Of a DNA stretch of 64,000 nt, positions 1 through 64,000 are shown piece by piece. How positions within the stretch are numbered: position 1 is the stretch's first letter; every line of letters begins with the position of its first letter. The DNA lies in the sequence record OL631257.1. One strand, 5' to 3'. The translations under genes were made by a program, and so were the position numbers. Below the pieces are notes generated by a model. That model ran no database searches, had not been told where the DNA came from, and saw only the letters and a program-made list of their open reading frames with translations. The stretch comes from Escherichia phage ECCR664.

Positions 1-801
1 CTTTAGGTTCTTTAATAGGCTTAAGTTTATACATATTAGGGTTCTTCAGTTTAATTTGAATTCGAGAACTGAATAACATTGAACCGTTATCTTCAGTTTC
101 GCTGAACATTTCAACAACATCCATAGTCTGTAACATCATACGAAGTTTATAAGACAGCGAACGAACGGTTTTGTTGTGCTTATTAATTTCTTCAGCTTTC
201 ATGGTACCGAGATTACGTGAGTAGTAATAAGGAACCTGGATATCAATTGATAATGATGCGTTACCATTACCGGTTGGTTTGAATACTGCAGTAACCCAAT
301 CTTTAACATGAACTTTATTTGTACGACCATCACCGCCAGTGAATAATTTACGAGAATGTTTAAAAAGCATATTCACTTGGTTATTGAATTCACAAGCAAA
401 TTTATCAGCAAATTTAGTTTCAGGAATTGTAGATAACCAATCAGCTAAATGAGTCTTTTAACATCGTTAATAATAGTAAATTCAACCAAATCGGTTTTAG
501 ATGTCACAGATTTAATAAAGCTCGGTTTCATAAAGTTTTTAATGTTATCGCGAGCTACAGTAGAAGATAATAAACGAGAACGTTTGAACCATTGAAGCAG
601 CGTCCCTAATGAATGAGAATATGCATTTTGAGTATCTTTACAGATATGATTTTCTTGGCCGGTATATGTACCAAAATCGCGAAGAATACCACTTACTACA
701 TCTCGGTGTGGAACATCAAATCCTAATGAACCAGAAGCACGTTGGGCATGAACATTAGCGATAAGACCTGCAAAATAATCAATGTAATGTGAACGTGTCA
801 T
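1..801 (-). CDS. hypothetical early protein, 3' end beyond window; ORF 445-801 continues to position 1 in another frame after an apparent 1-bp frameshift near 445
   Basis: ORF 445..801 plus open frame continuing downstream (…THLADWLSTIPETKFADKF…); early-promoter motif upstream at 826-860. Confidence 0.4.
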
Positions 802-825
802 AATATTTTCCTCTCGTTAAGATAG

Positions 826-860
826 ATTCATTATACTCTAACCATCCTTGGTTGTAAACT
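826..860 (-). promoter_or_regulatory. early (sigma70-type) promoter motif: GTTTACA -35, 18-bp spacer, TATAAT -10, with short inverted repeat
   Basis: minus-strand reading AGTTTACAACCAAGGATGGTTAGAGTATAATGAATC. Confidence 0.6.
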
Positions 861-863
861 GAT

Positions 864-1821
864 TTATGATTTTAATGCATTCATTGCGTTAAAAAGTTTA
901 GAGTACTGCAACTGGAGATTGGTAACTACTTGTTGAGCATCACGAAGCTTAGCTTGTGCTTTGTCAAGTTCAACAGACAGTTGGTCCATAGTGGCCTTGA
1001 TTTGATTGTAATGGTAATCTTCGGCCGGAAGAAGGTCATTAGAAACATTTAGTTTTACTGCAGACAGTTTGCACACATTTGGCAAACCTTTAAACATTGA
1101 TTTACCCGAAGTAGAATAAGCACTTAAGACTTCGGCCTGTTCAATTGGGGTCCCAGTAAGCGATGCTTCAAACAATGCATTTTCCTTTTAAGATTTTGAT
1201 AGTATTCAGAGTCTTTGTGCCACCATGGCGCAGGAACCTTTTACCAATAGATACACGAGCCTGGATAGCGATATGGCCCTTATTCTTAATAGGGTTGATA
1301 ATATTAAGCTCACGAGAATAAATCGCTTTAATCTGGTGGATATTATCACCTAAAACTTCCAACGCTTGGTGGAATACACGAGCAACGTTATCATTCTTAG
1401 GTTTATACGTAAGAGTGAACTCATTCTCACTGATAACCATGATTTCTAACTTATCGTAAGTATATTTCAAATGTTTCATGTTAATTGCTTGAGGACGAAT
1501 ACGAGAAGCAATGGCCATCAGATTGTTAAGGTTATTTCGGAACTGTTTAGCGAAATATTGTCCTTCACCGCCGATACAAAAATTACGAAGTTTCTGTTTG
1601 GCTAATAAACGGCTGAACTCACCATTTTTAATGAACTCTTTAACGGGTGTGTTAGTAACGCATTCAAATTGAGTAAACTTACGAGAAGTAATCCCATAAT
1701 ATGAACAGATTTCCTCAATCTCTTCAGGAGTCTTTACAGGCATACGGATAGGATTAGGTCCTGGAGTATATGCGTTCGAGGTAAATTCTTTGATAAGTTC
1801 TCTACGTGTAATAAAAGCCAT
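864..1821 (-). CDS. hypothetical early protein (~318 aa), two ORF fragments joined across an apparent frameshift near 1175
   Basis: ORFs 1168..1821 and 864..1175 abut in different frames; early-promoter motif upstream at 1838-1875. Confidence 0.45.
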
Positions 1822-1876
1822 TTTATATTCCTCATGTTGAAAAATTTATTATACTCCAACCATCCTTGGTTGTACA

Positions 1877-2872
1877 TCATTCCTTAAGAAGTTTTACTAC
1901 TTGAATAAGATTAGCTCGTTCTGTTTTATTTTTACCATTTAAGCCTGCTAATCGTGAGATTTCATCGTCAGTCTGTTGAATAGTTACATTAAGTTCGTTA
2001 ATCAAAGCTTCAAAGTATTTGATTTGCTCAGCATGTTTTGATTCAAATTTCTGAACCGGAATAACGTCTTGGTTTAGTTCGTCAATAAGGTCTTTAAGAG
2101 CATCTTCTTGGTTGATATCGTATTCAACTTCTTTTATTTCTTCAACTAGCTCGTCTTTATATCTAACGTCTTTTAGTCCTGGTGCTGGTCCTGAAATCTC
2201 TTCTTTAAGAGTACAAACATACCCAATACGGTATCCAGTGTCGTCTCGCTTGATATCAACTTCGTCGATAAATCCACAATGTTTGAGACCAGAGCCGATT
2301 AGGTCAAAATATCCTTGACGACGTCCTTCAAACGTTACACGAACTACTAAGACAGTTTTGCCTGCAATCTTTTGAAGCTCACATTTATAAAAGTCAGTTG
2401 AACCTGAATAACGTGGATGAGTTTTAAAGTTCATCTGTCGATCTAGGCCCATTTGTAAACGTGCTGTTACGGCCATAAAACGTGTTTGGTTCTCGTTAAG
2501 ATGAGCAACAATCCATTTCAAAGGCATTTTACACTGTTCACGACCGAACAAATCAGTACGTCCTAGATTACGCAGGATGTTGTTAGAGTTAATCATCGAC
2601 AGAACGTTAAGTTTATTCAGCGCGCTGAAGATTCCATCAGCCATTGATTTTCCGTAGCCTTTACACGCTTTAATAAGCGCTCGCGGTAGATTAGTATAGA
2701 TTTCAGACGGCATATGAAAATCAAATTTACTAACCAGTAATTGATGAACTTGGATAGCAATTCGTTCATAATTAAGCGCTCTGCGATCATTATGGTCTTT
2801 AAACCACACTTTAATCTGTGAAGCACATAAACCGTTAATTTCATGTTTTATCGCATCAGATGTAATGCTCAT
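1877..2872 (-). CDS. hypothetical protein, 331 aa
   Basis: intact 331-aa ORF, no recognised motif. Confidence 0.5.
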   Translation of the reverse strand: MSITSDAIKHEINGLCASQIKVWFKDHNDRRALNYERIAIQVHQLLVSKFDFHMPSEIYTNLPRALIKACKGYGKSMADGIFSALNKLNVLSMINSNNILRNLGRTDLFGREQCKMPLKWIVAHLNENQTRFMAVTARLQMGLDRQMNFKTHPRYSGSTDFYKCELQKIAGKTVLVVRVTFEGRRQGYFDLIGSGLKHCGFIDEVDIKRDDTGYRIGYVCTLKEEISGPAPGLKDVRYKDELVEEIKEVEYDINQEDALKDLIDELNQDVIPVQKFESKHAEQIKYFEALINELNVTIQQTDDEISRLAGLNGKNKTERANLIQVVKLLKE

Positions 2873-2934
2873 AACTATTTCCTCAGATTGAATTGGAACT
2901 CAAAACCATTATAACCCGTCCTTGGGTAAAGCGT

Positions 2935-3460
2935 TTATGCGTGAACCGTCTTTAAACGTTCTTCAAATTTCCGAAGAGTACTAATACGTTCTGCTTTCTG
3001 TTTTGTATAGTTTGCAATACGTTCTGAAGTGAGAGCGTATCGTTCGTTTACTGTTTCTTTCATGAAGTCAGGGATTTCACGAGAAGCTTTAATTTCATCA
3101 AACTTATCGAGTACTGCCTGGTCTTCAGCGATTAAATTTTCGTACATCTCGATATCTTTCTTAATGAAGTCGATATCTTCCTGTGTTACTTTGGATAAAC
3201 GAGATGCTTTATCCTTTTGTACTGCTCGTTAGTTTCACGAGACCAGAATAATGTACGTTTTTGTTAGTGTTTTTGTAGACTTCCACAATTCCAACTGAAT
3301 CGATGATAACAATCCAATTCCAGCGAGATTTGAAAATCTGACCTCCATCCACGGTAATCTCATTACCATAAGCAACGTCATTAAAGAACTTGCTTTGTGC
3401 TTCAGATTTAAATTTACCGTCGTTATAATTTACCAGGTTGAAAATATCTTTAGCGTTCAT
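2935..3460 (-). CDS. hypothetical protein, possibly one gene split by a frameshift (ORFs 3209..3460 and 2935..3147)
   Basis: two collinear ORF fragments. Confidence 0.35.
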
Positions 3461-3484
3461 GTTTTACCTCCAGTAGTTGATAGG

Positions 3485-3517
3485 TCTATAATAACATAAT
3501 CATAGACCTTGTAAACA
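3485..3517 (-). promoter_or_regulatory. early promoter motif embedded in inverted repeat (AGGTCTAT…ATAGACCT)
   Basis: minus-strand GTTTACAAGGTCTATGATTATGTTATTATAGACCTATC. Confidence 0.55.
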
Positions 3518-3518
3518 A

Positions 3519-3830
3519 CTAAAAGAAACTTTTTCGGTATTTTTCCACTGAACCAAACCGACTTCGGGATTTTTGTAATTTTTCAGATTTAAGTTTCTCT
3601 TCCTGTTCTTTCTTATATACACCCTTGTCGTACTGGAGCATCTCTATGGCATTCTTTTGCAAACGATCTAAGGTAATTAAGGCTTTAGTTTTTCCTTTCA
3701 AGGAAGAGTCCTGGCGAACCTCCTCGCTATATTGCATTGTAGAACTAACCATACGATGAGCATAGAGTTCGACTGCTGCTTTGATTTTTGCATAAAATCC
3801 ATAACATATCCTCTTTGATTTGTACATCAT
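3519..3830 (-). CDS. hypothetical basic protein, 103 aa
   Basis: ORF 3519..3830. Confidence 0.35.
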   Translation of the reverse strand: MMYKSKRICYGFYAKIKAAVELYAHRMVSSTMQYSEEVRQDSSLKGKTKALITLDRLQKNAIEMLQYDKGVYKKEQEEKLKSEKLQKSRSRFGSVEKYRKSFF

Positions 3831-3940
3831 TATTTTTAAATATTTCTATGCCCTCAGTAGGTTCCTGGTGTCCTTCTTTGAGGTAAGCCATATGATTATT
3901 CATCTTTATGGCTTTTGTTACCTCAGAACTTCCTATAAGC

Positions 3941-4940
3941 TTATTTCAGTAAAGTTACTTCGGAGATTTCCTCCCAACCATCTTTATCAGTTGAAATAAA
4001 ATCTGCTACATAAAGAGCCGTACGTAATGATACATTGCGAAGACGAGATACGTTAGCCTTCATCCAGGACAATGCTTTGTACGTTTCAGCATCAGTCAGA
4101 CCACGTTTCTGCATCATGTCAGTAGATAATATTACATCTTCAACTCGAACCATAATCTCTTCATTAGAGTGTACTCCAAGGTCGAGATACACTGAACGAG
4201 ATACTAAAGCTTGAAGGTGTGGAGCAAGTTTCGAACCACGTTCTAACTCTTTATCGATATCAACGTTTGTAATGAAAACGATAGTACCTTCAAACTCAAA
4301 TTCTTTATCAATACCCTTATCATCAAGATAAGATGACGCAGTGCTCCAACAAACTTTGCGTTTATCTCCGGTATCTAATGCTGCTTTAAGAAGGTTCAAG
4401 ATATCCATATCAGAGAATACATCAACATCGTCGATTAAGAGAACGCTGTCTGCATCACGGTTGAGCCAAAGTTGTTCGTAAAGGCCAATACCAGAGATTT
4501 TACCATTAATGCTTTTGTATTTGATGAAGCCATTATCATTAGCACTATTAAGTGCTTTATCCAGAGAATACGTCTTACCAATACCGGCTGCACCTGAAAT
4601 AATGAGTGAACGAATTTTGCCATCGATAATGCCATTCGTCATCATGTTCATTACTTTAAAGCGTTTGTTGATGCGAGTTTTCATATCTTCAGTGCTTTCA
4701 ACAACTGCAACTGGTGATGTCTCAACTCCTTCCATTACGATGTCTGATTTGAAGACCCATACTCCACGTTCAGAACCATCAATCATAACGAAAATTTTAC
4801 CATCACCTAAGTGGGAACATTCAGGATTAAGCTTTGCTGGGAACCAGGTCTTTGTGGCGACATAAGAACCAGAGATTTCGTTATTACGATAGATACCTTT
4901 TGATTTGAACGTTGAACATTTTATTCTCCAATTTACTCAT
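3941..4940 (-). CDS. P-loop ATPase (AAA-like), N-terminus apparently frameshifted
   Basis: Walker A GAAGIGKT, Walker B LLIDDVD, downstream FITN sensor-like motif in ORF 3941..4786; open frame continues upstream to ~4940. Confidence 0.55.
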
Positions 4941-5009
4941 TTCGTTTCGATAGGTCTATAATAACATATCCTAAAAGCATGTACACTACTTTTTAAAAAT
5001 ATTTTAACC

Positions 5010-5035
5010 CCTAAAGGGACCCGAAGGTCCCCACA
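5010..5035 (-). terminator. stem-loop (GGGACC-CGAA-GGTCCC) downstream of minus-strand gene 5037..5318
   Basis: perfect 6-bp stem with tetraloop; T-rich tract weak. Confidence 0.4.
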
Positions 5036-5036
5036 T

Positions 5037-5318
5037 TTACTTATCGCACTTAGCAACATAATTAGGCATATCACAGAATACGGAGCGAGTAACTACTCGA
5101 CCCTTTGACCATGCTTCAGTTGCTTGTCCGGCAGTGCTATTAATATAGCTTGATTTGATATTCTCAATACCCTGAGAATGTGATGCATTTACCGAACCGT
5201 TGGAAGGCCCAGAAGACTGGTTACCACCAGCTCCTGCACTACCGCTGGCTGCACCCGTGGTAGCACCAACAGAGAACGCCATCATTACTGCGAATAAACC
5301 AATTACTAATTTTTTCAT
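5037..5318 (-). CDS. small secreted/periplasmic protein (signal peptide, Gly/Ser/Ala-rich)
   Basis: N-terminal MKKLVIGLFAVMMAFSVGA hydrophobic leader; 93 aa. Confidence 0.5.
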   Translation of the reverse strand: MKKLVIGLFAVMMAFSVGATTGAASGSAGAGGNQSSGPSNGSVNASHSQGIENIKSSYINSTAGQATEAWSKGRVVTRSVFCDMPNYVAKCDK

Positions 5319-5413
5319 ATTTACCTCAAGTGAATGGTTATTTATCTATTTATAGTAAGAATTATGATTTTCGAGATAGACTTGCTCAAGGAAATCATCC
5401 CAGAAACTCATAT

Positions 5414-6334
5414 CTACTTTTGTTGCATACCGTTCTTAGCGGCTTGTTCTGATGCTTGTTCAACTTGGTCAACGATATCTTCTAGGAATTCTTGTACAGT
5501 TTTAAACGTATGTTTACCAAGCTTAACATCAAGAATAAATGGAGCATCCTGAAGCGGGTAAACCAGGTCACCGGTTTTGTAAATTTCCAATAATTGAAGT
5601 CCACCACGACATGCATGACTCAATGCTTTCCAGTCAATACCTTCGTTGGCTTCCGCCTTACGAGCACGTTCACCATAGTTCTCTTCCAGTTTAACCAGGA
5701 TGGCATTGAACTCTTTATTGGTTAACGTGTCTTGGAATTTACGGTCTAATAGATTATAGAATGTTTGCTTACCTGTTTTCTCGTTTTCGGTTTCAACCCA
5801 TGAAGCAAATTCACCTACAGGCAGAACATTCTTCATATGTGATAAACGAATTACCGCACCATTATCAAAGTATTGTCCCCATTCATTAGAACGTTTAAGG
5901 GCTTGACGAAGAACAGCCAGTCGAGAACCCTTGACACCATATTTAGAAGCTTGCTTACGGACATACCCTAAATAAGATTTCATGTTAGTGGTATAGAAAC
6001 GAGACCTGTTATCTTGAATATACTTCCATACATCAGGCAAATCAGATTTAACTACTAGACTTGGTGGGGTGTGAAGCATATCTAATGCGACGGTTTCACC
6101 ATCTGCAGCTAGTTTAAAGAAATATTTGAGACTATACAACTCGTGGTCCACGTCGTCTTTTGTGTTCTTAGAAGCAGTGTTGTTAGTGTTCTTGCTCATG
6201 TGTTCTTTAACGTTACCGGTCAAGATATCACGAGCATGAGGGACATAAATTTCTTTAAAATCGACGTCAGATTCAGGAGTAGACGTTCCATAAAGGTGGC
6301 TACCAAAGTAGCCTTTCATAATTGTTTTCATCAT
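5414..6334 (-). CDS. Pol-beta-superfamily nucleotidyltransferase-like protein
   Basis: N-terminal GSHLYGTSTPESDVDF matches the GS-x9-DxD nucleotidyltransferase motif; 306 aa with long C-terminal region. Confidence 0.5.
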   Translation of the reverse strand: MMKTIMKGYFGSHLYGTSTPESDVDFKEIYVPHARDILTGNVKEHMSKNTNNTASKNTKDDVDHELYSLKYFFKLAADGETVALDMLHTPPSLVVKSDLPDVWKYIQDNRSRFYTTNMKSYLGYVRKQASKYGVKGSRLAVLRQALKRSNEWGQYFDNGAVIRLSHMKNVLPVGEFASWVETENEKTGKQTFYNLLDRKFQDTLTNKEFNAILVKLEENYGERARKAEANEGIDWKALSHACRGGLQLLEIYKTGDLVYPLQDAPFILDVKLGKHTFKTVQEFLEDIVDQVEQASEQAAKNGMQQK

Positions 6335-6804
6335 TTAGCCTTATATTCAAGAGTAGGACAGACTTTTTCTTTACGAGCTTTAAGGTATTCACCTATTAAT
6401 GATTTCTTACGTTCAATAGGCTCAAGTCCATTTTTAATTCGTTCTTGGTTTTGTGCAATGAGCTCAATTTCTTTATAATATTTTCTGTCGTTATATTTGT
6501 CTAATAACCAAGATGGACCAATTACCGCCCCGACAGCAATAAGAACCATTACTGATATTGTTAAAATGCCTATACCAATTGAAGCAGGAACTAATGTCCA
6601 TAAACTACTAAAGACAAAGAATTTAGTTAAAATTTCTTGGCCAATGATTGCGGCACCTGCTAAAGTTGCAAATCCAACAATTGAAACAGCCAATACCGGA
6701 ATAAACGTTTTCCAAAAATAAGCACATAATGTTTTCGGACGATTCCACGTACTATTGAACGTGGCATAAATTTTAAAGTGCCAAGAGTTTTCATTGATAA
6801 TCAT
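6331..6804 (-). CDS. membrane protein (two hydrophobic segments)
   Basis: ORF 157 aa with hydrophobic stretches IPVLAVSIVGFATLAGAAIIG and GIGILTISVMVLIAVGAVIG. Confidence 0.45.
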   Translation of the reverse strand: MIINENSWHFKIYATFNSTWNRPKTLCAYFWKTFIPVLAVSIVGFATLAGAAIIGQEILTKFFVFSSLWTLVPASIGIGILTISVMVLIAVGAVIGPSWLLDKYNDRKYYKEIELIAQNQERIKNGLEPIERKKSLIGEYLKARKEKVCPTLEYKAK

Positions 6805-6806
6805 AA

Positions 6807-7343
6807 TAATTCCTTATTTCAAAGTCGGGATAATAGAATCGAGATAAGCTTTAAGAGCAACTGCTTCATCTTTGTCTAATGTAATGATATGTTGACGAAG
6901 GTCATCAATTTGGCGAATAACTACAACATCACCGTCTTCATAAGAAGGATTAACGCTCAGGACTGTTGTATAGTCAGGGTTGTCCTGATTTGTAATAAAA
7001 GCATTACGACATTTAGCCCATTGAAGTTTGGCCTTTTGGCTGTTTCAGATTCCATGAATTCTTTCACTTTAGCGACGAATGTTTTCCAATTATTAATAGA
7101 AAAACATTCGTCTTCTGTTTCGATATTAACCCCACTATAAAGTCCGTGATAAAAACGAACTTGAAGGTCTTCATCAATGTTAATTACAGATGCATGGCCT
7201 GGTGGATTGAGTTTCAAAATCTTGTCCAGTTCCATAGGAAGAATAGTAACAGCATCATCTTCTTGCGTCAGAACGTAAGCATAACCGCGTTTTTCAATAC
7301 ATAAATCACCGAACAACTCTGTTGTTTCAATTACAGTTTTCAT
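6807..7343 (-). CDS. hypothetical protein, apparent frameshift near 7030
   Basis: ORF 6957..7355 (real start MKTVIETT) with open frame continuing to ~6807. Confidence 0.4.
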
Positions 7344-7649
7344 ATTATTCACCAATTAAAGTTTCAACAAAATTCACCAAAGCATTCTGGCAAGCGTCAA
7401 CCTGATTTTCATAAAAGTCTACGTTATCATTTACCGCATGATAAGCTACATCATTCAAATCTGAATCGGCTTCACGTAAGTCATGGATAAGGTCCATCAA
7501 TTTATTAGCTTGTTCACGGGTCATTTTACCATACTCGTTTCAATAAGATTCACTATGCCGTTTACCATGTTATAAGTAAACATCGGATAATTGTATTGTA
7601 CTACAACATAAGCGATAAGCAAAAGTTTCATTTTGTTCTCCGTTCGTTT

Positions 7650-7690
7650 TGATAGGACTACTATAACATAGTCCTATCAAGTTGTAAACT
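7650..7690 (-). promoter_or_regulatory. early promoter motif embedded in 10-bp perfect inverted repeat GATAGGACTA/TAGTCCTATC
   Basis: minus-strand GTTTACAACTTGATAGGACTATGTTATAGTAGTCCTATC. Confidence 0.55.
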
Positions 7691-7925
7691 ACCGATTGTG
7701 TTTTAAATGTTGATAAAGTTCTTCAACTTGTTTAGGGTCCAAAACAATTAAGTCATTTTCTTGACGAAGATAAATCCATCCCTTATCCCCAGGGCCATTT
7801 TTACAAAACATCACCGTCGTCATATCGTCATCTTCAGCGCTTTCAGGTAAAAGTTCAAGTACACCGTCTTCAGATTTTCCAGTATAATCGTAAAGCATAA
7901 TATCCTCACATAATCTCGTTAACAT
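7689..7925 (-). CDS. hypothetical protein 78 aa
   Basis: ORF; early-promoter motif 7650-7690 just downstream. Confidence 0.4.
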   Translation of the reverse strand: MLTRLCEDIMLYDYTGKSEDGVLELLPESAEDDDMTTVMFCKNGPGDKGWIYLRQENDLIVLDPKQVEELYQHLKHNR

Positions 7926-8152
7926 ACATTTGCAATTCGGTGTGCGTATCAGCCATCTTTTTCATAGCTCTGTTAATGTCGATGTCTCCATCTTCGCAAC
8001 CATGAGCATTTTCCCAATCAGATACCGCATTAGCGTACTCTTCAATCAAAAACATTAACTTAGAAATTTTTTCTTTACGTGTCATAATGTTCTCCTCTAG
8101 TAAGTAAAGACTACTATAACACAACCTGAGGAAAAGTAAACTGCTAAATGCC

Positions 8153-8181
8153 AAAAGCCCCAACCTTTCGGAAGGGGCTAT
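8153..8181 (-). terminator. rho-independent terminator after rI
   Basis: hairpin AGCCCC…GGGGCT with A-run on plus strand (T-run on minus); same ~27-bp sequence as at 24114-24142. Confidence 0.65.
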
Positions 8182-8185
8182 TAAA

Positions 8186-8487
8186 TTAGATAGATGTAGG
8201 CTCTAATTTTATTTTCATGAACTCAGCAAATTGTCTGGCGGTTTTTATGCCTTGTTCATGACATTCAAATGCATCATCACAGGGACTATTTTTGTAATGC
8301 TTTGCCATATACTTATAGAATTTTTCAGAATTCTCGACATTTTGAATTTCAAACAAAGTATATACGTTTTTAATCCCTGATTCCATAAAGTTATCAAAAT
8401 ATGGGTCGATATGTGCAGTACCAACGATAGGAGTTGTTGCTGCAAAAACCCCAGCATCGCTATGACAGCTATCGCTCTTAAGGCCAT
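8186..8487 (-). CDS. rI: lysis inhibition regulator rI (frameshifted, two fragments)
   Basis: N-terminus MALRAIAVIAMLG and C-terminus …FMESGIKNVYTLFE…CHEQGIKTARQFAEFMKIKLE resemble T4 RI; fragments 8245..8487 and 8186..8386 in different frames. Confidence 0.75.
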
Positions 8488-8499
8488 ATAGGCCTCCTG

Positions 8500-8712
8500 T
8501 TAATTTTGGCCAGTATTTATTTTTCGCCTTTGGACGGCCTTAACATCTGTGAGGTATTTTTCCAGCTTGCGCTTGCGTGTATAATCAGCTTTAGAACCAG
8601 TTTGACGGATATCCTCATTTAAATGAGAAATAGAATGTCCTAATTCTCTTCGGATTTCATCCAATTGGGTTACAGTAAGATTACGAAGTTGTCTTTCGTT
8701 TAATTGCTGCAT
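8500..8712 (-). CDS. hypothetical protein 70 aa
   Basis: ORF. Confidence 0.4.
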
Positions 8713-8739
8713 ATATACCTCTTGGTTAGATATTAGTAT

Positions 8740-9319
8740 TTATAACAACCCTGTCAAATCATTCCAATGCTTCCGGCATAATGACACGTATCTATCAGTA
8801 TCACCAATTTCAATTTGACTGCCATCTGTAATTGGAAGTCCGTCTTCCGTGACTCTAGCTACCATTGTGGCCTTTTACCACAATGACAGACACCTTTAAG
8901 TTCAACAAGCTTATCGGCAATAGCCATTAATGCTTGAGAACCTTCAAATAGATTACCTTTAAAATCTGTTCGTAGTCCATATGCCATTACTGGCACATTG
9001 TATACGTCAACAATACGACTAAGTTGATACACCTTTTCAGTAGTTAAGAACTGAGCTTCGTCAACAAATACACAATGAATATCCTTTGTGCTGCAGCCCA
9101 TTTATAGAATTCAAAGATGTCCATGTCTTTTGTAATTATATTGGCATCCTGACGAATACCAATACGAGAGACTATTTCACCTTTTGAATCACGAGTATCA
9201 ATAGCCGGTTTAAGAACTAATACACCCATGCCACGTTCTTTATAGTTATGTGCGGCAGTAAGTAATGAAGCAGACTTACCAGCATTCATAGCGGCATATG
9301 TAAAAATTAAACTAGCCAT
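8740..9319 (-). CDS. tk: thymidine kinase (frameshifted in two places)
   Basis: [21 protein letters not shown]-loop; …VFVDEAQFL…CHCGK… as in T4 Tk; three collinear fragments. Confidence 0.9.
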
Positions 9320-9328
9320 AAGAGTCCC

Positions 9329-9511
9329 TTATAGTGAATTCACGTAGTCAATGAGTTCTTGTTCTTTCCTGTCAAATGATTCCATCAATGCGTGATATTC
9401 TTCGTCCGTCAAAGGAGCATATTCATCGTACGCATTGGTGGCTGCTTGTTCATCCAATAGGTCATGGATAAGTTCGAACAGTTTAGCTTTCTCTTCTTTA
9501 GTCAATTTCAT
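9329..9511 (-). CDS. hypothetical acidic protein 60 aa
   Basis: ORF. Confidence 0.35.
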   Translation of the reverse strand: MKLTKEEKAKLFELIHDLLDEQAATNAYDEYAPLTDEEYHALMESFDRKEQELIDYVNSL

Positions 9512-9720
9512 TTAGGTTCACCTTCTTTAACGAAATCTGGGTAAGGGTAAAATCCTGAGTAAAACCCTTCACCTTTATGATTACTACAACCTTTGTTCGA
9601 ACAGTAACACCAATAATCAAAATCACAAGCCATTTCGTCATTGCATAAAGCAAAAACTACAGGCCATTCGCATTTTTCGCATTTAGCGCCTGTAAGAATT
9701 TTTGTTTGGCTCATAACCAT
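9508..9720 (-). CDS. small Cys-rich protein (possible Zn-binding)
   Basis: CEKCEW…C…C…CYCSNKGCSNH cysteine pattern. Confidence 0.4.
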   Translation of the reverse strand: MVMSQTKILTGAKCEKCEWPVVFALCNDEMACDFDYWCYCSNKGCSNHKGEGFYSGFYPYPDFVKEGEPK

Positions 9721-9923
9721 GTCACCTTTAAGCAGTATTCTTCTACATGCTGTTTACGACCTTTCTTATCAATAAAGGTATATTCAACGAATGTTCCAAT
9801 GTAGTCTTTATCTACATCATGTGGACTATTAATTGGACATTTAGTACGACAAATGCGTTCCCATTGACGAATAATTACTGCCTTATTCTTTGGGTCGTAT
9901 GGATGTGGATAATGTATATTCAT
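9711..9923 (-). CDS. hypothetical protein ~70 aa
   Basis: ORF 9711..9938, likely start MNIHYPHPY. Confidence 0.35.
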   Translation of the reverse strand: MNIHYPHPYDPKNKAVIIRQWERICRTKCPINSPHDVDKDYIGTFVEYTFIDKKGRKQHVEEYCLKVTWL

Positions 9924-10417
9924 AATAATGGTTCCCAATCAACAATCACAATTTCTAGTTTAGTGGAATACGTATCTAAAATCTCTTCGATGATATCCCA
10001 GTTTCCGCCACCGATACCAGCACCAATTCTTGGCATATAAATTAAAGGCTTTGTTATCTTATTCTTTCCGAATTTATTTAATTCTATTATACAATTCATT
10101 AAAGCAGAGTACTCAAAATTAGGTCCAGGCTCAAACTGTGTATAAAGATTAAAGCAATAAGCTTTATGGGTCTTAAAATATTTTTCATAAACCGAATAAG
10201 TCCCGAGTTTAGATTCGTCTCCGAATTCGGTTTGAAGTTTATCGGCTTCCAGAATTTTTGGATAAGCCTTTGCTAATTGACCTGCTACACCAGCGCCCAT
10301 TGTATGAAAACAATTGCACCCATGAGCAATATTATTACCTTTAGAAAACAGGGCGACAATATCGCCCTTGATATAGTTTTTAATCACTTGCTGCAAGTCC
10401 TCTAGTATAAGAGTCAA
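9920..10417 (-). CDS. macrodomain protein, TARG1/OARD1/DarG-like (putative ADP-ribose hydrolase)
   Basis: YIKGDIVALFSKGNNIAHGCNCFHTMGAGVAGQ and MPRIGAGIGGGNWDIIEEIL resemble TARG1 motifs (…KGDLF…LAHCISEDCRMGAGIA… and MPRIGCGLDRLQW…), recalled from memory. Confidence 0.65.
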   Translation of the reverse strand: MTLILEDLQQVIKNYIKGDIVALFSKGNNIAHGCNCFHTMGAGVAGQLAKAYPKILEADKLQTEFGDESKLGTYSVYEKYFKTHKAYCFNLYTQFEPGPNFEYSALMNCIIELNKFGKNKITKPLIYMPRIGAGIGGGNWDIIEEILDTYSTKLEIVIVDWEPLL

Positions 10418-10727
10418 CTAGACGGTCCACCATAGAATTGCATGCTGCCTTATCTTTAGGTTCCGCCACCGAGCATTCTAATATTTGCCATTTTTTATAG
10501 TATCTTTTAATTAAGGTAGACGCCTTGAACCTACTAGACGCCCCATCTTTTTCTCCGTCTTTATACGCATATAACAATTTTTGTGAAAAATCTACTTTAC
10601 ACTCTTGACTTTTACCACAATAATCAGACGCCGTTCTGTTTGTATACTCCGTTACATCAGTATATGTAGTATTAGCAAGAGCGTTAAATGAAACCAAGCC
10701 AACTATTAAAGCTAACATTTTGGTCAT
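10380..10727 (-). CDS. secreted protein with signal peptide, 4 Cys
   Basis: MTKMLALIVGLVSFNALA leader. Confidence 0.45.
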   Translation of the reverse strand: MTKMLALIVGLVSFNALANTTYTDVTEYTNRTASDYCGKSQECKVDFSQKLLYAYKDGEKDGASSRFKASTLIKRYYKKWQILECSVAEPKDKAACNSMVDRLVDSYTRGLAASD

Positions 10728-11266
10728 TCTTTTATTTCCAGTAGTTTATTTGATTTAAGGTAATTAGCCTTTTCTAGGACTTCAGAAGCATATTTACTTC
10801 CAGCACTTGTCTTCCATCCCGCATTATATGAGGATATAGCTTTTCTTATATCCCCGTTATGTATATTTAACCAATAAGAAAATTCGATATAAGCCCATCT
10901 GGCTGAATTAGACCGCTTAGATAGCATTTTCTTAATTTGGGCATCAGTCATATTATAACCAAGCTGGTTAATTCTTGCCCTCATTGTTGGTAGATAGTTT
11001 TGGAACATTCCATACGCATGGTGACCTTTCTTATCTTTAAGATTAATACCTGCGGATGATTCTTGCCATAGTATTGCGGCCATTATGTATCCAAGTCCTT
11101 TCTTATGCATATTTTCATGCGTTTTAAATTTTCCGTCCTTAGAAAACTGTTCCCCAAACTGATAAGCATAATTCAAGTTATCGAGTTGGACATTACTAAA
11201 AGTATGCTCGGAGCTATGTGCTGATAACGAAAGAGCAAATAGACCAGCGAGTAGTGCTTTTCTCAT
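10724..11266 (-). CDS. secreted SLT-family lytic transglycosylase-like protein
   Basis: signal peptide MRKALLAGLFALSLSA; SLT motifs WQESSAG (catalytic E-S), GMFQ, YNAGW. Confidence 0.6.
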   Translation of the reverse strand: MRKALLAGLFALSLSAHSSEHTFSNVQLDNLNYAYQFGEQFSKDGKFKTHENMHKKGLGYIMAAILWQESSAGINLKDKKGHHAYGMFQNYLPTMRARINQLGYNMTDAQIKKMLSKRSNSARWAYIEFSYWLNIHNGDIRKAISSYNAGWKTSAGSKYASEVLEKANYLKSNKLLEIKE

Positions 11267-11274
11267 GTTTACCT

Positions 11275-11731
11275 CTAGATTTTAATCACTGCTTTAGAAG
11301 CTTTTCCTGGTAGTCGTTTACTGTTAATAATAGCCATTCTGCATTGAAGAGTCTTCATTTTGAATGCTGGATTTTCGCGACAGACTGTAAGTCCTAACCA
11401 AAGATTTCCGTCAGTTATTTCTAAACGGCCTGGGCGATATTCGACACCTTCGACAAAATCTTCATCAACATCTGGACGTGCCGGCATTGATAAAAATTCT
11501 GCAACTTCTTTAACATGATTTTTACTTTATGAAATAATTCAAAACGTAATTCTCATCTATTTCTCTCTGGATGGCACGATCTAAGAGATGTTGAGAATAC
11601 TTGATATGAAAGCCTGGTAGTCCAAGAGACTTTGCAGCATCTTTTATACCGGCATTTATTTTGCGGAACTCCGTTTCAAAGATTCGACGGAGTTTATTAC
11701 GGCGGATAAAAACGTCAGAATTGATAGTCAT
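11275..11731 (-). CDS. regB: endoribonuclease RegB (frameshifted)
   Basis: MTINSDVFIRRNKLRR…HLLDRAIQREIDE and …GVEYRPGRLEITDGNLWLG…CRMAIINS…LPGKASKAVIK match T4 RegB in two fragments. Confidence 0.85.
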
Positions 11732-11740
11732 TTTTGATTT

Positions 11741-11790
11741 CTCCTCTAGTTGACAGGTCTATAGTAACACATCTAGAGGAGAAGTAAACT
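11741..11790 (-). promoter_or_regulatory. early promoter motif with flanking inverted repeat CTCCTCTAG/CTAGAGGAG
   Basis: GTTTAC at 11784-11789 (minus); IR arms at ~11741-11749 and ~11771-11779. Confidence 0.5.
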
Positions 11791-11793
11791 ACT

Positions 11794-12009
11794 TTATTGA
11801 TAAAATGGAGTTAAAGCCCAAGATTCTTTAGATACCATATTGGCGAAATGCCTCATCTCTTCGATTTGGCGACGACGCTGGTCAGCATAGTCTTCTTCAC
11901 CTTCTTCCTTACAATCTTCAAGGTCTTCTTCAAGATACTTTAAGTATTCACTACAAATTTTGTTGACCTTTTCTTGAAAGTCCAATAACCCGGTAATAGT
12001 AGAAGCCAT
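11794..12009 (-). CDS. hypothetical acidic protein 71 aa
   Basis: ORF. Confidence 0.35.
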   Translation of the reverse strand: MASTITGLLDFQEKVNKICSEYLKYLEEDLEDCKEEGEEDYADQRRRQIEEMRHFANMVSKESWALTPFYQ

Positions 12010-12276
12010 TAGTATTTTTCCTCAGGTCGAAATACTGCACGACATGCCCACATACTGGCTTCTTTTAGATGTTGCTTAGCATACTTAAGAGCCTGCACTG
12101 CATCCATATCTTCTTTGGTTTGTTGCTCTGATTCATTTTCTTTCAAGATATATGCTTCTTCAATCAGAGCATCAAACATCAATCCAAGACGGACTTCGGC
12201 GTCTTTAATAGCGTTCACTTTACTGATTTTATCATCGGTATGCGGCTTGTAGCCTTTGATGTCTTCAATCGACATA
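12009..12276 (-). CDS. hypothetical protein (likely start MSIEDIKGYK)
   Basis: ORF 12009..12443, upstream part overlaps neighbour. Confidence 0.35.
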
Positions 12277-12489
12277 AGGAATTTCCTCATCGGTGGCAAG
12301 GTCATATTCGACCAATTGGATAGGCTCATTAATACCATATCCACGTACAGTGATATCGGTTGACGGATATTTTCCAGTAATATCACCCGTTCTAAATGCT
12401 TCAATGAATGATTGCTCGCCTGAGCAACTAAACCAGGCGGCAAAACATTTTAAAACATCTTCAGACCCTTCTATAATCAATTTAGCCAT
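12265..12489 (-). CDS. hypothetical protein 74 aa
   Basis: ORF. Confidence 0.35.
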   Translation of the reverse strand: MAKLIIEGSEDVLKCFAAWFSCSGEQSFIEAFRTGDITGKYPSTDITVRGYGINEPIQLVEYDLATDEEIPYVD

Positions 12490-12851
12490 TATAAACTCTC
12501 AGTAAAGGTACGAGCGATAACGTCGCGCTGCTGTTCCGGAGTCAGAGAGTTAAAGCGAACTGCATAACCGGATACACGAATGGTCAGCTGTGGATATTTT
12601 TCCGGATGCTTAACTGCATCTTCCAGAGTTTCACGACGCAGAACGTTAACGTTCAGGTGCTGACCACCTTCAATTTTAACTTTAGGTTGATGTTCAATTT
12701 CAATTTCACGAGCATTCAAACCGTAGAAAATTTCTGGGTCTACAATAGCGTCTTCTTTAAAAGTCTTAGAGACAATAATCCGGGCTTGAGTACCGTCTTC
12801 AAAATAAATAGTGCCTTTATGTTCACCTTCAAGAATTTGATATGCTTTCAT
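12489..12851 (-). CDS. autonomous glycyl radical cofactor (GrcA/YfiD-like; T4 Y06I-type)
   Basis: C-terminal …[25 protein letters not shown]… glycyl-radical signature, near-identical to the C-terminus of E. coli GrcA. Confidence 0.9.
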
Positions 12852-12874
12852 ATAACCTCAATTAGAAAATAAAT

Positions 12875-13165
12875 TTATCCAAGATTTTCTTTAATCAAAA
12901 ATGGGTCGGAATTAAACGCCATTAAACTTTGAGTGATTAATCCCTTAAATGGCCCATCAATAAATTCCATTTTGAAATGCGGAATACTAGTCATCAACCG
13001 TGCATTAGGAGCAGTACAAAGAACCTGCTGACCTGCGAACGGACCTTTAGTCAAACGATATCGTTTAGGTTTAAAATGGTAGATCTCGTAATTTTCTACA
13101 AGAGCCCTTTTATTGCATACTGGACTGTTATAACAATACTCAAAAACTTCAATAGTGGTCATCAT
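12875..13165 (-). CDS. hypothetical protein 96 aa
   Basis: ORF. Confidence 0.35.
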   Translation of the reverse strand: MMTTIEVFEYCYNSPVCNKRALVENYEIYHFKPKRYRLTKGPFAGQQVLCTAPNARLMTSIPHFKMEFIDGPFKGLITQSLMAFNSDPFLIKENLG

Positions 13166-13175
13166 TGCATTCCAA

Positions 13176-13700
13176 TCACAAAAATTGAGGACGAGCAGTA
13201 CCGCCTATGCAATATTTGCTTTTGCAGCAGTGCTGTACTGATTTAATATGGACATTGTAAATCTTATCCATATCAGGAGCTTTAATAGGCTCGTCAATTA
13301 TGTATAGAATACGAGAAAGCGTTAATCCACGGAATTTAGAACCTTCATTGCCAATAAAACTACGGACAGAATCAGTAAATAAACGGAATCGAATATCATC
13401 GCTAGAATAACGAGAAAATTCTTTTTAATGTTGCCAGCAGAAATTTTAGCATAAGCTGAAGTATTAGAAAGAACAATAACTGTTCCATCGTCGTGCAGCC
13501 AATTAGCAGCAAAATTAGTTACTGCAGTGGATTTACCTGATTGTCTGCCACCGTCTAAACGAAGTGTACAGTACTGCTTGAGTATGTCTTCAAATGGTGG
13601 GACATAACCATTCTTACAAATTTCTTCTACTCTAGCATCAGAATGGTGTGTAAAAGCATTCATCAGGGATAGATAAGGTCCAGTTAAAAATGTTTTCATT
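13176..13700 (-). CDS. small P-loop NTPase (terminase-like Walker A), frameshifted
   Basis: Walker A LDGGRQSGKST in ORF 13322..13747; after a -1 shift in an A/T run near 13430 the frame continues through a Walker B-like ILYIIDEP to a stop near 13176. Confidence 0.45.
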
Positions 13701-13971
13701 TTGTTCTCTCTAAGTTTGGGCCATTCCATGGCACATGAATTGTCCATTTCTGTATTTACCCATTACCGCACTTGGGCTCGACCTTATTACAGGTTGGCGG
13801 GAATCCCTCATAGAATCATGAGGTCCAGCTTGTTCCCATGTTATTTGAATGTAAATATTTTTGCCTTAATACTTATACCAGTGTGGCTTCATTAAAATTT
13901 TTTCATCGAGTCATTTTACCTCTCCAAGTAATTATGATTATACTATCACAATTCTAGGAGAAAGTAAACTG

Positions 13972-14274
13972 TTATTTACCTTTAATTACTTTAGCTGCTT
14001 CGATAGCCGCTTGCTGAAGGTCATCCATAGACATACCGAATTTAGAAGCAAAGTTATCAATTTTCTTTTCAACAGCATTCAAAGGCTTGGCCTGTTTACC
14101 TTCATTAGCGCCAGGAAGAGCGAGAATACGCTCTTTGTCAATATAAAGGCTTACAAGTTTCTTACGGTCTTTATCGGACAAATCGTGAAATGAATGGGCC
14201 TTTTTATTTATAGCGGCTTCTAATTTACCTGCACTCACTCGCGCTTCAGTAATAAATTCTTGATATGTTTTCAT
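13972..14274 (-). CDS. ipII: internal protein (IPII-like) with capsid-targeting N-terminus
   Basis: N-terminal MKTYQEFITEARV, 100 aa. Confidence 0.7.
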   Translation of the reverse strand: MKTYQEFITEARVSAGKLEAAINKKAHSFHDLSDKDRKKLVSLYIDKERILALPGANEGKQAKPLNAVEKKIDNFASKFGMSMDDLQQAAIEAAKVIKGK

Positions 14275-14365
14275 TTTTGTTTCCTTGTTTGTTTTGATAG
14301 AGTAATTATACCATATTAATACTTAAGCGTAAACTGTTTAAGCTTTACCATCGCAACCTTTTTCC

Positions 14366-14778
14366 TTAGTAAATTGATTTACCATAGTATTTGTACCAAG
14401 TAGGACGTTGAGCAATTTTTTCATCTAAACGAGCTTGACTTATCGCAATGGACGCTTCGGTCGGGACATAATTATTACGAAATTCGGCAGGGATGTCGGA
14501 AATATCTTGGACAGTCGTGTCCTTGATTTTGAAACCACGTTTCAAGCATTCAGCGATTAGCTCGATTTGACGTAAACGTAAAAATTCGAGTTTGTCGTAA
14601 AGAATGTTACATGACCTGTGCCTAAGATAAATGTCGGGGAGATTTTAAAATCCTTTACACGTTTACCGTTTTGAACATGTTTACGGACTGCACCAAATAT
14701 GCGTGGTAATTCACGATACTCAGCCATAAGATGTTGGTCGGTCAGTTCAGAAACAAGTGTTAAATTGATACGAGTCAT
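14366..14778 (-). CDS. denV: endonuclease V (pyrimidine dimer glycosylase), one frameshift
   Basis: [34 protein letters not shown]…[16 protein letters not shown] matches T4 DenV; C-terminus …[10 protein letters not shown] recovered in shifted frame. Confidence 0.9.
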
Positions 14779-14783
14779 AATTT

Positions 14784-14836
14784 CCTCCAAGTAGTTGATG
14801 AATGTATAGTATCAAAACCCTTGGAGGAAGTAAACA
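14784..14836 (-). promoter_or_regulatory. early promoter motif with inverted repeat CCTCCAAG/CTTGGAGG, upstream of denV
   Basis: GTTTAC at 14830-14835 (minus). Confidence 0.5.
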
Positions 14837-15118
14837 CTATTTTTCTGAAGCGCCTGAAATATATTTTTCAAGACGTTGTTTCATCAGCGAGCCGTTCTTA
14901 GCGATTTCTTCCGGTTTATCACACATACGCAACAAGGCTTCAAGCTTAACGATATCACTGGTGCGCTCAAATTTGCGAGTATCTATCTTACTAGCAAGTT
15001 CAGAAATACGTGCTAATAGACTTTCAGCTTCAACCAAAGCTGCACCTAGCTTAGTTGCAAATGTGTCAGTAGCTTCGTTAAGAATAGATTCTGATAAAAA
15101 TTCACTATATGTTTTCAT
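14837..15118 (-). CDS. internal protein (IPIII-position) with capsid-targeting N-terminus
   Basis: [16 protein letters not shown]… N-terminus; immediately downstream of e. Confidence 0.6.
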
Positions 15119-15603
15119 ATATACGCTTTCCAAGTTCCTGTTTTAAATGTTGAGATTACGCGTTTCGCGCGATTAGGTGTCTGACGATACCATTTAGATT
15201 GGGCTAGATTTACTGCCGCTTCATCCCAACGTTTCTGTTGAAGCATACGAAGAGAATTAGTAAAACCGGCGACGCCTGCTACTCCCATTTGGAAGACCAT
15301 ATTGACCAATGCACATCGACGAACCGCGTCTAAAGAATCATACACCGGTTTAAGTTTAGCATTACCCAAGATTCCGCGAACGGCTTTATCAACATCTTCA
15401 TTAAATAGCTTTTCAGCCTCATCAAGGGTAATTGTACCGTTACATTTACGGCCGACCATTCTGTCAAGTTCAGCTTTAGCTACGGCTAAAGACGGGTTCT
15501 TTGTTACCAAATGGCCTATGCCAATAGTCCAAAAGCCTTCGGTGTCTTTGTATAAAGACAGTCTAAGACCTTCGTCATTACGAAGCATTTCAAATATATT
15601 CAT
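15115..15603 (-). CDS. e: lysozyme (endolysin)
   Basis: [15 protein letters not shown]…[12 protein letters not shown]…[25 protein letters not shown]… closely matches T4 lysozyme. Confidence 0.95.
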
Positions 15604-15637
15604 AATACCTCCCACGTTTATAGGAGGTATTTATTAC

Positions 15638-16096
15638 TTATAGGAGGGTAGTGAGCACCTTATATAATGATTTGCCCATTACATATTCCCATTGAGAAGG
15701 TTTAATTAAAGCGAATGCATCAAATTCAGGAATCTGACGTCCGTCTGGGAATGTATGATAGGAATTACAAACACTGTTTCTGAATTGCTCGTGCTCTACA
15801 GGGATGGTATATAGGAACAGATGAATATTCTTATTGTCTGAGTAATGATGTTCACCTAGGTCTTTCAGGAAGGCAGGGTCATATTGTGTAAACCCAGTTT
15901 CTTCTTCGCATTCACGAATAGCGGCTTCAATAGGAGATTCGCCAGGTTCGACACGGCCTTTAGGAATATCCCACCGATGAGCTAAAGAACCTTTAGGACG
16001 AGAACCAGTTACACGTCCCATGAATAATTCTTTATCTTTTGTCATGAAGATAATACCGGCTGATAGTTCTTTCACTTTATTTTTCTTACTCATCAT
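15638..16096 (-). CDS. nudE: Nudix hydrolase
   Basis: Nudix box GRVEPGESPIEAAIRECEEETG; position next to e as in T4. Confidence 0.85.
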   Translation of the reverse strand: MMSKKNKVKELSAGIIFMTKDKELFMGRVTGSRPKGSLAHRWDIPKGRVEPGESPIEAAIRECEEETGFTQYDPAFLKDLGEHHYSDNKNIHLFLYTIPVEHEQFRNSVCNSYHTFPDGRQIPEFDAFALIKPSQWEYVMGKSLYKVLTTLL

Positions 16097-16317
16097 CTCG
16101 GTCCCATGATTTGGCCATTAATTCGGACATAAATTCTTCAATACGCGTTTCTTTAGATGGACTTTCACTATTAGAGACCGCGAGTTTGTAATCTGCAATA
16201 GGACGGAACAAATCAAGGTCCATATTAAGATCGTCTTTGATTTTTCTTCTGACACATCTTTATCATATGTGTACAGATAACTATCACACGATTCTGATTT
16301 AATGTAAATTGCTATAC

Positions 16318-16809
16318 TCATCTCAAATTCCTGCATTCAGTTATAAAACGTTCAACTTCATTATTCTTGGCCTTTATCTTGTCTTTACGTTCCTGTAAAC
16401 TACTTTTAACAAGATTAATAATGATGGCGGCGGTACCGCCGCCAATGATGCCACCAACAACACTTATGATACTAGATGCTAATAAGATAGCAATAATATC
16501 AACAAAACCGAAAGAACTAACCTTAGTACTAAAAAACCATACCGACGGTACAAATATAATCCATCCTGTTATCCATTGGCACTTATTGAAAAACTTTTCA
16601 AGCTCAGCTTGAGTTGTTCGTATTACTTCATCGATAGGTTGATATCCATTAATGTATCTGTTCACGATAATACCTGCTGGCTGGTCGATTTTAAATTCTT
16701 GACAAATACGTTTCACTAAGTAGGATGGACATCCTGTCCAATCCACTGAATAGTACGAAATACCTTCATTGTCATCGTCAATATTAGACCAATATGTTTT
16801 GTTAATCAT
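16318..16809 (-). CDS. membrane protein
   Basis: hydrophobic segment IIAILLASSIISVVGGIIGGGTAAIIINL. Confidence 0.4.
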   Translation of the reverse strand: MINKTYWSNIDDDNEGISYYSVDWTGCPSYLVKRICQEFKIDQPAGIIVNRYINGYQPIDEVIRTTQAELEKFFNKCQWITGWIIFVPSVWFFSTKVSSFGFVDIIAILLASSIISVVGGIIGGGTAAIIINLVKSSLQERKDKIKAKNNEVERFITECRNLR

Positions 16810-17494
16810 TACCAGCCTTCCATAGGGAATTCCAGATAAACTTGGGCATTGACACGAATTTCATTGGTAATCTTTTTAACTCGGTCTGTATTACGAGATA
16901 CACGTCCGAACCAACGCCATCCATTACTAATTGCACGAGAACCAGTGTGCCATGTTTGCCAATCGAACTGAAGAAGAGTACGGTCTGGAGCTTCCCATTT
17001 CTCTAGTTCACCTTTTTCAATTTTTCGAGGACTTCTTTGTGCCATTGGCGATAGATAAGTTCGCCATCAGGAATCTGGCTGAACTCTGCAGTTCCTGTTG
17101 CAAAATGAGTAGGACACACATCAGCGTTAACAAGGCCAAGAATATGTTCAGACAAATAGCGAGGATTGTCATAGTCGGGTTGTCCTGCAGTAATAAAGTG
17201 TTGACCAACCGGAATATCCGGGCGTGGTACATCGTCATGGTGATAACCTGGGATAGCAGGGTACCAACCAGGCATCAGCATGTGGACTCGTGAATCAAAT
17301 ACAACCTGGTCGGTGTTCCAATCATCTGGCAAGTTCATAATGAAGCTGCGAGTAATAGGACCGCCGTTATTATAAGCAAATTCTAAACTACAGTTGAAGA
17401 ACATAGGCTCGTTCTTGATTTTATCATTAGAAATACCGCCGGCAAAACCACCTACTGCACGAGCTTGACTATTAAACACTTTAGAACTATTCAT
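16809..17494 (-). CDS. hypothetical protein (~228 aa), frameshift near 17030
   Basis: ORFs 17003..17494 and 16809..17045 overlap in different frames. Confidence 0.4.
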
Positions 17495-17857
17495 ATTATT
17501 TTCCTCGACATTCTTTAATGAAATTTTCTAGATTGGTAGATTCAATAGCTTTTTACGAGCTTCTGAGTGTTCTTCTTCTGACAATTTACGTTTATAATTG
17601 ACCCAGACATTATGGTCGAAACCAGTCGTGGCATATAATAACAATGCTCCAACGAATAGCAAAAACGGCGATAAGAATACAAAACCAGGAACACCATCCA
17701 TATCGTAAGCCTTTTGTAATACTGCAACAGAAAGAGTTACGTAAAAGGTGATGCAAGTATTGTTAAAAGACCAATTCGGTTGGTTTCTGTTAATTTCATA
17801 ATATTCTCCTCATGTTTTAATAGGACTACTATAATATAGCCCTATCAGTTTGTACAC

Positions 17858-18058
17858 TTATTTTGACATTTCTTCGATGTCACGACGATACCCATCACGA
17901 ACTTCACGAAGAGCTTCAAGGCCACACATAGGCTCGATACCAGTAATGTGAACTTGATTAATCTGATACTCTACATCTTCTAACTGAGCGAAAACATAAC
18001 GACGTTCTGCTGCACAACCAGGTTTAGCTTTACCGAAACGTTTATTCAAAGTAGTCAT
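17858..18058 (-). CDS. hypothetical protein ~66 aa
   Basis: ORF 17858..18076, likely start MTTLNK. Confidence 0.35.
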   Translation of the reverse strand: MTTLNKRFGKAKPGCAAERRYVFAQLEDVEYQINQVHITGIEPMCGLEALREVRDGYRRDIEEMSK

Positions 18059-18138
18059 TTTTATATCTCCATTCACTCATTTGTTTTGATAGGTCTATAG
18101 TATCAACAACTACAGACCTTGTAAACAGTTTTGTGAAA

Positions 18139-19094
18139 TTATTTGAAAGGTTTTACCATATGGAAATTTTGTTTGAAACGTTTTACGTAATCGTCATGTC
18201 CTAAGCTTTGGTACATACTTACTACTTTGCTGTAGTTTTCCCAGGCGTATTCACGGAACCAACCGGAGGTGATGCTTGTGCAGACTTTTTCTAATGCCAT
18301 CATGAAACTGGCTTCAGGGTTAATTTCAAAGTTATTAGGAATCTGAGAACGTTCTAATGCTAGTACACATGATTCTTCGTATACACCGGCCAATTTGACC
18401 ATTTCTGGTAATGATTCGAACTTCTCGCGTGAGGTCATGACTTCAGAACCATCTTTCATGTAAAACGTATAAGCAGGGCGGTCTGTTAGTGCAATGGCTT
18501 CGTGAATAGTATCATGGTCATATGTATAGATGTCATCTTTAAAGAATGCGCTTTTAGAAGTGTCAAGAACCGGGTGAGCATAGTTCAAGGTTTCTTTCTG
18601 GCGTTTCAGCATAATTTCAGTAAGTTCATCGTTCAGTGTAACACCTTTACCACGAAGATACTGAATATGGTTCATAGTCTTTAAAAGAATGGATTATTTT
18701 TCTTGAAACGATGGGACATCTTAATTGCAAGACACATCTCAGGAGTTGCCCAGTAAAACCCGTTCAAACGGTCTTTAGTCAAATTTTTCTTGGCATATTT
18801 TAAAAGGTCATAAGAAGACGTGAAATCTTCAGGAGTGAGTTCACCGACTAATTCACGGACATTAGTGATTGCCGGAACAATATATGCTTCAAAATGAGTT
18901 TCGCGTCCATTATGGAAGCATTTGAAAACTTGGACATCAGGGTTATCTTGGTGGACATATACACCCATCATTTGATTTTTGAATGCATTCCAAGAACCTT
19001 GGTCTGCAATAAAGTCCCAGTCACTATTTTTGATAGCGTTAGAATCAATAAGTCCGTGATAGTGAAGTGCACGAGAACCAATAACTAACATCAT
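18139..19094 (-). CDS. hypothetical protein (~315 aa), frameshift near 18680
   Basis: ORFs 18681..19094 and 18139..18675 adjacent in different frames. Confidence 0.4.
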
Positions 19095-19375
19095 AATATT
19101 TTCCTCGGATTAATTAACTTAAATTTCGCGACATGCGATATTATATTCATCCCAGAGGTCGTCATGTGAAGCCTCTACCAATGGAACGATTGTACCGTTT
19201 ATGTCTTCATTATAAGGACAAATTGTACAGTGCGCATCTTCGAATCGGATGCCTTTGTGTTCAGATTTTTATAACGCATATCGAATATCTTTGCAAACTT
19301 TTCACGAGTAATGGTTTTAGCAACCACTTTAGTTCCGATACTTTCGTAATAAATCATTGTGGACTCCATTTAATT

Positions 19376-19416
19376 TGATAGGACTACTATAACATAGCCC
19401 TATCTTGTTGTAAACT
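19376..19416 (-). promoter_or_regulatory. early promoter motif with GATAGGACTA-type inverted repeat
   Basis: GTTTAC at 19410-19415 (minus). Confidence 0.5.
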
Positions 19417-19419
19417 GTT

Positions 19420-19617
19420 TTAGCAAGAATAACTAGATGATACCCAGCCTTGAACAGTAATACTATTATTTGATACCGAGATTGCGTTCTGGAGATTCAG
19501 ACCTGCGTTATCTTCAATCCATAATGTAACTTCTTCGCGTTCTTCTGTTGCAATTTGGAACAGGTTTTCCAGGGCAGCTACTGCCGTACGTACAGCACAA
19601 TCTAATTCACGAGACAT
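19420..19617 (-). CDS. small protein, paralog family member (C-terminal …GWVSSSYSC)
   Basis: shares C-terminal G-W-V-S-S-S-x-x-C with the two neighbours. Confidence 0.45.
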   Translation of the reverse strand: MSRELDCAVRTAVAALENLFQIATEEREEVTLWIEDNAGLNLQNAISVSNNSITVQGWVSSSYSC

Positions 19618-19622
19618 ATGAT

Positions 19623-19898
19623 TTCCTTAGCAAGTGTGAGAAGATGCAACCCAACCACCAGTTTCGAGGCTCAGGTTATAGTCGTATTGGTAAACGTCGG
19701 CCCATTCAGCATAGCCGTTTTTGTACAACGTTCAAGATCGGCTTTAAGATGTCCTGGCGAATGATAGGTTCCACCCATACCATAAGCTGGATACAAGTCG
19801 AATGTTGTGTTTTGTTTATCAGCAATTTCTTTGGCAGCCTCAATAGCTGCATAGATTTTTGCTACGGCTTCAGCCAGTTCGGTTTGTTCTTTAGACAT
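19623..19898 (-). CDS. small protein, paralog family member (frameshifted; C-terminus …GGWVASSHTC recovered in shifted frame)
   Basis: ORF 19671..19898 plus shifted continuation. Confidence 0.4.
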
Positions 19899-19907
19899 AA
19901 TGATTCC

Positions 19908-20213
19908 TTAGCACAACGCAGAAGACGAAACCCAAGCACCTTCAGTAATAACGTAACCATTACCTTCACGCTTAACATCGCCACCATTATTTTCAATTTC
20001 ATTTTTCATCCATTGGGATACGATTTCACCCTTAGGATAATAAGTACGACCGCTACCATAATCACCTACAGAAAATGATACGGCATATTGGTCTGCGATC
20101 TTTGTTGCTTCTTCTTCGATACGTTCAGCTTGATTCAGAAGTTTATAAATTGCATCTGAAGCGGATTTGGCATCATTAAACTCTGGTACTTTAATTTCAA
20201 TAATCTTACTCAT
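19908..20213 (-). CDS. small protein, paralog family member (C-terminal …GAWVSSSALC)
   Basis: ORF 101 aa. Confidence 0.45.
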   Translation of the reverse strand: MSKIIEIKVPEFNDAKSASDAIYKLLNQAERIEEEATKIADQYAVSFSVGDYGSGRTYYPKGEIVSQWMKNEIENNGGDVKREGNGYVITEGAWVSSSALC

Positions 20214-20569
20214 TTTCTACATTCCTTAATAAAGTTTTCTATTGTTTCATTTTCACGTCTAGCTAGGAGTTCATTATAACTAATCATTTGAGAAGCGTAA
20301 ACCTTTTTATTTTTCTTGTTATGGTTTATAAAATCGTAGTAAAAATAGACTACAGTACAAAAGGATGCGATGGATGCAAAGGCTTGGGTGTACCGTAAGT
20401 CCTGCCATTGGTCTGTGAATCCACCGGTGTTCCCTATAAATCCTAACACAACCCCGTCAATAAGAAATCCAACTAATCCAAAGGCAAATCCCATGCCAAT
20501 ACTCATAATAAAAATTAGAATGTTCTCACCAAGAGACGGCCATACGGTTAAGAGTTGAGGCTTTTGCAT
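20210..20569 (-). CDS. membrane protein
   Basis: hydrophobic helices ILIFIMSIGMGFAFGLVGFLIDGVVLGFIG. Confidence 0.45.
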   Translation of the reverse strand: MQKPQLLTVWPSLGENILIFIMSIGMGFAFGLVGFLIDGVVLGFIGNTGGFTDQWQDLRYTQAFASIASFCTVVYFYYDFINHNKKNKKVYASQMISYNELLARRENETIENFIKECRK

Positions 20570-20973
20570 CTTATTTCCTTAACGAATTCCATAGCTTCTT
20601 CATATTCATACTTTTTAACAGCTTCGTCATACTGAGCTTGGGCTTTTGCGCACTGAACTTTCCACTCACGAACTCGAGCTCTGTGATGACGTCCTTGGTA
20701 CCAATATCCCACCCAGTTAATAGGCATTAATAAAAACGGTACAATAAGTGGTGCGACGAACATTAATGAAAATGCTGCATCAGACGATATAACTTCACTA
20801 GAATCTAAAACAGCTCCTATAATCATAAAGATTAAAAATGCTAAAGCCAAAATAGGGCCAAATAGTACTTCGTTTGGGATTAATTTACGTTTGTATTCGT
20901 ATGCCCAGGGCTTACTCGGCATGTATAGGGTTGGCTTTGACATATTCTCTACATTCCATAATAAATTGCTCAA
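20548..20973 (-). CDS. membrane protein
   Basis: hydrophobic helices LFGPILALAFLIFMIIGAV and FSLMFVAPLIVPFLLMPI. Confidence 0.45.
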   Translation of the reverse strand: MSNLLWNVENMSKPTLYMPSKPWAYEYKRKLIPNEVLFGPILALAFLIFMIIGAVLDSSEVISSDAAFSLMFVAPLIVPFLLMPINWVGYWYQGRHHRARVREWKVQCAKAQAQYDEAVKKYEYEEAMEFVKEIRCKSLNS

Positions 20974-21096
20974 GGATTAAATTGTTAGTGAAATTAGGAC
21001 TAACAACCATAGTTTCATAAAGCGCATCAATAGCACTTAAAGCATCAACTCTTTTAAGCAAAGGCTTGCCTTCATACATAGTTTCAGAATCGACGA

Positions 21097-21534
21097 TTAA
21101 CGTAAAGTAATATTTTTATTATCGACTAGAACTTCTGTGTCAATATAAAACATATTAGACCTCAGAAGCTTATCTCTAAAACCGTAATAATCTTCTGAAC
21201 GTTCACTGATATATTCCCATTCAGTGTTTAAACAACAAACAGACCACGTAGGAGCAACGAAATCAGTGAATCTAATATCATGGTCTGCAACTAGTTTAGC
21301 AATAGCTCCGATATCATGAATCATAATACCTGGGGCTAATAAAGATTTTCTGCTATGGCTAGCCGTTTTCTCGGTGGTCTCATAAGAAGACGACCAGTAC
21401 CATTTACGTCCAGTTGCAACATATCGTAATGAATCAACTAAAGACGTAGGTGGATTTACCTTATCTCGGAACTCTTCGAACATTGAGTCAATATCATTAT
21501 TTTGGTTTCGCATGTTAACTCCTTTATTATCCAA
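21097..21534 (-). CDS. hypothetical protein
   Basis: ORF 145 aa. Confidence 0.4.
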   Translation of the reverse strand: MDNKGVNMRNQNNDIDSMFEEFRDKVNPPTSLVDSLRYVATGRKWYWSSSYETTEKTASHSRKSLLAPGIMIHDIGAIAKLVADHDIRFTDFVAPTWSVCCLNTEWEYISERSEDYYGFRDKLLRSNMFYIDTEVLVDNKNITLR

Positions 21535-21562
21535 AAGGAGGACCGGAGTCCTCCGTATTATT

Positions 21563-22156
21563 TTATTTCAAAGAGTTAATATATTCTTGTACATCGGCAG
21601 AAGTGGTTTCGACACCGGCTGGAGTACCATTGAACGTTTCAACACGAGTCAGAGTGTCTTCGATATCAACCTTAGTCAGTGCAGCAATTTCAATCACATC
21701 ATCAGCCGTAGAGATACCAAGGGCATTGGCTGCTCGAGTTTCACGAATGTATTCGAGTTTGATTGCCAGATTCTGACGAGCATCATCAAGTTCAACCACC
21801 TTACGAGCAATTTCAATTCGCATAGCGGCATACCCGTCAGCTTTTGTATTAAGTTGTTCGGCAGTTCGACGATACAAAAGACCAAGCTTAGCATGCATGG
21901 TAACATCTTGTCCTTCAGCCAGGAGCTTACGAATTTCACGTTCCTTAGAAGCGGCTTGCTTATTCTTTTCAATAACAAGTTCGCGAATACGTTTTTCTTC
22001 ATTAATAGATTTAACAGAAGCCGTTTTTAGTTCTTTGATTTGGGTAATCAACTTATCTGCAGCTGCGTTATACTGTTCTTCGACAGTCAGATTTTTAGCC
22101 ATAGCAGTACCCAGTTTAGTGCGGATGAATTCAACAAGTTTCTTCAGTGTGTTCAT
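21563..22156 (-). CDS. coiled-coil protein (weak PspA/IM30-like resemblance, not established)
   Basis: ~197 aa, heptad-rich K/E/A/R composition. Confidence 0.4.
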
Positions 22157-22504
22157 ATTATTACCTTTCAATTGGTGGTTTATTATCCAACGAGAGTATT
22201 ATACTCTGCTCTAAAGAGTTTGTACACTTATTTGTACGAATTAATAATCTCTTCCATTTTATCCAGAACATGGATATCGATTATACGAGGAAGTGCCGAA
22301 AGATTAGAACCGTCGAAAGATTTAAGGTCTTCCAAAATAATATTTTCAATGGCCTTTAAAGCTTCCGCAGATTCTGACGCAGAATTAAATTCAGGAATTT
22401 CTCCAAAAGACGTAAGAATGAACCAAAGTATTCTGCGGCGATTTCTTTAGCTTGTTCGATATCAGACTTAAACATTTTGTTTTCCTCATTTGTTGGTGGA
22501 GTAA

Positions 22505-22759
22505 TCATATCACCATCCTTGGCGTTTGTACATTATTTTTAATCAAGTTGACATAAAATTCTGCATCTTCAGGGTGCATGCCTTCACAGTATTCTTCAAC
22601 CATGAACTTCTTAACAGCTTCATAAGGACCACTCAGATTAAGCTCAGTTGTCCAGAACTTGGAATCTTGGACCGAATCGATACGAACGTCAGGGTGACGG
22701 TTGCGAATAACTTCTTCGGTGTATTCATAATCAACGACATCAATACTAACTGTAGCCAT
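22505..22759 (-). CDS. hypothetical protein 84 aa
   Basis: ORF. Confidence 0.4.
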   Translation of the reverse strand: MATVSIDVVDYEYTEEVIRNRHPDVRIDSVQDSKFWTTELNLSGPYEAVKKFMVEEYCEGMHPEDAEFYVNLIKNNVQTPRMVI

Positions 22760-23424
22760 TTTGTTTTCCTCTTGATTTGATGTGATTACTATAACATAAA
22801 CTTACTTAGATGTAAATTATTTCAACGTCACCTTTAGCGGCTTTATAACCTTCAGCCCAAGATACAACAGAGTTTTTATCTGAGGATTCAAATTCAGGCA
22901 TTGGACTTTCACCAATATTCACACAGTATGTTTCTTCATTTTCATCGAACCAAATAATTAAAGTAGTCATTTTGTTTACTCCTTTGTAGTTGATAAGTCT
23001 ATAGTATCACCATCCTTGGTGCTTGTACATCATTATTTTAATTTTTCCAACTTAACAACTTGTAGTATCCTTCATTCGTACGTGGTTTATCCCAAAAATA
23101 CTAATATATGATTCGCTGTCAATAGAAGTCGCCGGGTTTTTCTCTACCGTAAGACCTTCACTTTCCAGCCATTCAATAGTATTTGCGCATAAATCAGAAG
23201 AACACCTCATCGGGAACCGGCAAGATTTTTCACCTTTAGCTGCAGTGTTATACATCTTTTCTAAAATACGCTTTTGCACGTTTTTAAAAATAGTTTCAGC
23301 AGATTCTTCAGATTTTTATTCAGTTCAGTGTAAAGACTCATACTATTCTCCTCATGTTTTAATAGGACTATAGTAACACATCCAGGGAAGAAGTAAACAA
23401 CTTTTTCAGTAAGTTATAGACCCC

Positions 23425-23447
23425 TAAAGGGGCCCGAAGGTCCCCAT
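23425..23447 (-). terminator. stem-loop downstream of the IP-like gene; related in sequence to the 5010-5035 hairpin
   Basis: CCCCTAAAGGGGCCCGAAGGTCCCCA, imperfect stem. Confidence 0.35.
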
Positions 23448-23450
23448 TCT

Positions 23451-24069
23451 TTACTTACGAGTTTTTGCATACTGAGCAGCGTCAGCAGCCAAACGACCTG
23501 CCTGACGAAGTTTTTCTTTAATCGCATCGTGAAGTGGTTGAGTATACTTCAAACCTTCGATAGTCAAATAAAGACGATAAAGGTCTGGGGTATCAAGGTT
23601 GTTGATATGTTGGCCATTACGAAGACTGTTGAATTCACGAACGAGTGAAGATGTATCGGATTCAATATCACGAACAAGCGAAGATAGTTGTTTATATTTT
23701 TTTCCAGGCTAGAAGTATCAAACTTAAGAGCAGGAGCTTTAGGAGTTGCTTTTACTTCCGGCTTAGGCTCAGGTTTTGCTTTAGGGGCCGCAGGTTTAGG
23801 AACGGTAGGAGCAGGTTTTACTTTAGGCGAACCCGATTTAGCAGAAACACCACCACTAACAATATCTTTGAATGCTTTAGAAGCTCTGTAATATTCTTTT
23901 GGGTGGAAGTGTCGATACCGTACATGGCTTGAACGTTTTTGAAAAACTCTGTACTAGTTTTTGTACCAGAAATAGCATCGTAAGCAGCTTGCCATTTCTC
24001 TTTTGTCATACGTACACCGGCTTCGGTGATTACTTCCGTTTCGGCTAAAAATTCATTAAAAGTATACAT
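23451..24069 (-). CDS. internal-protein-like gene with capsid-targeting N-terminus and Pro/Lys/Ala-rich linker; at least two frameshifts
   Basis: MYTFNEFLAETEV N-terminus; shifted frames give …KPAPTVPKPAAPKAKPEPKPEVK… and a C-terminus ending …AAQYAKTRK; T7 run at ~23694-23703. Confidence 0.5.
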
Positions 24070-24104
24070 TGATGGTCCTTAGAAAGTGGGTTTATTGTTT
24101 ACTA

Positions 24105-24112
24105 TATTTATA
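24105..24112 (-). promoter_or_regulatory. late promoter TATAAATA on minus strand upstream of the IP-like gene
   Basis: TATTTATA on plus strand ~36 nt upstream of start at 24069. Confidence 0.5.
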
Positions 24113-24113
24113 C

Positions 24114-24142
24114 AAAAAGCCCCAACCTTTCGGAAGGGGCTA
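24114..24142 (-). terminator. rho-independent terminator
   Basis: AAAAAGCCCCAACCTTTCGGAAGGGGCT, same sequence as 8153-8181. Confidence 0.65.
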
Positions 24143-24164
24143 TATACCTTGTCGGGGTTTCCAC

Positions 24165-24440
24165 CTACTAAGGCAAGTGTTTGTACGAAACGCCGGGATT
24201 CGAACCCGGTTATTAAGCAGTTGACGCTACTCAATATTTTTAAAGGCCATATCTCGACCATATCCGAACGTTCCGTCAAAAACGCTACTCGGCTTACGGC
24301 AAAGATATTTCCTCGAATCGATAATTCTGTGCGCCGTTTCTGCTGTGATGTAAGGGGATATTAACGAATCATAAAGATTTATTAAGACCAGTCCTTACTC
24401 AGGGAACATCAGTCCGACGACTTGCCGGTAGCGACCCGGC
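24165..24440 (-). ncRNA. putative tRNA-like/stable small RNA region (cf. T4 species 1/2 RNAs)
   Basis: minus-strand T-arm-like CCGGGTTCGAATCCCGG at ~24189-24210 with no protein-coding frame; boundaries not determined. Confidence 0.3.
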
Positions 24441-24443
24441 TTC

Positions 24444-24790
24444 TTATTTTGACATATCATCAATTTGTTCTCTACGTCTACGCCATAGATTAATTACTTC
24501 ATCAACACATTCGGCGTTTGATATATGACGGCAATAATATAATGATTCGCGTTTCTGGAACCGATGTTGCAATGGGATTTCGTTTAAAAGGTCTTTACGG
24601 TCAAAGTATTCAAAACTAGTTAACCCAGAACGGTTTTTAAGGAACTTCCAATGACCAAATTCATTTTGAACATAGACGTAATCGGCATGCTGATACAGCG
24701 AATTAATTAACCTATCGGAAATAACTGTTTCACGTTCGTTAAAATAAAACGTTAAATCATGAACTACCAGATAAACATTGCCTTTCATAT
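24444..24790 (-). CDS. hypothetical protein (~115 aa) adjacent to tRNA genes
   Basis: ORF 24444..24836; upstream part overlaps tRNA-Arg so start taken at MKGNVYLV. Confidence 0.4.
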
Positions 24791-24806
24791 TTTCCTCACT
24801 TAAAGT

Positions 24807-24883
<77 letters not shown>

Positions 24884-24889
24884 AATATA

Positions 24890-24963
24890 TGACCCAGACC
24901 AGATTCGAACTGGTAACCTTTCCCTTATGAGGGGACTGCTGCTAACCATTGAGCTACAGGGCC
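24890..24963 (-). tRNA. tRNA with CAT anticodon (Ile2 if lysidine-modified, as for T4 tRNA-Ile; otherwise Met)
   Basis: GGCCCTGTAGCTCAATGGTTAGC…CTCATAA…GGTTACCAGTTCGAATCTGG…; CCA not encoded. Confidence 0.75.
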
Positions 24964-25039
24964 TAAATAACTTTCTATTATGAAAGGCACTTTAGAGCAC
25001 CTTTGGTAATAGAGGATATGAATTAATAATAACACATAA

Positions 25040-25557
25040 TTCTTAAAGCAAATCAACCATTTTAACGGTCGGCAAAACGATTTCTTCTTCAATATAAGCA
25101 AATTCGACACGTTCAACTACACGCAAGAAATCGTAATCGTAGTATTCAGAAGCGTAGCCAAGAATATCAATAAGACCTTGAGATATCTCATCGCCTTTCA
25201 CAAAGAACAGGTCGAATACACGTGATTCATCTTCTTCAGATTTATTACCGAGGTCGACTTCGATACCAAAGACCTTTTAATGAATTCCGGATAAAGCTGG
25301 TCTGAGAACAGTCCTTCAACCAAGTATTCATAGATTAAAAGCGAGCAATCACTGAATGGTGTATTACCACAATAACGTTCGGCTTTGGTGCTAGAATGAC
25401 GGCTCTTAAATTTCTTCAAGAGATATTTAAACTGTTGGAGCTCATGCTCTTCCACTTCAAACAATGTTTTGGTTTTATAGTTGTCACCATCATTTTCATA
25501 GGTAGTGACATCAATTACGTAACCCTTAGGAATTGTACTGCCTAAACAAATATTCAT
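25040..25557 (-). CDS. hypothetical protein, frameshift near 25270
   Basis: ORF 25198..25557 with open frame continuing in another frame. Confidence 0.35.
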
Positions 25558-25561
25558 TTAC

Positions 25562-25852
25562 TCACCGTACCATATTAATGTAATTATATTCAATGCAACG
25601 TAATTTCAAAGGATTCTTGAAAATATCATATTCAAGAGGACCTTTTTCTGTTTCAATAAAGAAATCAAAGTTCACACTATTAAATTTGCGGTCTTCCCAA
25701 AGTAATTTAACCTGTGAAGATGAACGGTCGATGTAAACCTTTTCAACTTCAAAGTGGGTCAAAATACCATAGTAATCGACTAGTGCTTTAGCTGCAGCTC
25801 GGTCGCTTTCATATCCATTCTCAACGGATTTTACCTTAGCATAAAGAATCAT
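25562..25852 (-). CDS. hypothetical protein 96 aa
   Basis: ORF. Confidence 0.4.
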   Translation of the reverse strand: MILYAKVKSVENGYESDRAAAKALVDYYGILTHFEVEKVYIDRSSSQVKLLWEDRKFNSVNFDFFIETEKGPLEYDIFKNPLKLRCIEYNYINMVR

Positions 25853-26229
25853 GAATGTTCCACCATTTCAAAGGTATGAGCATCAACAATATGATACCAG
25901 TCAAAATTTTCTTCTGCGTTTTTATAAATTTCGCGAAGAGCCTCAACAGTTTTTCCTGTAGCAACAAGGTCGTCAATACCACCAAGAGGATAACAGTCAT
26001 AACCAGCAAACAGAAGGAAATTAATAGTTTCTGTAGGTTCTGGATGCAGAACTCCGTTATCGTCTACCACTTCAAAGAAAGTGTAAGAAGGAGTACAAGT
26101 TTTAATCCAGGCCCATGCTTGAGCTGCTGAATCAAACGGATTACGGAATAAACGACAATCCGGGTCTTTAGAAGGATTTGCTTCAAAATCAGCATATACA
26201 TGATATTTCATTTTACTCACCTTTTGCAA
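25849..26229 (-). CDS. hypothetical protein 126 aa
   Basis: ORF. Confidence 0.4.
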   Translation of the reverse strand: MQKVSKMKYHVYADFEANPSKDPDCRLFRNPFDSAAQAWAWIKTCTPSYTFFEVVDDNGVLHPEPTETINFLLFAGYDCYPLGGIDDLVATGKTVEALREIYKNAEENFDWYHIVDAHTFEMVEHS

Positions 26230-26419
26230 TTTTATCCATAACGATAGCGATTAAGCCGATTAGAAATGCTACTACCAATGAGATAGAATTTTCTGTTGTT
26301 GTCAGTAGTCCACAAATGAATCCTACAAACATCGAAAAACTAAAAGCCATTGAAGCAATTACTACAGCAACATTACGAATCAGTTCAGCGCGTTTCATTT
26401 TATTTCTCCATTTACTCAT
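26213..26419 (-). CDS. small membrane protein
   Basis: hydrophobic core VAVVIASMAFSFSMFVGFICGLL…LVVAFLIGLIAIV. Confidence 0.45.
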   Translation of the reverse strand: MSKWRNKMKRAELIRNVAVVIASMAFSFSMFVGFICGLLTTTENSISLVVAFLIGLIAIVMDKIAKGE

Positions 26420-26468
26420 TTGATTTGATAGGACTACTATAACATAGTCCTATCAGCATGTAAACTAC

Positions 26469-26756
26469 TTATAGAAGAGTTTTTGCAATAATTTTAAGCT
26501 GAGCTACAGAAATATGCTTAGCTTTAAACAGTGCAGTCTCTTCAGCCGGAGAGATAACAATAGTAGCGCCATCTTTCTTAGCAGACCATCCATCCCCTAA
26601 GTAAACAGTACCTTTTACTTCTTCACCATCAACCAGACTAATCATTGGTTTACCCTCACGTCCTTTATTTGTTTTAATAACTTCAGAAGTAAGGGATGCT
26701 TCGGTCAGAGTAGAAACGTTAGCAACAGGTGATATAAATTCTTTATAGGTTTTCAT
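26469..26756 (-). CDS. ipI: internal protein I-like (capsid-targeted)
   Basis: MKTYKEFISP… N-terminus, 95 aa, position upstream of 57B as in T4. Confidence 0.7.
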   Translation of the reverse strand: MKTYKEFISPVANVSTLTEASLTSEVIKTNKGREGKPMISLVDGEEVKGTVYLGDGWSAKKDGATIVISPAEETALFKAKHISVAQLKIIAKTLL

Positions 26757-26780
26757 TTTATTTCCTTGAGGCTGTTTATT

Positions 26781-26821
26781 TGATAGGATGATAGTAACAC
26801 ACCATCATCCTTATGTAAACT
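26781..26821 (-). promoter_or_regulatory. early promoter motif with inverted repeat AGGATGAT/ATCATCCT, upstream of ipI
   Basis: GTTTAC at 26815-26820 (minus). Confidence 0.5.
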
Positions 26822-26833
26822 GTTTTGTGAAAA

Positions 26834-27519
<686 letters not shown>

Positions 27520-27523
27520 TTTA

Positions 27524-28255
27524 TTACCTTAAGATTGTTTCAATTTTAGAATAAAGCTCTTCTAAAGAGCCGTCGTTTGTAATAACTAAATCGCCTTCTT
27601 CAATAGGCAACCCAGCTTCTGTAATATGTTTATCGGTGGATTCCGTACCAGAGCGAACCACATGAATAACTGTAGCACCCATCGCTCTAGCGGTTTCCAT
27701 TTCATGGACTTGACGTGTATCGGTTACGACATAGTAATCGAAATCACTTCCAATATAATCCATATAGTTTAATGCAAAAGTTTAACCCAATACATACGGT
27801 CAAATAAATTAACGACAACATCCGTACCGAGGGCTTGCATAAGACGGCGGATTGACCATGTGTCGTTGATATTATTTATAGCTTCACGCAGGGCTTCATA
27901 TAGTTTAATATCTAGATACGAATATCCACCTTCTAACGATGATAATACTTTAACATTATTAATTGGTAAATATTGACTTTGCAAATAAATTAGCGCTTCT
28001 TCCAATAATTCAATAACATCCAACTTATTGAGATTTAATGGTGTTTCACGGTCGTATCCAATGCCTTCAAAGTATTCGTATTTCAACTCTGTGAATACAT
28101 CAGGATTTTCAGCATGTCTACGTCCCCAGGCTATTGCTAGAGCGTCTTTAATCGGATATGCCAATTGGTATTTTACGGATTTAAAGTTTGAATTGATGTA
28201 ATCAGCGGTGGTGTCTTTACCACTACGTTTGATGCCGCTTAAAGATTAGCTCCAT
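27524..28255 (-). CDS. 1: dNMP kinase gp1 (two frameshifts)
   Basis: …YPIKDALAIAW…DVFTELKYEYFEGIGYDRETPLNLNKLDVIEL… and …MDYIGSDFDYYVVTDTRQVHEMETARAMGATVIHVVRSG… match T4 gp1; N-terminal P-loop segment recovered in shifted frame. Confidence 0.9.
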
Positions 28256-28308
28256 AAGTTTTCCTCATATAATTTATGAGTGATTATAACATATGGAGCT
28301 AGAAGCGA

Positions 28309-28898
28309 TTAACGCAAGGAAGGGTGTCTAGAAATGGATTTAGATTCGACGGCTTGACGTGGTTGTTGAGATACAATGACTTCGCCATCTTTTTCTATCG
28401 TCATATACGCGTAGTGAATAGTTGCTACGCACGTAACGGCAGGGTCAGAGTCTTCAGTGTAACTAAATTCAATTTCACTCAAATCAGAAATCCATGGTTT
28501 ATAGAAATTTGCTGTCAAAACTACTTCTGTCTTATTGTTGTTTAAAATGTGCAAAGTAACAAACTCAGGACCATCGGCATGGGCTGTATTATGACCTGTT
28601 ATATAGTTATTAGTGCTGAGCATCCATTTATACATGTTCATCCAGGACGTCATGTCTTCATCAACTATAAATCGTACAATAAAGGGTCATATTCAAATGT
28701 AGTGCCTGCGCGCATTGCACGTCCTAACCCCATTGTGCCTGTCACAGTTTCAACAACAGGAATTCTCACACCTGGCAGTGGTGCCGTTTGGGCATTGAGC
28801 ACAAAACCTGAAGTTCGTGCACTATCCGGGATATCCACAACAAAGTTTGTTATATTTGTTTGGTTAAAAATCTGTCTCGCTGGACGAGTCATAAGCAC
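28309..28898 (-). CDS. 3: tail tube terminator gp3 (one frameshift)
   Basis: …IFNQTNITNFVVDIPDSARTSGFVLNAQ… and …TSWM…YKWMLSTNNY…LTANFYKPW… match T4 gp3. Confidence 0.85.
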
Positions 28899-28994
28899 CT
28901 CAAAAACGCTTTAATAAAAATGCAGTATAATGGTTTTAGGTCTCTTCCATTAATCCGGTTCAACAGAATATCAGAAGAACGGAAGAGAATAGAA

Positions 28995-29816
28995 TTAAGA
29001 TTTCCAAACAGTATTCGCAGAGAAACGTTTTCCTTTTGACATAAATTGCTGAGTAGGTAACATGATTATGTTAGCCCAGTCTTTAGGAGCTATTTCTGTT
29101 ATTGTTCCTCTAATGTGGCCTGGCAGGTATGCTTTAATCATTTTGTCAGCACCTTGAAATCCTTTCACCTTGCTCCAGTCTATCTTCAACTTTGTGTTAT
29201 TAGTAATAGTAGTTGTGCTAGCATATTGCTTCAGCAATTCTTCAAGAAACTGTTGACGTGCTTTAGGTGGGATATAGTGCAAGTTTAACCCATACATCAA
29301 ATTATGTTTACCTAATCCTAAATAAATAATCAAAGGATATCTGTCCCAGTATGGCAGAGTATCTTTATGTTTAGCATCATACACGTAAGTATAAATTTTG
29401 CCTGGCGTAGGCTTGACTACTTTATGACCTTTTACACTTTTCTTAATTGTTTCAACAAACCACTTAGATGATTTATTGTTTACTGCTGCGCCTTCATTTC
29501 TAATCTTTTCTCGTATTGAACTGCGAAACGAGTTTATCATCAGAAGTTGACGTTCTTGCTTATTAAGTTTATTTTTAGGTTTAGATTCAAGCGTTTCAAT
29601 TTTCTGTGCAGTCTTAATAGATGATGCATATCTAGACATTGCAGATGTAAACGACGAGTATTTTATTCCTTTTGATTCTGCAAATGCTTTTGCAGTGATT
29701 CCTTTCTCTTTAGCTTTCTTGTATTCTAATCCTATCTCAATCCATTTTCTTTCATTCATAGACTGAGCAATCTTAGGGGCTTGTACGCCTTCAGATATAA
29801 TTTGGAATATGCTCAT
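28995..29816 (-). CDS. 2: DNA end protector gp2
   Basis: intact 273-aa ORF, size and position as T4 gp2. Confidence 0.85.
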
Positions 29817-29818
29817 AA

Positions 29819-30263
29819 TTACCCCTTGTATCCGAGTTTCCTAAGTCCGTCTTCGGTTAGAACTCGAAATTTTATATTTCTCTTTTCAGCAACAGCTGAG
29901 GCAGCTTTCCATTTGTCACAGTTCACAGACCAGGTGTATATTTCATTCATATAACGTTTCTTTGCCGCGGTCGTAAGATTTGCAGGCTTAATAGGTGGTT
30001 GAGTTTCTTTCTTTGGTTTTATTTCTACAAAAACTCTTGACCTGATGCATCTTTCATCCATATGTCCATATAGTATCGACGTTTCTTACCTTCTGCGTTA
30101 CAGAAATATGGAATTACTGCTGTTTCACTACCCCATGCAATAATTTCTGGATTTTTATCTAACCATTCGAAAAGAATTTTTCCCAGTTTGAACGATACGT
30201 TATTTTGGTATGGTCTCCACGGTATTTTTAAATTTTCGGGACCCATTTACCAGAGTAGGCCAT
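29819..30263 (-). CDS. 4: head completion protein gp4 (two frameshifts)
   Basis: …[33 protein letters not shown]…[12 protein letters not shown]…[11 protein letters not shown]… matches T4 gp4. Confidence 0.9.
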
Positions 30264-30274
30264 GTTGTCCTCCT

Positions 30275-30282
30275 TATAAATA
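30275..30282 (+). promoter_or_regulatory. late promoter TATAAATA (gp53/gp5)
   Basis: exact TATAAATA ~40 nt upstream of gp53 start. Confidence 0.6.
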
Positions 30283-30289
30283 GTATTAT

Positions 30290-30297
30290 TATTTATA
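30290..30297 (-). promoter_or_regulatory. late promoter TATAAATA on minus strand (gp4), divergent from the gp53 promoter
   Basis: TATTTATA on plus strand ~25 nt upstream of gp4 start. Confidence 0.5.
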
Positions 30298-30324
30298 CCA
30301 ATTTCATATTGGAAGGAGACTATC

Positions 30325-30900
30325 TTGTTATTTACATTCTTCGACCCAATAGGATATAGTGCTAAAACAGTTGATAAGAATGCACCTACTATTCCTATGA
30401 CAGACATATTTCGTAACTATAAAGAGTACTTTAAGCGTGTGGCTGCCAATTATAGATTACGTTCTTATTACATTAAAGGCTCTCCACGTCCTGAAGAACT
30501 AGCAAACATAATTTATGGCAACCCGCAATTATACTGGGTTCTTTTGATGTGCAACGATAACTACGACCCGTATTATGGTTGGATTACATCTCAGGAAGCA
30601 GCGTATCAAGCGTCTATTCAGAAATATGCAAATGCTGGTGGAGACCAAATTCTTTACCATATTAACGAGAACCGTGAGAAATTTTACAATTTAGTTTCAT
30701 ATCCGGATGAGCCTTTAGTGTGGTATGATAAAGGTGATGAAGCTCGTAAGTATCCACAATATAAAGGACCTTTAGCTGCAGTAGATACTTATGAAGCGGC
30801 AGTATTAGATAATGAAAAACTTCGTAAAATAAAAATTGTTGCAAAAGAAGATATAAACTCGTTTATTACTGATTTGATTCGTGAGATGGAGATTGCATAA
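30325..30900 (+). CDS. 53: baseplate wedge protein gp53
   Basis: MLFTFFDPIGYSAKTVDKNAPTIPMTDIFRNYK… near-identical to T4 gp53. Confidence 0.95.
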   Translation: MLFTFFDPIGYSAKTVDKNAPTIPMTDIFRNYKEYFKRVAANYRLRSYYIKGSPRPEELANIIYGNPQLYWVLLMCNDNYDPYYGWITSQEAAYQASIQKYANAGGDQILYHINENREKFYNLVSYPDEPLVWYDKGDEARKYPQYKGPLAAVDTYEAAVLDNEKLRKIKIVAKEDINSFITDLIREMEIA

Positions 30901-32631
30901 TGGAAATGATTAGCAGTAGCCTTAATTGGTTCGTGGGTGTTGTCGAGGACAGAATGGACCCATTAAAACAAGGACGAGTTCGAGTTCGAGTCGTTGGTCT
31001 TCATCCGGCACAGAGAGCACAAGGTGATGTACAAGGTATTCCTACAGAAAAACTTCCATGGATGACTGTTATTCAACCTATTACGTCTGCGTCAATGTCA
31101 GGTATTGGTGGTTCTGTTACAGGTCCTGTTGAAGGAACTCGAGTATATGGTCATTTCTTAGACAAATGGAAAACAAACGGGATTGTACTTGGTACATACG
31201 GCGGGATTGTACGTGAAAAGCCTAATAGACTTGAAGGTTTTTCTGACCCTACAGGTCAATATCCACGACGTTTAGGTAATGATACGAACGTATTAAACCA
31301 AGGTGGTGAAGCTGGTTATTATTCAAACTCTAACGTAATTCAAGATAACAACTTGGATTATGGTATAAACCCAGATGATACAGATTTAGCAAATATTCCA
31401 GAAGATGACGACCCTAATTTTACAATAACAGAAATGTTACGTCGTGACGAAGGTCTTCGTGATAAAGTGTATTGGGACCATCTCGGGTATCCTACAGTAG
31501 GTATTGGACACCTTATCATAATGGAAAAGACCCGAGATATGTCTCGAATTAATAAATTGTTATCCGATCAAGTAGGGCGTGAAGTAACAGGAAATCCAGG
31601 GACTATTACATTAGAAGAAGCAACAGCGTTATTTGAGAAAGACCTTGCTAAGATGCAGAAAGACATTCGTTCTAATTCTAAAGTAGGTCCTGTTTATGCT
31701 AAAATGAACAGGTCTCGCCAAATGGCATTAGAAAACATGTGTTTCCAAATGGGCGTTGGTGGTGTAGCAAAATTCAATACTATGCTTAAAGCAATGGCCA
31801 CAGGTGATTGGAAAACAGCATACAAATCTGGGCGTGATTCATTATGGTTCCAACAGACTAAAGGTCGTGCTTCACGCGTAACAACAATTATTTTAACTGG
31901 TAACATGGAATCGTACGGTGTTCCTGTTAAAACACCACCTTCACCAGGAGTCGGTGCCGATTTAGTTACTAGAAATACCGATTCAGAAGACCCGGCCGGT
32001 CCTCCTGTTCCATTAGATTCACGTATCCTTTTAAAGAACCGGAATCAAGTTATCGCGGTGAGTATCCATACGTTCATGCTATGGAAACAGAAAGTGGTCA
32101 TATCCAAGAATTTGACGATACTCCAGGTAATGAACGTTATCGATTAGTTCATCCAACAGGGACATATGAGGAAGTTTCTCCGTCTGGGCGTCGTACTCGT
32201 AAAACTGTAGAAGACCTTTTGACATCACTAATGGTGATGGGAACTTCTTGATTTCTGGCGATAAGCTTGTTAACGTTGGTGCTAATGAAATATATTATAA
32301 CATGGCAGACCGCCTCCATCAAATAGACGGCAATGACACAATCTTTATTCGTGGTAACCAAACTAAAACTGTTGAAGGCGATGGAACTCTTTACGTTAAG
32401 GGTAATATCAAAATAGTTGTTGACGGAAATGCAGATATTCTTGTTAAAGGTGATGCTAAAACTCAAGTCGAAGGGAATCATGATTACACCGTCAACGGAA
32501 ACGTTAAATGGACTGTTAATGGTAATGTTGATATGACTGTTGCCGGGGATTGGGCAGAAACAATGTCTACAATGAGCTCAGTAGCTTCAGGGCAATACAC
32601 TGTTGACGGATCTCGTATTGATATTGGGTAA
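30900..32631 (+). CDS. 5: baseplate hub / tail lysozyme gp5 (two 1-bp deletions at ~32029-32032 and ~32217-32220)
   Basis: lysozyme domain …LRRDEGLRDKVYWDHLGYPTVGIGHL… and C-terminal beta-helix VxG repeats; three collinear fragments in frames 0/-1/-2. Confidence 0.95.
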
Positions 32632-32635
32632 TATA

Positions 32636-33089
32636 TGGCACAAATACTTCCTTTAAATACCGACTTAGGAGAAGACATGGAAGGGGCGTCTATTGACGTC
32701 CTTTTACTCCGCAGTTAGAAACAACCGAAACTTTAGTGTCAATAAATATAACAGATTATGAACCGACACAAGGCATTACGGTAGATGGTAATCGTTTATA
32801 TGGAACATATGAAAGTGTGTTTAGCTTTTCTTCGGACGCATTGAAATACCGATTAAATGATGATTTTGAAACCGCATCTTCATGGGATGATTTACCAAAA
32901 GATGAGTCCACACAGTTATATTTGTGGAGAGCTCCTCAGAATCTTCGTAAAGTGTTTAGTTATACGGTTGAAATGATTTATAACTACCAAGAAGAAAGTT
33001 CATCAGGCGGCACAGGAAGTGACTCTGGTACAGAACCTCCACCGGCTCCAGTACAAAAACTCTTACTAAGGTTTATACAAAAACTATAG
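32636..33089 (+). CDS. 5.1: gp5.1-like protein (one frameshift)
   Basis: start [17 protein letters not shown]…; continues into ORF 32736..33089. Confidence 0.6.
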
Positions 33090-33150
33090 TAGGAAATTGG
33101 AGCAAATGGGCACAACAATTACGAAACTATGTTTATATGAGGCCATAAAA

Positions 33151-33443
33151 ATGTCTGGCTTAAGTTACGACAAGTGCGTTACAACAGGTCATGAAGCATG
33201 GCCTCCTACTGTAATAAATGCGTCCCAATCTAAAGTGTTCACCGGCGGTATTCCTGTTCTTGTAGCAGGAGACCAAATAACACCTCATACAGAAATTAAA
33301 AAACCATACGAGACTCATGGAGGTGTTACTGAACCTCGTACATCTAAAGTATACGTCACCGGTAAAAGGCCGTTCAAATGGCTGACCCAATTTCATGCGG
33401 GGATACTGTTTCTCAGGCCTCGTCAAAAGTCTTTATAAAATAG
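33151..33443 (+). CDS. 5.4: PAAR-repeat spike tip protein gp5.4 (one frameshift at A-run ~33364)
   Basis: [41 protein letters not shown]…; C-terminus …[16 protein letters not shown] in shifted frame. Confidence 0.85.
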
Positions 33444-33451
33444 GAATTAAA

Positions 33452-35425
33452 ATGGCAAACACTCCTGTAAATTATCAATTAACCCGAACAGCGAATGCTA
33501 TTCCCGAGATTTTTATCGGGGGCACATTTGCCGAAATCAAACAAAACATTATCGAATGGCTCCACGGGCAGAATGAATTTCTTGATTATGATTTTGAAGG
33601 TTCACGCTTAAACGTATTGTGCGACCTTTTAGCATATAACACTCTTTACATCCAACAGTTCAGTAATAGTGCAGTGTATGAAAGTTTTATGCGTACTGCA
33701 AACTTGCGTAGTTCTGTTGTACAAGCGGCTCAAGATAACGGATATCTGCCTTCATCTAAATCAGCAGCACAAACAGAAATTATGCTCACATGTACGGATG
33801 CGTTAAATAGAAACTATATCACCATTCCACGTGGCACTCGTTTCTTAGCATATGCTAAAGATACTTCTGTTAACCCATATAACTTTGTTTCTACTGAAGA
33901 TGTCATTGTAGTTAAAGACAAAAATAACCAATATTTCCCACGTCTTAGATTAGCTCAGGGACGTATTGTTCGTACTGAATTAACATTTGATAAATTAAAA
34001 CCTATCATTATTCGTGATAAGAACATTGACCGTAATTTAGTTAAGTTGTACGTTGATGGAGCAGAATGGATTAACTGGACTCGTAAGTCGATGGTTCACG
34101 CTGGTTCTACGTCAACAATCTATTATATGCGTGAAACAGTTGATGGGAACACCGAATTTTATTTTGGTGAAGGCGAAATCTCTATTAACACATCAGAAGG
34201 CGCGTTAACATCCAACTATATTGGTGGCCTTAAACCTGTTCAGGGTTCTAAAATCGTAATTGAGTATATTTCTACTAATGGCGCAGATGCTAACGGTGCT
34301 GTAGGATTTTCTTATGCAGATACATTAGCTAATATCACGGTAATCGATATTAACGAGAACCCTAGCAATAACCCAGACTTTGTCGGGGCCGACGGTGGTG
34401 GTGACCCTGAAGATATTGAACGTATCCGCGAATTAGGCACAATTAAACGCGAAACTCAACAACGTTGTGTAACCGCTTCCGACTATGACACATTCGTCTC
34501 TGAGCGGTTTGGTTCTATTATTCAAGCTGTTCAAACATTCACAGATTCATCTAAACCAGGGTACGCATATATTGCTGCTAAGCCTAAATCTGGATTGTAT
34601 TTGACTTCTGTCCAACGTGATGATATCAAAAATTATTTGAATGATTATAACTTAGGGACTATTACACCTGTTGTTATTTCGCCTGATTATTTGTTTATCA
34701 AAATGAATATCAAAGTTACATACGCGTTGAATAAACTCCAAGAATCAGAACAATATCTTGAAGGGCAAATTATTAATAAAATTGACCGATATTATATTGA
34801 AGATGTAGAAATTTTTAACTCATCGTTTGCAAAATCTAAAATGCTAACTTATGTCGATGATGCAGATATTTCTATTATTGGTTCTTCAGCTACTATTCAA
34901 ATGGTTCGCGAAGTACAGAACTTTTATAAAACGCCTGAGGCCGGTATTAAATACAATAATCAGATTAAAGATAGATCGATGGAATCTAATATATTCTCGT
35001 TTGATTCGCACAGACCTAATCCAGAAAATGCAAACGAAACTATTAAATACGGTGTTCGCATAGTATCTTCTGACCGTAATGACCGTGGCATAGGTCAAGT
35101 TATTATCGGTCCATTTGCCGACGGTGATGTTGTTGAAAACGAAAATATACAACCTTATACAGGTAATGATTTTAATAAACTTGCTGTTACTGACGGACGA
35201 AACAAATACTATTCAATTGGTGAAGTGAATTATCCTGCCGATTCGATTTATTGGAACATTGCTAAAATTGACCTCACTTCAGACCGTTTTGAAGTTCAAA
35301 CAATTGAACTTTATTCCGACCCTGCAGATGATATTATTTTTACAAAGGATGGTTCTTTAATCGTATTCGAAAATGACTTACGTCCTCAGTACTTAACTAT
35401 AGATTTGGAGCCTATTTCACAATGA
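33452..35425 (+). CDS. 6: baseplate wedge protein gp6
   Basis: intact ~658-aa ORF from MANTPVNYQL; size and position. Confidence 0.9.
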   Translation: MANTPVNYQLTRTANAIPEIFIGGTFAEIKQNIIEWLHGQNEFLDYDFEGSRLNVLCDLLAYNTLYIQQFSNSAVYESFMRTANLRSSVVQAAQDNGYLPSSKSAAQTEIMLTCTDALNRNYITIPRGTRFLAYAKDTSVNPYNFVSTEDVIVVKDKNNQYFPRLRLAQGRIVRTELTFDKLKPIIIRDKNIDRNLVKLYVDGAEWINWTRKSMVHAGSTSTIYYMRETVDGNTEFYFGEGEISINTSEGALTSNYIGGLKPVQGSKIVIEYISTNGADANGAVGFSYADTLANITVIDINENPSNNPDFVGADGGGDPEDIERIRELGTIKRETQQRCVTASDYDTFVSERFGSIIQAVQTFTDSSKPGYAYIAAKPKSGLYLTSVQRDDIKNYLNDYNLGTITPVVISPDYLFIKMNIKVTYALNKLQESEQYLEGQIINKIDRYYIEDVEIFNSSFAKSKMLTYVDDADISIIGSSATIQMVREVQNFYKTPEAGIKYNNQIKDRSMESNIFSFDSHRPNPENANETIKYGVRIVSSDRNDRGIGQVIIGPFADGDVVENENIQPYTGNDFNKLAVTDGRNKYYSIGEVNYPADSIYWNIAKIDLTSDRFEVQTIELYSDPADDIIFTKDGSLIVFENDLRPQYLTIDLEPISQ

Positions 35426-38400
35426 CAGTAAAAGCGCCAGCAGTCACAAGTCTCAGAATATCCAAGTTGTCCGCTAACCAAGTTCAAATACGCTGGGATG
35501 ACGTTGGTGCTAATTTCTACTATTTCGTAGAAATCGCTGAGACTAAAACGGCAGACGGGGAAATAATTCCTCCTGCCAGCTACAGATGGATAAATTTAGG
35601 ATATACTCCTAATAGCAACTGGTTCGAAAGTAGCTTAGACCCATTAACTTCTTATATTATTCGTGTATCAACTGCCGCTGAAGGCTTCGAGAGATCTGAT
35701 TGGGTATACACCGAAATATTTGAATCATTTCAGACTAACGCGTATACATTTCAACATATGATTGAAATGCAATTGGCTAACACTTTTATTAGAGAAAAAT
35801 TTACAAATAACAACATGGCTTATGTCGATTTTAATAACGACACTATAATGGCAGCTCTAATGAATGAATCGTTCCAATTTAGCCCTGCTTATGCGGATAT
35901 TTCATCTATTAAAAATTTCATTATTGGCGAAAATGAGTATCATGAAATTCAAGGTTCGATTCAACAGGTGTGTCATGATATAAACCGTGTTTATTTGATG
36001 GAATCTGAAGGAATTCTTTATTTGTTTGAACGGTATCAGCCTGTGGTTAAAGTCTCTAATGATAAGGGACAAACCTGGAAATCGGTTAAATTGTTTAATG
36101 ACCGTGTAGGGTACCCTGTATCAAGAACAGTGTATTACCAGACAGGTTATACCACGTATGTTCTTGGGTATGATAAATTATTTTACGGCCGTAAATCAAC
36201 TGACGTTCGTTGGTCTGCTGATGATGTGAGATTTAGTTCTCAAGATATAACATTTGCTAAAATTGGTGACCAGTTAAATTTAGGATTTGATGTAGAAATA
36301 TTTGGTAACTACGCATCATTACCTGCTAACGTATCACGTATTGCAGAAGCTATCGTTTGCAACGACGATTATGTATACGTTGCTGCTCGAGATAAAGTTC
36401 GTTTTATTAAAACTAGTAATGCCCCTATTGATTCAGACCCGTTATCTCCGACATATTCCGAACGTTTGTTTGAACAAGAAACATTTAACATCACAGGTAA
36501 CCCTAAGGCAGTTTGCTATAAAATGGATTCTGTTGGCGGTAAAATATTTGCACTGATTATCGGCGAAGTTGTTAATCTTAATGACGACCCGAGGACCACT
36601 CCTATTGTTGATTCTGCTGATAAGGGCGTTTACGTTCTAGACCATGATGCTGGCACATTTAAACGTGTGTTTGGTAATACTGAAGAAGAACGCCGTCGTA
36701 TTGAACCTGGGTACACCAGTATGTCTACTGATGGTGTTGAGTTATCTATTTCATCTAGTAATTTTAAATTTCTAGAATCGGATATTGTTGATGACCCAAA
36801 AACACAAATCAAGTACGGTTTAATCGGTGCTGTTAAATATGAGTATCCTCGCGAATGGTTGGCTGATAAACATTATCATATGATGGCATTTATTTCAACT
36901 GAAGACTCTCAATGGGAATCGTTCACTCCTCAACCGATGGAATACTATGCTGAGCCATTCTTTAGTTATTCTAGAAAGTCTGGTACTCGTTGTTGGATTA
37001 ATAACTCAGACAAGGCCGTTGTAATTTATTCTGATTTACTTTACACTAAGGTTATTGAGAATCATCCACTTAGTTCTTCAGACCGTGAAGTTCATGAATA
37101 TTGGAAGGACGGTGACTGTACAATAGTGATGCCTAACGTAGATTTCACCGGATTTAAAAATATGCATCCGGCATGATTTTCTATAAATCATCAGGTGAGA
37201 TTATTTCTTATTATGATTTTAGTTATCGTGTTAGAGATAATGTTTCTATAATTTGGAAGCCTACTAATATATTCTTAACAGCATCGTTACAAAACCAAGA
37301 AAAAGATACCACATGGACTCCTGTAGAAGAGAACGGCATTGCGGACCCAGATTTACGACCATTGCTCACTACAATGATGCCGGAGTCTTATCTTTTAGAT
37401 AATACAAACTTCGAAGCATTCTGCGAGGCTTATATTCAGTATCTTTCTGACGGTTATGGGACCCATTATAACAACCTTTTGAATCTTATTAAAAATCAAT
37501 ATCCGCGAGAAGAACATGCGTGGGAATATTTATGGTCTGAGATTTATAAACGAAACATTTACTTAAACGCCGAAAAACGCGATTTAGTGTCTCGTTTCTT
37601 TGAATCAAGAAGTTATGACTTCTATTCAACTAAAGGAACTGAAGCGTCATATAAATTCTTGTTTAAAGTGCTTTATAACGAAGATGTTGAAATTGAAATT
37701 GAATCTAGTTCCGGGACCGAATATGATATCATCATTGAATCTGATTCGTTGACAGAAGATTTGGTCGGACAAACCATATACACCGCTACAGGACGTTGTA
37801 ATGTGACGTATATCGAGAGAAGTTACTCTAAAGGTAAATTACAATGGACTGTAACAATTCACAACCTCTTAGGTCGTTTAATCCAAGGACAGGAAGTTAA
37901 AGCTGAAAGACTCCCGGGTTTTGAAGGTGAAATTGTTCGTGGTATTAAAGGTAAAGAGCTTTCTCAGAACAACATCGATTACATAAATCGTGGTAGAGCA
38001 TACTACGTAATGAAGATTAAATCTAAACTTCCATCATCTCGTTGGAAATCAGACGTATTACGTTTTGTTCATCCGGTTGGATTTGGATTTATCGCAATTA
38101 CCCTTCTCACAATGTTTATTAACACCGGATTAACACTTAAACATGTTGAAACCATTATTAATAAATACAAAAACTATAAGTGGGATTCTGGATTACCGAC
38201 TAAATATGCAGACCGAGTGGCTAAATTAGACCCACAAGGAAATGTTGAGTTTGACCCTATTACAGGTAAAGCGATATATGAAATAGGCCCTATGGCTGGT
38301 CAAGATTATCCATTGCCTGAAGATTATAACGCTGAAAACAATAACTCCATATTTCAAGGTCAACTTCCATCGGAACGACGTAAACTGATGAGCCCATTAT

Positions 38401-38519
38401 TTGATGCGTCCGGAACAACATTCTCTAGATTTAGAGATTTGGTTGAACAACGGTTAATCGATAATGTAGGAAATCCAAGAGACCCCGTGAATCCACCACA
38501 GGTTAAATTAGATGAATGA
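35422..38519 (+). CDS. 7: baseplate wedge protein gp7 (one frameshift at A-run ~37156-37160)
   Basis: fragments of 584 + 448 aa sum to ~1032 aa, the size of T4 gp7. Confidence 0.85.
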
Positions 38520-39516
38520 TTCAAGTGTTATCTATCGTGCAATAGTTACATCAAAATTTAGAACAGAGAAAATGCTGAATTTTTATAATTCAGTTGGGGA
38601 TGGAGATGATAAGAACTCCATTTATATTACGTTTGGACGTTCAGAGCCTTGGGCGTCAAATGAAAATGAGGTGGGCTTCGCCCCACCTTATCCTACAGAT
38701 TCTGTTCTTGGTGTTACTGATATGTGGACCCATATGATGGGTACCGTTAAAGTTTTACCTTCAATGTTAGATTCTGTTATTCCTAGACGTGATTGGGGAG
38801 ATGTGCGATATCCAGACCCTTACACGTTTAGAATTAACGATATAGTCGCATGTAATACTGCTCCGTACAACGCGACAGAAGTTGGAGCCGGTTGGTTAAT
38901 TTACCGTTGTTTAGATGTCCCTGACGTAGGGCTCTGTTCAATAGAATCTTTAGATAATAAAGATGAATGTCTTAAATTGGGTGGTAAATGGACCCCGTCT
39001 GTTCGTTCTATGTCTCCTCCTGAAGGTAGAGGCGATGCTAATGGGGTTATCGAAACCGGTGATGGATACATTTGGGAATATCTTTATGAGATTCCTGCCG
39101 ATGTGTCAATTAACCGTTGCACTAATGAATATCTTGTAGTTCCATGGCCGGAAGAAATTAAAGAAGACCCCACCCGTTGGGGATATGAAAATAACTTAAC
39201 TTGGCAACAAGATGACTACGGTTTGATTTACCGTGTTAAAGCCAATACGATGCGGTTTAAAGCATATTTTGATTCTGTTTATTTCCCTGAGGCAGCTTTG
39301 CCTGGTAACAAGGGTTTTAGACAGATATCAATTATCGCAAACCCATTAGAAGCTAAGAAAAATCCAAATGACCCTAATGTTAAAGCAGAAAAGGATTATT
39401 ACGACCCTAGAGACCTGCAACGTCATTCAGGTGAAATGATTTATATGGAAAACCGACCACCTGTTATTATGGCAATGGACCAAACAGAAGAAATTAACAT
39501 TTTGTTTATGTTTTAA
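38512..39516 (+). CDS. 8: baseplate wedge protein gp8
   Basis: intact 334-aa ORF; size and position. Confidence 0.9.
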   Translation: MNDSSVIYRAIVTSKFRTEKMLNFYNSVGDGDDKNSIYITFGRSEPWASNENEVGFAPPYPTDSVLGVTDMWTHMMGTVKVLPSMLDSVIPRRDWGDVRYPDPYTFRINDIVACNTAPYNATEVGAGWLIYRCLDVPDVGLCSIESLDNKDECLKLGGKWTPSVRSMSPPEGRGDANGVIETGDGYIWEYLYEIPADVSINRCTNEYLVVPWPEEIKEDPTRWGYENNLTWQQDDYGLIYRVKANTMRFKAYFDSVYFPEAALPGNKGFRQISIIANPLEAKKNPNDPNVKAEKDYYDPRDLQRHSGEMIYMENRPPVIMAMDQTEEINILFMF

Positions 39517-39518
39517 TT

Positions 39519-39546
39519 AGGGAGCCTTCGGGCTCCCATTTTTGTA
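39519..39546 (+). terminator. rho-independent terminator after gp8
   Basis: GGGAGCC-TTCG-GGCTCCC followed by ATTTTTG. Confidence 0.75.
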
Positions 39547-39548
39547 TC

Positions 39549-39556
39549 TATAAATA
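39549..39556 (+). promoter_or_regulatory. late promoter TATAAATA (gp9)
   Basis: exact motif ~33 nt upstream of gp9 start. Confidence 0.6.
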
Positions 39557-39588
39557 GAATATAATATCGGACAACAAAAGGCAGAATT

Positions 39589-40458
39589 ATGGCATTTTTA
39601 AGCAAACTCCTAAACAATTAATCGATACCGGCGAAATTGGTAATGCCTCAACAGGTGATATCTTATTCGACGGTGGTAATAAAATAAATGACGATATCAA
39701 CGCTATTTACAATGCATTTGGCGATCAACGTAAAATGGCCGTAGCAGATGGAACCGGACCTACAGGTCAAACTATTCATGCCACAGGTTATTATCAAAAG
39801 GAAAGGCGGCCGATTATCAAACTCCTATTAAACCAGGCACTATGCATGATATTGATGCTTCTGATGGTGGTGTGATTGTTATTATTGACCGTCCTGAATT
39901 AGGTGACTCTGTAGAATTCATAAATTCTAATGGGTCTATTTCTGTTAACAATCCTTTAAGTATCCAAGTAACCGATGGTTCGATTAAAGGTGTTCTTAAT
40001 AATCTTGTTATTTCCACCCCTTATACCCATGTTGTTCTTCGTTGTGTTGAACTTAATGGGCCAACTTCAGTATGGAATTATTCTACTGATAGCATGTTTG
40101 GGCAGAAAGAATCTCCTGTCGATGGGACTTGAGTCTTACAGGAAACACAGTTTCTATTCCTCTGTTTTATCGCACCGATTATAATATGGCTAAATTGCTT
40201 GTTACATGCCAATCCGCAGACGGTAGAAAAATAAAAACATGCGAAATAAATATTCTAATAGATACAATTAACTCAGAAGTTCTTTCTACTGAATTTGCAG
40301 TAATGCGAGTTGGTAATGTAGATGAAACTGACGAGATTGCTAATATTAGCTTTAGTATTATTAACAACTTTGCTACTATGACGATTACATCCGATATTAT
40401 TGGATTGCGTTCAGCAGTTAAAATTATCTCAACACAGAAAATTGGGGTCGCTCAATAA
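39589..40458 (+). CDS. 9: baseplate wedge / long tail fibre socket gp9 (at least three frameshifts)
   Basis: …LIDTGEIGNASTGDILFDGGNKIN…VEFINSNGSISV…YNMAKLLVTCQS…KIGVAQ matches T4 gp9 across shifted frames. Confidence 0.9.
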
Positions 40459-42261
40459 TGAAACAAAATATTAAAATTGGTAACGTCGTTGATGACGGAC
40501 AAGGCGATTACCTTCGTCGAGGTGGTGAAAAATAAATGAGAACTTTGACGAAATCTATTATGAATTAGGTGATGGTGAAGTTCCTTATGCCGCTGGCGCA
40601 TGGAAGACTTATGATGCGGCTGATGGTCTTAATCTTAATGCTGCTTGGGGTAAATCTTATGCAATTAATACTACTTCTGGACGAGTTTCAGTAAATCTTC
40701 CTAAAGGGACAATTGCAGACTATAATAAAGTTATTCGTGCTCGTGACGTATTTGCAACTTGGAACATTAACCCTGTTACTTTAATTCCGGCAAACGGAGA
40801 CACGATTAAAGGTTCTTCATCTCCGGTAGAAATTAACGTCCAGTTCTCTGATTTAGAATTAGTTTATTGTGCTCCTGGACGTTGGGAATACATCAAGAAC
40901 AAACAAATTGATAAAATAGTTAGCTCTGACATTAGTAATGTTGCTCGTAGAGAATATCTGGTTGAAACCCAAGGTCAGACCGATTTCATGGATGTTTTTA
41001 ACGGGACATCTTATAACGTTAACAACATTCGCGTAAAACATCGTGGCAACGAATTGTATTATGGCGATGTATTCAGTGATAATAGTGATTTTGGTTCACC
41101 AGGCGATAATCCTGGTGAACTGGTTGCACTTGATGGATTTAATATTAGATTACGCCAACCATGTAACGTTGGGGATACTGTACAAATTGAGACATTCCTA
41201 GATGGTGTTTCTCAGTGGCGTAGTTCATATACTCGTCGCCAAGTTCGCATTTTAGATAGTAAATTGACCGCTAAAAGTCTATTGACGGAAGTATTTACGT
41301 CACTGATTTGAGTACGTTCAGGTCTATTCCATTTACAGCATTTGGTATTAACCCTACAGAACCACCTAACCCGAATTCATTAGAAGTTCGCTTCAATGGT
41401 ATTCTCCAAGAATTAGCTGGTACTGTTGGAACTCCTATTTTCCGTTGTGAAGGTGTGGATGCTGATTCTGAAGAGTCATGCACTAATCTCGGTGGGACGT
41501 GGACTCAATCGTATACAGATTATGCGATTGAATATACTGATAATATCCCTAGCGCAATTCTATTTGACCGTCAATTTGAAGACCAAGACATTATTACCAT
41601 CACATGGTTTAATAACGATTTAGGAACTCTTCTTGAAATGGAAGAAATCCTTGATGTCGCTGATGAGAAATATGTTTCTCAAGGGTCTAACATTGAAATT
41701 ACTGGTGACGTTGCATTAACTGATTTCGATAAAATTGGATGGCCTAATGTAGAACCTGTTCCTAAGTATGAACGTGAATTCTCGACTATCTCAGCAATAT
41801 TTGATACAATTTATCCTGTCGGGACTATTTACGAAAATGCGGTTAACCCTAATAATCCGGCCACTTATTTAGGTTTTGGTTCGTGGAAAATTTGGGGACA
41901 AGGCAAAGTATTAGCCGGTTGGAATGATGACGCATCGGATCCTAATTTTGCATTAAATAATAATGACCTTGACATCAATGGTAACCCTACTCATACCGCA
42001 GGTGGTACCGTTGGTGTAACAACTATCACATTAGAAAATGCTGATTTACCAGCTACACAAACCGATGAAAAGGTTCTTATTTCTGATGATAATGGTACAG
42101 TAATTATAGGCGGTTGTCAATATGACCCAGATGCAGAAGGTCCTATTTACACTAAATATCGTGAAGACCATGCAAAGACTAATGGATCTCATGTTCCAGC
42201 ACGTTCTATAACTAATATTCAGCCATCTATAACTGTATACCGTTGGGTAAGGATTGCATAA
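40458..42261 (+). CDS. 10: baseplate wedge protein gp10 (two frameshifts, ~40528-40532 and ~41305)
   Basis: [18 protein letters not shown]…; …[19 protein letters not shown]…; …[10 protein letters not shown] matches T4 gp10. Confidence 0.9.
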
Positions 42262-42917
42262 TGACTGTACTTAATACAAAGGCGGGAGTTATTTCCCGTC
42301 ATGCTGATTTTGAATTACAGAAAAATCCAGCTCAAATCGATGTTTTAAACAACCAAGCTGTAGGTTCCGTGACTATTTCTCAGTTAGCTCGCGGTTTTTA
42401 TGATGCTAACGTAGAATCTGCAATAAATGATGTCCATAATATGGCACGAGCTGATATTGGTACTGTTGTCACAAACACTTCAGGCGTATCGCCTGAAGGT
42501 GCAGCACAAGTTGATTATTGGACTTTTTCCGGTGATGTTCTCGACGATACTTTGGACACTGGAACGCCAGTCGTTATTAACGTATTTGGACTTGCCGTTA
42601 AAGCAACAATCGGTATGACTGATAACGAATTAACGGCACAAGTTCGTATAGCTTTACAAGAGGCCATTGCTAATCAAATCGCTATTTCTTCTTATAAAGA
42701 CCATCCAACTGAAGGTAATAAACTTCAGGTGACATATTTAGATAACCAACGTCATGTGTTGCCAACATATGCTTCGTTTGGTGTAACAATTTCGCAAGAA
42801 ATTTTGTCTGAAGCAAAATCCGGATACGGAACATGGAATTTATTGGGTGCCCAAACGGTTACTCTTGATAACCATGATACTCCTACCGTTTTCTACCACT
42901 TTGTGAGAGCCTCATGA
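42261..42917 (+). CDS. 11: baseplate wedge protein gp11
   Basis: …NTKAGVISR…[15 protein letters not shown]…TPTVFYHF matches T4 gp11. Confidence 0.95.
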
Positions 42918-44497
42918 GTAATAACAATACATACCAACACGTTTCAAACGAATCCATTTACGTTGAATTCGACCCTACGGGGACGAATTTTCCAGATACA
43001 GTCACTAATGTCCAAGCCGCATTAGCTGCTATTTCTCCTTCAGGTGTTAATGGTGTACCGGAAGCAACAACTACTACACCAGGAATTATTCAAATAGCTA
43101 CTCCACAAGAAGTTATTGATGGATTAGATAATAATAAAGCTGTTACTCCAGCATCACTGAATGCTCGTCTACAATATCCTAATGCAACCGAAACTCAATA
43201 TGGCTTAACTCGTTATGCTACTGAAGATGAAGCAGTAACCGGAACTATTGACGATGCATCAATTACTCCGCTTAAATTGAATCAAAAAATAGACAATGTA
43301 TTTCAGACAAAAGTGTCAACAGAAGCAACAAATGGTGTAATTAAAATTTCAACTTCTGCTGCCGCATTAGCTGGTTCTGATGATACAACGGCAATGACTC
43401 CGTTAAAAACGCAACAATTAGCAATTAAACTTATTTCACAAATTGCTCCAAATAATAGTGACGCCACCGAATCTATTACAGGTGTTGTTCGTTTGGCTAC
43501 AGTTGCTCAAGCACAACAAGGCACCCTGCGTGAAGGCTATGCAATTTCGCCTTATACCTTTATGAATTCAGTAGCATCAGAAACTAATAAAGGCGTCGTT
43601 AAACTAGGGACACAGACTGAAGTAAATAGTAACAACTCTTCAGTTGTAGTGACCGGCGCAACATTAAACGGGCGTGGGGCTACAACTTCTTTACGTGGAG
43701 TTGTTCGTTTAACTACACAAGCGGGTAGCCAATCAGGTGGTGATGGTTCTTCTGCTCTTGCTTGGAATGCTGATGTTATCCACCAACGAGGCGGACAAAC
43801 TATTAATGGCACACTTCGCATTAATAATACGTTGACGGTTGGTTCTGGCGGCGCTAATATAACTGGTAATGTCAATATGACAGGTGGTTATATTCAAGGC
43901 AATCGTATTGTGACTCAAAATGAATTAGACCGAATTCTTCCAGTTGGCGCTATTACAATGTGGGCTGCAGATAGTTTACCGAGTTCCGACTGGCGCTTCT
44001 GTCACGGTGGGACTGTTTCTGCTTCAGAATGTCCAGTATATGCTTCCAGAATTGGGACACGATATGGTGGTAGTTCTTCTAACCCAGGCTTGCCTGATAT
44101 GCGTGGATTATTTGTTCGTGGCTCAGGTCGTGGCTCTCACTTAACAAATCCAAATGTTAATGGTAATGACCAGTTTGGTAAGCCTAGATTAGGTGTAGGT
44201 TGTACTGGTGGATATGTTGGTGAAGTACAGAAACAACAGATGTCTTATCATAAACACGCTGGCGGATTTGGTGAGCATGATGATTCTGGAGCATTCGGTA
44301 ATACCCGTAGATCAAATTTTGTTGGTACACGTAAAGGACTTGACTGGGATAACCGTTCATACTTCACCAATGACGGATATGAAATTGACCCGGCATCACA
44401 ACGAAATTCCAAATATACATTAAATCGTCCTGAATTAATTGGAAATGAAACACGCCCATGGAACATTTCTTTAAACTATATCATTAAGGTAAAATAA
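42914..44497 (+). CDS. 12: short tail fibre gp12
   Basis: intact 527-aa ORF, size equals T4 gp12. Confidence 0.95.
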
Positions 44498-45945
44498 TGG
44501 CTGATATATCTCTGGTAGATTTACCATATGTTGACGGCCCGCCAGACGCGGGTCAGAGTCGTATTGAATGGATTAAAAACGATGAAGAAATAACAGGTGC
44601 CGACACAAAATACGGTTCTGAAGGTGTAATGAACCGTCCTATTGTTGAAGTTCAACGTAACGTAGAAGCGTTAGATGTTAATATTAAAACTATAGCATCT
44701 TCTTTGAATACGGCCAATGAAGATATCAAAGTTATTCAAGGTATTTTAGATGTTTCTGGGGATGTTGATGCTCTTGCACAGATAGGCCAGAACACCCAAG
44801 ATATCGATGTCATTAAAGTCACAGTTCAAACTCATGCCAGTGAATTGAATGATTTGAATGAACATATTGATGCGAATACTGATGATATTGGTGTTTATAA
44901 TCAGGAAACAGATTCAGTTTATAGAACGGTTCGTAATGACCTGCTTTGGATTAAAAATGAATTAGGACAATATACTGGTCAAGATATTAATGGGGTTCCT
45001 ACTCCAGGAAATGATAGCACTGGTATGAAACGCCGTATTATGACTAATAGCTCCGTAATTGTTGACCACGGCGTTCGATTAACTGATTTAGAAACTAAAT
45101 TTGCTGATTCTGACGTCGGCTCTTTAACTATTGAAGTCGAACGCTTACGCGAAGAAATGGGACCTCGTACTTCTTTCACTACTCCAGTGTTTAGTCGTCT
45201 TTCCGGTATTGATTTAACCTTGTCGCGTCAAAATGCTGACTTGGACGGCATTAAACAGTCTATTGGATATCCTAATACGACTTCTATTATTACTACCACT
45301 AATGCAAATAGTTCAGCAATAAATGACATTAATCTTGAGCTCAATCAATCAGGTGGTATTAAACCTCGTTTGACTACAGTAGAAACTGCCATTGGCGCTG
45401 ATGATTTGCCTACTACAATCCAAGGTCGTATTAAACTCAATACTGATGCTATCGGAGCATTGAACACTGTTGTCGGCTCTGATTCTTCGTCAGGATTGCG
45501 TTTTAATGTGTCATGGTTAAATAACGTAGTTGGTGTTGACGCTTCAGGTGGGAAACCGGAACCAGCCGACTCTTTGCTTTATCGTACTCGAGAGCTTGAA
45601 GGAACTATCAGTGGGATGAGTAATGACATTCAGAACATTCAAACTGATGTTGGGACTACTACCACAGGAATTAAGGGTTCTGTAAACACATTAAATACTC
45701 TTATAAATGGCACCAACCCAAATGGTTCGACTGTTGAAGAACGCGGTATATTGCCTACAGTTAAAAGTCATGATACGACAATTAATAGTTTAACTTCTAG
45801 AATTGCTACTCTTGAAACTGATTTGGCCGCTGCAGAAGCTGAAATCCAAACTCTTAAGGAAGCTGGATATATTGAAGATGCTCCTTCAGACGGTAAATTC
45901 TATGTTCGCAAAGATGGTGCATGGGTTGAACTTCCTACAGCTTAA
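44497..45945 (+). CDS. wac: fibritin (whisker antigen control)
   Basis: 482-aa coiled-coil protein ending …GYIEDAPSDGKFYVRKDGAWVELPTA (foldon-like C-terminus). Confidence 0.95.
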   Translation: MADISLVDLPYVDGPPDAGQSRIEWIKNDEEITGADTKYGSEGVMNRPIVEVQRNVEALDVNIKTIASSLNTANEDIKVIQGILDVSGDVDALAQIGQNTQDIDVIKVTVQTHASELNDLNEHIDANTDDIGVYNQETDSVYRTVRNDLLWIKNELGQYTGQDINGVPTPGNDSTGMKRRIMTNSSVIVDHGVRLTDLETKFADSDVGSLTIEVERLREEMGPRTSFTTPVFSRLSGIDLTLSRQNADLDGIKQSIGYPNTTSIITTTNANSSAINDINLELNQSGGIKPRLTTVETAIGADDLPTTIQGRIKLNTDAIGALNTVVGSDSSSGLRFNVSWLNNVVGVDASGGKPEPADSLLYRTRELEGTISGMSNDIQNIQTDVGTTTTGIKGSVNTLNTLINGTNPNGSTVEERGILPTVKSHDTTINSLTSRIATLETDLAAAEAEIQTLKEAGYIEDAPSDGKFYVRKDGAWVELPTA

Positions 45946-45950
45946 TGAAA

Positions 45951-45966
45951 AGGGCCTTCGGGCCCT
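45951..45966 (+). terminator. palindromic stem-loop after wac (weak terminator, no T-run)
   Basis: AGGGCC-TTCG-GGCCCT. Confidence 0.35.
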
Positions 45967-45968
45967 AA

Positions 45969-46903
<935 letters not shown>

Positions 46904-46904
46904 T

Positions 46905-47669
46905 ATGGCAACTTATGATAAAAATCTTTTCGCCAAACTAGAAAATCGTGGTGGGTATTCTCAGACAAATGAAACCGAAATCCTCAACCCATTTGTCAAT
47001 TTTAATAACTATGAGAATAGTCAGACATTAGCTGATGTTCTAGTGGCAGAAAGCATACAGATGCGCGGTATTGAATGTTTTTATGTTCCACGTGAATATG
47101 TCGCCGTGGACCTTATCTTTGGTGAGGACCTTAAAAATAAATTTACTAAAGCATGGAAATTTGCTGCATATCTGAACTCTTTTGAAGGTTATGAAGGAGC
47201 GAAATCCTTCTTCAGCAACTTCGGAATGCAAGTTCAAGACGAAGTTACATTATCTATTAACCCGGGTCTTTTCAAACACCAGGTCAACAATCAGGAGCCC
47301 AAGGAAGGTGATTTAATATACTTCCCAATGGATAACAGTTTGTTTGAGATTAACTGGGTTGAACCATATGACCCATTCTATCAAGTAGGTAAAAATGCGA
47401 TTCGTAAAATTACTGCAGGCAAGTTTATTTACTCAGGTGAAGAAATCAATCCGGTGCTTCAGAAAAATGAAGGTATCAATATACCTGAATTTAGTGACTT
47501 GGAACTTAACCCTGTTAGAAATCTTGACGGTATCCATGACATTAATATCGATGAATATTCTGAAGTTGAGCAAATCAATTCAGAGGCAAGTGAATACGTT
47601 GAACCATACGTAGTAGTTAACAACCGTGGTAGACAAAATTCACCATTTGACGATGGGTTTATGAATTAA
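46905..47669 (+). CDS. 14: neck protein gp14
   Basis: intact 254-aa ORF; size and position. Confidence 0.9.
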
Positions 47670-47721
47670 TAAATAGATAAGATAAAGCAAACACCGGTCG
47701 AAAGGCCGGTTAGGAGAAATG

Positions 47722-48543
47722 ATGTTTGGCTATTTTTACAACTCGTCGTTCAGGCGATATATCACAATGATGGGCGATTTGTTTTCAAATATCCAAGTTA
47801 ACCGTCAATTGTCTACAGGCAATAAATTAATTAGAGTTCCTATTACGTATGCATCTAAAGAGCACTTTATGATGAAACTTAATAAATGGACCTCTATAAA
47901 CTCACAAGAAGATGTGGCTAAAGTCGAAACTATTCTACCACGTATAAATCTCCAAATGGTAGATTTCGTTTATAACCCAACGTTTAAAACGAATATATTG
48001 AATAACTCTCTTTTGAGTAAATCGACTAAGGATATTGTAGACCAATACAACCCATCACCAATTAAAATGATTTTTGAACTGAGCATCTTTACTCGTTATG
48101 AAGATGATATGTTCCAAATCGTTGAGCAAATTATTCCATATTTTCAGCCGCATTTTAATACGACTATGATTGAGCAATATGGACAGGATATTCCATTTGA
48201 AAGGGATATTAAAGTCGTATGGATGGCAGCAGCAATGGATGAACAAATAGACGGTGATAATTTATCCCGTCGACGTTTAGAGTGGTCATTAACATTTGAA
48301 GTAAATGGATGGATGTATCCTCCGGTAGGCGCAGCTGAAGGCCTTATTAAAACAACTTATCTTGATTTTCATGCTAATGAACGAGACCTTCAAACAGCCG
48401 CCAGTGTTTTTGAATCAGTTGATACAGAAATTAAACCGAGAGACGTTGAAGCACAAGATTGGAATGGCGAAGTTGAACAAACTTATACTCATGATATTCC
48501 AATCCCGACTCCACCAACCCCTCCTGGTCCTAGAAAACAATAA
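47722..48543 (+). CDS. 15: tail sheath stabiliser / tail terminator gp15
   Basis: MFGYFYNSSFRRY…MMGDLFSNIQ… matches T4 gp15. Confidence 0.9.
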   Translation: MFGYFYNSSFRRYITMMGDLFSNIQVNRQLSTGNKLIRVPITYASKEHFMMKLNKWTSINSQEDVAKVETILPRINLQMVDFVYNPTFKTNILNNSLLSKSTKDIVDQYNPSPIKMIFELSIFTRYEDDMFQIVEQIIPYFQPHFNTTMIEQYGQDIPFERDIKVVWMAAAMDEQIDGDNLSRRRLEWSLTFEVNGWMYPPVGAAEGLIKTTYLDFHANERDLQTAASVFESVDTEIKPRDVEAQDWNGEVEQTYTHDIPIPTPPTPPGPRKQ

Positions 48544-50867
<2,324 letters not shown>

Positions 50868-50894
50868 AAATAAAGCAAATTAAGAGGAATTAAA

Positions 50895-52876
50895 ATGGCA
50901 CTTCTCTCTCCGGGCGTTGAGCTCAAAGAAACTACCGTACAGAGTACTGTAGTTAATAACTCCACTGGTACTGCTGCCCTGGCTGGAAAATTCCAATGGG
51001 GACCTGCATTCCAGATTAAACAAATCACTGATGAAGTTGCATTAGTTGATATGTTTGGTACTCCTAATACGGATACAGCAGATTATTTCATGTCTGCTAT
51101 GAACTTCCTTCAATACGGTAATGACCTTCGTGTTGTACGCGCAGTTGATCGTGATACTGCTAAGAACTCATCTCCTGTAGCAGGCAATATTGAATTCACA
51201 ATCTCTGCCGCTGGTAGTAACTATGCGGTTGGTGATAAAATTATCGTTAAGTATTTGACCGAAACTGTTGAAGCAGATGGTTATGTCACTTCAGTTGATG
51301 TCGATGGTAAAATTCTTAACATTTATATCCCAACCGGTAAAATTATTGCTCGTGCAAAAGAAATTAATGAATATCCGGCATTGGGTTCTAACTGGACCGC
51401 CGAAGTTGCCAGTTCTTCTTCTGGACTCTCTGGCGTTATTACAATTGGTTCTATCGTAACCGATTCAGGTATTCTGTTGACTGAAGTTGAAACTTCAGAA
51501 GAAGCTATTACTTCTCTAACTTTCCAAGAATCTATTAAAAATATGGTGTCCCAGGCGTAGTTGCTCTTTATCCTGGTGAACTTGGCGACCAGCTCGAAAT
51601 TGAAATCGTATCTAAAGCAGACTATGACAAAGGTGCTTCAGCCCAGTTAAAAATTTATCCTGATGGCGGTACTCGTGCATCTACTGCTAAAGCAATCTTT
51701 GGATATGGCCCACAAACTGATGACCAATATGCAATTATCGTTCGTCGTAACGATGCTGTAGTCCAGAGCGTAGTTCTTTCTACTAAACGTGGTGAACGAG
51801 ATATTTATGGTAGTAATATCTTTATTGATGATTTCTTTGCTAAAGGCGCAAGCAATTATATTTTCGCTACTGCACAAGGTTGGCCAAAAGGTTTCTCTGG
51901 CGTAATCAAACTGAGTGGTGGCTTATCATCTAATGAAACGGTCGACGCTGGTGATTTAATGGAAGCTTGGGATTTGTTTGCTGACCGCGAATCTGTTAAT
52001 GCGCAGTTGTTTATTGCCGGTTCTTGTGCAGGTGAATCTTTAGAAGTTGCTTCTACAGTTCAGAAACATGTTGTAGCAATTGGTGATTCTCGCCAAGATT
52101 GCTTGGTTCTTTGCTCACCACCACGTTCAACTATAGTCGGTATTCCTGTTAATCGTGCAGTTGATAATCTTGTTGATTGGCGTACTGCATCAGGAACTTA
52201 CACTGATAATAACTTTAATGTAAGTTCTACTTATGCTGCTATTGACGGTAACTATAAATATCAATATGACAAATATAATGATGTGAATCGTTGGGTTCCA
52301 TTAGCTGCTGATATCGCTGGTCTTTGTGCTCGTACAGACAATATTTCTCAGCCTTGGATGTCTCCGGCTGGTTATAACCGTGGACAAATTCTTAACGTTA
52401 TTAAGCTTGCAATTGAAACTCGTCAACCACAACGTGATCGTTTGTATCAGGAAGCTATTAACCCTGTTACTGGTACCGGTGGTGATGGATATGTTCTGTA
52501 TGGTGATAAAACTGCCACTTCTGTTCCTTCACCATTTGACCGTATTAACGTTCGTCGTTTGTTCAATATGGTTAAAACGAACATTGGTTCAGCATCTAAA
52601 TATCGCCTGTTTGAATTGAACAACGCATTTACCCGTTCTTCTTTCCGTACAGAGACTTCTCAATATCTACAGGGTATTAAAGCTCTCGGTGGTGTATATA
52701 ACTTTAAAGTTGTTTGTGATACTACCAATAACACCCCAGCAGTTATCGACCGTAATGAATTTGTAGCTACTTTCTACTTACAACCTGCCCGCTCGATAAA
52801 TTATATTACGTTGAACTTTGTAGCAACAGCAACTGGTGCCGATTTCGACGAACTGATTGGTGCTGTAGGTGGTTAA
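50895..52876 (+). CDS. 18: tail sheath protein gp18 (one frameshift at A-run ~51537)
   Basis: MALLSPGVELKETTVQSTVVNNSTGTAALAGKFQWGPAFQ…; total ~660 aa as T4 gp18. Confidence 0.95.
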
Positions 52877-52908
52877 TAAGACGCCTGATGGGCTATTTCG
52901 GTAGCCCA

Positions 52909-52916
52909 TATAAATA
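52909..52916 (+). promoter_or_regulatory. late promoter TATAAATA (gp19)
   Basis: exact motif in gp18-gp19 intergenic region. Confidence 0.55.
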
Positions 52917-52988
52917 TACTATATCGTTTAAAAATTAATTCTATGGGCATCCGGTTAATCCTAAGCCCATATTACTACAGAGGCTAAT

Positions 52989-53478
52989 ATGTTTGTAGAT
53001 GACGTAACTCGTGCCTTCGAATCTGGTGATTTCGCTCGCCCTAACCTGTTCGAAGTAGAAATCTCTTATCTTGGGCAAAACTTTAGCTTCCAGTGTCGTG
53101 CTACGGCTCTTCCTGCTGCGATCGTTGAAAAGGTTCCTGTTTCTTATATGAACCGTAAAATTAACGTGGCAGGTGACCGTACATTTGACGATTGGACTAT
53201 TACAGTAATGAATGACGATGCTCATAGTATTCGTCAGAAATTTGTTGATTGGCAAGGTATTGCAGCAGGACAAGGTAATGAAATTACCGGTGGTAAACCT
53301 GCTGAATATAAAAGACTGCTATCGTTCGTCAATTTGCTCGTGATGCTAAAACGGTCACTAAAGAAGTTGAAATTGTTGGCTTGTGGCCTACTAACGTCGG
53401 CGAAGTATCTCTTGACTGGGATTCGAATAACGAGATTGAAACGTTCGAAGTAACTCTTGCTCTTGATTGGTGGGAATA
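52989..53478 (+). CDS. 19: tail tube protein gp19 (one frameshift at A-run ~53310)
   Basis: MFVDDVTRAFESGDFARPNLFEVEISYLGQNF… matches T4 gp19. Confidence 0.95.
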
Positions 53479-53527
53479 ATCTGGTTGGGGAGAAATCCCC
53501 AGCTTCCCGTGATGACGGAGAAGTCCA

Positions 53528-53535
53528 TATAAATA
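53528..53535 (+). promoter_or_regulatory. late promoter TATAAATA (gp20)
   Basis: exact motif ~30 nt upstream of gp20 start. Confidence 0.6.
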
Positions 53536-53563
53536 TAACTATAATTCCCATTCGGAGAATACA

Positions 53564-55132
53564 ATGAAATTTAATATCTTAAGTTTGTTTGCTCCATGGG
53601 CAAAAATGGACGAACGTGATTACAAAGACCAAGAAAAGAAAATTTAGAATCGATCACCACACCAAAATTAGACGACGGCGCTAAAGAATACGAAGTATCT
53701 GAAAATGAAGCACAGCAAACATATAATGCTATGTTTCAGAGAATGTTCGGTAGCCAAGAACCAGGGCTCAAATCAACGCGTGAATTAATCGATACGTATC
53801 GAAATTTGATGACGAACTATGAAGTGGATAATGCAGTCTCTGAAATAGTTTCCGATGCTATCGTATATGAAGATGATACAGAAGTCGTTTCTATAAATTT
53901 AGACAACACAAAATTTAGTCCAAATATCAAATCAATGATGTTGGATGAATTTAACGAAGTGTTAAATCATTTATCTTTCCAACGTAAAGGTTCAGACCAT
54001 TTTAGACGTTGGTACGTAGATTCTCGAATTTTCTTCCATAAAATTATTGACCCTAAACGCCCTAAAGAAGGTATTAAAGAGCTTCGTCGTTTAGACCCAC
54101 GTCAAGTTCAATATGTCCGTGAAGTTATTACAACCACTGAAGCTGGTGTTAAAATAGTCAAGGGTTATAAAGAATATTTCATTTATGACACATCACACGA
54201 ATCTTATGCTTGTGATGGTCGCATATATGAAGCTGGCACAAAAATAAAAATCCCTAAAGCCGCGATTGTTTATGCCCATTCTGGTTTAGTTGATTGTTGT
54301 GGTAAAAATATCATTGGTTATTTGCATCGGGCTATTAAGCCGGCGAACCAATTAAAACTTCTTGAAGATGCCGTCGTAATTTATCGTATTACTCGTGCTC
54401 CAGATCGTCGTGTATGGTACGTTGATACAGGTAATATGCCTTCAAGAAAAGCAGCAGAACATATGCAACATGTTATGAATACGATGAAAAACCGTATTGC
54501 ATATGATGCCACTACAGGCAAGATTAAAACCAACAGCATATTATGTCGATGACCGAAGATTATTGGTTACAACGACGTGATGGTAAAGCAGTAACAGAAG
54601 TTGATACATTACCGGGTGCAGATAATACTGGAAATATGGAAGATGTACGTTGGTTCCGTAATGCGCTTTATATGGCTTTACGTATTCCTATTACCCGTAT
54701 TCCAAGCGACCAAGGTGGTATACAGTTTGATGCTGGTACTTCTATTACACGAGATGAATTGTCATTTGGTAAATTTATTCGTGAGCTGCAACATAAATTT
54801 GAAGAGATATTCCTAGACCCGCTTAAAACTAATTTAATTCTTAAAGGAATTATTACAGAAGATGAGTGGAATGATGAAATAAATAATATTAAGATAAAAT
54901 TTCATCGGGATAGTTATTTCTCGGAATTAAAGGATGCTGAGATTCTGGAGCGTCGCATTAATATGCTTCAGATGGCCGAACCATTTATTGGTAAATATAT
55001 TTCTCACAGAACAGCTATGAAAGATATTCTTCAGATGTCTGACGAGGAAATTGAACAAGAGGCTAAGCAAATTGAAGAAGAGTCGAAAGAGGCTCGTTTC
55101 AAGACCCCGACCAAGAACAAGAGGATTTTTAA
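53564..55132 (+). CDS. 20: portal protein gp20 (at least three frameshifts)
   Basis: [25 protein letters not shown]…; …[13 protein letters not shown]…; …[32 protein letters not shown]… matches T4 gp20. Confidence 0.95.
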
Positions 55133-55368
55133 TGGACGATTTAATTCAAGCTATTAAATCAAACGACCTCGTTGCTACTCGAAAGTTTTTGAAAGTGCAA
55201 TGGCAGAAAAAACGGTTCGTTTGATTGAAGCACGCAAAGCAGAAATCGCTTCTCAATTTTTGATTGAAGGCGAAGAACCTGAAGAAGAAAAGAAAGCTAA
55301 AGCTTCGGAAGACGACGCTGATGAAGGCGATGACGACGAAGACGAAGATGATGAGGACGATGAATAAT
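55132..55368 (+). CDS. 67: prohead core protein gp67 (one frameshift at T-run ~55186)
   Basis: [19 protein letters not shown]…; acidic C-terminus …[15 protein letters not shown] in shifted frame. Confidence 0.85.
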
Positions 55369-55779
55369 GTATCTTATCCCTGAATCTTATGAATTGGTAC
55401 TCGAAAATGTCGAAGCACTTATTCCTGAAGCACAGGGCCGAATCGATGCATTGTCTTCTGCTCTCGATATTGACGATATAAATACTATTATCGAGAACAT
55501 GCTTGAAACTGAAACGGATTTAGCTGTTGCAATGGCTTCCATTATTAATGAAGAACAGTTAAATGAGTTTATCGTTAAACATGTTTCTTCTCGTGGTGAA
55601 GTCACCCGCACTAAAGACCGTAAAACTCGTGAACGTAACGCGTTCCAAACAACCGGTCTTTCTAAAGCAAAACGTAGACAAATCGCTCGTAAGGTCGTTA
55701 AAGCTAAAAAGCTAACCCTTCAGGCCAAGTTAAAGGCATGCGTAAGCGTAAAAAGCTCTTAAACGTCGTAAAGCATTAG
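55367..55779 (+). CDS. 68: prohead core protein gp68 (C-terminal frameshift)
   Basis: position between gp67 and gp21; basic C-terminus …[12 protein letters not shown] in shifted frame. Confidence 0.75.
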
Positions 55780-55789
55780 GATTAAGCTA

Positions 55790-56431
55790 ATGAATAAACC
55801 CGAGTTACTTATTGAAACTTGGGGTCAACCCGGTGAGATTATTGATGGCGTTCCAATGTTGGAATCTCATGATGGAAAAGATTCTGGCTTAAAACCAGGG
55901 CTTTATATAGAAGGTATTTTTCTTCAGGCAGAGGTTGTTAACCGAAATAAACGTTTATATCCTAAACGCGTTTTGGAAAAAGCAGTAAGTGACTATATTA
56001 AAGAACAAGTCGCAACCAAACAAGCCCTTGGAGAATTAAACCATCCACCTCGCGCAAATGTTGACCCTATGCAAGCCGCTATCATTATTGAAGATATGTG
56101 GTGGAAAGGAAACGATGTATATGGACGCGCTAGAATTATTGAAGGTGACCATGGTCCCGGTGATAAATTAGCTGCTAATATACGAGCTGGTTGGATTCCA
56201 GGTGTTTCCTCTCGTGGTCTTGGTTCTTTAACCGACACCAATAAAGGGTACCGTATCGTGAACGAAGGATTTAAATTAACCGTCGGTGTAGATGCCGTAT
56301 GGGGACCTTCTGCTCCAGATGCTTGGGTTACTCCTAAACAAATATCAGAATCAGAAAATTCGGTGGAAATCACCAAAAACAGTGCTGATGAAGCATTTAA
56401 AGCTCTCGCAGAGAGTTTAAAAGCATTATAA
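55790..56431 (+). CDS. 21: prohead core scaffold / protease gp21
   Basis: …LLIETWG…GEIIDGVPMLESHDGKD…LGELNHPPRANVDPMQAAIIIEDMWWKGNDVYGRAR… matches T4 gp21. Confidence 0.95.
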   Translation: MNKPELLIETWGQPGEIIDGVPMLESHDGKDSGLKPGLYIEGIFLQAEVVNRNKRLYPKRVLEKAVSDYIKEQVATKQALGELNHPPRANVDPMQAAIIIEDMWWKGNDVYGRARIIEGDHGPGDKLAANIRAGWIPGVSSRGLGSLTDTNKGYRIVNEGFKLTVGVDAVWGPSAPDAWVTPKQISESENSVEITKNSADEAFKALAESLKAL

Positions 56432-56434
56432 ATA
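56427..56434 (+). promoter_or_regulatory. late promoter TATAAATA (gp22)
   Basis: exact motif ~30 nt upstream of gp22 start. Confidence 0.6.
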
Positions 56435-56464
56435 ATAATGTAATCTAAACCACAGGACACTAAA

Positions 56465-57276
56465 ATGATCAAAGAACAACTTTTGAAAGAAGCTCAGAAC
56501 ATCGAGACTTCAGTTGCTCTTAATAGTGTTTTCGAATCAGTAGAACTGTCTCCGGACGTTAAAGCTAATTTCAGCACTGTATTCGAAGCCACCGTTAAGC
56601 AGGAAGCAGTCAAACTGGCTGAATCTCATATCAAAGCCATCGCCGAAAAGGCTGAAGAAGAAGTTGAAAAGGCCAAAGAAGATGCTGAAGAGAAAGCTGA
56701 TAAAAATTGGCTGAACAAGCTTCTAAATTCCTAGACCATCTTGCAAAAGAATGGCTCACAGAAAACCAAATCGCAGTTGATAAAGGCATTAAAGCTGATT
56801 TGTTTGAATCCATGCTTGGTGGTCTGAAAGAACTGTTTGTTGAACATAACGTTGTTGTTCCAGAAGAATCTGTAGATGTTGTAGCAGAAATGGAAGAAGA
56901 GCTGGCCGAACATAAAGAAGAAACCGCTCGTTTGTTCGAAGAAGTTACCAAACGTGATGCATATATCAATTACGTTCAGCGTGAAACCGCTATTAATGAA
57001 AGCGTAAAAGACCTGACTGAATCTCAGAAAGAAAAAGTTATTGGCCTGGTTGAAGGTATGGATTATTCTGACGCATTTGGTACTAAGTTAACTGCTATTG
57101 TAGAAATGGTTAAAGGTTCTACTAAAGAAGAAGCCGCTATTACCGAAAGTATAAATACAGTTGACAATGACGCTGCCGGTCTTAATTTTGTTGCCGAAGC
57201 AGTTGACACTACCACAACTCAGGTAGAACAGAATTCTAATGTAAGTTTATATGCGAAAGTCGCATCTCGTTTCTAA
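56465..57276 (+). CDS. 22: prohead core scaffold protein gp22 (one frameshift at A-run ~56702)
   Basis: two fragments of 89 + 189 aa, acidic coiled-coil protein; position. Confidence 0.9.
57150..57157 (+). promoter_or_regulatory. late promoter TATAAATA inside gp22 3' end (gp23)
   Basis: exact motif ~140 nt upstream of gp23 start. Confidence 0.5.
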
Positions 57277-57293
57277 TTTAAAGGTTAACACAA

Positions 57294-58862
57294 ATGACTA
57301 CTATCAAAACTAAAGCTCAGCTCGTAGACAAATGGAAAGAACTGCTGGAAGGTGAAGGCCTGCCGGAAATCGCTAATAGCAAGCAGGCTATTATCGCTAA
57401 AATCTTCGAAAACCAGGAAAAAGATTTCGAAGTATCCCCTGAATATAAAGACGAGAAAATCGCTCAGGCATTTGGTTCTTTCTTGACCGAAGCTGAAATT
57501 GGTGGTGACCACGGTTATAATGCTCAGAACATCGCAGCAGGTCAAACCTCTGGTGCAGTAACCCAAATTGGGCCGGCAGTTATGGGTATGGTTCGTCGTG
57601 CTATTCCTAATCTGATCGCTTTTGATATTTGTGGTGTTCAGCCTATGAACAGCCCGACCGGTCAGGTATTTGCTCTCCGTGCAGTATATGGTAAAGACCC
57701 TATCGCTGCTGGCGCTAAAGAAGCTTTCCATCCGATGTATGCCCCAGACGCGATGTTCTCTGGTCAGGGTGCTGCTAAGAAATTCCCAGCTCTGGCTGCT
57801 GACACTACTACTGTTGTAGGTGATATCTATACTCACTTCTTCCAAGAAACTGGTACTGTATATCTGCAAGCTTCTGCTGTCGTAACACTTGATTCTAGTG
57901 CAACTGATGCAGCTAAATTAGATGCAGAAGTTAAGAAACAAATGGAAGCCGGTGCACTGGTAGAAATCGCTGAAGGTATGGCTACTTCTATCGCTGAACT
58001 CCAGGAAGGTTTCAACGGTTCTACCGATAACCCATGGAATGAAATGGGCTTCCGTATCGATAAACAAGTTATCGAAGCTAAATCTCGCCAGCTGAAAGCT
58101 GCTTACTCTATCGAATTAGCACAAGACCTCCGTGCAGTACACGGTATGGATGCTGATGCTGAACTGAGCGGTATTCTGGCTACAGAAATTATGCTAGAAA
58201 TCAACCGTGAAGTTGTTGATTGGATTAACTACTCAGCACAGGTTGGTAAATCTGGTATGACCCTGACTCCAGGTTCTAAAGCTGGTGTATTTGACTTCCA
58301 GGACCCGATTGATATCCGTGGTGCTCGTTGGGCCGGTGAAAGCTTTAAATCTCTGTTGTTCCAGATTGATAAAGAAGCAGTTGAAATTGCTCGTCAAACC
58401 GGACGTGGTGAAGGTAACTTCATTATCGCTTCCCGTAACGTAGTTAACGTACTGGCTTCAGTTGATACTGGTATTTCTTACGCTGCACAGGGTCTGGCTT
58501 CTGGTTTTAATACCGACACTACTAAGTCTGTATTTGCCGGTGTACTTGGTGGTAAATACCGCGTATATATCGACCAGTATGCTAAACAGGATTACTTCAC
58601 CGTTGGTTACAAAGGCGCTAACGAAATGGATGCAGGTATTTACTATGCTCCTTACGTTGCACTTACCCCACTGCGTGGTTCCGATCCTAAGAACTTCCAG
58701 CCGGTAATGGGCTTTAAAACTCGTTACGGTATCGGTGTTAACCCGTTTGCTGAAAGTTCCCTGCAGGCTCCAGGTGCTCGCATCCAGTCCGGTATGCCGT
58801 CTATCCTGAACAGCCTTGGTAAGAACGCTTACTTCCGCCGTGTATATGTAAAAGGCATCTAA
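57294..58862 (+). CDS. 23: major capsid protein gp23
   Basis: intact 522-aa ORF closely matching T4 gp23 throughout. Confidence 0.98.
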   Translation: MTTIKTKAQLVDKWKELLEGEGLPEIANSKQAIIAKIFENQEKDFEVSPEYKDEKIAQAFGSFLTEAEIGGDHGYNAQNIAAGQTSGAVTQIGPAVMGMVRRAIPNLIAFDICGVQPMNSPTGQVFALRAVYGKDPIAAGAKEAFHPMYAPDAMFSGQGAAKKFPALAADTTTVVGDIYTHFFQETGTVYLQASAVVTLDSSATDAAKLDAEVKKQMEAGALVEIAEGMATSIAELQEGFNGSTDNPWNEMGFRIDKQVIEAKSRQLKAAYSIELAQDLRAVHGMDADAELSGILATEIMLEINREVVDWINYSAQVGKSGMTLTPGSKAGVFDFQDPIDIRGARWAGESFKSLLFQIDKEAVEIARQTGRGEGNFIIASRNVVNVLASVDTGISYAAQGLASGFNTDTTKSVFAGVLGGKYRVYIDQYAKQDYFTVGYKGANEMDAGIYYAPYVALTPLRGSDPKNFQPVMGFKTRYGIGVNPFAESSLQAPGARIQSGMPSILNSLGKNAYFRRVYVKGI

Positions 58863-58887
58863 TCTTAATTGATTAAATCTTATTTTG

Positions 58888-58915
58888 GGAGACTTCGGTC
58901 TCCCATTTTTGGTTT
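58888..58915 (+). terminator. rho-independent terminator after gp23
   Basis: GGGAGAC-TTCG-GTCTCCC followed by ATTTTTGGTTTT. Confidence 0.8.
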
Positions 58916-59184
58916 TATTTCTGTGCAATTTCGATGTAAGTTTTCAAAATATTTTGCCAATTAGGCATACCTTCTTGGACATATGCTGGAGAACCGTCTT
59001 TGTTTTTGAATGATGCAAGTTTATCAGTGGCCCAATAACCTTTAGCTCGAGCTTCAGAATCAACTTTCATCCATACTTTGTTGAAGGCATTACCATTAAC
59101 TTTTGCACCATATTTTTCTACTAACTTAACTGCTTCAGCTTCTAGAACTTTTAAAGTATCTCGTAAGAAACGTGCTTTAGTCAT
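58915..59184 (-). CDS. hypothetical protein (89 aa) in the gp23-gp24 intergenic position, with its own early-promoter motif
   Basis: ORF MTKARFLRDTLKVLEAEAVKLVEKYGAK…; promoter motif at 59200-59245; no GIY-YIG or HNH motif. Confidence 0.5.
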   Translation of the reverse strand: MTKARFLRDTLKVLEAEAVKLVEKYGAKVNGNAFNKVWMKVDSEARAKGYWATDKLASFKNKDGSPAYVQEGMPNWQNILKTYIEIAQK

Positions 59185-59199
59185 TTTGTTTACTCCTCT

Positions 59200-59245
59200 G
59201 TAGTTGATAAGTCTATAGTATCACATACCAAATACGTTGTAAACA
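59200..59245 (-). promoter_or_regulatory. early promoter motif upstream of the ORF between gp23 and gp24
   Basis: GTTTAC at 59239-59244 (minus); GATAAGTCTATAGTATCAC element as in other copies. Confidence 0.5.
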
Positions 59246-59250
59246 ATCTT

Positions 59251-59258
59251 TATAAATA
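59251..59258 (+). promoter_or_regulatory. late promoter TATAAATA (gp24)
   Basis: exact motif ~27 nt upstream of gp24 start. Confidence 0.6.
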
Positions 59259-59284
59259 ATCTATATCACATAAGGAAAAATGCA

Positions 59285-60567
59285 ATGAGTAAAATCCAAA
59301 AATTATTGCGTGAATCTACAACGTCTACTAGCAACTCAATCGGTCGCCCAAATCTCGTTGCTTTGACTCGCGCTACGACTAAATTAATATATTCTGACAT
59401 TGTGGCAACACAAAGAACTAATCAACCTGTTGCTGCTTTTTATGGTATTAAATATCTTAACCCAGACAACGAATTAACATTTAAAACTGGTGCTACTTAT
59501 GCCGGTGAAGCTGGATATGTAGACCGAGAAAAAATTACCGAGCTCACAGAAGAATCAAAAGTCACACTAAATAAAGGCGATTTTTTCAAATATAATAATA
59601 TCGTCTATAAAGTGTTAGAAGATACACCGTTTGCAGATATTCAGGAAAGTGATCTAGAATTAGCTCTTCAGATTGCGGTCGTTCATTTAAAGGTACGGCT
59701 ATTTTCAGATGCAGCGGTAACAAGCAAATTTGAAAGCTCTGGTAGCGAAATTTCTGATGCAAGATTCCAGATTAATAAATGGCAAACTTCAGTCAAATCT
59801 CGTAAACTTAAAACCGGCCTCACGGTTGAATTAGCGCAAGATTTGGAAGCGAATGGATTTGATGCCCCTAACTTCTTAGAAGATTTGCTTGCTACTGAAA
59901 TGGCTGATGAAATTAATAAAGATATTCTTCAGTCTTTAATTACTGTATCGAAACGTTATAAAGTTACTGGAATTACTGACACCGGATTTATTGACTTGAG
60001 CTATGCGTCTGCTCCGGAAGCAGGTCGTTCGTTATATCGAATGGTGTGTGAAATGGTATCACACATTCAAAAGAGTCAACTTATACTGCAACGTTTTGCG
60101 TAGCTTCAGCTCGTGCAGCTGCTATTCTTGCTGCTTCGGGTTGGTTAAAACATAAGCCGGAAGATGATAAGTACCTTTCACAAAATGCTTATGGATTCTT
60201 GGCAAATGGATTACCTCTTTACTGCGATACCAACAGTCCGTTAGATTATGTTATTGTGGGTGTTGTAGAAAATATCGGCGAAAAAGAGATTGTAGGGTCC
60301 ATCTTTTATGCTCCATACACTGAAGGAATGGATTTAGACGACCCGGAACATGTCGGTGCATTTAAAGTTGTAGTTGATCCGGAAAGCTTACAACCGTCTA
60401 TAGGTTTATTGGTTAGATATGCTTTATCAGCAAATCCTTACACAGTAGCAAAAGATGAAAAAGAAGCTAGAGTAATTGATGGCGGGGACATGGATAAAAT
60501 GGCAGGACGTTCAGACTTGTCTGTTTTACTCGGTGTTAAATTGCCTAAAATTATTATAGATGAATAA
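59285..60567 (+). CDS. 24: capsid vertex protein gp24 (one frameshift at A-run ~60069)
   Basis: two fragments totalling ~427 aa; gp23-like fold expected from position and size. Confidence 0.9.
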
Positions 60568-60570
60568 ACG

Positions 60571-60596
60571 AAAAAGGGACCGTAAGGTCCCTTTTT
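60571..60596. terminator. bidirectional terminator between convergent gp24 and rnlB
   Basis: AAAAA-GGGACC-GTAA-GGTCCC-TTTTT. Confidence 0.75.
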
Positions 60597-60600
60597 CTTG

Positions 60601-61597
60601 TTATGATACTAATTCAATCCATGCAGGACGCAGAACATCTTGCACCATTCGGACTAATTCTTTCTTAACAAGACTCGGGTCATCGGATGATGTTAATACA
60701 ATACCTTCACGAGAAGTTTCTTCCAGAATATCTTGAACAGTCAATCCCATCACTTTGCCAAAATCTTTTGGCGTTACTGTCCCAATCTTAGAAATCACAT
60801 TGTTAACACGATTTAATGTAACATAACAAGCTAGAACATCAAGCAAGTTTTTGTCAATTTCGGTTAATGGAACCTGAGTTTTAATAGGCTTATCAGACTT
60901 TTCTTTTCACTGAATTTAGAGTTCTTGCACTTAATAGCTACACGAGTACCGTTTGGCAGCCATTTAGGAAACAAGGCTTCAGAACATAACCTTCTGCCGT
61001 ATTATCACCAATAACATTAGCATCAAATACACAATTATTTGCTTCGACAAGGTCTTCTGACGCAGTAGCATTATAAGCGGCTAAGACGGAATCAAGGTCA
61101 TTTGGAATCATGATAAGAGAATCAAATGTTCCACGACCAAGCATTGGTGCCATTTTAAAACCAAATTCATTACAGAAATCTTGCATTTCGTAATCGGTCA
61201 AATACGTATTATCACCACTTTCTGTATTGATAATGATATCGAACACATAAAAATCTTTTTCACCGTAGTCAACACCTTTCTGGATTCCACCACCAGCGAA
61301 TTCACCGAATACTTGATATGATACGGCTCGAGCTGTGTACATGAATTCCTGAACGGCTTTAATAGCTTTATCATACTTCTTGAGTACGATTTCATAACCG
61401 TAAAAATCTTCTGCTGGAAGAATAGGGCCTGTGCGCTTGGCGCATGTGACGTTGTCACGTTCAATAATTAAACTAAAGTTGGTCCCATGGATTTTCTCAC
61501 GTGCTACCCAAACACCAGTAGTCAAACCATTAGTGTAGAGTTTTTCAATAAACTTAGAGTTGTAGTGGTTTTCAAGACTGCTGTATTTCTTAAACAT
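60601..61597 (-). CDS. rnlB: RNA ligase 2 (RnlB), frameshifted
   Basis: [21 protein letters not shown]…[18 protein letters not shown] (ligase KxHG motif) and C-terminus …VISKIG…[18 protein letters not shown]… match T4 Rnl2. Confidence 0.9.
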
Positions 61598-61715
61598 AAA
61601 TCACCATTATAAATAATAATATCAAAATAATTAGCAGAGACTCTATCTCCGACCCGATGTTTAATTTGAATGGATAGAACCTAGATTCATTATACCATCA
61701 AAAATGTAAAGCATA

Positions 61716-61967
61716 TTAGAACTTGATTTCTATCCAATGCCCATCACGTTGGTCATGATTAATTTTGTACTGAAAGCCGTTATCACGAAGCCACTGACCG
61801 ACTTGCTCGGTGATAGTTAAATCATTCTTTGATGGATAGTACGTGAATTGTGTCTGACCTTTGTCAGCGGCTTTCTCTGCCATCGCAGAGAAGTTAGTAA
61901 TAAAATCACTCAGCAAATTAGCTTTAGTGGCCAGAGCCCTTTCTCTTAATTCCTGTGCAAAACTCAT
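61716..61967 (-). CDS. hypothetical protein (T4 24.2 position)
   Basis: ORF 83 aa. Confidence 0.4.
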   Translation of the reverse strand: MSFAQELRERALATKANLLSDFITNFSAMAEKAADKGQTQFTYYPSKNDLTITEQVGQWLRDNGFQYKINHDQRDGHWIEIKF

Positions 61968-61985
61968 TTCTTCACCTTTTGTTAA

Positions 61986-62168
61986 TCAAACGTTTACGGT
62001 ATACAACTTTTCTTTTGCTTTAAACTTTGACCGAGCTGTCTCGGCTTTAGTCCATAGTAATCCAACTTCTTTAGGTTGTAAACCAATTTTTTGAGCAATT
62101 TCTACGAATGAAAATCCCGCCTCATGTAATGTATAAACTTCAACTTCAGCTCTCATAATCAATCCCAT
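61986..62168 (-). CDS. small protein, possible helix-turn-helix (T4 24.3 position)
   Basis: ORF 60 aa …EAGFSFVEIAQKIGLQPKEVGLLW…. Confidence 0.35.
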   Translation of the reverse strand: MGLIMRAEVEVYTLHEAGFSFVEIAQKIGLQPKEVGLLWTKAETARSKFKAKEKLYTVNV

Positions 62169-62221
62169 ATTATTTGGTTTGTGCCATTATATACATTGAT
62201 CTCAAGTTGTGTTTTGTATGC

Positions 62222-62252
62222 TTTAAAAACGAAGAAAGGGGCCGAAGCCCTT
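62222..62252 (-). terminator. stem-loop after hoc
   Basis: GGGC-CGAA-GCCC with A-rich tract on plus strand. Confidence 0.45.
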
Positions 62253-62256
62253 ACGA

Positions 62257-63385
62257 TTATGGATATGTATAGATGATACCAGTTTCCAAAGCAGTTTTAT
62301 GGATGATGTATCCATTACGCGATTCTTGAACATCAACTTCTGGGTAGTCTTTCATCATCTTCTGAAGAGTGTAACGATGCAGGTAGTATTTACTATCTGG
62401 ATCTTCAGTTTTCCAATCTTTACCTTCTTCAGTCATTTTTGTATTTCATCCATAACCCACCAACCGCACCAGATGTAAGCTGAAGTACGATGTGGAAGAG
62501 GATGAACATAAGGTAATTCACCTTCTGGTTCTGGAGCAACTTTATCAGTCACTTGAACTTGACCTTCTGCTGTAATAGTTTTGCTATCATAGTCATCTGC
62601 AGTAACGACGGCAGTAACTTCAATAGTTTGACTTCCAACAGATGAAGTATCAACTGTATATACATTAGTTGACCCTTCTACAGGAGAAGAATCTTTCTTC
62701 CATGAATACGTAATTTGCGCTTCTTCTGGAGCATCAGTGACATTAGCGGTAAATGTAGCTGAAGCATCTTGCTGAACGTTAATAGAAGGAGGAGTCAATG
62801 TAACCTGTGGATTCATTGTCTTCTTATTAACCGTTAATGATACTTCATTCGAAGTAACTTCCTTTGCATCATAATCTGTTGCGGTTACTTGGGCTACGCA
62901 TTTAATTCTTTTACTCCACTTGTAGTTGGAGTATAGCTAAATGTAGAGTTAGTTTCTCCACCAACTTGTGAATCATCTACATACCACTGATACGTAGCAG
63001 ACGCTCCAGCAGGTTGAGAAGCTAAGGCAGCAGTAAATTGAACTTGGGTTCCAATTACTCCAGCTGAAGGACTATTGGGAGTTACTGCCAACGTAGTTGA
63101 CTGAGTTTTATTTTTAACCGTGATAGTCGTAGTAATTTCTGCTGTTTCAGCGTCAGTATCAGGAATAGTATTTGTTGCAACAACTTTAATTGTTTTTGTT
63201 CCAGCGGGTCCTTTTAACACATAATCAAAAGTTTCTGCCGATCCTACTTGAGGAGCATCGTCTACACTCCATGCATAGGTAATAGTTCCACCTCCAGTTT
63301 CACCACTGGGAGTAGCAGTAAACTGCTTAGTCTCGTCTATAACTCCAGTAGGTGTTTTAGGAGTTATATCAACTGTAAAAGCCAT
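62257..63385 (-). CDS. hoc: highly immunogenic outer capsid protein Hoc (frameshifted)
   Basis: MAFTVDITPKTPTGVIDETKQFTATPSG… Ig-like repeats; C-terminus …YVHPLPHR…WCGWWVMDEIQK… matches T4 Hoc. Confidence 0.9.
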
Positions 63386-63394
63386 AAGTTATCC

Positions 63395-64000
63395 TTATTT
63401 TAATGTTACGAAAGAAGAATTACGAGTTTCACGAATTAGAACTGATCCATCGCGATTAATATAATAAATTAAGCTAAATAATGTTTGGTGAGCAGAAGCA
63501 TGCACAAAACTAGTTGGGCGAGATTTCCAATCTGGGGTTTCGGCTATCCATTGATAAATCCACCAAGGAACAGTAACATATCCTGGGCCTTTGCCTAATT
63601 TAATGAGTGTAGGACTAAAATTTTCAGGCAGAACAAAATTTATCTTTATTTACTTCTGTCTCAGGCTCTTTTTCAGATTCAACAACCTGAGTAATTGCTT
63701 CTTCAAATTTATCATGGTCGAATTCTTTTTCTTGTTCGACAACTTCTAATACTTCAACTTGGTCTGTTGGAGAATCAAACAACAGAATAGCTTCTTCTTT
63801 AACTTCTTCGTTGGTGAAATTAACACCGTCCACATCATCTGCGGCAGTAATTAAATCGGTGATAGATAATCCATCAGTTTCAGGTAACGGTTCATCAGCC
63901 AGTGCGTTAAGAGCTTCTTCGATATCAATAACAATATTATCGAATGATTTTGTTTTCTTAACACTAATGCCAAATTGTTCTGCATATTCAAACAGTTTAG
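63395..64000 (-). CDS. inh: probable inh (prohead protease inhibitor) homolog, partial, frameshifted
   Basis: acidic ORF 63624..63833 plus shifted C-terminal continuation; assignment by position downstream of hoc only. Confidence 0.45.

Follow-up and report, generated by a model that had tools for sequence, protein, structure and literature searches.

Internal proteins of T-even phages

The internal proteins of T-even phages are diverse, and only their capsid-targeting N-terminus (CTS) is conserved (PMC3012670). Residues 4 and 7 of the CTS are the main determinants of targeting, and residues 8 and 10 those of processing (PMC9026906). The few internal proteins that have been studied act in counter-defence: T4 IPI* inhibits the type IV restriction enzyme GmrSD, Bas37_0260, a new CTS protein encoded at the ipI locus, inhibits McrBC, and T4 IPIII is required for infection of ECOR17. 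The cassettes found at the ipI locus of T-even phages are polymorphic (Repoila et al. 1994), and some of them encode proven anti-restriction factors. An IPI homolog, gp155, has already been noted in the literature for RB69.

Four genes with targeting N-termini

We analyzed a 64-kb stretch of DNA, hereafter the window, which belongs to a Mosigvirus of the RB69/JS09-like type (~96% identity). Six-frame translation of the window gave exactly four matches to the pattern M-x-T-[YF]-x-E-F-[ILV], all at the start of minus-strand genes, and 200 mononucleotide shuffles of the same 64 kb gave none. Position 4 is Tyr or Phe and position 7 is Phe in all four genes, and each has an [L/I]-x-E motif at the end of a predicted propeptide of 10–19 residues. 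A preliminary description had placed internal-protein-like genes with capsid-targeting N-termini at 26469–26756, 23451–24069, 14837–15118 and 13972–14274; the sequence bears out these coordinates and N-termini, and the description holds for all four genes, three of which are orthologs of families called internal head proteins. On sequence grounds, these three, encoding IPI, IPII and an Ip5-like protein, are already annotated as internal proteins in relatives, so that the novelty is confined to the fourth, here called p206. Taken together, we consider it likely that the window encodes four CTS-targeted head proteins, namely IPI, IPII, the Ip5-like protein and, as a further internal protein, p206.

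When other internal proteins were searched against the window by tblastn, the matches were restricted to CTS regions, and no ipIII was found in the 64 kb. The gene order is ipII-denV-ip5-like-e, compared with denV-ipII-ipIII-e in T4.

IPI, IPII and the Ip5-like protein

The gene at 26469..26756 (minus strand) is identified as the ipI ortholog by Pfam and PHROG matches, comparison with T4 and its position. The 95-aa precursor begins with MKTYKEFISP, and its residues 20–95 cover profile positions 1–76 of 76 of the Pfam family IPI_T4 (PF11634) with 165.5 bits and an E-value of 2.6e-49, against a gathering score of 25 bits; it also matches phrog_4363. Residues 1–19 form the predicted propeptide, ending in the cleavage motif L-T-E19/A (here and below, the slash marks the predicted cut), and the mature 76-aa IPI* is ~92% identical to that of T4 (6 differences in 76 residues). 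In both phages the ipI locus adjoins 57B and the 95-aa precursor has a 19-residue propeptide ending in x-T-E/A. The two differ in their setting, as the window's ipI belongs to a Mosigvirus, with arabosylated 5-hydroxycytosine in its DNA in place of the glucosyl-hmC of T4 (PMC13390438, PMC13326640).

The ipII ortholog at 13972..14274 (minus strand) encodes a basic protein of 100 aa (pI 9.5), matches phrog_7857 with an E-value of 4.5e-55 and is annotated as IpII in JS09 and SA79RD. It begins with MKTYQEFITEA, giving a predicted propeptide MKTYQEFITE/A with the site ITE10/A, a cleavage context identical to that of T4 IPII, to which the whole protein is 93% identical (7 differences in 100 residues). 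Early-promoter-like sequences lie upstream of both genes, GTTTAC...TACTAT at ipI and GTTTAC...TATAAT at ipII.

The third gene, at 14837..15118 (minus strand), encodes a 93-aa protein that matches phrog_3499, annotated 'internal head protein', with an E-value of 1.2e-46. In contrast to the basic IPII and IPIII, it is acidic (pI 5.5). The predicted propeptide comprises 10 residues followed by /SILNE/A, with motifs LSE10/S and LNE15/A. The protein is 100% identical in many Tequatroviruses and Mosigviruses; compared with the ip5-annotated genes of T2, PP01, AR1 and fHoEco02, the identity is 48–51%. It resembles Ip5 of T2, PP01 and AR1 in a match over 90% of the length, the common CTS and the 'internal head protein' annotation; it differs in being a diverged allele that directly follows the lysozyme gene e, with which it is translationally coupled, its start codon overlapping the stop codon of e (ATGA). 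Among the four products, an anti-restriction or anti-defence role has been shown only for IPI, in T4, and we infer by analogy that the other three may have one as well.

Reading frame of the p206 gene

The p206 gene (23451..24069, minus strand) is recognized by its frame, its relatives and its match to phrog_2280, and encodes 206 aa after correction of two homopolymer deletions. As given, the letters of the window are interrupted by two frameshifts, with a stop after codon 83, and could thus represent a real pseudogene, which would leave the phage with three internal-protein genes in the region. We regard this as very improbable. The preliminary description had counted at least two frameshifts and had flagged the T-run at ~23694–23703; the frame it reconstructed proved correct, with exactly two −1 shifts (frame 0 to 2 to 1). 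Relative to JS09_035, both shifts are single-base deletions in A-runs, at ~23897 and, within the flagged run, at ~23697; the gene has in addition one in-frame 6-nt deletion. Indels aside, it is ~98% identical to JS09, and intact alleles exist in relatives, encoding 206 aa in ESCO47 and LH01 (98% identity) and 208 aa in JS09, while in ~130 phage records a match covers 80% or more of the gene. Compared with two relatives, the window contains ~20 deletions in A/T homopolymers per 13 kb, which split many conserved genes such as denV. Considering that intact alleles exist and that the same class of deletion is systematic and breaks conserved genes, the sequence evidence indicates that the p206 frameshifts are assembly errors (homopolymer under-calls) and not pseudogenization.

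A conserved N-terminus on a three-part protein

The corrected protein has a helical N-domain (residues ~20–72), a cationic Pro/Ala/Lys linker (~73–114) and a helical C-domain (~115–206). The Pro/Lys-rich stretch quoted in the preliminary description is present, and its interpretation as a flexible linker agrees with AlphaFold2, which gives pLDDT <50 over residues 74–113 between two confident helical domains, as well as with the variation in length at constant composition: across the family the linker has 24–51 aa and is always cationic. The predicted folds are generic helical bundles, for which no functional match was found. p206 aligns over its full length (residues 1–201, 1.7e-57) with phrog_2280, a family with no assigned function, and belongs to this phrog_2280/JS98 orf135 family, sharing its three-part layout; in all 143 phage records holding the gene, the product is annotated as 'hypothetical'.

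The N-terminus, MYTFNEFLAE/TEVITE/A, resembles a targeting signal with propeptide and contains two prohead-protease motifs, LAE10/T and ITE16/A. It carries F4, F7, L8 and E10, with F4 likewise present in T4 IPI. Position 2 is Tyr (Leu in many relatives) rather than Lys, a departure that may affect targeting and that we count against the assignment of p206 as an internal protein. In the family, which spans eight genera and extends down to 26–35% identity, the N-terminal pattern M-x-x-[FY]-x-E-F-[LI]-x-E is kept, and Glu16 of the I-T-E/A motif is invariant across the alignments. Domain-swapped relatives retain the N-terminus and the linker, combined with other C-domains (P0024, P0026) or other N-domains (P0027, P0029). 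In hhalign comparisons, similarity is limited to the first 17–27 residues: the family aligns with T4 IPIII over residues 1–27 only and with the Ip5-like protein over residues 1–18 only. Since the similarity to IPIII and the Ip5-like protein is confined to the CTS, p206 fits the pattern described for internal proteins. Its length (206 vs 193 aa), pI (9.54 for both), number of Lys and Arg residues (34 in both) and type of CTS also bring it close to T4 IPIII; it differs in its locus, in the Pro/Ala/Lys linker, which IPIII lacks, and in that homology is undetectable beyond residues 1–27. By these sequence features, the unnamed family of p206 probably consists of internal proteins too.

A late cassette between rnaC and e.8

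The p206 gene lies between rnaC and e.8, at a site that behaves as a cassette. The upstream border is a terminator-like hairpin that closes the rnaC unit at its 3' end (24119..24140, minus strand; GCCCCTTCCGAAAGGTTGGGGC followed by TTTTT), conserved in JS98, SA79RD, fD1 and T4; the downstream border is a G+C-rich terminator-like hairpin just after the p206 stop codon (23429..23445, minus strand). Homology to SA79RD breaks exactly at the p206 promoter and terminator and resumes at 23404. The T4-type late promoter TATAAATA lies at 24105..24112 (minus strand), 43 nt upstream of the p206 ATG; from 13 to 28 kb, the minus strand contains only three such sequences, this one included. A late promoter is found 35–46 nt upstream of p206-family genes in eight genera; the p206 homologs have at a comparable distance either TATAAATA itself or a form starting with G, C or A (GATAAATA, CATAAATA, AATAAATA), and the element is kept in all loci examined (JS98, CHI14, fHe-Yen9-01, Clarke_MM3, PG7, CIP9 and phiA85), as well as upstream of the alternative cassette genes of SA79RD and fD1. 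The promoter motif suggests that p206 is synthesized late, at head assembly. Early-type promoters directly precede ipI and ipII, as they do the T4 internal-protein genes; because p206 has only a late promoter, its regulation differs from that of ipI, ipII and ipIII, which we count against its assignment as an internal protein.

In T4 the cassette site holds only the hairpin and no gene. SA79RD and ~400 Tequatroviruses carry a gene of 154–157 aa there, starting with MKSY.(E/Q)FL.E, half of the Mosigviruses have another cassette in place of p206, and fHe-Yen9-01 has both cassette types in tandem. The alternative gene, of the fD1 g140/RB32ORF133c type (pVOG5953), has the locus, the hairpin and the late promoter in common with p206, and its product likewise starts with a CTS-like sequence, contains a short Pro/Ala/Lys linker and ends in a homologous helical domain; it differs in having another N-domain and a shorter length, and the similarity is seen at the profile level only (hhalign probability 94.6%, E-value 7e-8, 22% identity). 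A bridging protein also connects the two. This arrangement is reminiscent of the ipI-locus cassettes, where unrelated proteins with only the CTS in common are exchanged between conserved flanks, with the difference that the alternatives at rnaC-e.8 are distantly homologous and share a linker-plus-C-domain module. In the part of the literature that we searched, the rnaC-e.8 locus was not found described as an internal-protein site.

LC-MS/MS of fD1 virions detected g140, the distant homolog of p206, together with IPI, in a list of 113 gene products that is unspecific, including DenV, NudE and lysozyme e. The portion of a Jiaodavirus virion proteome that we covered contained no peptides of the homolog of the p206 N-domain.

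Alternative roles for p206

Instead, p206 could be an accessory of the prohead core or scaffold, like T4 gp67, gp68 or gp22, that is targeted to the core and processed by gp21 but degraded or expelled before DNA packaging or in its course, and thus neither remains in the mature head nor serves as an injected effector. This appears improbable, considering that g140 was found in mature virions and that the p206 gene is dispensable and polymorphic, as T4 lacks it and half of the Mosigviruses carry another cassette in its place, unlike core scaffold parts. Moreover, with just three [LI]-x-E motifs (residues 10, 16 and 186), p206 would escape the fragmentation into small peptides that gp22 undergoes. 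Alternatively, p206 could be a late non-virion protein with a role, for example, in assembly, in the timing of lysis or at the host envelope. Its resemblance to the CTS would then reflect only common ancestry or recombination where the cassette meets its flanks, and a nucleotide stretch found in different cassettes, ATGAAA..TA...GAATTTTT, could serve as an anchor for recombination instead of carrying a functional signal. We consider this unlikely as well, given that residues 4, 7, 8 and 10 and the second site, [LI]-x-E/[AS], are kept in eight genera and in the domain-swapped relatives, while the remainder of the protein diverges to ~30% identity or is replaced. Because the targeting and cleavage residues are kept at the protein level while the rest diverges, selection appears to act on the N-terminal peptide itself.

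Proposed pathway and implications

By analogy with T4, packaging, cleavage and injection of the four products may proceed as follows. The CTS, ~10 residues long and marked by an aromatic side chain at position 4 and by Phe at position 7, would bind the gp22 scaffolding core of the prohead, after which the prohead protease gp21 would cut behind the Glu of [L/I]-x-E, and the mature protein would stay among the packaged DNA and enter the host cell with it. The p206 gene has the layout of a monocistronic late gene, in the order hairpin, TATAAATA, gene, hairpin. Cleavage of p206 at L-A-E10 and/or I-T-E16 would take off the propeptide and leave a basic protein of ~190 aa (pI 9.8, net charge +14), in which a disordered cationic Pro/Ala/Lys linker connects two small helical domains. 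It is speculative that, once injected, mature p206 immediately acts on DNA or a host defence. A broader and rather tentative proposal is that p206 and g140 form an unrecognized superfamily of injected, modular internal proteins at a second cassette site, in which the shared cationic linker-plus-C-domain module would tether the protein to DNA, packaged or entering, and the N-domains would neutralize particular host defences upon injection.

The assignment of p206 adds incrementally to a well-described theme and introduces no new principle. Of all phage proteins, internal proteins arrive in the cytoplasm first. Candidates for this class can be flagged by a simple rule that combines three features, an N-terminus resembling a targeting signal, an [L/I]-x-E motif and a late promoter; here it picks the p206 family (143 unannotated records), a sister family (~500 records) and a second polymorphic cassette locus. 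In T-even phages used for therapy, these could be screened at low cost by deletion and for effects on host range, and the T4 toolbox for packaging proteins could be enlarged by the p206 targeting signal. If the superfamily proposal is true, the N-domains would be exchangeable, and the cassette allele that a phage carries would help to set its host range.

Internal-protein genes in the window

Over the 13.4 kb around the four genes, the window aligns with Mosigvirus genomes (JS09, HX01, TU01 and others) at ~96% identity across 98% of the length, and ECCR664 is, by sequence, an RB69-like T-even phage. Genes in this region run in the order ipII, denV, a 93-aa gene, e, nudE, e.2-e.6, p206 (our working name for a minus-strand gene and its 206-aa product), rnaC, tRNA-Arg, tRNA-Met, tRNA.2-4, ipI, 57B and 57A. 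A direct check of the window sequence bore out the four open reading frames and N-termini given in the preliminary description, and when the whole window is translated in six frames the pattern M.T[YF].EF[ILV] matches four times, always at the four gene starts, with no match in 200 shuffles.

The proposal that all four are internal-protein-like genes with capsid-targeting N-termini is supported, three of them being annotated internal proteins already. The gene at 26469-26756 is ipI (Pfam IPI_T4, 165 bits); its domain begins at residue 20, exactly after the L-T-E19↓A site (arrow, cleavage point), and its mature part is ~92% identical to T4 IPI*. The RB69 copy has been cited before as an IPI homolog. 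The gene at 13972-14274 is ipII, matching phrog_7857 and sharing 93% identity with T4 IPII. The third, at 14837-15118, encodes an acidic Ip5-like protein that belongs to phrog_3499 ("internal head protein") and shares 48-51% identity with the annotated ip5 of T2, PP01 and AR1; its ATG and the e stop codon overlap. Many Tequatroviruses (UFV13, Kha5h, p000v, phiC120) and Mosigviruses encode a copy with 100% identity to it; set against an overall nucleotide identity of only ~61% between the genera (AV110 vs T4), this suggests that the e-ip5 junction was recently exchanged between them.

The anticipated polymorphism of the internal-protein repertoire is also seen here, as Ip10, the "MYQEFIAES" gene and ipIII vary between phages. 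JS09 and SA79RD carry the first two between ipII and denV and T4 has ipIII; all three are absent from the window. Lacking the two targeting-signal genes of JS09 and SA79RD, the window thus indicates that internal-protein content differs even among phages that are ~96% identical. The regions compared were 14275-14365 of the window, 893-1381 of the JS09 locus (L001) and 886-1518 of the SA79RD locus (L002). Ip10 has 104 aa (MKTYKEFIAES...) and the other missing gene 84 aa ("MYQEFIAES..."); the latter is full length in SA79RD, and the JS09 annotation at that position is a shorter ORF125c. A late-promoter motif, TATAAATA, lies within the ipII coding sequence (14205-14212, minus strand), is annotated as a late promoter in SA79RD and could drive late transcription of genes downstream of ipII.

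Reading frame of p206

The p206 gene (23451-24069) is read through frames 0, 2 and 1. Relative to the intact JS09_035 (208 aa), one base is missing in an A-run at ~23897 and one in an A8 run at ~23697, and there is also a 6-nt in-frame deletion; ESCO47 and LH01 have intact alleles of 206 aa, like p206, consistent with the same 6-nt deletion. Judged against two independent relatives, JS09 and SA79RD, the window contains ~20 single-base A/T-homopolymer deletions per 13 kb, examples within 13900-27300 being those at 14599, 16241, 17021, 17550, 17743, 18683, 19266, 19718, 21113, 22536, 23313, 23697, 23897, 24242, 25275 and 26419. As a result, denV (14366-14790) is broken into two ORFs, and so are several further conserved genes. 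On this comparison the deletions are the signature of an undercalling sequencing platform, and apparent pseudogenes in window 13900-27300 are untrustworthy. Since such deletions are systematic across the window and split conserved genes, the p206 frameshifts are read as an assembly artefact and a real pseudogene is rejected; given the intact alleles in relatives and the systematic A/T-run errors, the frame had been reconstructed correctly.

Beside p206, ARAGORN reports a 94-nt "tRNA-Stop (anticodon tta)" (24183-24276, minus strand), which might pass for an ochre suppressor. Rfam detects no tRNA at this position; the element is a near-identical ortholog of T4 rnaC (species 1 stable RNA), containing the deletion at 24242, and a suppressor tRNA is therefore ruled out.

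p206 as a candidate internal protein

We consider it probable that p206 is an internal protein packaged in the head, because of its targeting-signal residues, the conserved N-terminus of its family, the existence of domain-swapped relatives, a similarity to other internal proteins that is limited to the targeting signal, and its late transcription unit. It would be the new addition to the internal proteins of this phage. In T4 IPIII, experiments link targeting to positions 4 and 7 and processing to positions 8 and 10 (PMC9026906); p206 has F4, F7, L8 and E10, F4 being found in T4 IPI as well. Family members from Mosig-, Dhaka-, Winkler-, Teguna-, Karam-, Kanagawa- and Jiaodavirus and from one unclassified Klebsiella phage keep the N-terminus as M-x-x-[FY]-x-E-F-[LI]-x-E while identity drops to 26-35%, and have a second site, [LI]-x-E↓[AS], downstream of the first, with Glu16 invariant. 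Beyond its candidate cleavage points, p206 reads TEVITEAGVR from Thr11 and AGVR from Ala17. The same N-terminus and linker as in p206 precede or join a different C-domain in the related proteins P0024 and P0026 and a different N-domain in P0027 and P0029. Varied bodies behind a conserved targeting sequence are the signature of internal proteins (PMC3012670). The p206 profile resembles T4 IPIII and the Ip5-like protein only in the first 17-27 residues; a deeper homology with IPIII (KDEW vs K.KW) is not claimed, its hhalign probability being only 10.6%. The late unit consists of a conserved hairpin ending rnaC, TATAAATA at -43, the gene and another hairpin, and TATAAATA or a first-base variant (G/C/A) precedes the gene at a similar spacing in all other loci examined.

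An AlphaFold2 model (14-sequence alignment, mean pLDDT 70.6) predicts with confidence a three-helix N-domain (residues 23-71) and a helical C-domain (residues 122-206), with disorder at residues 74-113 and also in the propeptide region (residues 10-19). Linker length ranges over 24-51 residues within the family, always with 52-82% Pro+Ala+Lys and a positive net charge (+3 to +9); variable length, constant composition and predicted disorder support the earlier suggestion of a flexible linker.

The gene is "hypothetical" in 143/143 phage records containing it and belongs to phrog_2280, whose function is unassigned. Scanning Pfam, NCBIfam and PADLOC turned up no significant match, PDB sequences searched by profile yielded none below E 0.18, Foldseek against BFVD retrieved family members only, and fold searches returned only generic helical bundles. 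Among 1.84 billion representative proteins searched exhaustively by profile, only 14 clusters matched, and the family, as sampled by these searches, is narrow, with no cellular homologs from which to borrow function.

A cassette site between rnaC and e.8

The SA79RD alignment is interrupted at 23404 and 24113, the terminator and late promoter flanking p206. At the same site SA79RD, ~70 other Mosigviruses and ~400 Tequatroviruses carry a gene of 154-157 aa, here called the g140 type after phage fD1 g140. Its product begins with MKSY[AT][EQ]FL[TN]E, and its Pro/Ala/Lys linker is short. Profile alignment with p206 over the full length (hhalign probability 94.6%, E 7e-8) identifies it as a distant homolog, and P0027 bridges the two, with 42% identity to fD1 g140 and a match to the p206 profile at 2e-9. 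After its candidate cleavage points, fD1 g140 reads AVLNEASSTEIQAVAK from Ala11 and ASSTEIQAVAK from Ala16. In Yersinia phage fHe-Yen9-01 the two types stand in tandem, accompanied by a 52-aa gene ("MKTYIEFINE"); this cluster, gp156 (52 aa), gp154 (p206 type) and gp153 (g140 type), lies after the tRNA region at 779-937, 1501-2070 and 2080-2616 of its locus (L005), all annotated hypothetical.

Comparing 7125-7408 of the T4 locus (L010, NC_000866) with window 23404-24140 shows that T4 retains the post-rnaC hairpin (GCCCCGACCGAAAGGTTGGGGCTTTTTGGTAT) without the late promoter and gene that come next in the window, JS98, fD1 and SA79RD, so T4 has what we read as an empty cassette site. Hairpin, promoter and first codons are conserved at the nucleotide level between different cassettes. 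With p206 at ≥90% identity in ~71 records and the g140 type at ≥90% in ~72, the site looks dimorphic in Mosigviruses. We read the rnaC-e.8 site as a second internal-protein cassette locus; we found no such description in the accessible literature.

Virion data and possible functions

In the fD1 virion proteome, whose public ProteomeXchange dataset is PXD026812, g140 was particle-associated at the full threshold (≥2 peptides and mean spectral count ≥2), as were g146 (the fD1 IPI) and g129, which also has a targeting signal. This detection is supportive of packaging of the p206 type, not decisive, because the list of 113 proteins includes DenV, NudE and lysozyme and is not specific. We found no virion proteome of any p206-carrying phage in the accessible literature; the Karamvirus ECLFM1 paper names no p206-type band, the Mosigvirus AV110 paper contains no expression measurements, and the available parts of the Jiaodavirus ValerieMcCarty virion supplements contain 0 peptides of the N-domain homolog.

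T4 IPI* inhibits GmrSD, T4 IPIII is required on ECOR17 and needs no targeting signal to act if the host itself expresses it, and McrBC is inhibited by Bas37_0260, a new targeting-signal protein of the ipI locus. By analogy with these cases, counter-defence is a plausible role for the Ip5-like protein and for p206. If cut at E16, mature p206 has a predicted pI of 9.8 and a net charge of +14, similar to T4 IPIII, and the sequence of its linker is compatible with DNA binding; a DNA-associated, charge-neutralising role, as proposed for basic internal proteins, is an equally open alternative to counter-defence. The outcome, no surprise for T4 specialists, amounts to a useful annotation plus a lead that can be tested.

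Follow-up and report, generated by a model that had tools for sequence, protein, structure and literature searches.

Three small genes between the e.3 homologue and a hairpin

The DNA analysed here (the window, 64,000 nucleotides) belongs to an RB69-like T-even phage (Mosigvirus), and the region of interest is 97% identical to RB69, PhAPEC2 and other Mosigvirus genomes. It carries three small consecutive open reading frames on the minus strand, found with their Cys-ending tails where a preliminary reading made from the letters alone (the sequence-only reading) had placed them, and encoding acidic proteins (pI 4.1-4.8). ORF1 (19908..20213, 101 aa, pI 4.7) is intact, ends in ...EGAWVSSSALC and is the homologue of RB69ORF138c and RB69ORF139c together; ORF2 (19627..19898), 90 aa long once a single A is restored in an A-run near 19718, ends in ...GGWVASSHTC and corresponds to RB69ORF137c; ORF3 (19420..19617, 65 aa, pI 4.1), again intact, ends in ...QGWVSSSYSC and is the homologue of RB69ORF136c. 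The shared MSK(I/E) start and similar size first ascribed to the three hold only in part, as ORF3 begins MSR and the lengths fall from 101 through 90 to 65 residues.

The genes are closely spaced. The start codon of ORF1 and the stop codon of the e.3 homologue overlap in ATGA, nine nucleotides separate the ORF1 stop from the ORF2 start (TAAGGAATCATTATG) and nine the ORF2 stop from the ORF3 start, and the stop codons are embedded in TAAGGA, a Shine-Dalgarno-like sequence just 5' of the next ATG. The RB69 counterparts sit between e.3 and e.2, among ORFs without T4 names. A 176-aa plus-strand ORF (19548..20078) lies antisense to ORF1 and ORF2; it is unsupported and probably spurious, because the minus-strand genes are conserved. 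The e.3 and e.4 homologues, which precede the trio (20210..20569 and 20548..20973, minus strand), resemble two-TM membrane-protein paralogues, both ending in a FIKECRK-like motif that recurs in VR20 and PM2. The ‘sulfurtransferase’ label seen close by in phages JK36 and F31 was given to the e.4 membrane-protein homologue, not to any of the three genes, and is probably wrong.

Candidate transcription signals flank the three genes. A promoter-like TTTACG-17-TATAAT (20273..20301, minus strand), recognised by consensus match only, lies within the e.3 homologue upstream of the trio, and the equivalent site is annotated in SA79RD as a T4-type middle promoter. The ORF3 stop codon is followed at once by a stable 11-bp hairpin (19377..19404, minus strand; -16 kcal/mol, z -4.5) without a clear U-tract; SA79RD carries a terminator annotation at the equivalent site, and a promoter scan placed a promoter-like TTTACA-17-TATAGT overlapping the hairpin. 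The role of the hairpin may be to end or stabilise transcripts at the boundary of the trio and the genes that follow.

The window itself has ORF2 in two pieces, 19671..19898 (75 aa) and 19627..19728 (33 aa, with the ...GGWVASSHTC end). Its relatives RB69 and SA79RD carry ACAAAAAACGG where the window carries ACAAAAACGG, i.e. a run of six A has become five, and in both relatives ORF2 is a single in-frame gene of 90 aa that reads ...ETGGWVASSHTC, which bears out the frame correction made in the sequence-only reading and the C-terminus that it reconstructed. The loss is one of many. Compared with RB69, single-base contractions of A/T homopolymers of 5-6 nt are present at 17021, 17550, 18683, 19266, 19718, 21113, 22536 and 23313, and break four neighbouring genes: a DUF7277-DUF7275 gene discussed below (18683), the ORF135c homologue (19266), ORF2 (19718) and the e.5 homologue (21113). 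Runs of six number 14 in the 64 kb of the window against 12 in 8 kb of RB69, a roughly sevenfold depletion, and contraction probably extends throughout the window, beyond the sites listed. Given that contraction is systematic and runs of six are depleted, the ORF2 break almost certainly stems from sequencing and not from biology, and any frameshift or pseudogene in the window is suspect. A programmed ribosomal frameshift was rejected for the same reason, and because the relatives have the extra A and one in-frame ORF.

An old family defined by its C-terminal tail

A six-frame translation of the window has exactly three matches to the pattern W[VILM][SA]SS..C-stop, where composition predicts 7.4e-4 and 300 shuffled sequences gave none. 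The tail is thus far above chance in the window, and it marks a large phage family. Searches with PHROGs HMMs place ORF1 and ORF2 in phrog_899 (E 1.8e-22 and 3.9e-14) and ORF3 in phrog_4882 (E 1.6e-36); ORF1 is 98% identical to a 48-member protein cluster (P0001), ORF3 orthologues are present in 251 phage records, and intact orthologues of the trio genes number in the hundreds. The tail proteins match no family in Pfam or NCBIfam and have no significant match among PDB sequences; hits of ORF1 to Peptidase_S78_2 (E 0.0036) and E217_Gp32 (E 0.0092) were below cut-offs, seen in just one of 53 family members, and were discarded. RB69ORF135c, considered as a fourth paralogue, ends in ...DIACREI and does not belong.

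A profile search of 1.84 billion representatives returned 613 clusters (counted at 50% identity) at E<=1e-3, of which 79 reached E<=1e-10, nearly all of them 75-120 aa long and aligned up to the last residue. Cys is the final residue in 216 of 231 collected proteins, and among these 216, which have the tail pattern and end in Cys, the Trp at -7 and the two Ser at -4 and -3 are each conserved in 213; their median pI is 4.4. The W-x-x-S-S spacing is unchanged in a short form of the tail, W-x-x-S-S-C, in internal second copies and in mini-proteins of 45 aa, and some members have an extra internal WLNSSC. This tail is the sole element common to subfamilies that otherwise cannot be aligned. The family consists of widespread phage proteins that are small (about 45-150 aa), acidic and cytoplasmic, encoded in tightly packed arrays of one to five old, diverged paralogues (median gap between tail genes 9 nt) that are probably translationally coupled. 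Unusual architectures were also seen: in one protein of 134 aa a second unit comes after an internal ...GWAASSQSC, another has tandem WESSSEG linker repeats (clusters P0055 and P0079), and mini-proteins of 45-49 aa, composed of a helix and ...WEGSSC (L007, 9138-9287; L012, 704-841), match an insert in longer members.

How the members of the trio are related depends on the pair. ORF1 and ORF2 are homologous across their C-terminal halves (BLASTP E 2e-4 over 57 residues) and have a common core, F-x-F...(D/A)YG(S/M)G(R/G)TY(Y/H)...G-x-W-V-(S/A)-S-S-x-x-C, so that for this pair, both in phrog_899, the similarity extends well beyond the tail. ORF3 has in common with them only an N-terminal helix, acidity, the last 14-16 residues or so and a conserved position; hhalign matched it to the family over 14 C-terminal columns (E 1.7e-5, probability 79%), and its AF2 model found no matches in BFVD and retrieved no ORF1-type structure, leaving its sequence similarity confined to the tail.

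The copies are not young. In Gaprivervirus VR20 and relatives five consecutive tail genes end in ...GAWVSSSAMC, ...GGWVSSSAEC, ...NSWVSSSYEC, ...GFWYNSSMSC and ...KIWYPSSC, and phage PM2 has three. Orthologues in the window and VR20 are 55-60% identical (the neighbouring DUF7277-DUF7275 protein 72%), whereas paralogues within VR20 are at most about 30% identical and alignable mostly in the tail only. The order of the trio orthologues is kept across genera, and ORF3 hardly varies among them in its first 21 residues. Since orthologues from different genera are so much closer than paralogues from one genome, the paralogues are old; by these comparisons the trio consists of anciently separated paralogues, each conserved in its own right, and is no array in the course of recent duplication or diversification. 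A paralogous family defined by a Cys-ending tail, as the sequence-only reading had it, is therefore real, and its picture of tandem duplication in a diversifying family finds no support.

Linkage to a DUF7277-DUF7275 gene

On the same strand, 325 nt downstream of ORF3, lies the gene for a 318-aa protein (18139..19094), the RB69ORF134c homologue, with Pfam matches to DUF7277 (E 1.4e-27) and DUF7275 (E 4.8e-79); the contraction at 18683 splits it in the window into 18681..19094 and 18139..18675. The connection between this gene and the tail family emerged in both directions. When diverse tail loci were retrieved by a YGMGGTYYP DNA pattern and all their ORFs clustered, the only neighbour common to different lineages was the RB69ORF134c homologue of about 300 aa, and wherever a tail locus had enough downstream DNA (10 of 10 IMG/VR contigs, VR20 and PM2) the DUF7275 gene was downstream on the same strand. 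In the reverse test, anchored on the DUF7277-DUF7275 gene in 80 IMG/VR loci, 71 had one to five same-strand tail ORFs in the 3 kb upstream (none in 9 loci, one in 14, two in 24, three in 11, four in 5 and five in 17), with only five tail-like ORFs elsewhere in the 80, and BLAST clustering of the neighbours gave the tail family as the only one widely shared across phage lineages. The 71 linked loci span T4-like phages, Phapecoctavirus, Otagovirus and jumbo phages; in Otagovirus REC and Phapecoctavirus BI-EHEC two to three tail genes are directly upstream of the gene. Of the nine loci without a tail ORF, two have no DNA upstream, and in one the tail is a variant, ...WESSESSEC.

The DUF7277-DUF7275 protein was found in 733 phage records, from phages of Escherichia, Acinetobacter, Aeromonas, Pseudomonas, Vibrio, Xanthomonas and Stenotrophomonas, with a shorter form in Gordonia and Streptomyces phages. 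Among the MAGs of 185,579 species it occurs on only four contigs, three of them with tail ORFs, and on this account the pairing is essentially restricted to phages. Together the tail family and the DUF7277-DUF7275 protein look like an undescribed two-part phage module. A literature search returned nothing on the trio genes, the tail motif or DUF7277/DUF7275, and the catalogue entries for phrog_899, phrog_4882, phrog_2141 (into which the partner falls), DUF7277 and DUF7275 mention neither a function nor the tail motif, and do not connect the small proteins with DUF7275. Two observations count against such a module, namely the few loci that have the DUF7277-DUF7275 gene and no detectable tail gene, and the small unrelated gene (RB69ORF135c homologue) that, with the hairpin, separates ORF3 from the partner gene in the window.

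The partner (about 250-330 aa) comprises DUF7277 at residues 2-101 and DUF7275 at residues 120-305. Its invariant residues are G6, S7, D25, D27, K125, H128, H194, D195, H198, E240, E241, E248 and R249, the first four in the context hh(I/V)GS-x(15-20)-D-x-D-hh, an N-terminus that we take to be the classic signature of a Pol-beta-type nucleotidyltransferase; four GenBank records label the protein a nucleotidyltransferase or putative nucleotidyltransferase. From this signature, the invariant His/Asp/Glu set and the label given by some annotators, we infer that the partner is a nucleotidyltransferase-like enzyme. Profile searches against Pfam, NCBIfam, PADLOC and the sequences of PDB chains gave no match beyond DUF7277 and DUF7275 apart from scattered weak ones in NCBIfam and PADLOC, and hhalign against an approximate, unverified AadA sequence was negative. 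In short forms of the enzyme the part expected to hold a third catalytic acid is missing.

The short enzymes offer a comparison, as those of actinophages and KVP40 have no tail genes. A conserved KVCTSITSGWFREYAWE surface of the enzyme comprises C272, W279, R281, W285 and E286; of these C272, R281, W285 and E286, together with an R165...H174-P175 block, are invariant in tail-associated enzymes and absent from the short actinophage and KVP40 enzymes. Being present only in enzymes with tail partners, they are candidates for tail recognition. The short DUF7275 proteins (248-263 aa) of Streptomyces phage Wakanda, Gordonia phage ClubL and Vibrio phage KVP40 adjoin a different acidic protein of about 97 aa. 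These neighbours (L101, 3594-3890; L102, 3600-3887; L103, 2360-2653) were considered as tail-family members and rejected, as they align with each other and are unrelated to the tail proteins.

Explanations for the invariant tail

The tail is best explained as an element bound by the enzyme, because an invariant Trp, Ser-Ser and Cys is carried on diverging bodies and is linked almost obligately to one gene. The reading that we tentatively prefer, conscious that it may well be wrong, is that the tail proteins and the DUF7277-DUF7275 enzyme form a functional module, in which the enzyme would recognise and dock onto the Trp, the two Ser and the terminal Cys, and would then probably modify the tail covalently. 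Through its variable body each paralogue would have its own role or target, the copies serving as alternative substrates or adaptors, and the purpose could be host takeover or counter-defence in early or middle infection. The sequence-only reading had raised a modification or an anchoring signal. The first is now the most attractive, and gains support from the tight linkage of the family to an enzyme-like gene. Anchoring found no support: the proteins are acidic and by inspection hydrophilic, without a hydrophobic N-terminal stretch or lipobox, and their Cys is the last residue, not at -4 as in a CaaX box.

A more specific version, which we regard as possible but doubtful, takes the tail to be the substrate of a previously unknown modification by the DUF7277-DUF7275 enzyme, with the paralogues as phage ‘carrier’ or activated effector proteins in a new enzyme-substrate system found across large phages; candidate modifications would be nucleotidylylation of Ser, a crosslink derived from Ser, Cys or Trp, or a protein-derived cofactor. 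Pairs of a nucleotidyltransferase and a small-protein substrate are known from GlnD-PII (uridylylation) and MntA-HepT (AMPylation), and the phage pair resembles them in its hG[GS]...DxD-type N-terminus and His/Asp-rich helical domain, encoded beside small partners. However, it has no detectable homology to GlnD, MNT, PII or HEPN, a C-terminal Ser-Ser/Cys tail takes the place of a loop Tyr as candidate acceptor, and there are one to five paralogous partners per enzyme, all phage-encoded.

The tail proteins also recall RiPP precursors with a C-terminal Cys, such as the epidermin type in which S...C-COOH becomes AviCys, and peptides that serve as C-terminal scaffolds or give cofactors (MftA, pearlins). 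Like these they are small tandem products with a conserved Ser/Cys C-terminus ending in Cys and an adjacent enzyme gene, but their conservation is reversed, with an invariant tail and a variable body, and the body is a folded domain of 65-100 aa, predicted confidently in the AF2 model of ORF1. A lanthipeptide or AviCys-type precursor was accordingly rejected, as the conserved neighbour has no LanB, LanM, LanC, LanD, rSAM or YcaO domain and the tail is the most conserved part. Small size, a functional exact C-terminus and pairing with an activating enzyme are likewise features of ThiS/MoaD and other ubiquitin-like carriers; the tail proteins lack the beta-grasp fold, the C-terminal Gly-Gly and the E1-like partner that mark these carriers, and this assignment was rejected too.

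The main rival holds that the tail is conserved for structure, as the last beta-strand and capping turn in the core of a small alpha/beta domain, and that the proteins are unmodified, stoichiometric regulators, inhibitors or adaptors of DUF7275 or of host proteins, acting non-covalently. We consider it somewhat unlikely, yet it is the alternative with most in its favour. In the AF2 model of ORF1 (pLDDT 91.4) the tail lies within the fold, W94-S96 forming a strand and S97-L100 a helical turn, both at a pLDDT of about 90, so that conservation of the tail could be structural and not that of a free docking peptide; Trp is typical of protein cores, and the gene linkage fits a regulator-enzyme pair equally well. 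Set against this, the same terminal W-x-x-S-S-(x-x)-C occurs on very different bodies, including ORF3, the 45-aa mini-proteins and proteins with a second internal copy, a near-invariant Ser-Ser and terminal Cys would be unusual in a purely structural strand, and in the ORF3 model (pLDDT 81) the tail is of low confidence, with a pLDDT below 50.

For either an enzyme-bound or a structural tail, three anonymous ORFs become a defined two-component module that is open to experiment. Hundreds of cultured phages have it, among them therapeutic-type coliphages and phages of Acinetobacter, Pseudomonas and Aeromonas, and so do jumbo phages; conserved genes without an assigned function number in the hundreds in large phages. 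Modification of the tail would imply a new chemistry of protein modification and phage effectors of a new class, and an unmodified tail would still represent a widespread regulator-enzyme pair that is catalogued only as unrelated DUFs and PHROGs.

That the proteins are instead independent small effectors of host takeover or anti-defence, adjacent to DUF7275 merely by the inherited synteny of a variable accessory region, is improbable. Their location in the e.2-e.3 accessory region, among the unnamed RB69 ORFs, would suit such a role, as would their being small and acidic like many phage inhibitors, but the adjacency holds in unrelated jumbo phages, Otagovirus, Phapecoctavirus and T4-like phages of Aeromonas and Acinetobacter, which have no other neighbour in common, and linkage this broad makes synteny alone an unlikely cause. 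Finally, a chance motif on mis-called ORFs or an array of pseudogenes, with the ORF2 break as real inactivation or a programmed frameshift, can hardly be correct, since the out-of-frame ORF2 of the window, the split of ORF1 in RB69 itself and a 75-aa truncated form annotated in phage mar005P1 are outweighed by three motif copies against about 7e-4 expected, by strong PHROG matches and hundreds of intact orthologues, by the in-frame ORF2 of relatives and by a homopolymer contraction that breaks four adjacent genes. The RB69 split arises from an extra A (AY303349, about 4017 of the retrieved stretch, corresponding to 20010 in the window) that divides ORF1 into ORF138c and ORF139c; unlike RB69, the window and most relatives have the intact 101-aa gene.

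Follow-up and report, generated by a model that had tools for sequence, protein, structure and literature searches.

The spacer between the major capsid gene (gp23) and the vertex protein gene (gp24) of Escherichia phage ECCR664 contains a minus-strand unit made of a predicted T4-type early promoter, an 89-aa ORF and a hairpin. Comparison of the locus among T-even phages shows that this predicted promoter-ORF-hairpin unit is ancestral and is not a recent insertion. The comparison also shows that the coding sequence is an exchangeable module, which occurs as allele type A (that of the window) or B and whose type is uncoupled from the flanks. The homing endonuclease gene segD is found in the same slot in some of these phages.

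The small antisense gene and its signals

The source phage is a Mosigvirus, an RB69/JS09-like T-even coliphage, and the window analysed here is the whole 64,000-nt stretch taken from its sequence record (OL631257.1). A preliminary description of the window had placed a minus-strand 89-aa ORF between the gp23 terminator and the gp24 late promoter, antisense to the late structural operon. This arrangement was confirmed, and the ORF has its own predicted early promoter on the minus strand between the two genes (Table 1). The intact ORF is the longest one within the 422-nt gp23-gp24 spacer, and an ORF as long as 89 aa appeared in only 104 of 20000 shuffled spacers. The spacer was found with at least 90% identity in 144 phage records, in 142 of them with at least 95%, and the small ORF is carried in 239 records.

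Table 1. Positions in the window of the small gene, its signals and its flanks
Feature	Position	Strand	Remarks
gp23, major capsid protein (flank)	57294..58862	plus	
Exchanged tract, A form (window) versus B+segD form (mobillu, LF82-1)	58835..59192		96-99% identity outside
Hairpin TGGGAGAC-TTCG-GTCTCCCA	58886..58905	both	common to the convergent gp23 and small-ORF transcripts
89-aa ORF, MTKARFLRDTLKVLEAEAVKLVEKYGAK...	58915..59184	minus	ATG start; stop codon 58915-58917; from the ORF list
47-nt segment (-10 box, 5'UTR, SD, ATGAC)	59178..59224	minus	near-copy at 22964-23010
8-nt inverted repeat TTGTTTAC/GTAAACAA	arms 59186-59193 and 59239-59246		brackets the early promoter
Shine-Dalgarno (SD) GAGGAG	59193..59198	minus	8 nt upstream of ATG; GGAG core conserved in relatives
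Early promoter, T4-type (predicted)	59215..59244	minus	-35 GTTTAC 59244-59239; extended -10 TG-A-TACTAT 59223-59215
gp24 late promoter TATAAATA	59251..59258	plus	from sequence; so annotated in SA79RD; invariant in 7 lineages
gp24, vertex protein (flank)	59285..60567	plus	start 59285

The predicted early promoter is near consensus (GTTTAC-N14-gtga-TACTAT, with the -10 box TACTAT at 59220-59215 on the minus strand). By its sequence it belongs to the T4 class of the GTTTAC(N14)gtggTAttaT type, and it is correctly placed before the SD and the ATG, with a 5'UTR of about 24 nt. In the relative SA79RD, the promoter of the small ORF is annotated as an early promoter. Where 0.85 matches to the pattern GTTTAC-N18-TANNNT would be expected in the window, 12 are found, and the minus strand has all of them; 10 of the 12 are in the early region (0.8-27 kb), and the remaining 2 are isolated in the late block, one of them being the small-ORF promoter. 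The other isolated motif (GTTTAC...TACTAT, 62054-62083, minus strand) lies upstream of the 24.3/24.2/rnlB group. The small ORF is thereby predicted to be expressed early. The late promoter TATAAATA points away from the early promoter on the opposite strand, with 6 nt between it and the -35 box.

The hairpin begins 10 nt past the stop codon of the small ORF. Its folding energy is -14.8 kcal/mol on the plus strand (z -3.8) and -13.5 kcal/mol on the minus strand (z -4.9). The canonical form of an intrinsic terminator (cUUCGg loop and U-tract to about 58915) exists only on the plus strand, which is the gp23 strand. Since the minus strand has no U-tract, a stop of the early transcript at the hairpin is only putative. 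The hairpin is conserved in Mosigvirus and Dhakavirus, and in VR20 its place is taken by another hairpin with a different sequence.

An early-promoter/inverted-repeat cassette at 59200-59245 had also been proposed. The promoter part of this proposal holds, but the repeat, although present, is weak. The 8-nt arms lie slightly outside the proposed interval, the RNA fold of the repeat around the promoter is marginally above chance (z -1.9), and the UTR arm is absent in the metagenomic contigs L013 and L011 and in all B-type loci. The inverted repeat around the early promoter is probably incidental. A known RNA element at the locus was ruled out, as all matches in an Rfam scan were far below the gathering scores and a tRNA search gave none.

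Single bases are missing in the window, compared with FP43 and SA79RD, at 56701, 60068, 60898, 60966, 61699, 61976, 62007 and 62247, all in homopolymer runs (A5 to A4, T5 to T4, G3 to G2, C4 to C3). Such deletions break gp22 (56465-56734 and 56707-57276), gp24 (1-nt deletion at 60068; 59285-60103 and 60199-60567) and rnlB (60938-61597 and 60601-60846), and these breaks are almost certainly sequencing or assembly errors. Between gp24 and rnlB, an inverted repeat at 60567-60602 gives a reverse self-match in blastn and is annotated as a bidirectional terminator in SA79RD.

Ancestry of the unit and exchange of its coding sequence

Six further loci were compared, from Gaprivervirus VR20, Dhakavirus VR5 and 04086, and three divergent metagenomic T-even contigs (L011, L013 and L014). 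All of them carry the small gene in antisense orientation between gp23 and gp24, and its start is 100 nt from the gp24 start in all six. When the spacers of seven lineages including T4 were aligned, the gp24 start codon, TATAAATA and the AAAATG at the ORF start were invariant, and so were the -35 box (G/A)T(T/G)TACA and the extended -10 element (TG-n-TA-n-TAT) of the early promoter. The 17-nt spacer of this promoter varies freely in sequence at a fixed length. The unit keeps the same place and geometry in at least three Tevenvirinae genera and its predicted promoter is invariant even in T4, which indicates that the unit is ancestral to several T-even genera. Within each allele type, the divergence of the ORF tracks or lags behind the divergence of the flanks. 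A tandem duplication of gp24 (two vertex-protein paralogs) was observed in VR5, VR20 and the 173-kb metagenomic phage L011 (837-3401; L002; L003).

The A and B allele types are about 30% identical to each other. SA79RD (A) and mobillu (B), which are both Mosigviruses, are 99% identical in gp24 and 32% identical in the ORF, and the metagenomic L011 (A) and VR5 (B) are 95% identical in gp24 and 25% in the ORF. The reverse situation is seen for 04086 (Dhakavirus) versus mobillu (Mosigvirus), with only 67% identity in gp24 and 99% amino acid identity (97% nucleotide identity) in the ORF.

The edges of the exchanged tract were located by comparing the window with mobillu. From gp24 through both promoters and into the 5'UTR, ending some 8 nt short of the ATG, the two are 96-98% identical. 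The alignment resumes at the stop codon, with lower identity over the hairpin spacer and the last ~30-60 nt of gp23, and deeper into gp23 the identity of 98-100% is regained. The blastn break points are 59193 and 58918, and the crossover of LF82-1 is a few bases further down than that of mobillu, between the SD and the ATG. At the 3' end of gp23 (58835-58860 versus 4490-4515 of locus L008), 8 of the last 9 codons differ between the A/segD- and B/segD+ Mosigviruses, by silent changes only. These changes do not track segD strictly; some are also found in the segD-less L014, and for this reason a SegD recognition site is not claimed for them.

The 47-nt segment covering the -10 box, the 5'UTR, the SD and the first bases of the ORF is present a second time in the window. 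The copy is identical at 46 of 47 positions by blastn, and a pattern search gave 2 matches in the window against 0.00 expected. It precedes an unrelated 54-aa ORF (MTTLIIWFDENEETYC..., 22806-22970, minus strand), and its -35 region is different. The repeat is a possible trace of, or substrate for, recombination of promoter cassettes of the PeSL type.

PeSLs are the promoter-early stem-loop plus ORFan cassettes of T4-type phages (Arbiol et al. 2010, PMC2839356; Comeau et al. 2014, PMC4122927), and the crossovers of their shuffling were mapped to the interval from the -10 box to the SD/ATG (PMC2839356). The unit between gp23 and gp24 has the same composition of a strong predicted sigma70-type early promoter, an SD, a small non-essential ORFan and a stem-loop terminator. 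Its ORF is likewise replaced between close relatives with crossovers from the -10 box to the ATG (~59193 for mobillu; SD-ATG for LF82-1), and its -10/UTR block is repeated elsewhere in the window (22964-23010). In contrast, the composite element of PeSLs, in which a stem-loop stands immediately upstream of the promoter, is absent, and the gp24 late promoter is found there instead; because of the missing upstream stem-loop, the full PeSL architecture is not present. A strong hairpin occurs only after the ORF, in common with gp23; the locus belongs to the conserved head module and not to a hyperplastic region; and one crossover falls inside the essential gene gp23. The preliminary description had taken the gene for a cassette-mediated insertion. 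Its cassette part is borne out by the two sets of crossovers, those between the -10 box and the ATG and those at the hairpin/gp23 3' end, and its insertion part is contradicted by the presence of the unit in at least three genera.

Comparison with T4 confirmed the statement in the preliminary description that T4 has segD in this intergenic position. T4 SegD is a free-standing GIY-YIG homing endonuclease, and its gene shares with the small ORF the slot, the antisense orientation and an upstream promoter sequence. In some Mosigvirus and Dhakavirus phages, the small ORF and segD are adjacent in one unit. The A allele alone was found in the window, SA79RD, FP43, L011 and L013, and the B allele alone in VR5, VR20 and L014; in mobillu, LF82-1, JM10 and 04086 the B allele is followed 3 nt later by segD, and in T4 and FL34 segD is alone. 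SegD proteins at least 80% identical to that of mobillu were found in about 38 records. As segD lacks a separate SD and follows the B allele at a distance of 3 nt, it appears to rely on the unit for transcription and probably for translation. In 04086, the 223-aa segD ORF after the B-type ORF (L004 2771-3442) is unannotated, and gp23 (L004 3502-5061) is annotated at 1110 nt, truncated relative to the 519-aa ORF present.

The small protein and SegD are different in kind. The small protein has 89 aa versus about 220 aa, it has no GIY-YIG or HNH motif, as had been noted in the preliminary description, and no Pfam match was above threshold. When it was compared with Mosigvirus and T4-type SegD by hhalign, the probability was 0.3-0.9%, and the small ORF as a degenerate Seg domain was rejected.

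T4 segD was described as the only endonuclease gene that is antisense to its neighbours, and no promoter was identified for it (Edgell et al. 2010, PMC2988022). A promoter-like sequence, ATTTACA-N17-(TG)-TATTAT, is found upstream of segD in T4 (L017 333-372) and FL34 (L010 2433-2472), and the T4 sequence TTTACA-N17-TATTAT, with its TG, is orthologous in position to the early promoter of the small ORF. The simplest reading is that segD joined a pre-existing antisense early unit and that the T4 lineage lost the small gene. Modification of the ancestral unit best accounts for both the segD-only state of T4 and the B+segD state.

The small gene is dispensable, as shown by its absence in T4 and its disruption in RB69 and mogra. 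In the RB69 copy (L007 4292-4532), codons 16-22 are scrambled and 1 nt is deleted, and the annotation divides this copy into RB69ORF188c and 189c; the copy of phage mogra is split; the disruptions in these two phages could partly be sequencing errors.

The protein family and its possible role

The coding signal of the ORF in relatives had been named in the preliminary description as a point to examine, and the opposite of a missing signal was found. By the Nei-Gojobori method, restricted to within-type pairs with unsaturated dS, the dN/dS within allele types is 0.03-0.15 (for example, dN 0.057 and dS 0.52 for the ORFs of VR5 and mobillu, and dN/dS 0.15 for the window versus L011). This strong purifying selection within allele types indicates that the small ORF is a genuine protein-coding gene.

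The 89-aa protein is a full-length member of PHROG 6003, which is annotated as 'function unknown' (phrog_6003, E 2.1e-45, residues 1-89 on profile positions 1-90 of 90). The identical sequence is recorded for 262 contigs, each time under the name 'hypothetical protein', and relatives of the protein are annotated as 'similar to VR7 gp190'. The database entries PHROG 6003, VR7 gp190 and RB69ORF188c+189c represent the family of the window protein itself, which all sources give as 'hypothetical'. One relative in L011 (P0006, 3501-3773, 90 aa) has the JGI label 'NADPH-dependent curcumin reductase CurA', which is evidently an annotation error.

A-type proteins are 61-99% identical to the window protein, B-type proteins about 30-37%, and a third group from non-T-even phages about 30-35%. 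The length is conserved at 84-93 aa across the family, and seven positions (M1, K3, F6, G31, N32, N35 and Q70) are invariant in all subfamilies. An [N/H]-G-N-x-x-N motif stands at the start of helix 2. The window protein has a pI of 9.6 and a net charge of +5.5, and all subfamilies are basic (pI 9.5-9.8, net charge +4 to +5.5). AlphaFold2 predicted one topology, helix-helix-beta-hairpin-helix, for the A type (pLDDT 90.2; H3-25, H31-48, E56-60, E66-70, H76-88) and for the B type (pLDDT 92.6; H3-25, H31-48, E52-61, E67-71, H77-87).

Scans of A, B and rV5-type members against Pfam, NCBIfam and PADLOC gave scattered and inconsistent sub-threshold matches only. In Pfam, no helix-turn-helix (HTH) or winged-helix match was found for the family, and DUF4859 was rejected with 17.9 bits (E 0.003), below its gathering threshold of 22.6, being matched by only 2 of 10 family members. 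A profile search over 1.84 billion representatives returned 10 matches. P0017 (Big_2 repeats, 9 stretches) and P0020 (a eukaryotic repeat protein, 8 stretches) were discarded as repeat-summed artefacts of about 9 bits per stretch, and P0021 was discarded as a chimeric fragment. A widened profile, to which the rV5-like and siphovirus members were added, gave no named relative. Only some 20 clusters, all of small phage proteins, came from 5.8 billion sequences, and the family is narrow and phage-only. Structure searches gave a similar picture. The best Foldseek match in the PDB had an E of 0.3, with very weak similarity to the DnaD-N and ORC2 winged-helix domains (probability 0.11-0.15), a search of BFVD returned the own family only, and the sequence profile against the PDB gave nothing below E 0.1. 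The small ORF is mentioned in no paper found in the literature search, and the protein is absent from the supplementary sequences of Silas et al. (bioRxiv 10.1101/2023.04.06.535777).

Outside the T-even phages, homologs were found in other gene neighbourhoods. In the 'Acinetobacter' phage ABPH49 (Vequintavirinae), the homolog is within a run of small same-strand hypothetical genes, with no obvious matching promoter/terminator cassette. In an rV5-like contig it is in a block of small early-type ORFs, and in a siphovirus-like contig it follows just after a GpJ-type tail-tip gene, bordering replication genes. These rV5-like and siphovirus-like contexts indicate that the function is portable among phage types and unrelated to gp23 and gp24.

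On balance, the slot is best explained as holding an ancestral, exchangeable early unit that encodes a host-directed binder. The unit is self-contained and faces the late head operon, with a predicted T4-type early promoter, a leader with SD, the 89-aa ORF and the hairpin. Two ancient allele types, A and B, have been swapped between otherwise near-identical phages, probably by recombination in the conserved promoter/5'UTR at one edge and in the hairpin and the final ~30 nt of gp23 at the other. The segD gene would have lodged in the antisense unit after the B allele, and in T4 it would stand in place of the small gene. The protein would be made in the first minutes of infection and would be a non-enzymatic binder of a host component, serving as a counter-defence or host-takeover factor. 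Taken by itself, this functional step is tentative and is drawn by analogy. It is suggested by the predicted early promoter, the small size, the dispensability and the horizontal mobility of the gene, by the deep allelic dimorphism with strong constraint within each allele, and by the variable content between core genes. According to Silas et al. (bioRxiv 10.1101/2023.04.06.535777), most of the content of phage accessory regions consists of host-directed or anti-defence genes. The slot resembles these regions in its variable content of early, non-essential and horizontally exchanged small genes, flanked by conserved core genes; the phenotypes of Silas et al. (counter-defence or trigger) are experimental, whereas no phenotype is on record for the small protein. 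A slightly more speculative version of the host-directed reading takes the protein as a new early effector with an orphan fold, for counter-defence or takeover, of which A and B may be alternative specificities circulated by recombination and segD-linked transfer, the unit itself being an ancestral 'landing pad'.

The main rival is a phage-directed regulator, in which a small basic nucleic-acid-binding protein would tune transcription or translation of the phage or the host soon after infection begins. This is rather doubtful. The basic character of all subfamilies (pI 9.5-9.8, net charge +4 to +5.5) fits such a protein, and the helix-helix-beta-hairpin order is compatible with a winged-helix-like binder of the DnaD-N or ORC2 kind. 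However, these fold matches are not significant, Pfam gave no HTH or winged-helix match, and the homologs in unrelated phage types argue against a T-even-specific regulatory target. The same homologs, found in non-capsid contexts, weigh against a role in the capsid, such as controlling gp23/gp24 expression or assembly at an early stage, perhaps by transcription that runs antisense into gp23. The fixed position between both capsid genes would suit this role, and read-through antisense to gp23 is conceivable from the convergent early transcript and the minus-strand hairpin that has no U-tract. It is nevertheless the most improbable of the alternatives, as the protein sequence itself is under selection, and heads are made by T4, which has no such gene, and by RB69, which has a broken copy.

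The two other rivals concern the origin of the gene. A recent cassette-mediated insertion of a promoter-equipped ORFan in the lineage of the source phage is unlikely. It could draw on the clearly exchangeable coding sequence and on the early promoter and the 47-nt -10/UTR block repeated elsewhere in the genome, but the unit is at the equal position and gp24 distance in Mosigvirus, Dhakavirus, Gaprivervirus and divergent metagenomic T-even phages, its promoter is conserved in T4 despite the missing ORF, and the within-type divergence of the ORF tracks or lags behind that of the flanks. That the small gene belongs to the segD mobile element, as a cofactor, a regulator, a degenerate domain or a carrier of the expression signals of the endonuclease, is very unlikely. 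The close junction of segD with the B allele, the absence of a separate SD and the use of the same slot by segD in T4 agree with this idea. In contrast, the hhalign probability against SegD is below 1%, and most carriers have no segD (239 ORF records versus about 38 with a mobillu-type SegD). The rV5-like and siphovirus homologs have no seg genes nearby, and the protein is under strong purifying selection in segD-less phages. The ancestral exchangeable unit, into which segD would have entered later, is preferred to all of these alternatives.

Meaning for the T-even phages

The feature is an ordinary accessory gene, an ORFan with an early promoter, in an exchange slot that resembles PeSLs. Hundreds of genomes already list it as hypothetical, and the current understanding is not overturned by the findings on the gp23-gp24 slot. 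What they provide is an account of this slot in T-even phages, as an ancestral antisense early unit whose coding sequence was swapped, joined or replaced by segD. The 3' end of gene 23 is identified as one edge of the exchanged tract, and a candidate promoter for T4 segD is pointed out. If the landing-pad reading is true, the unique antisense orientation of T4 segD and its unidentified promoter (PMC2988022) would be explained. If the guess about the function is true, the small protein would add to the small effectors of phages, with a fold that has no match. Natural pairs of phages that are nearly isogenic but carry the A or the B allele (gp24 99%, ORF 32%) offer a handy experimental handle.
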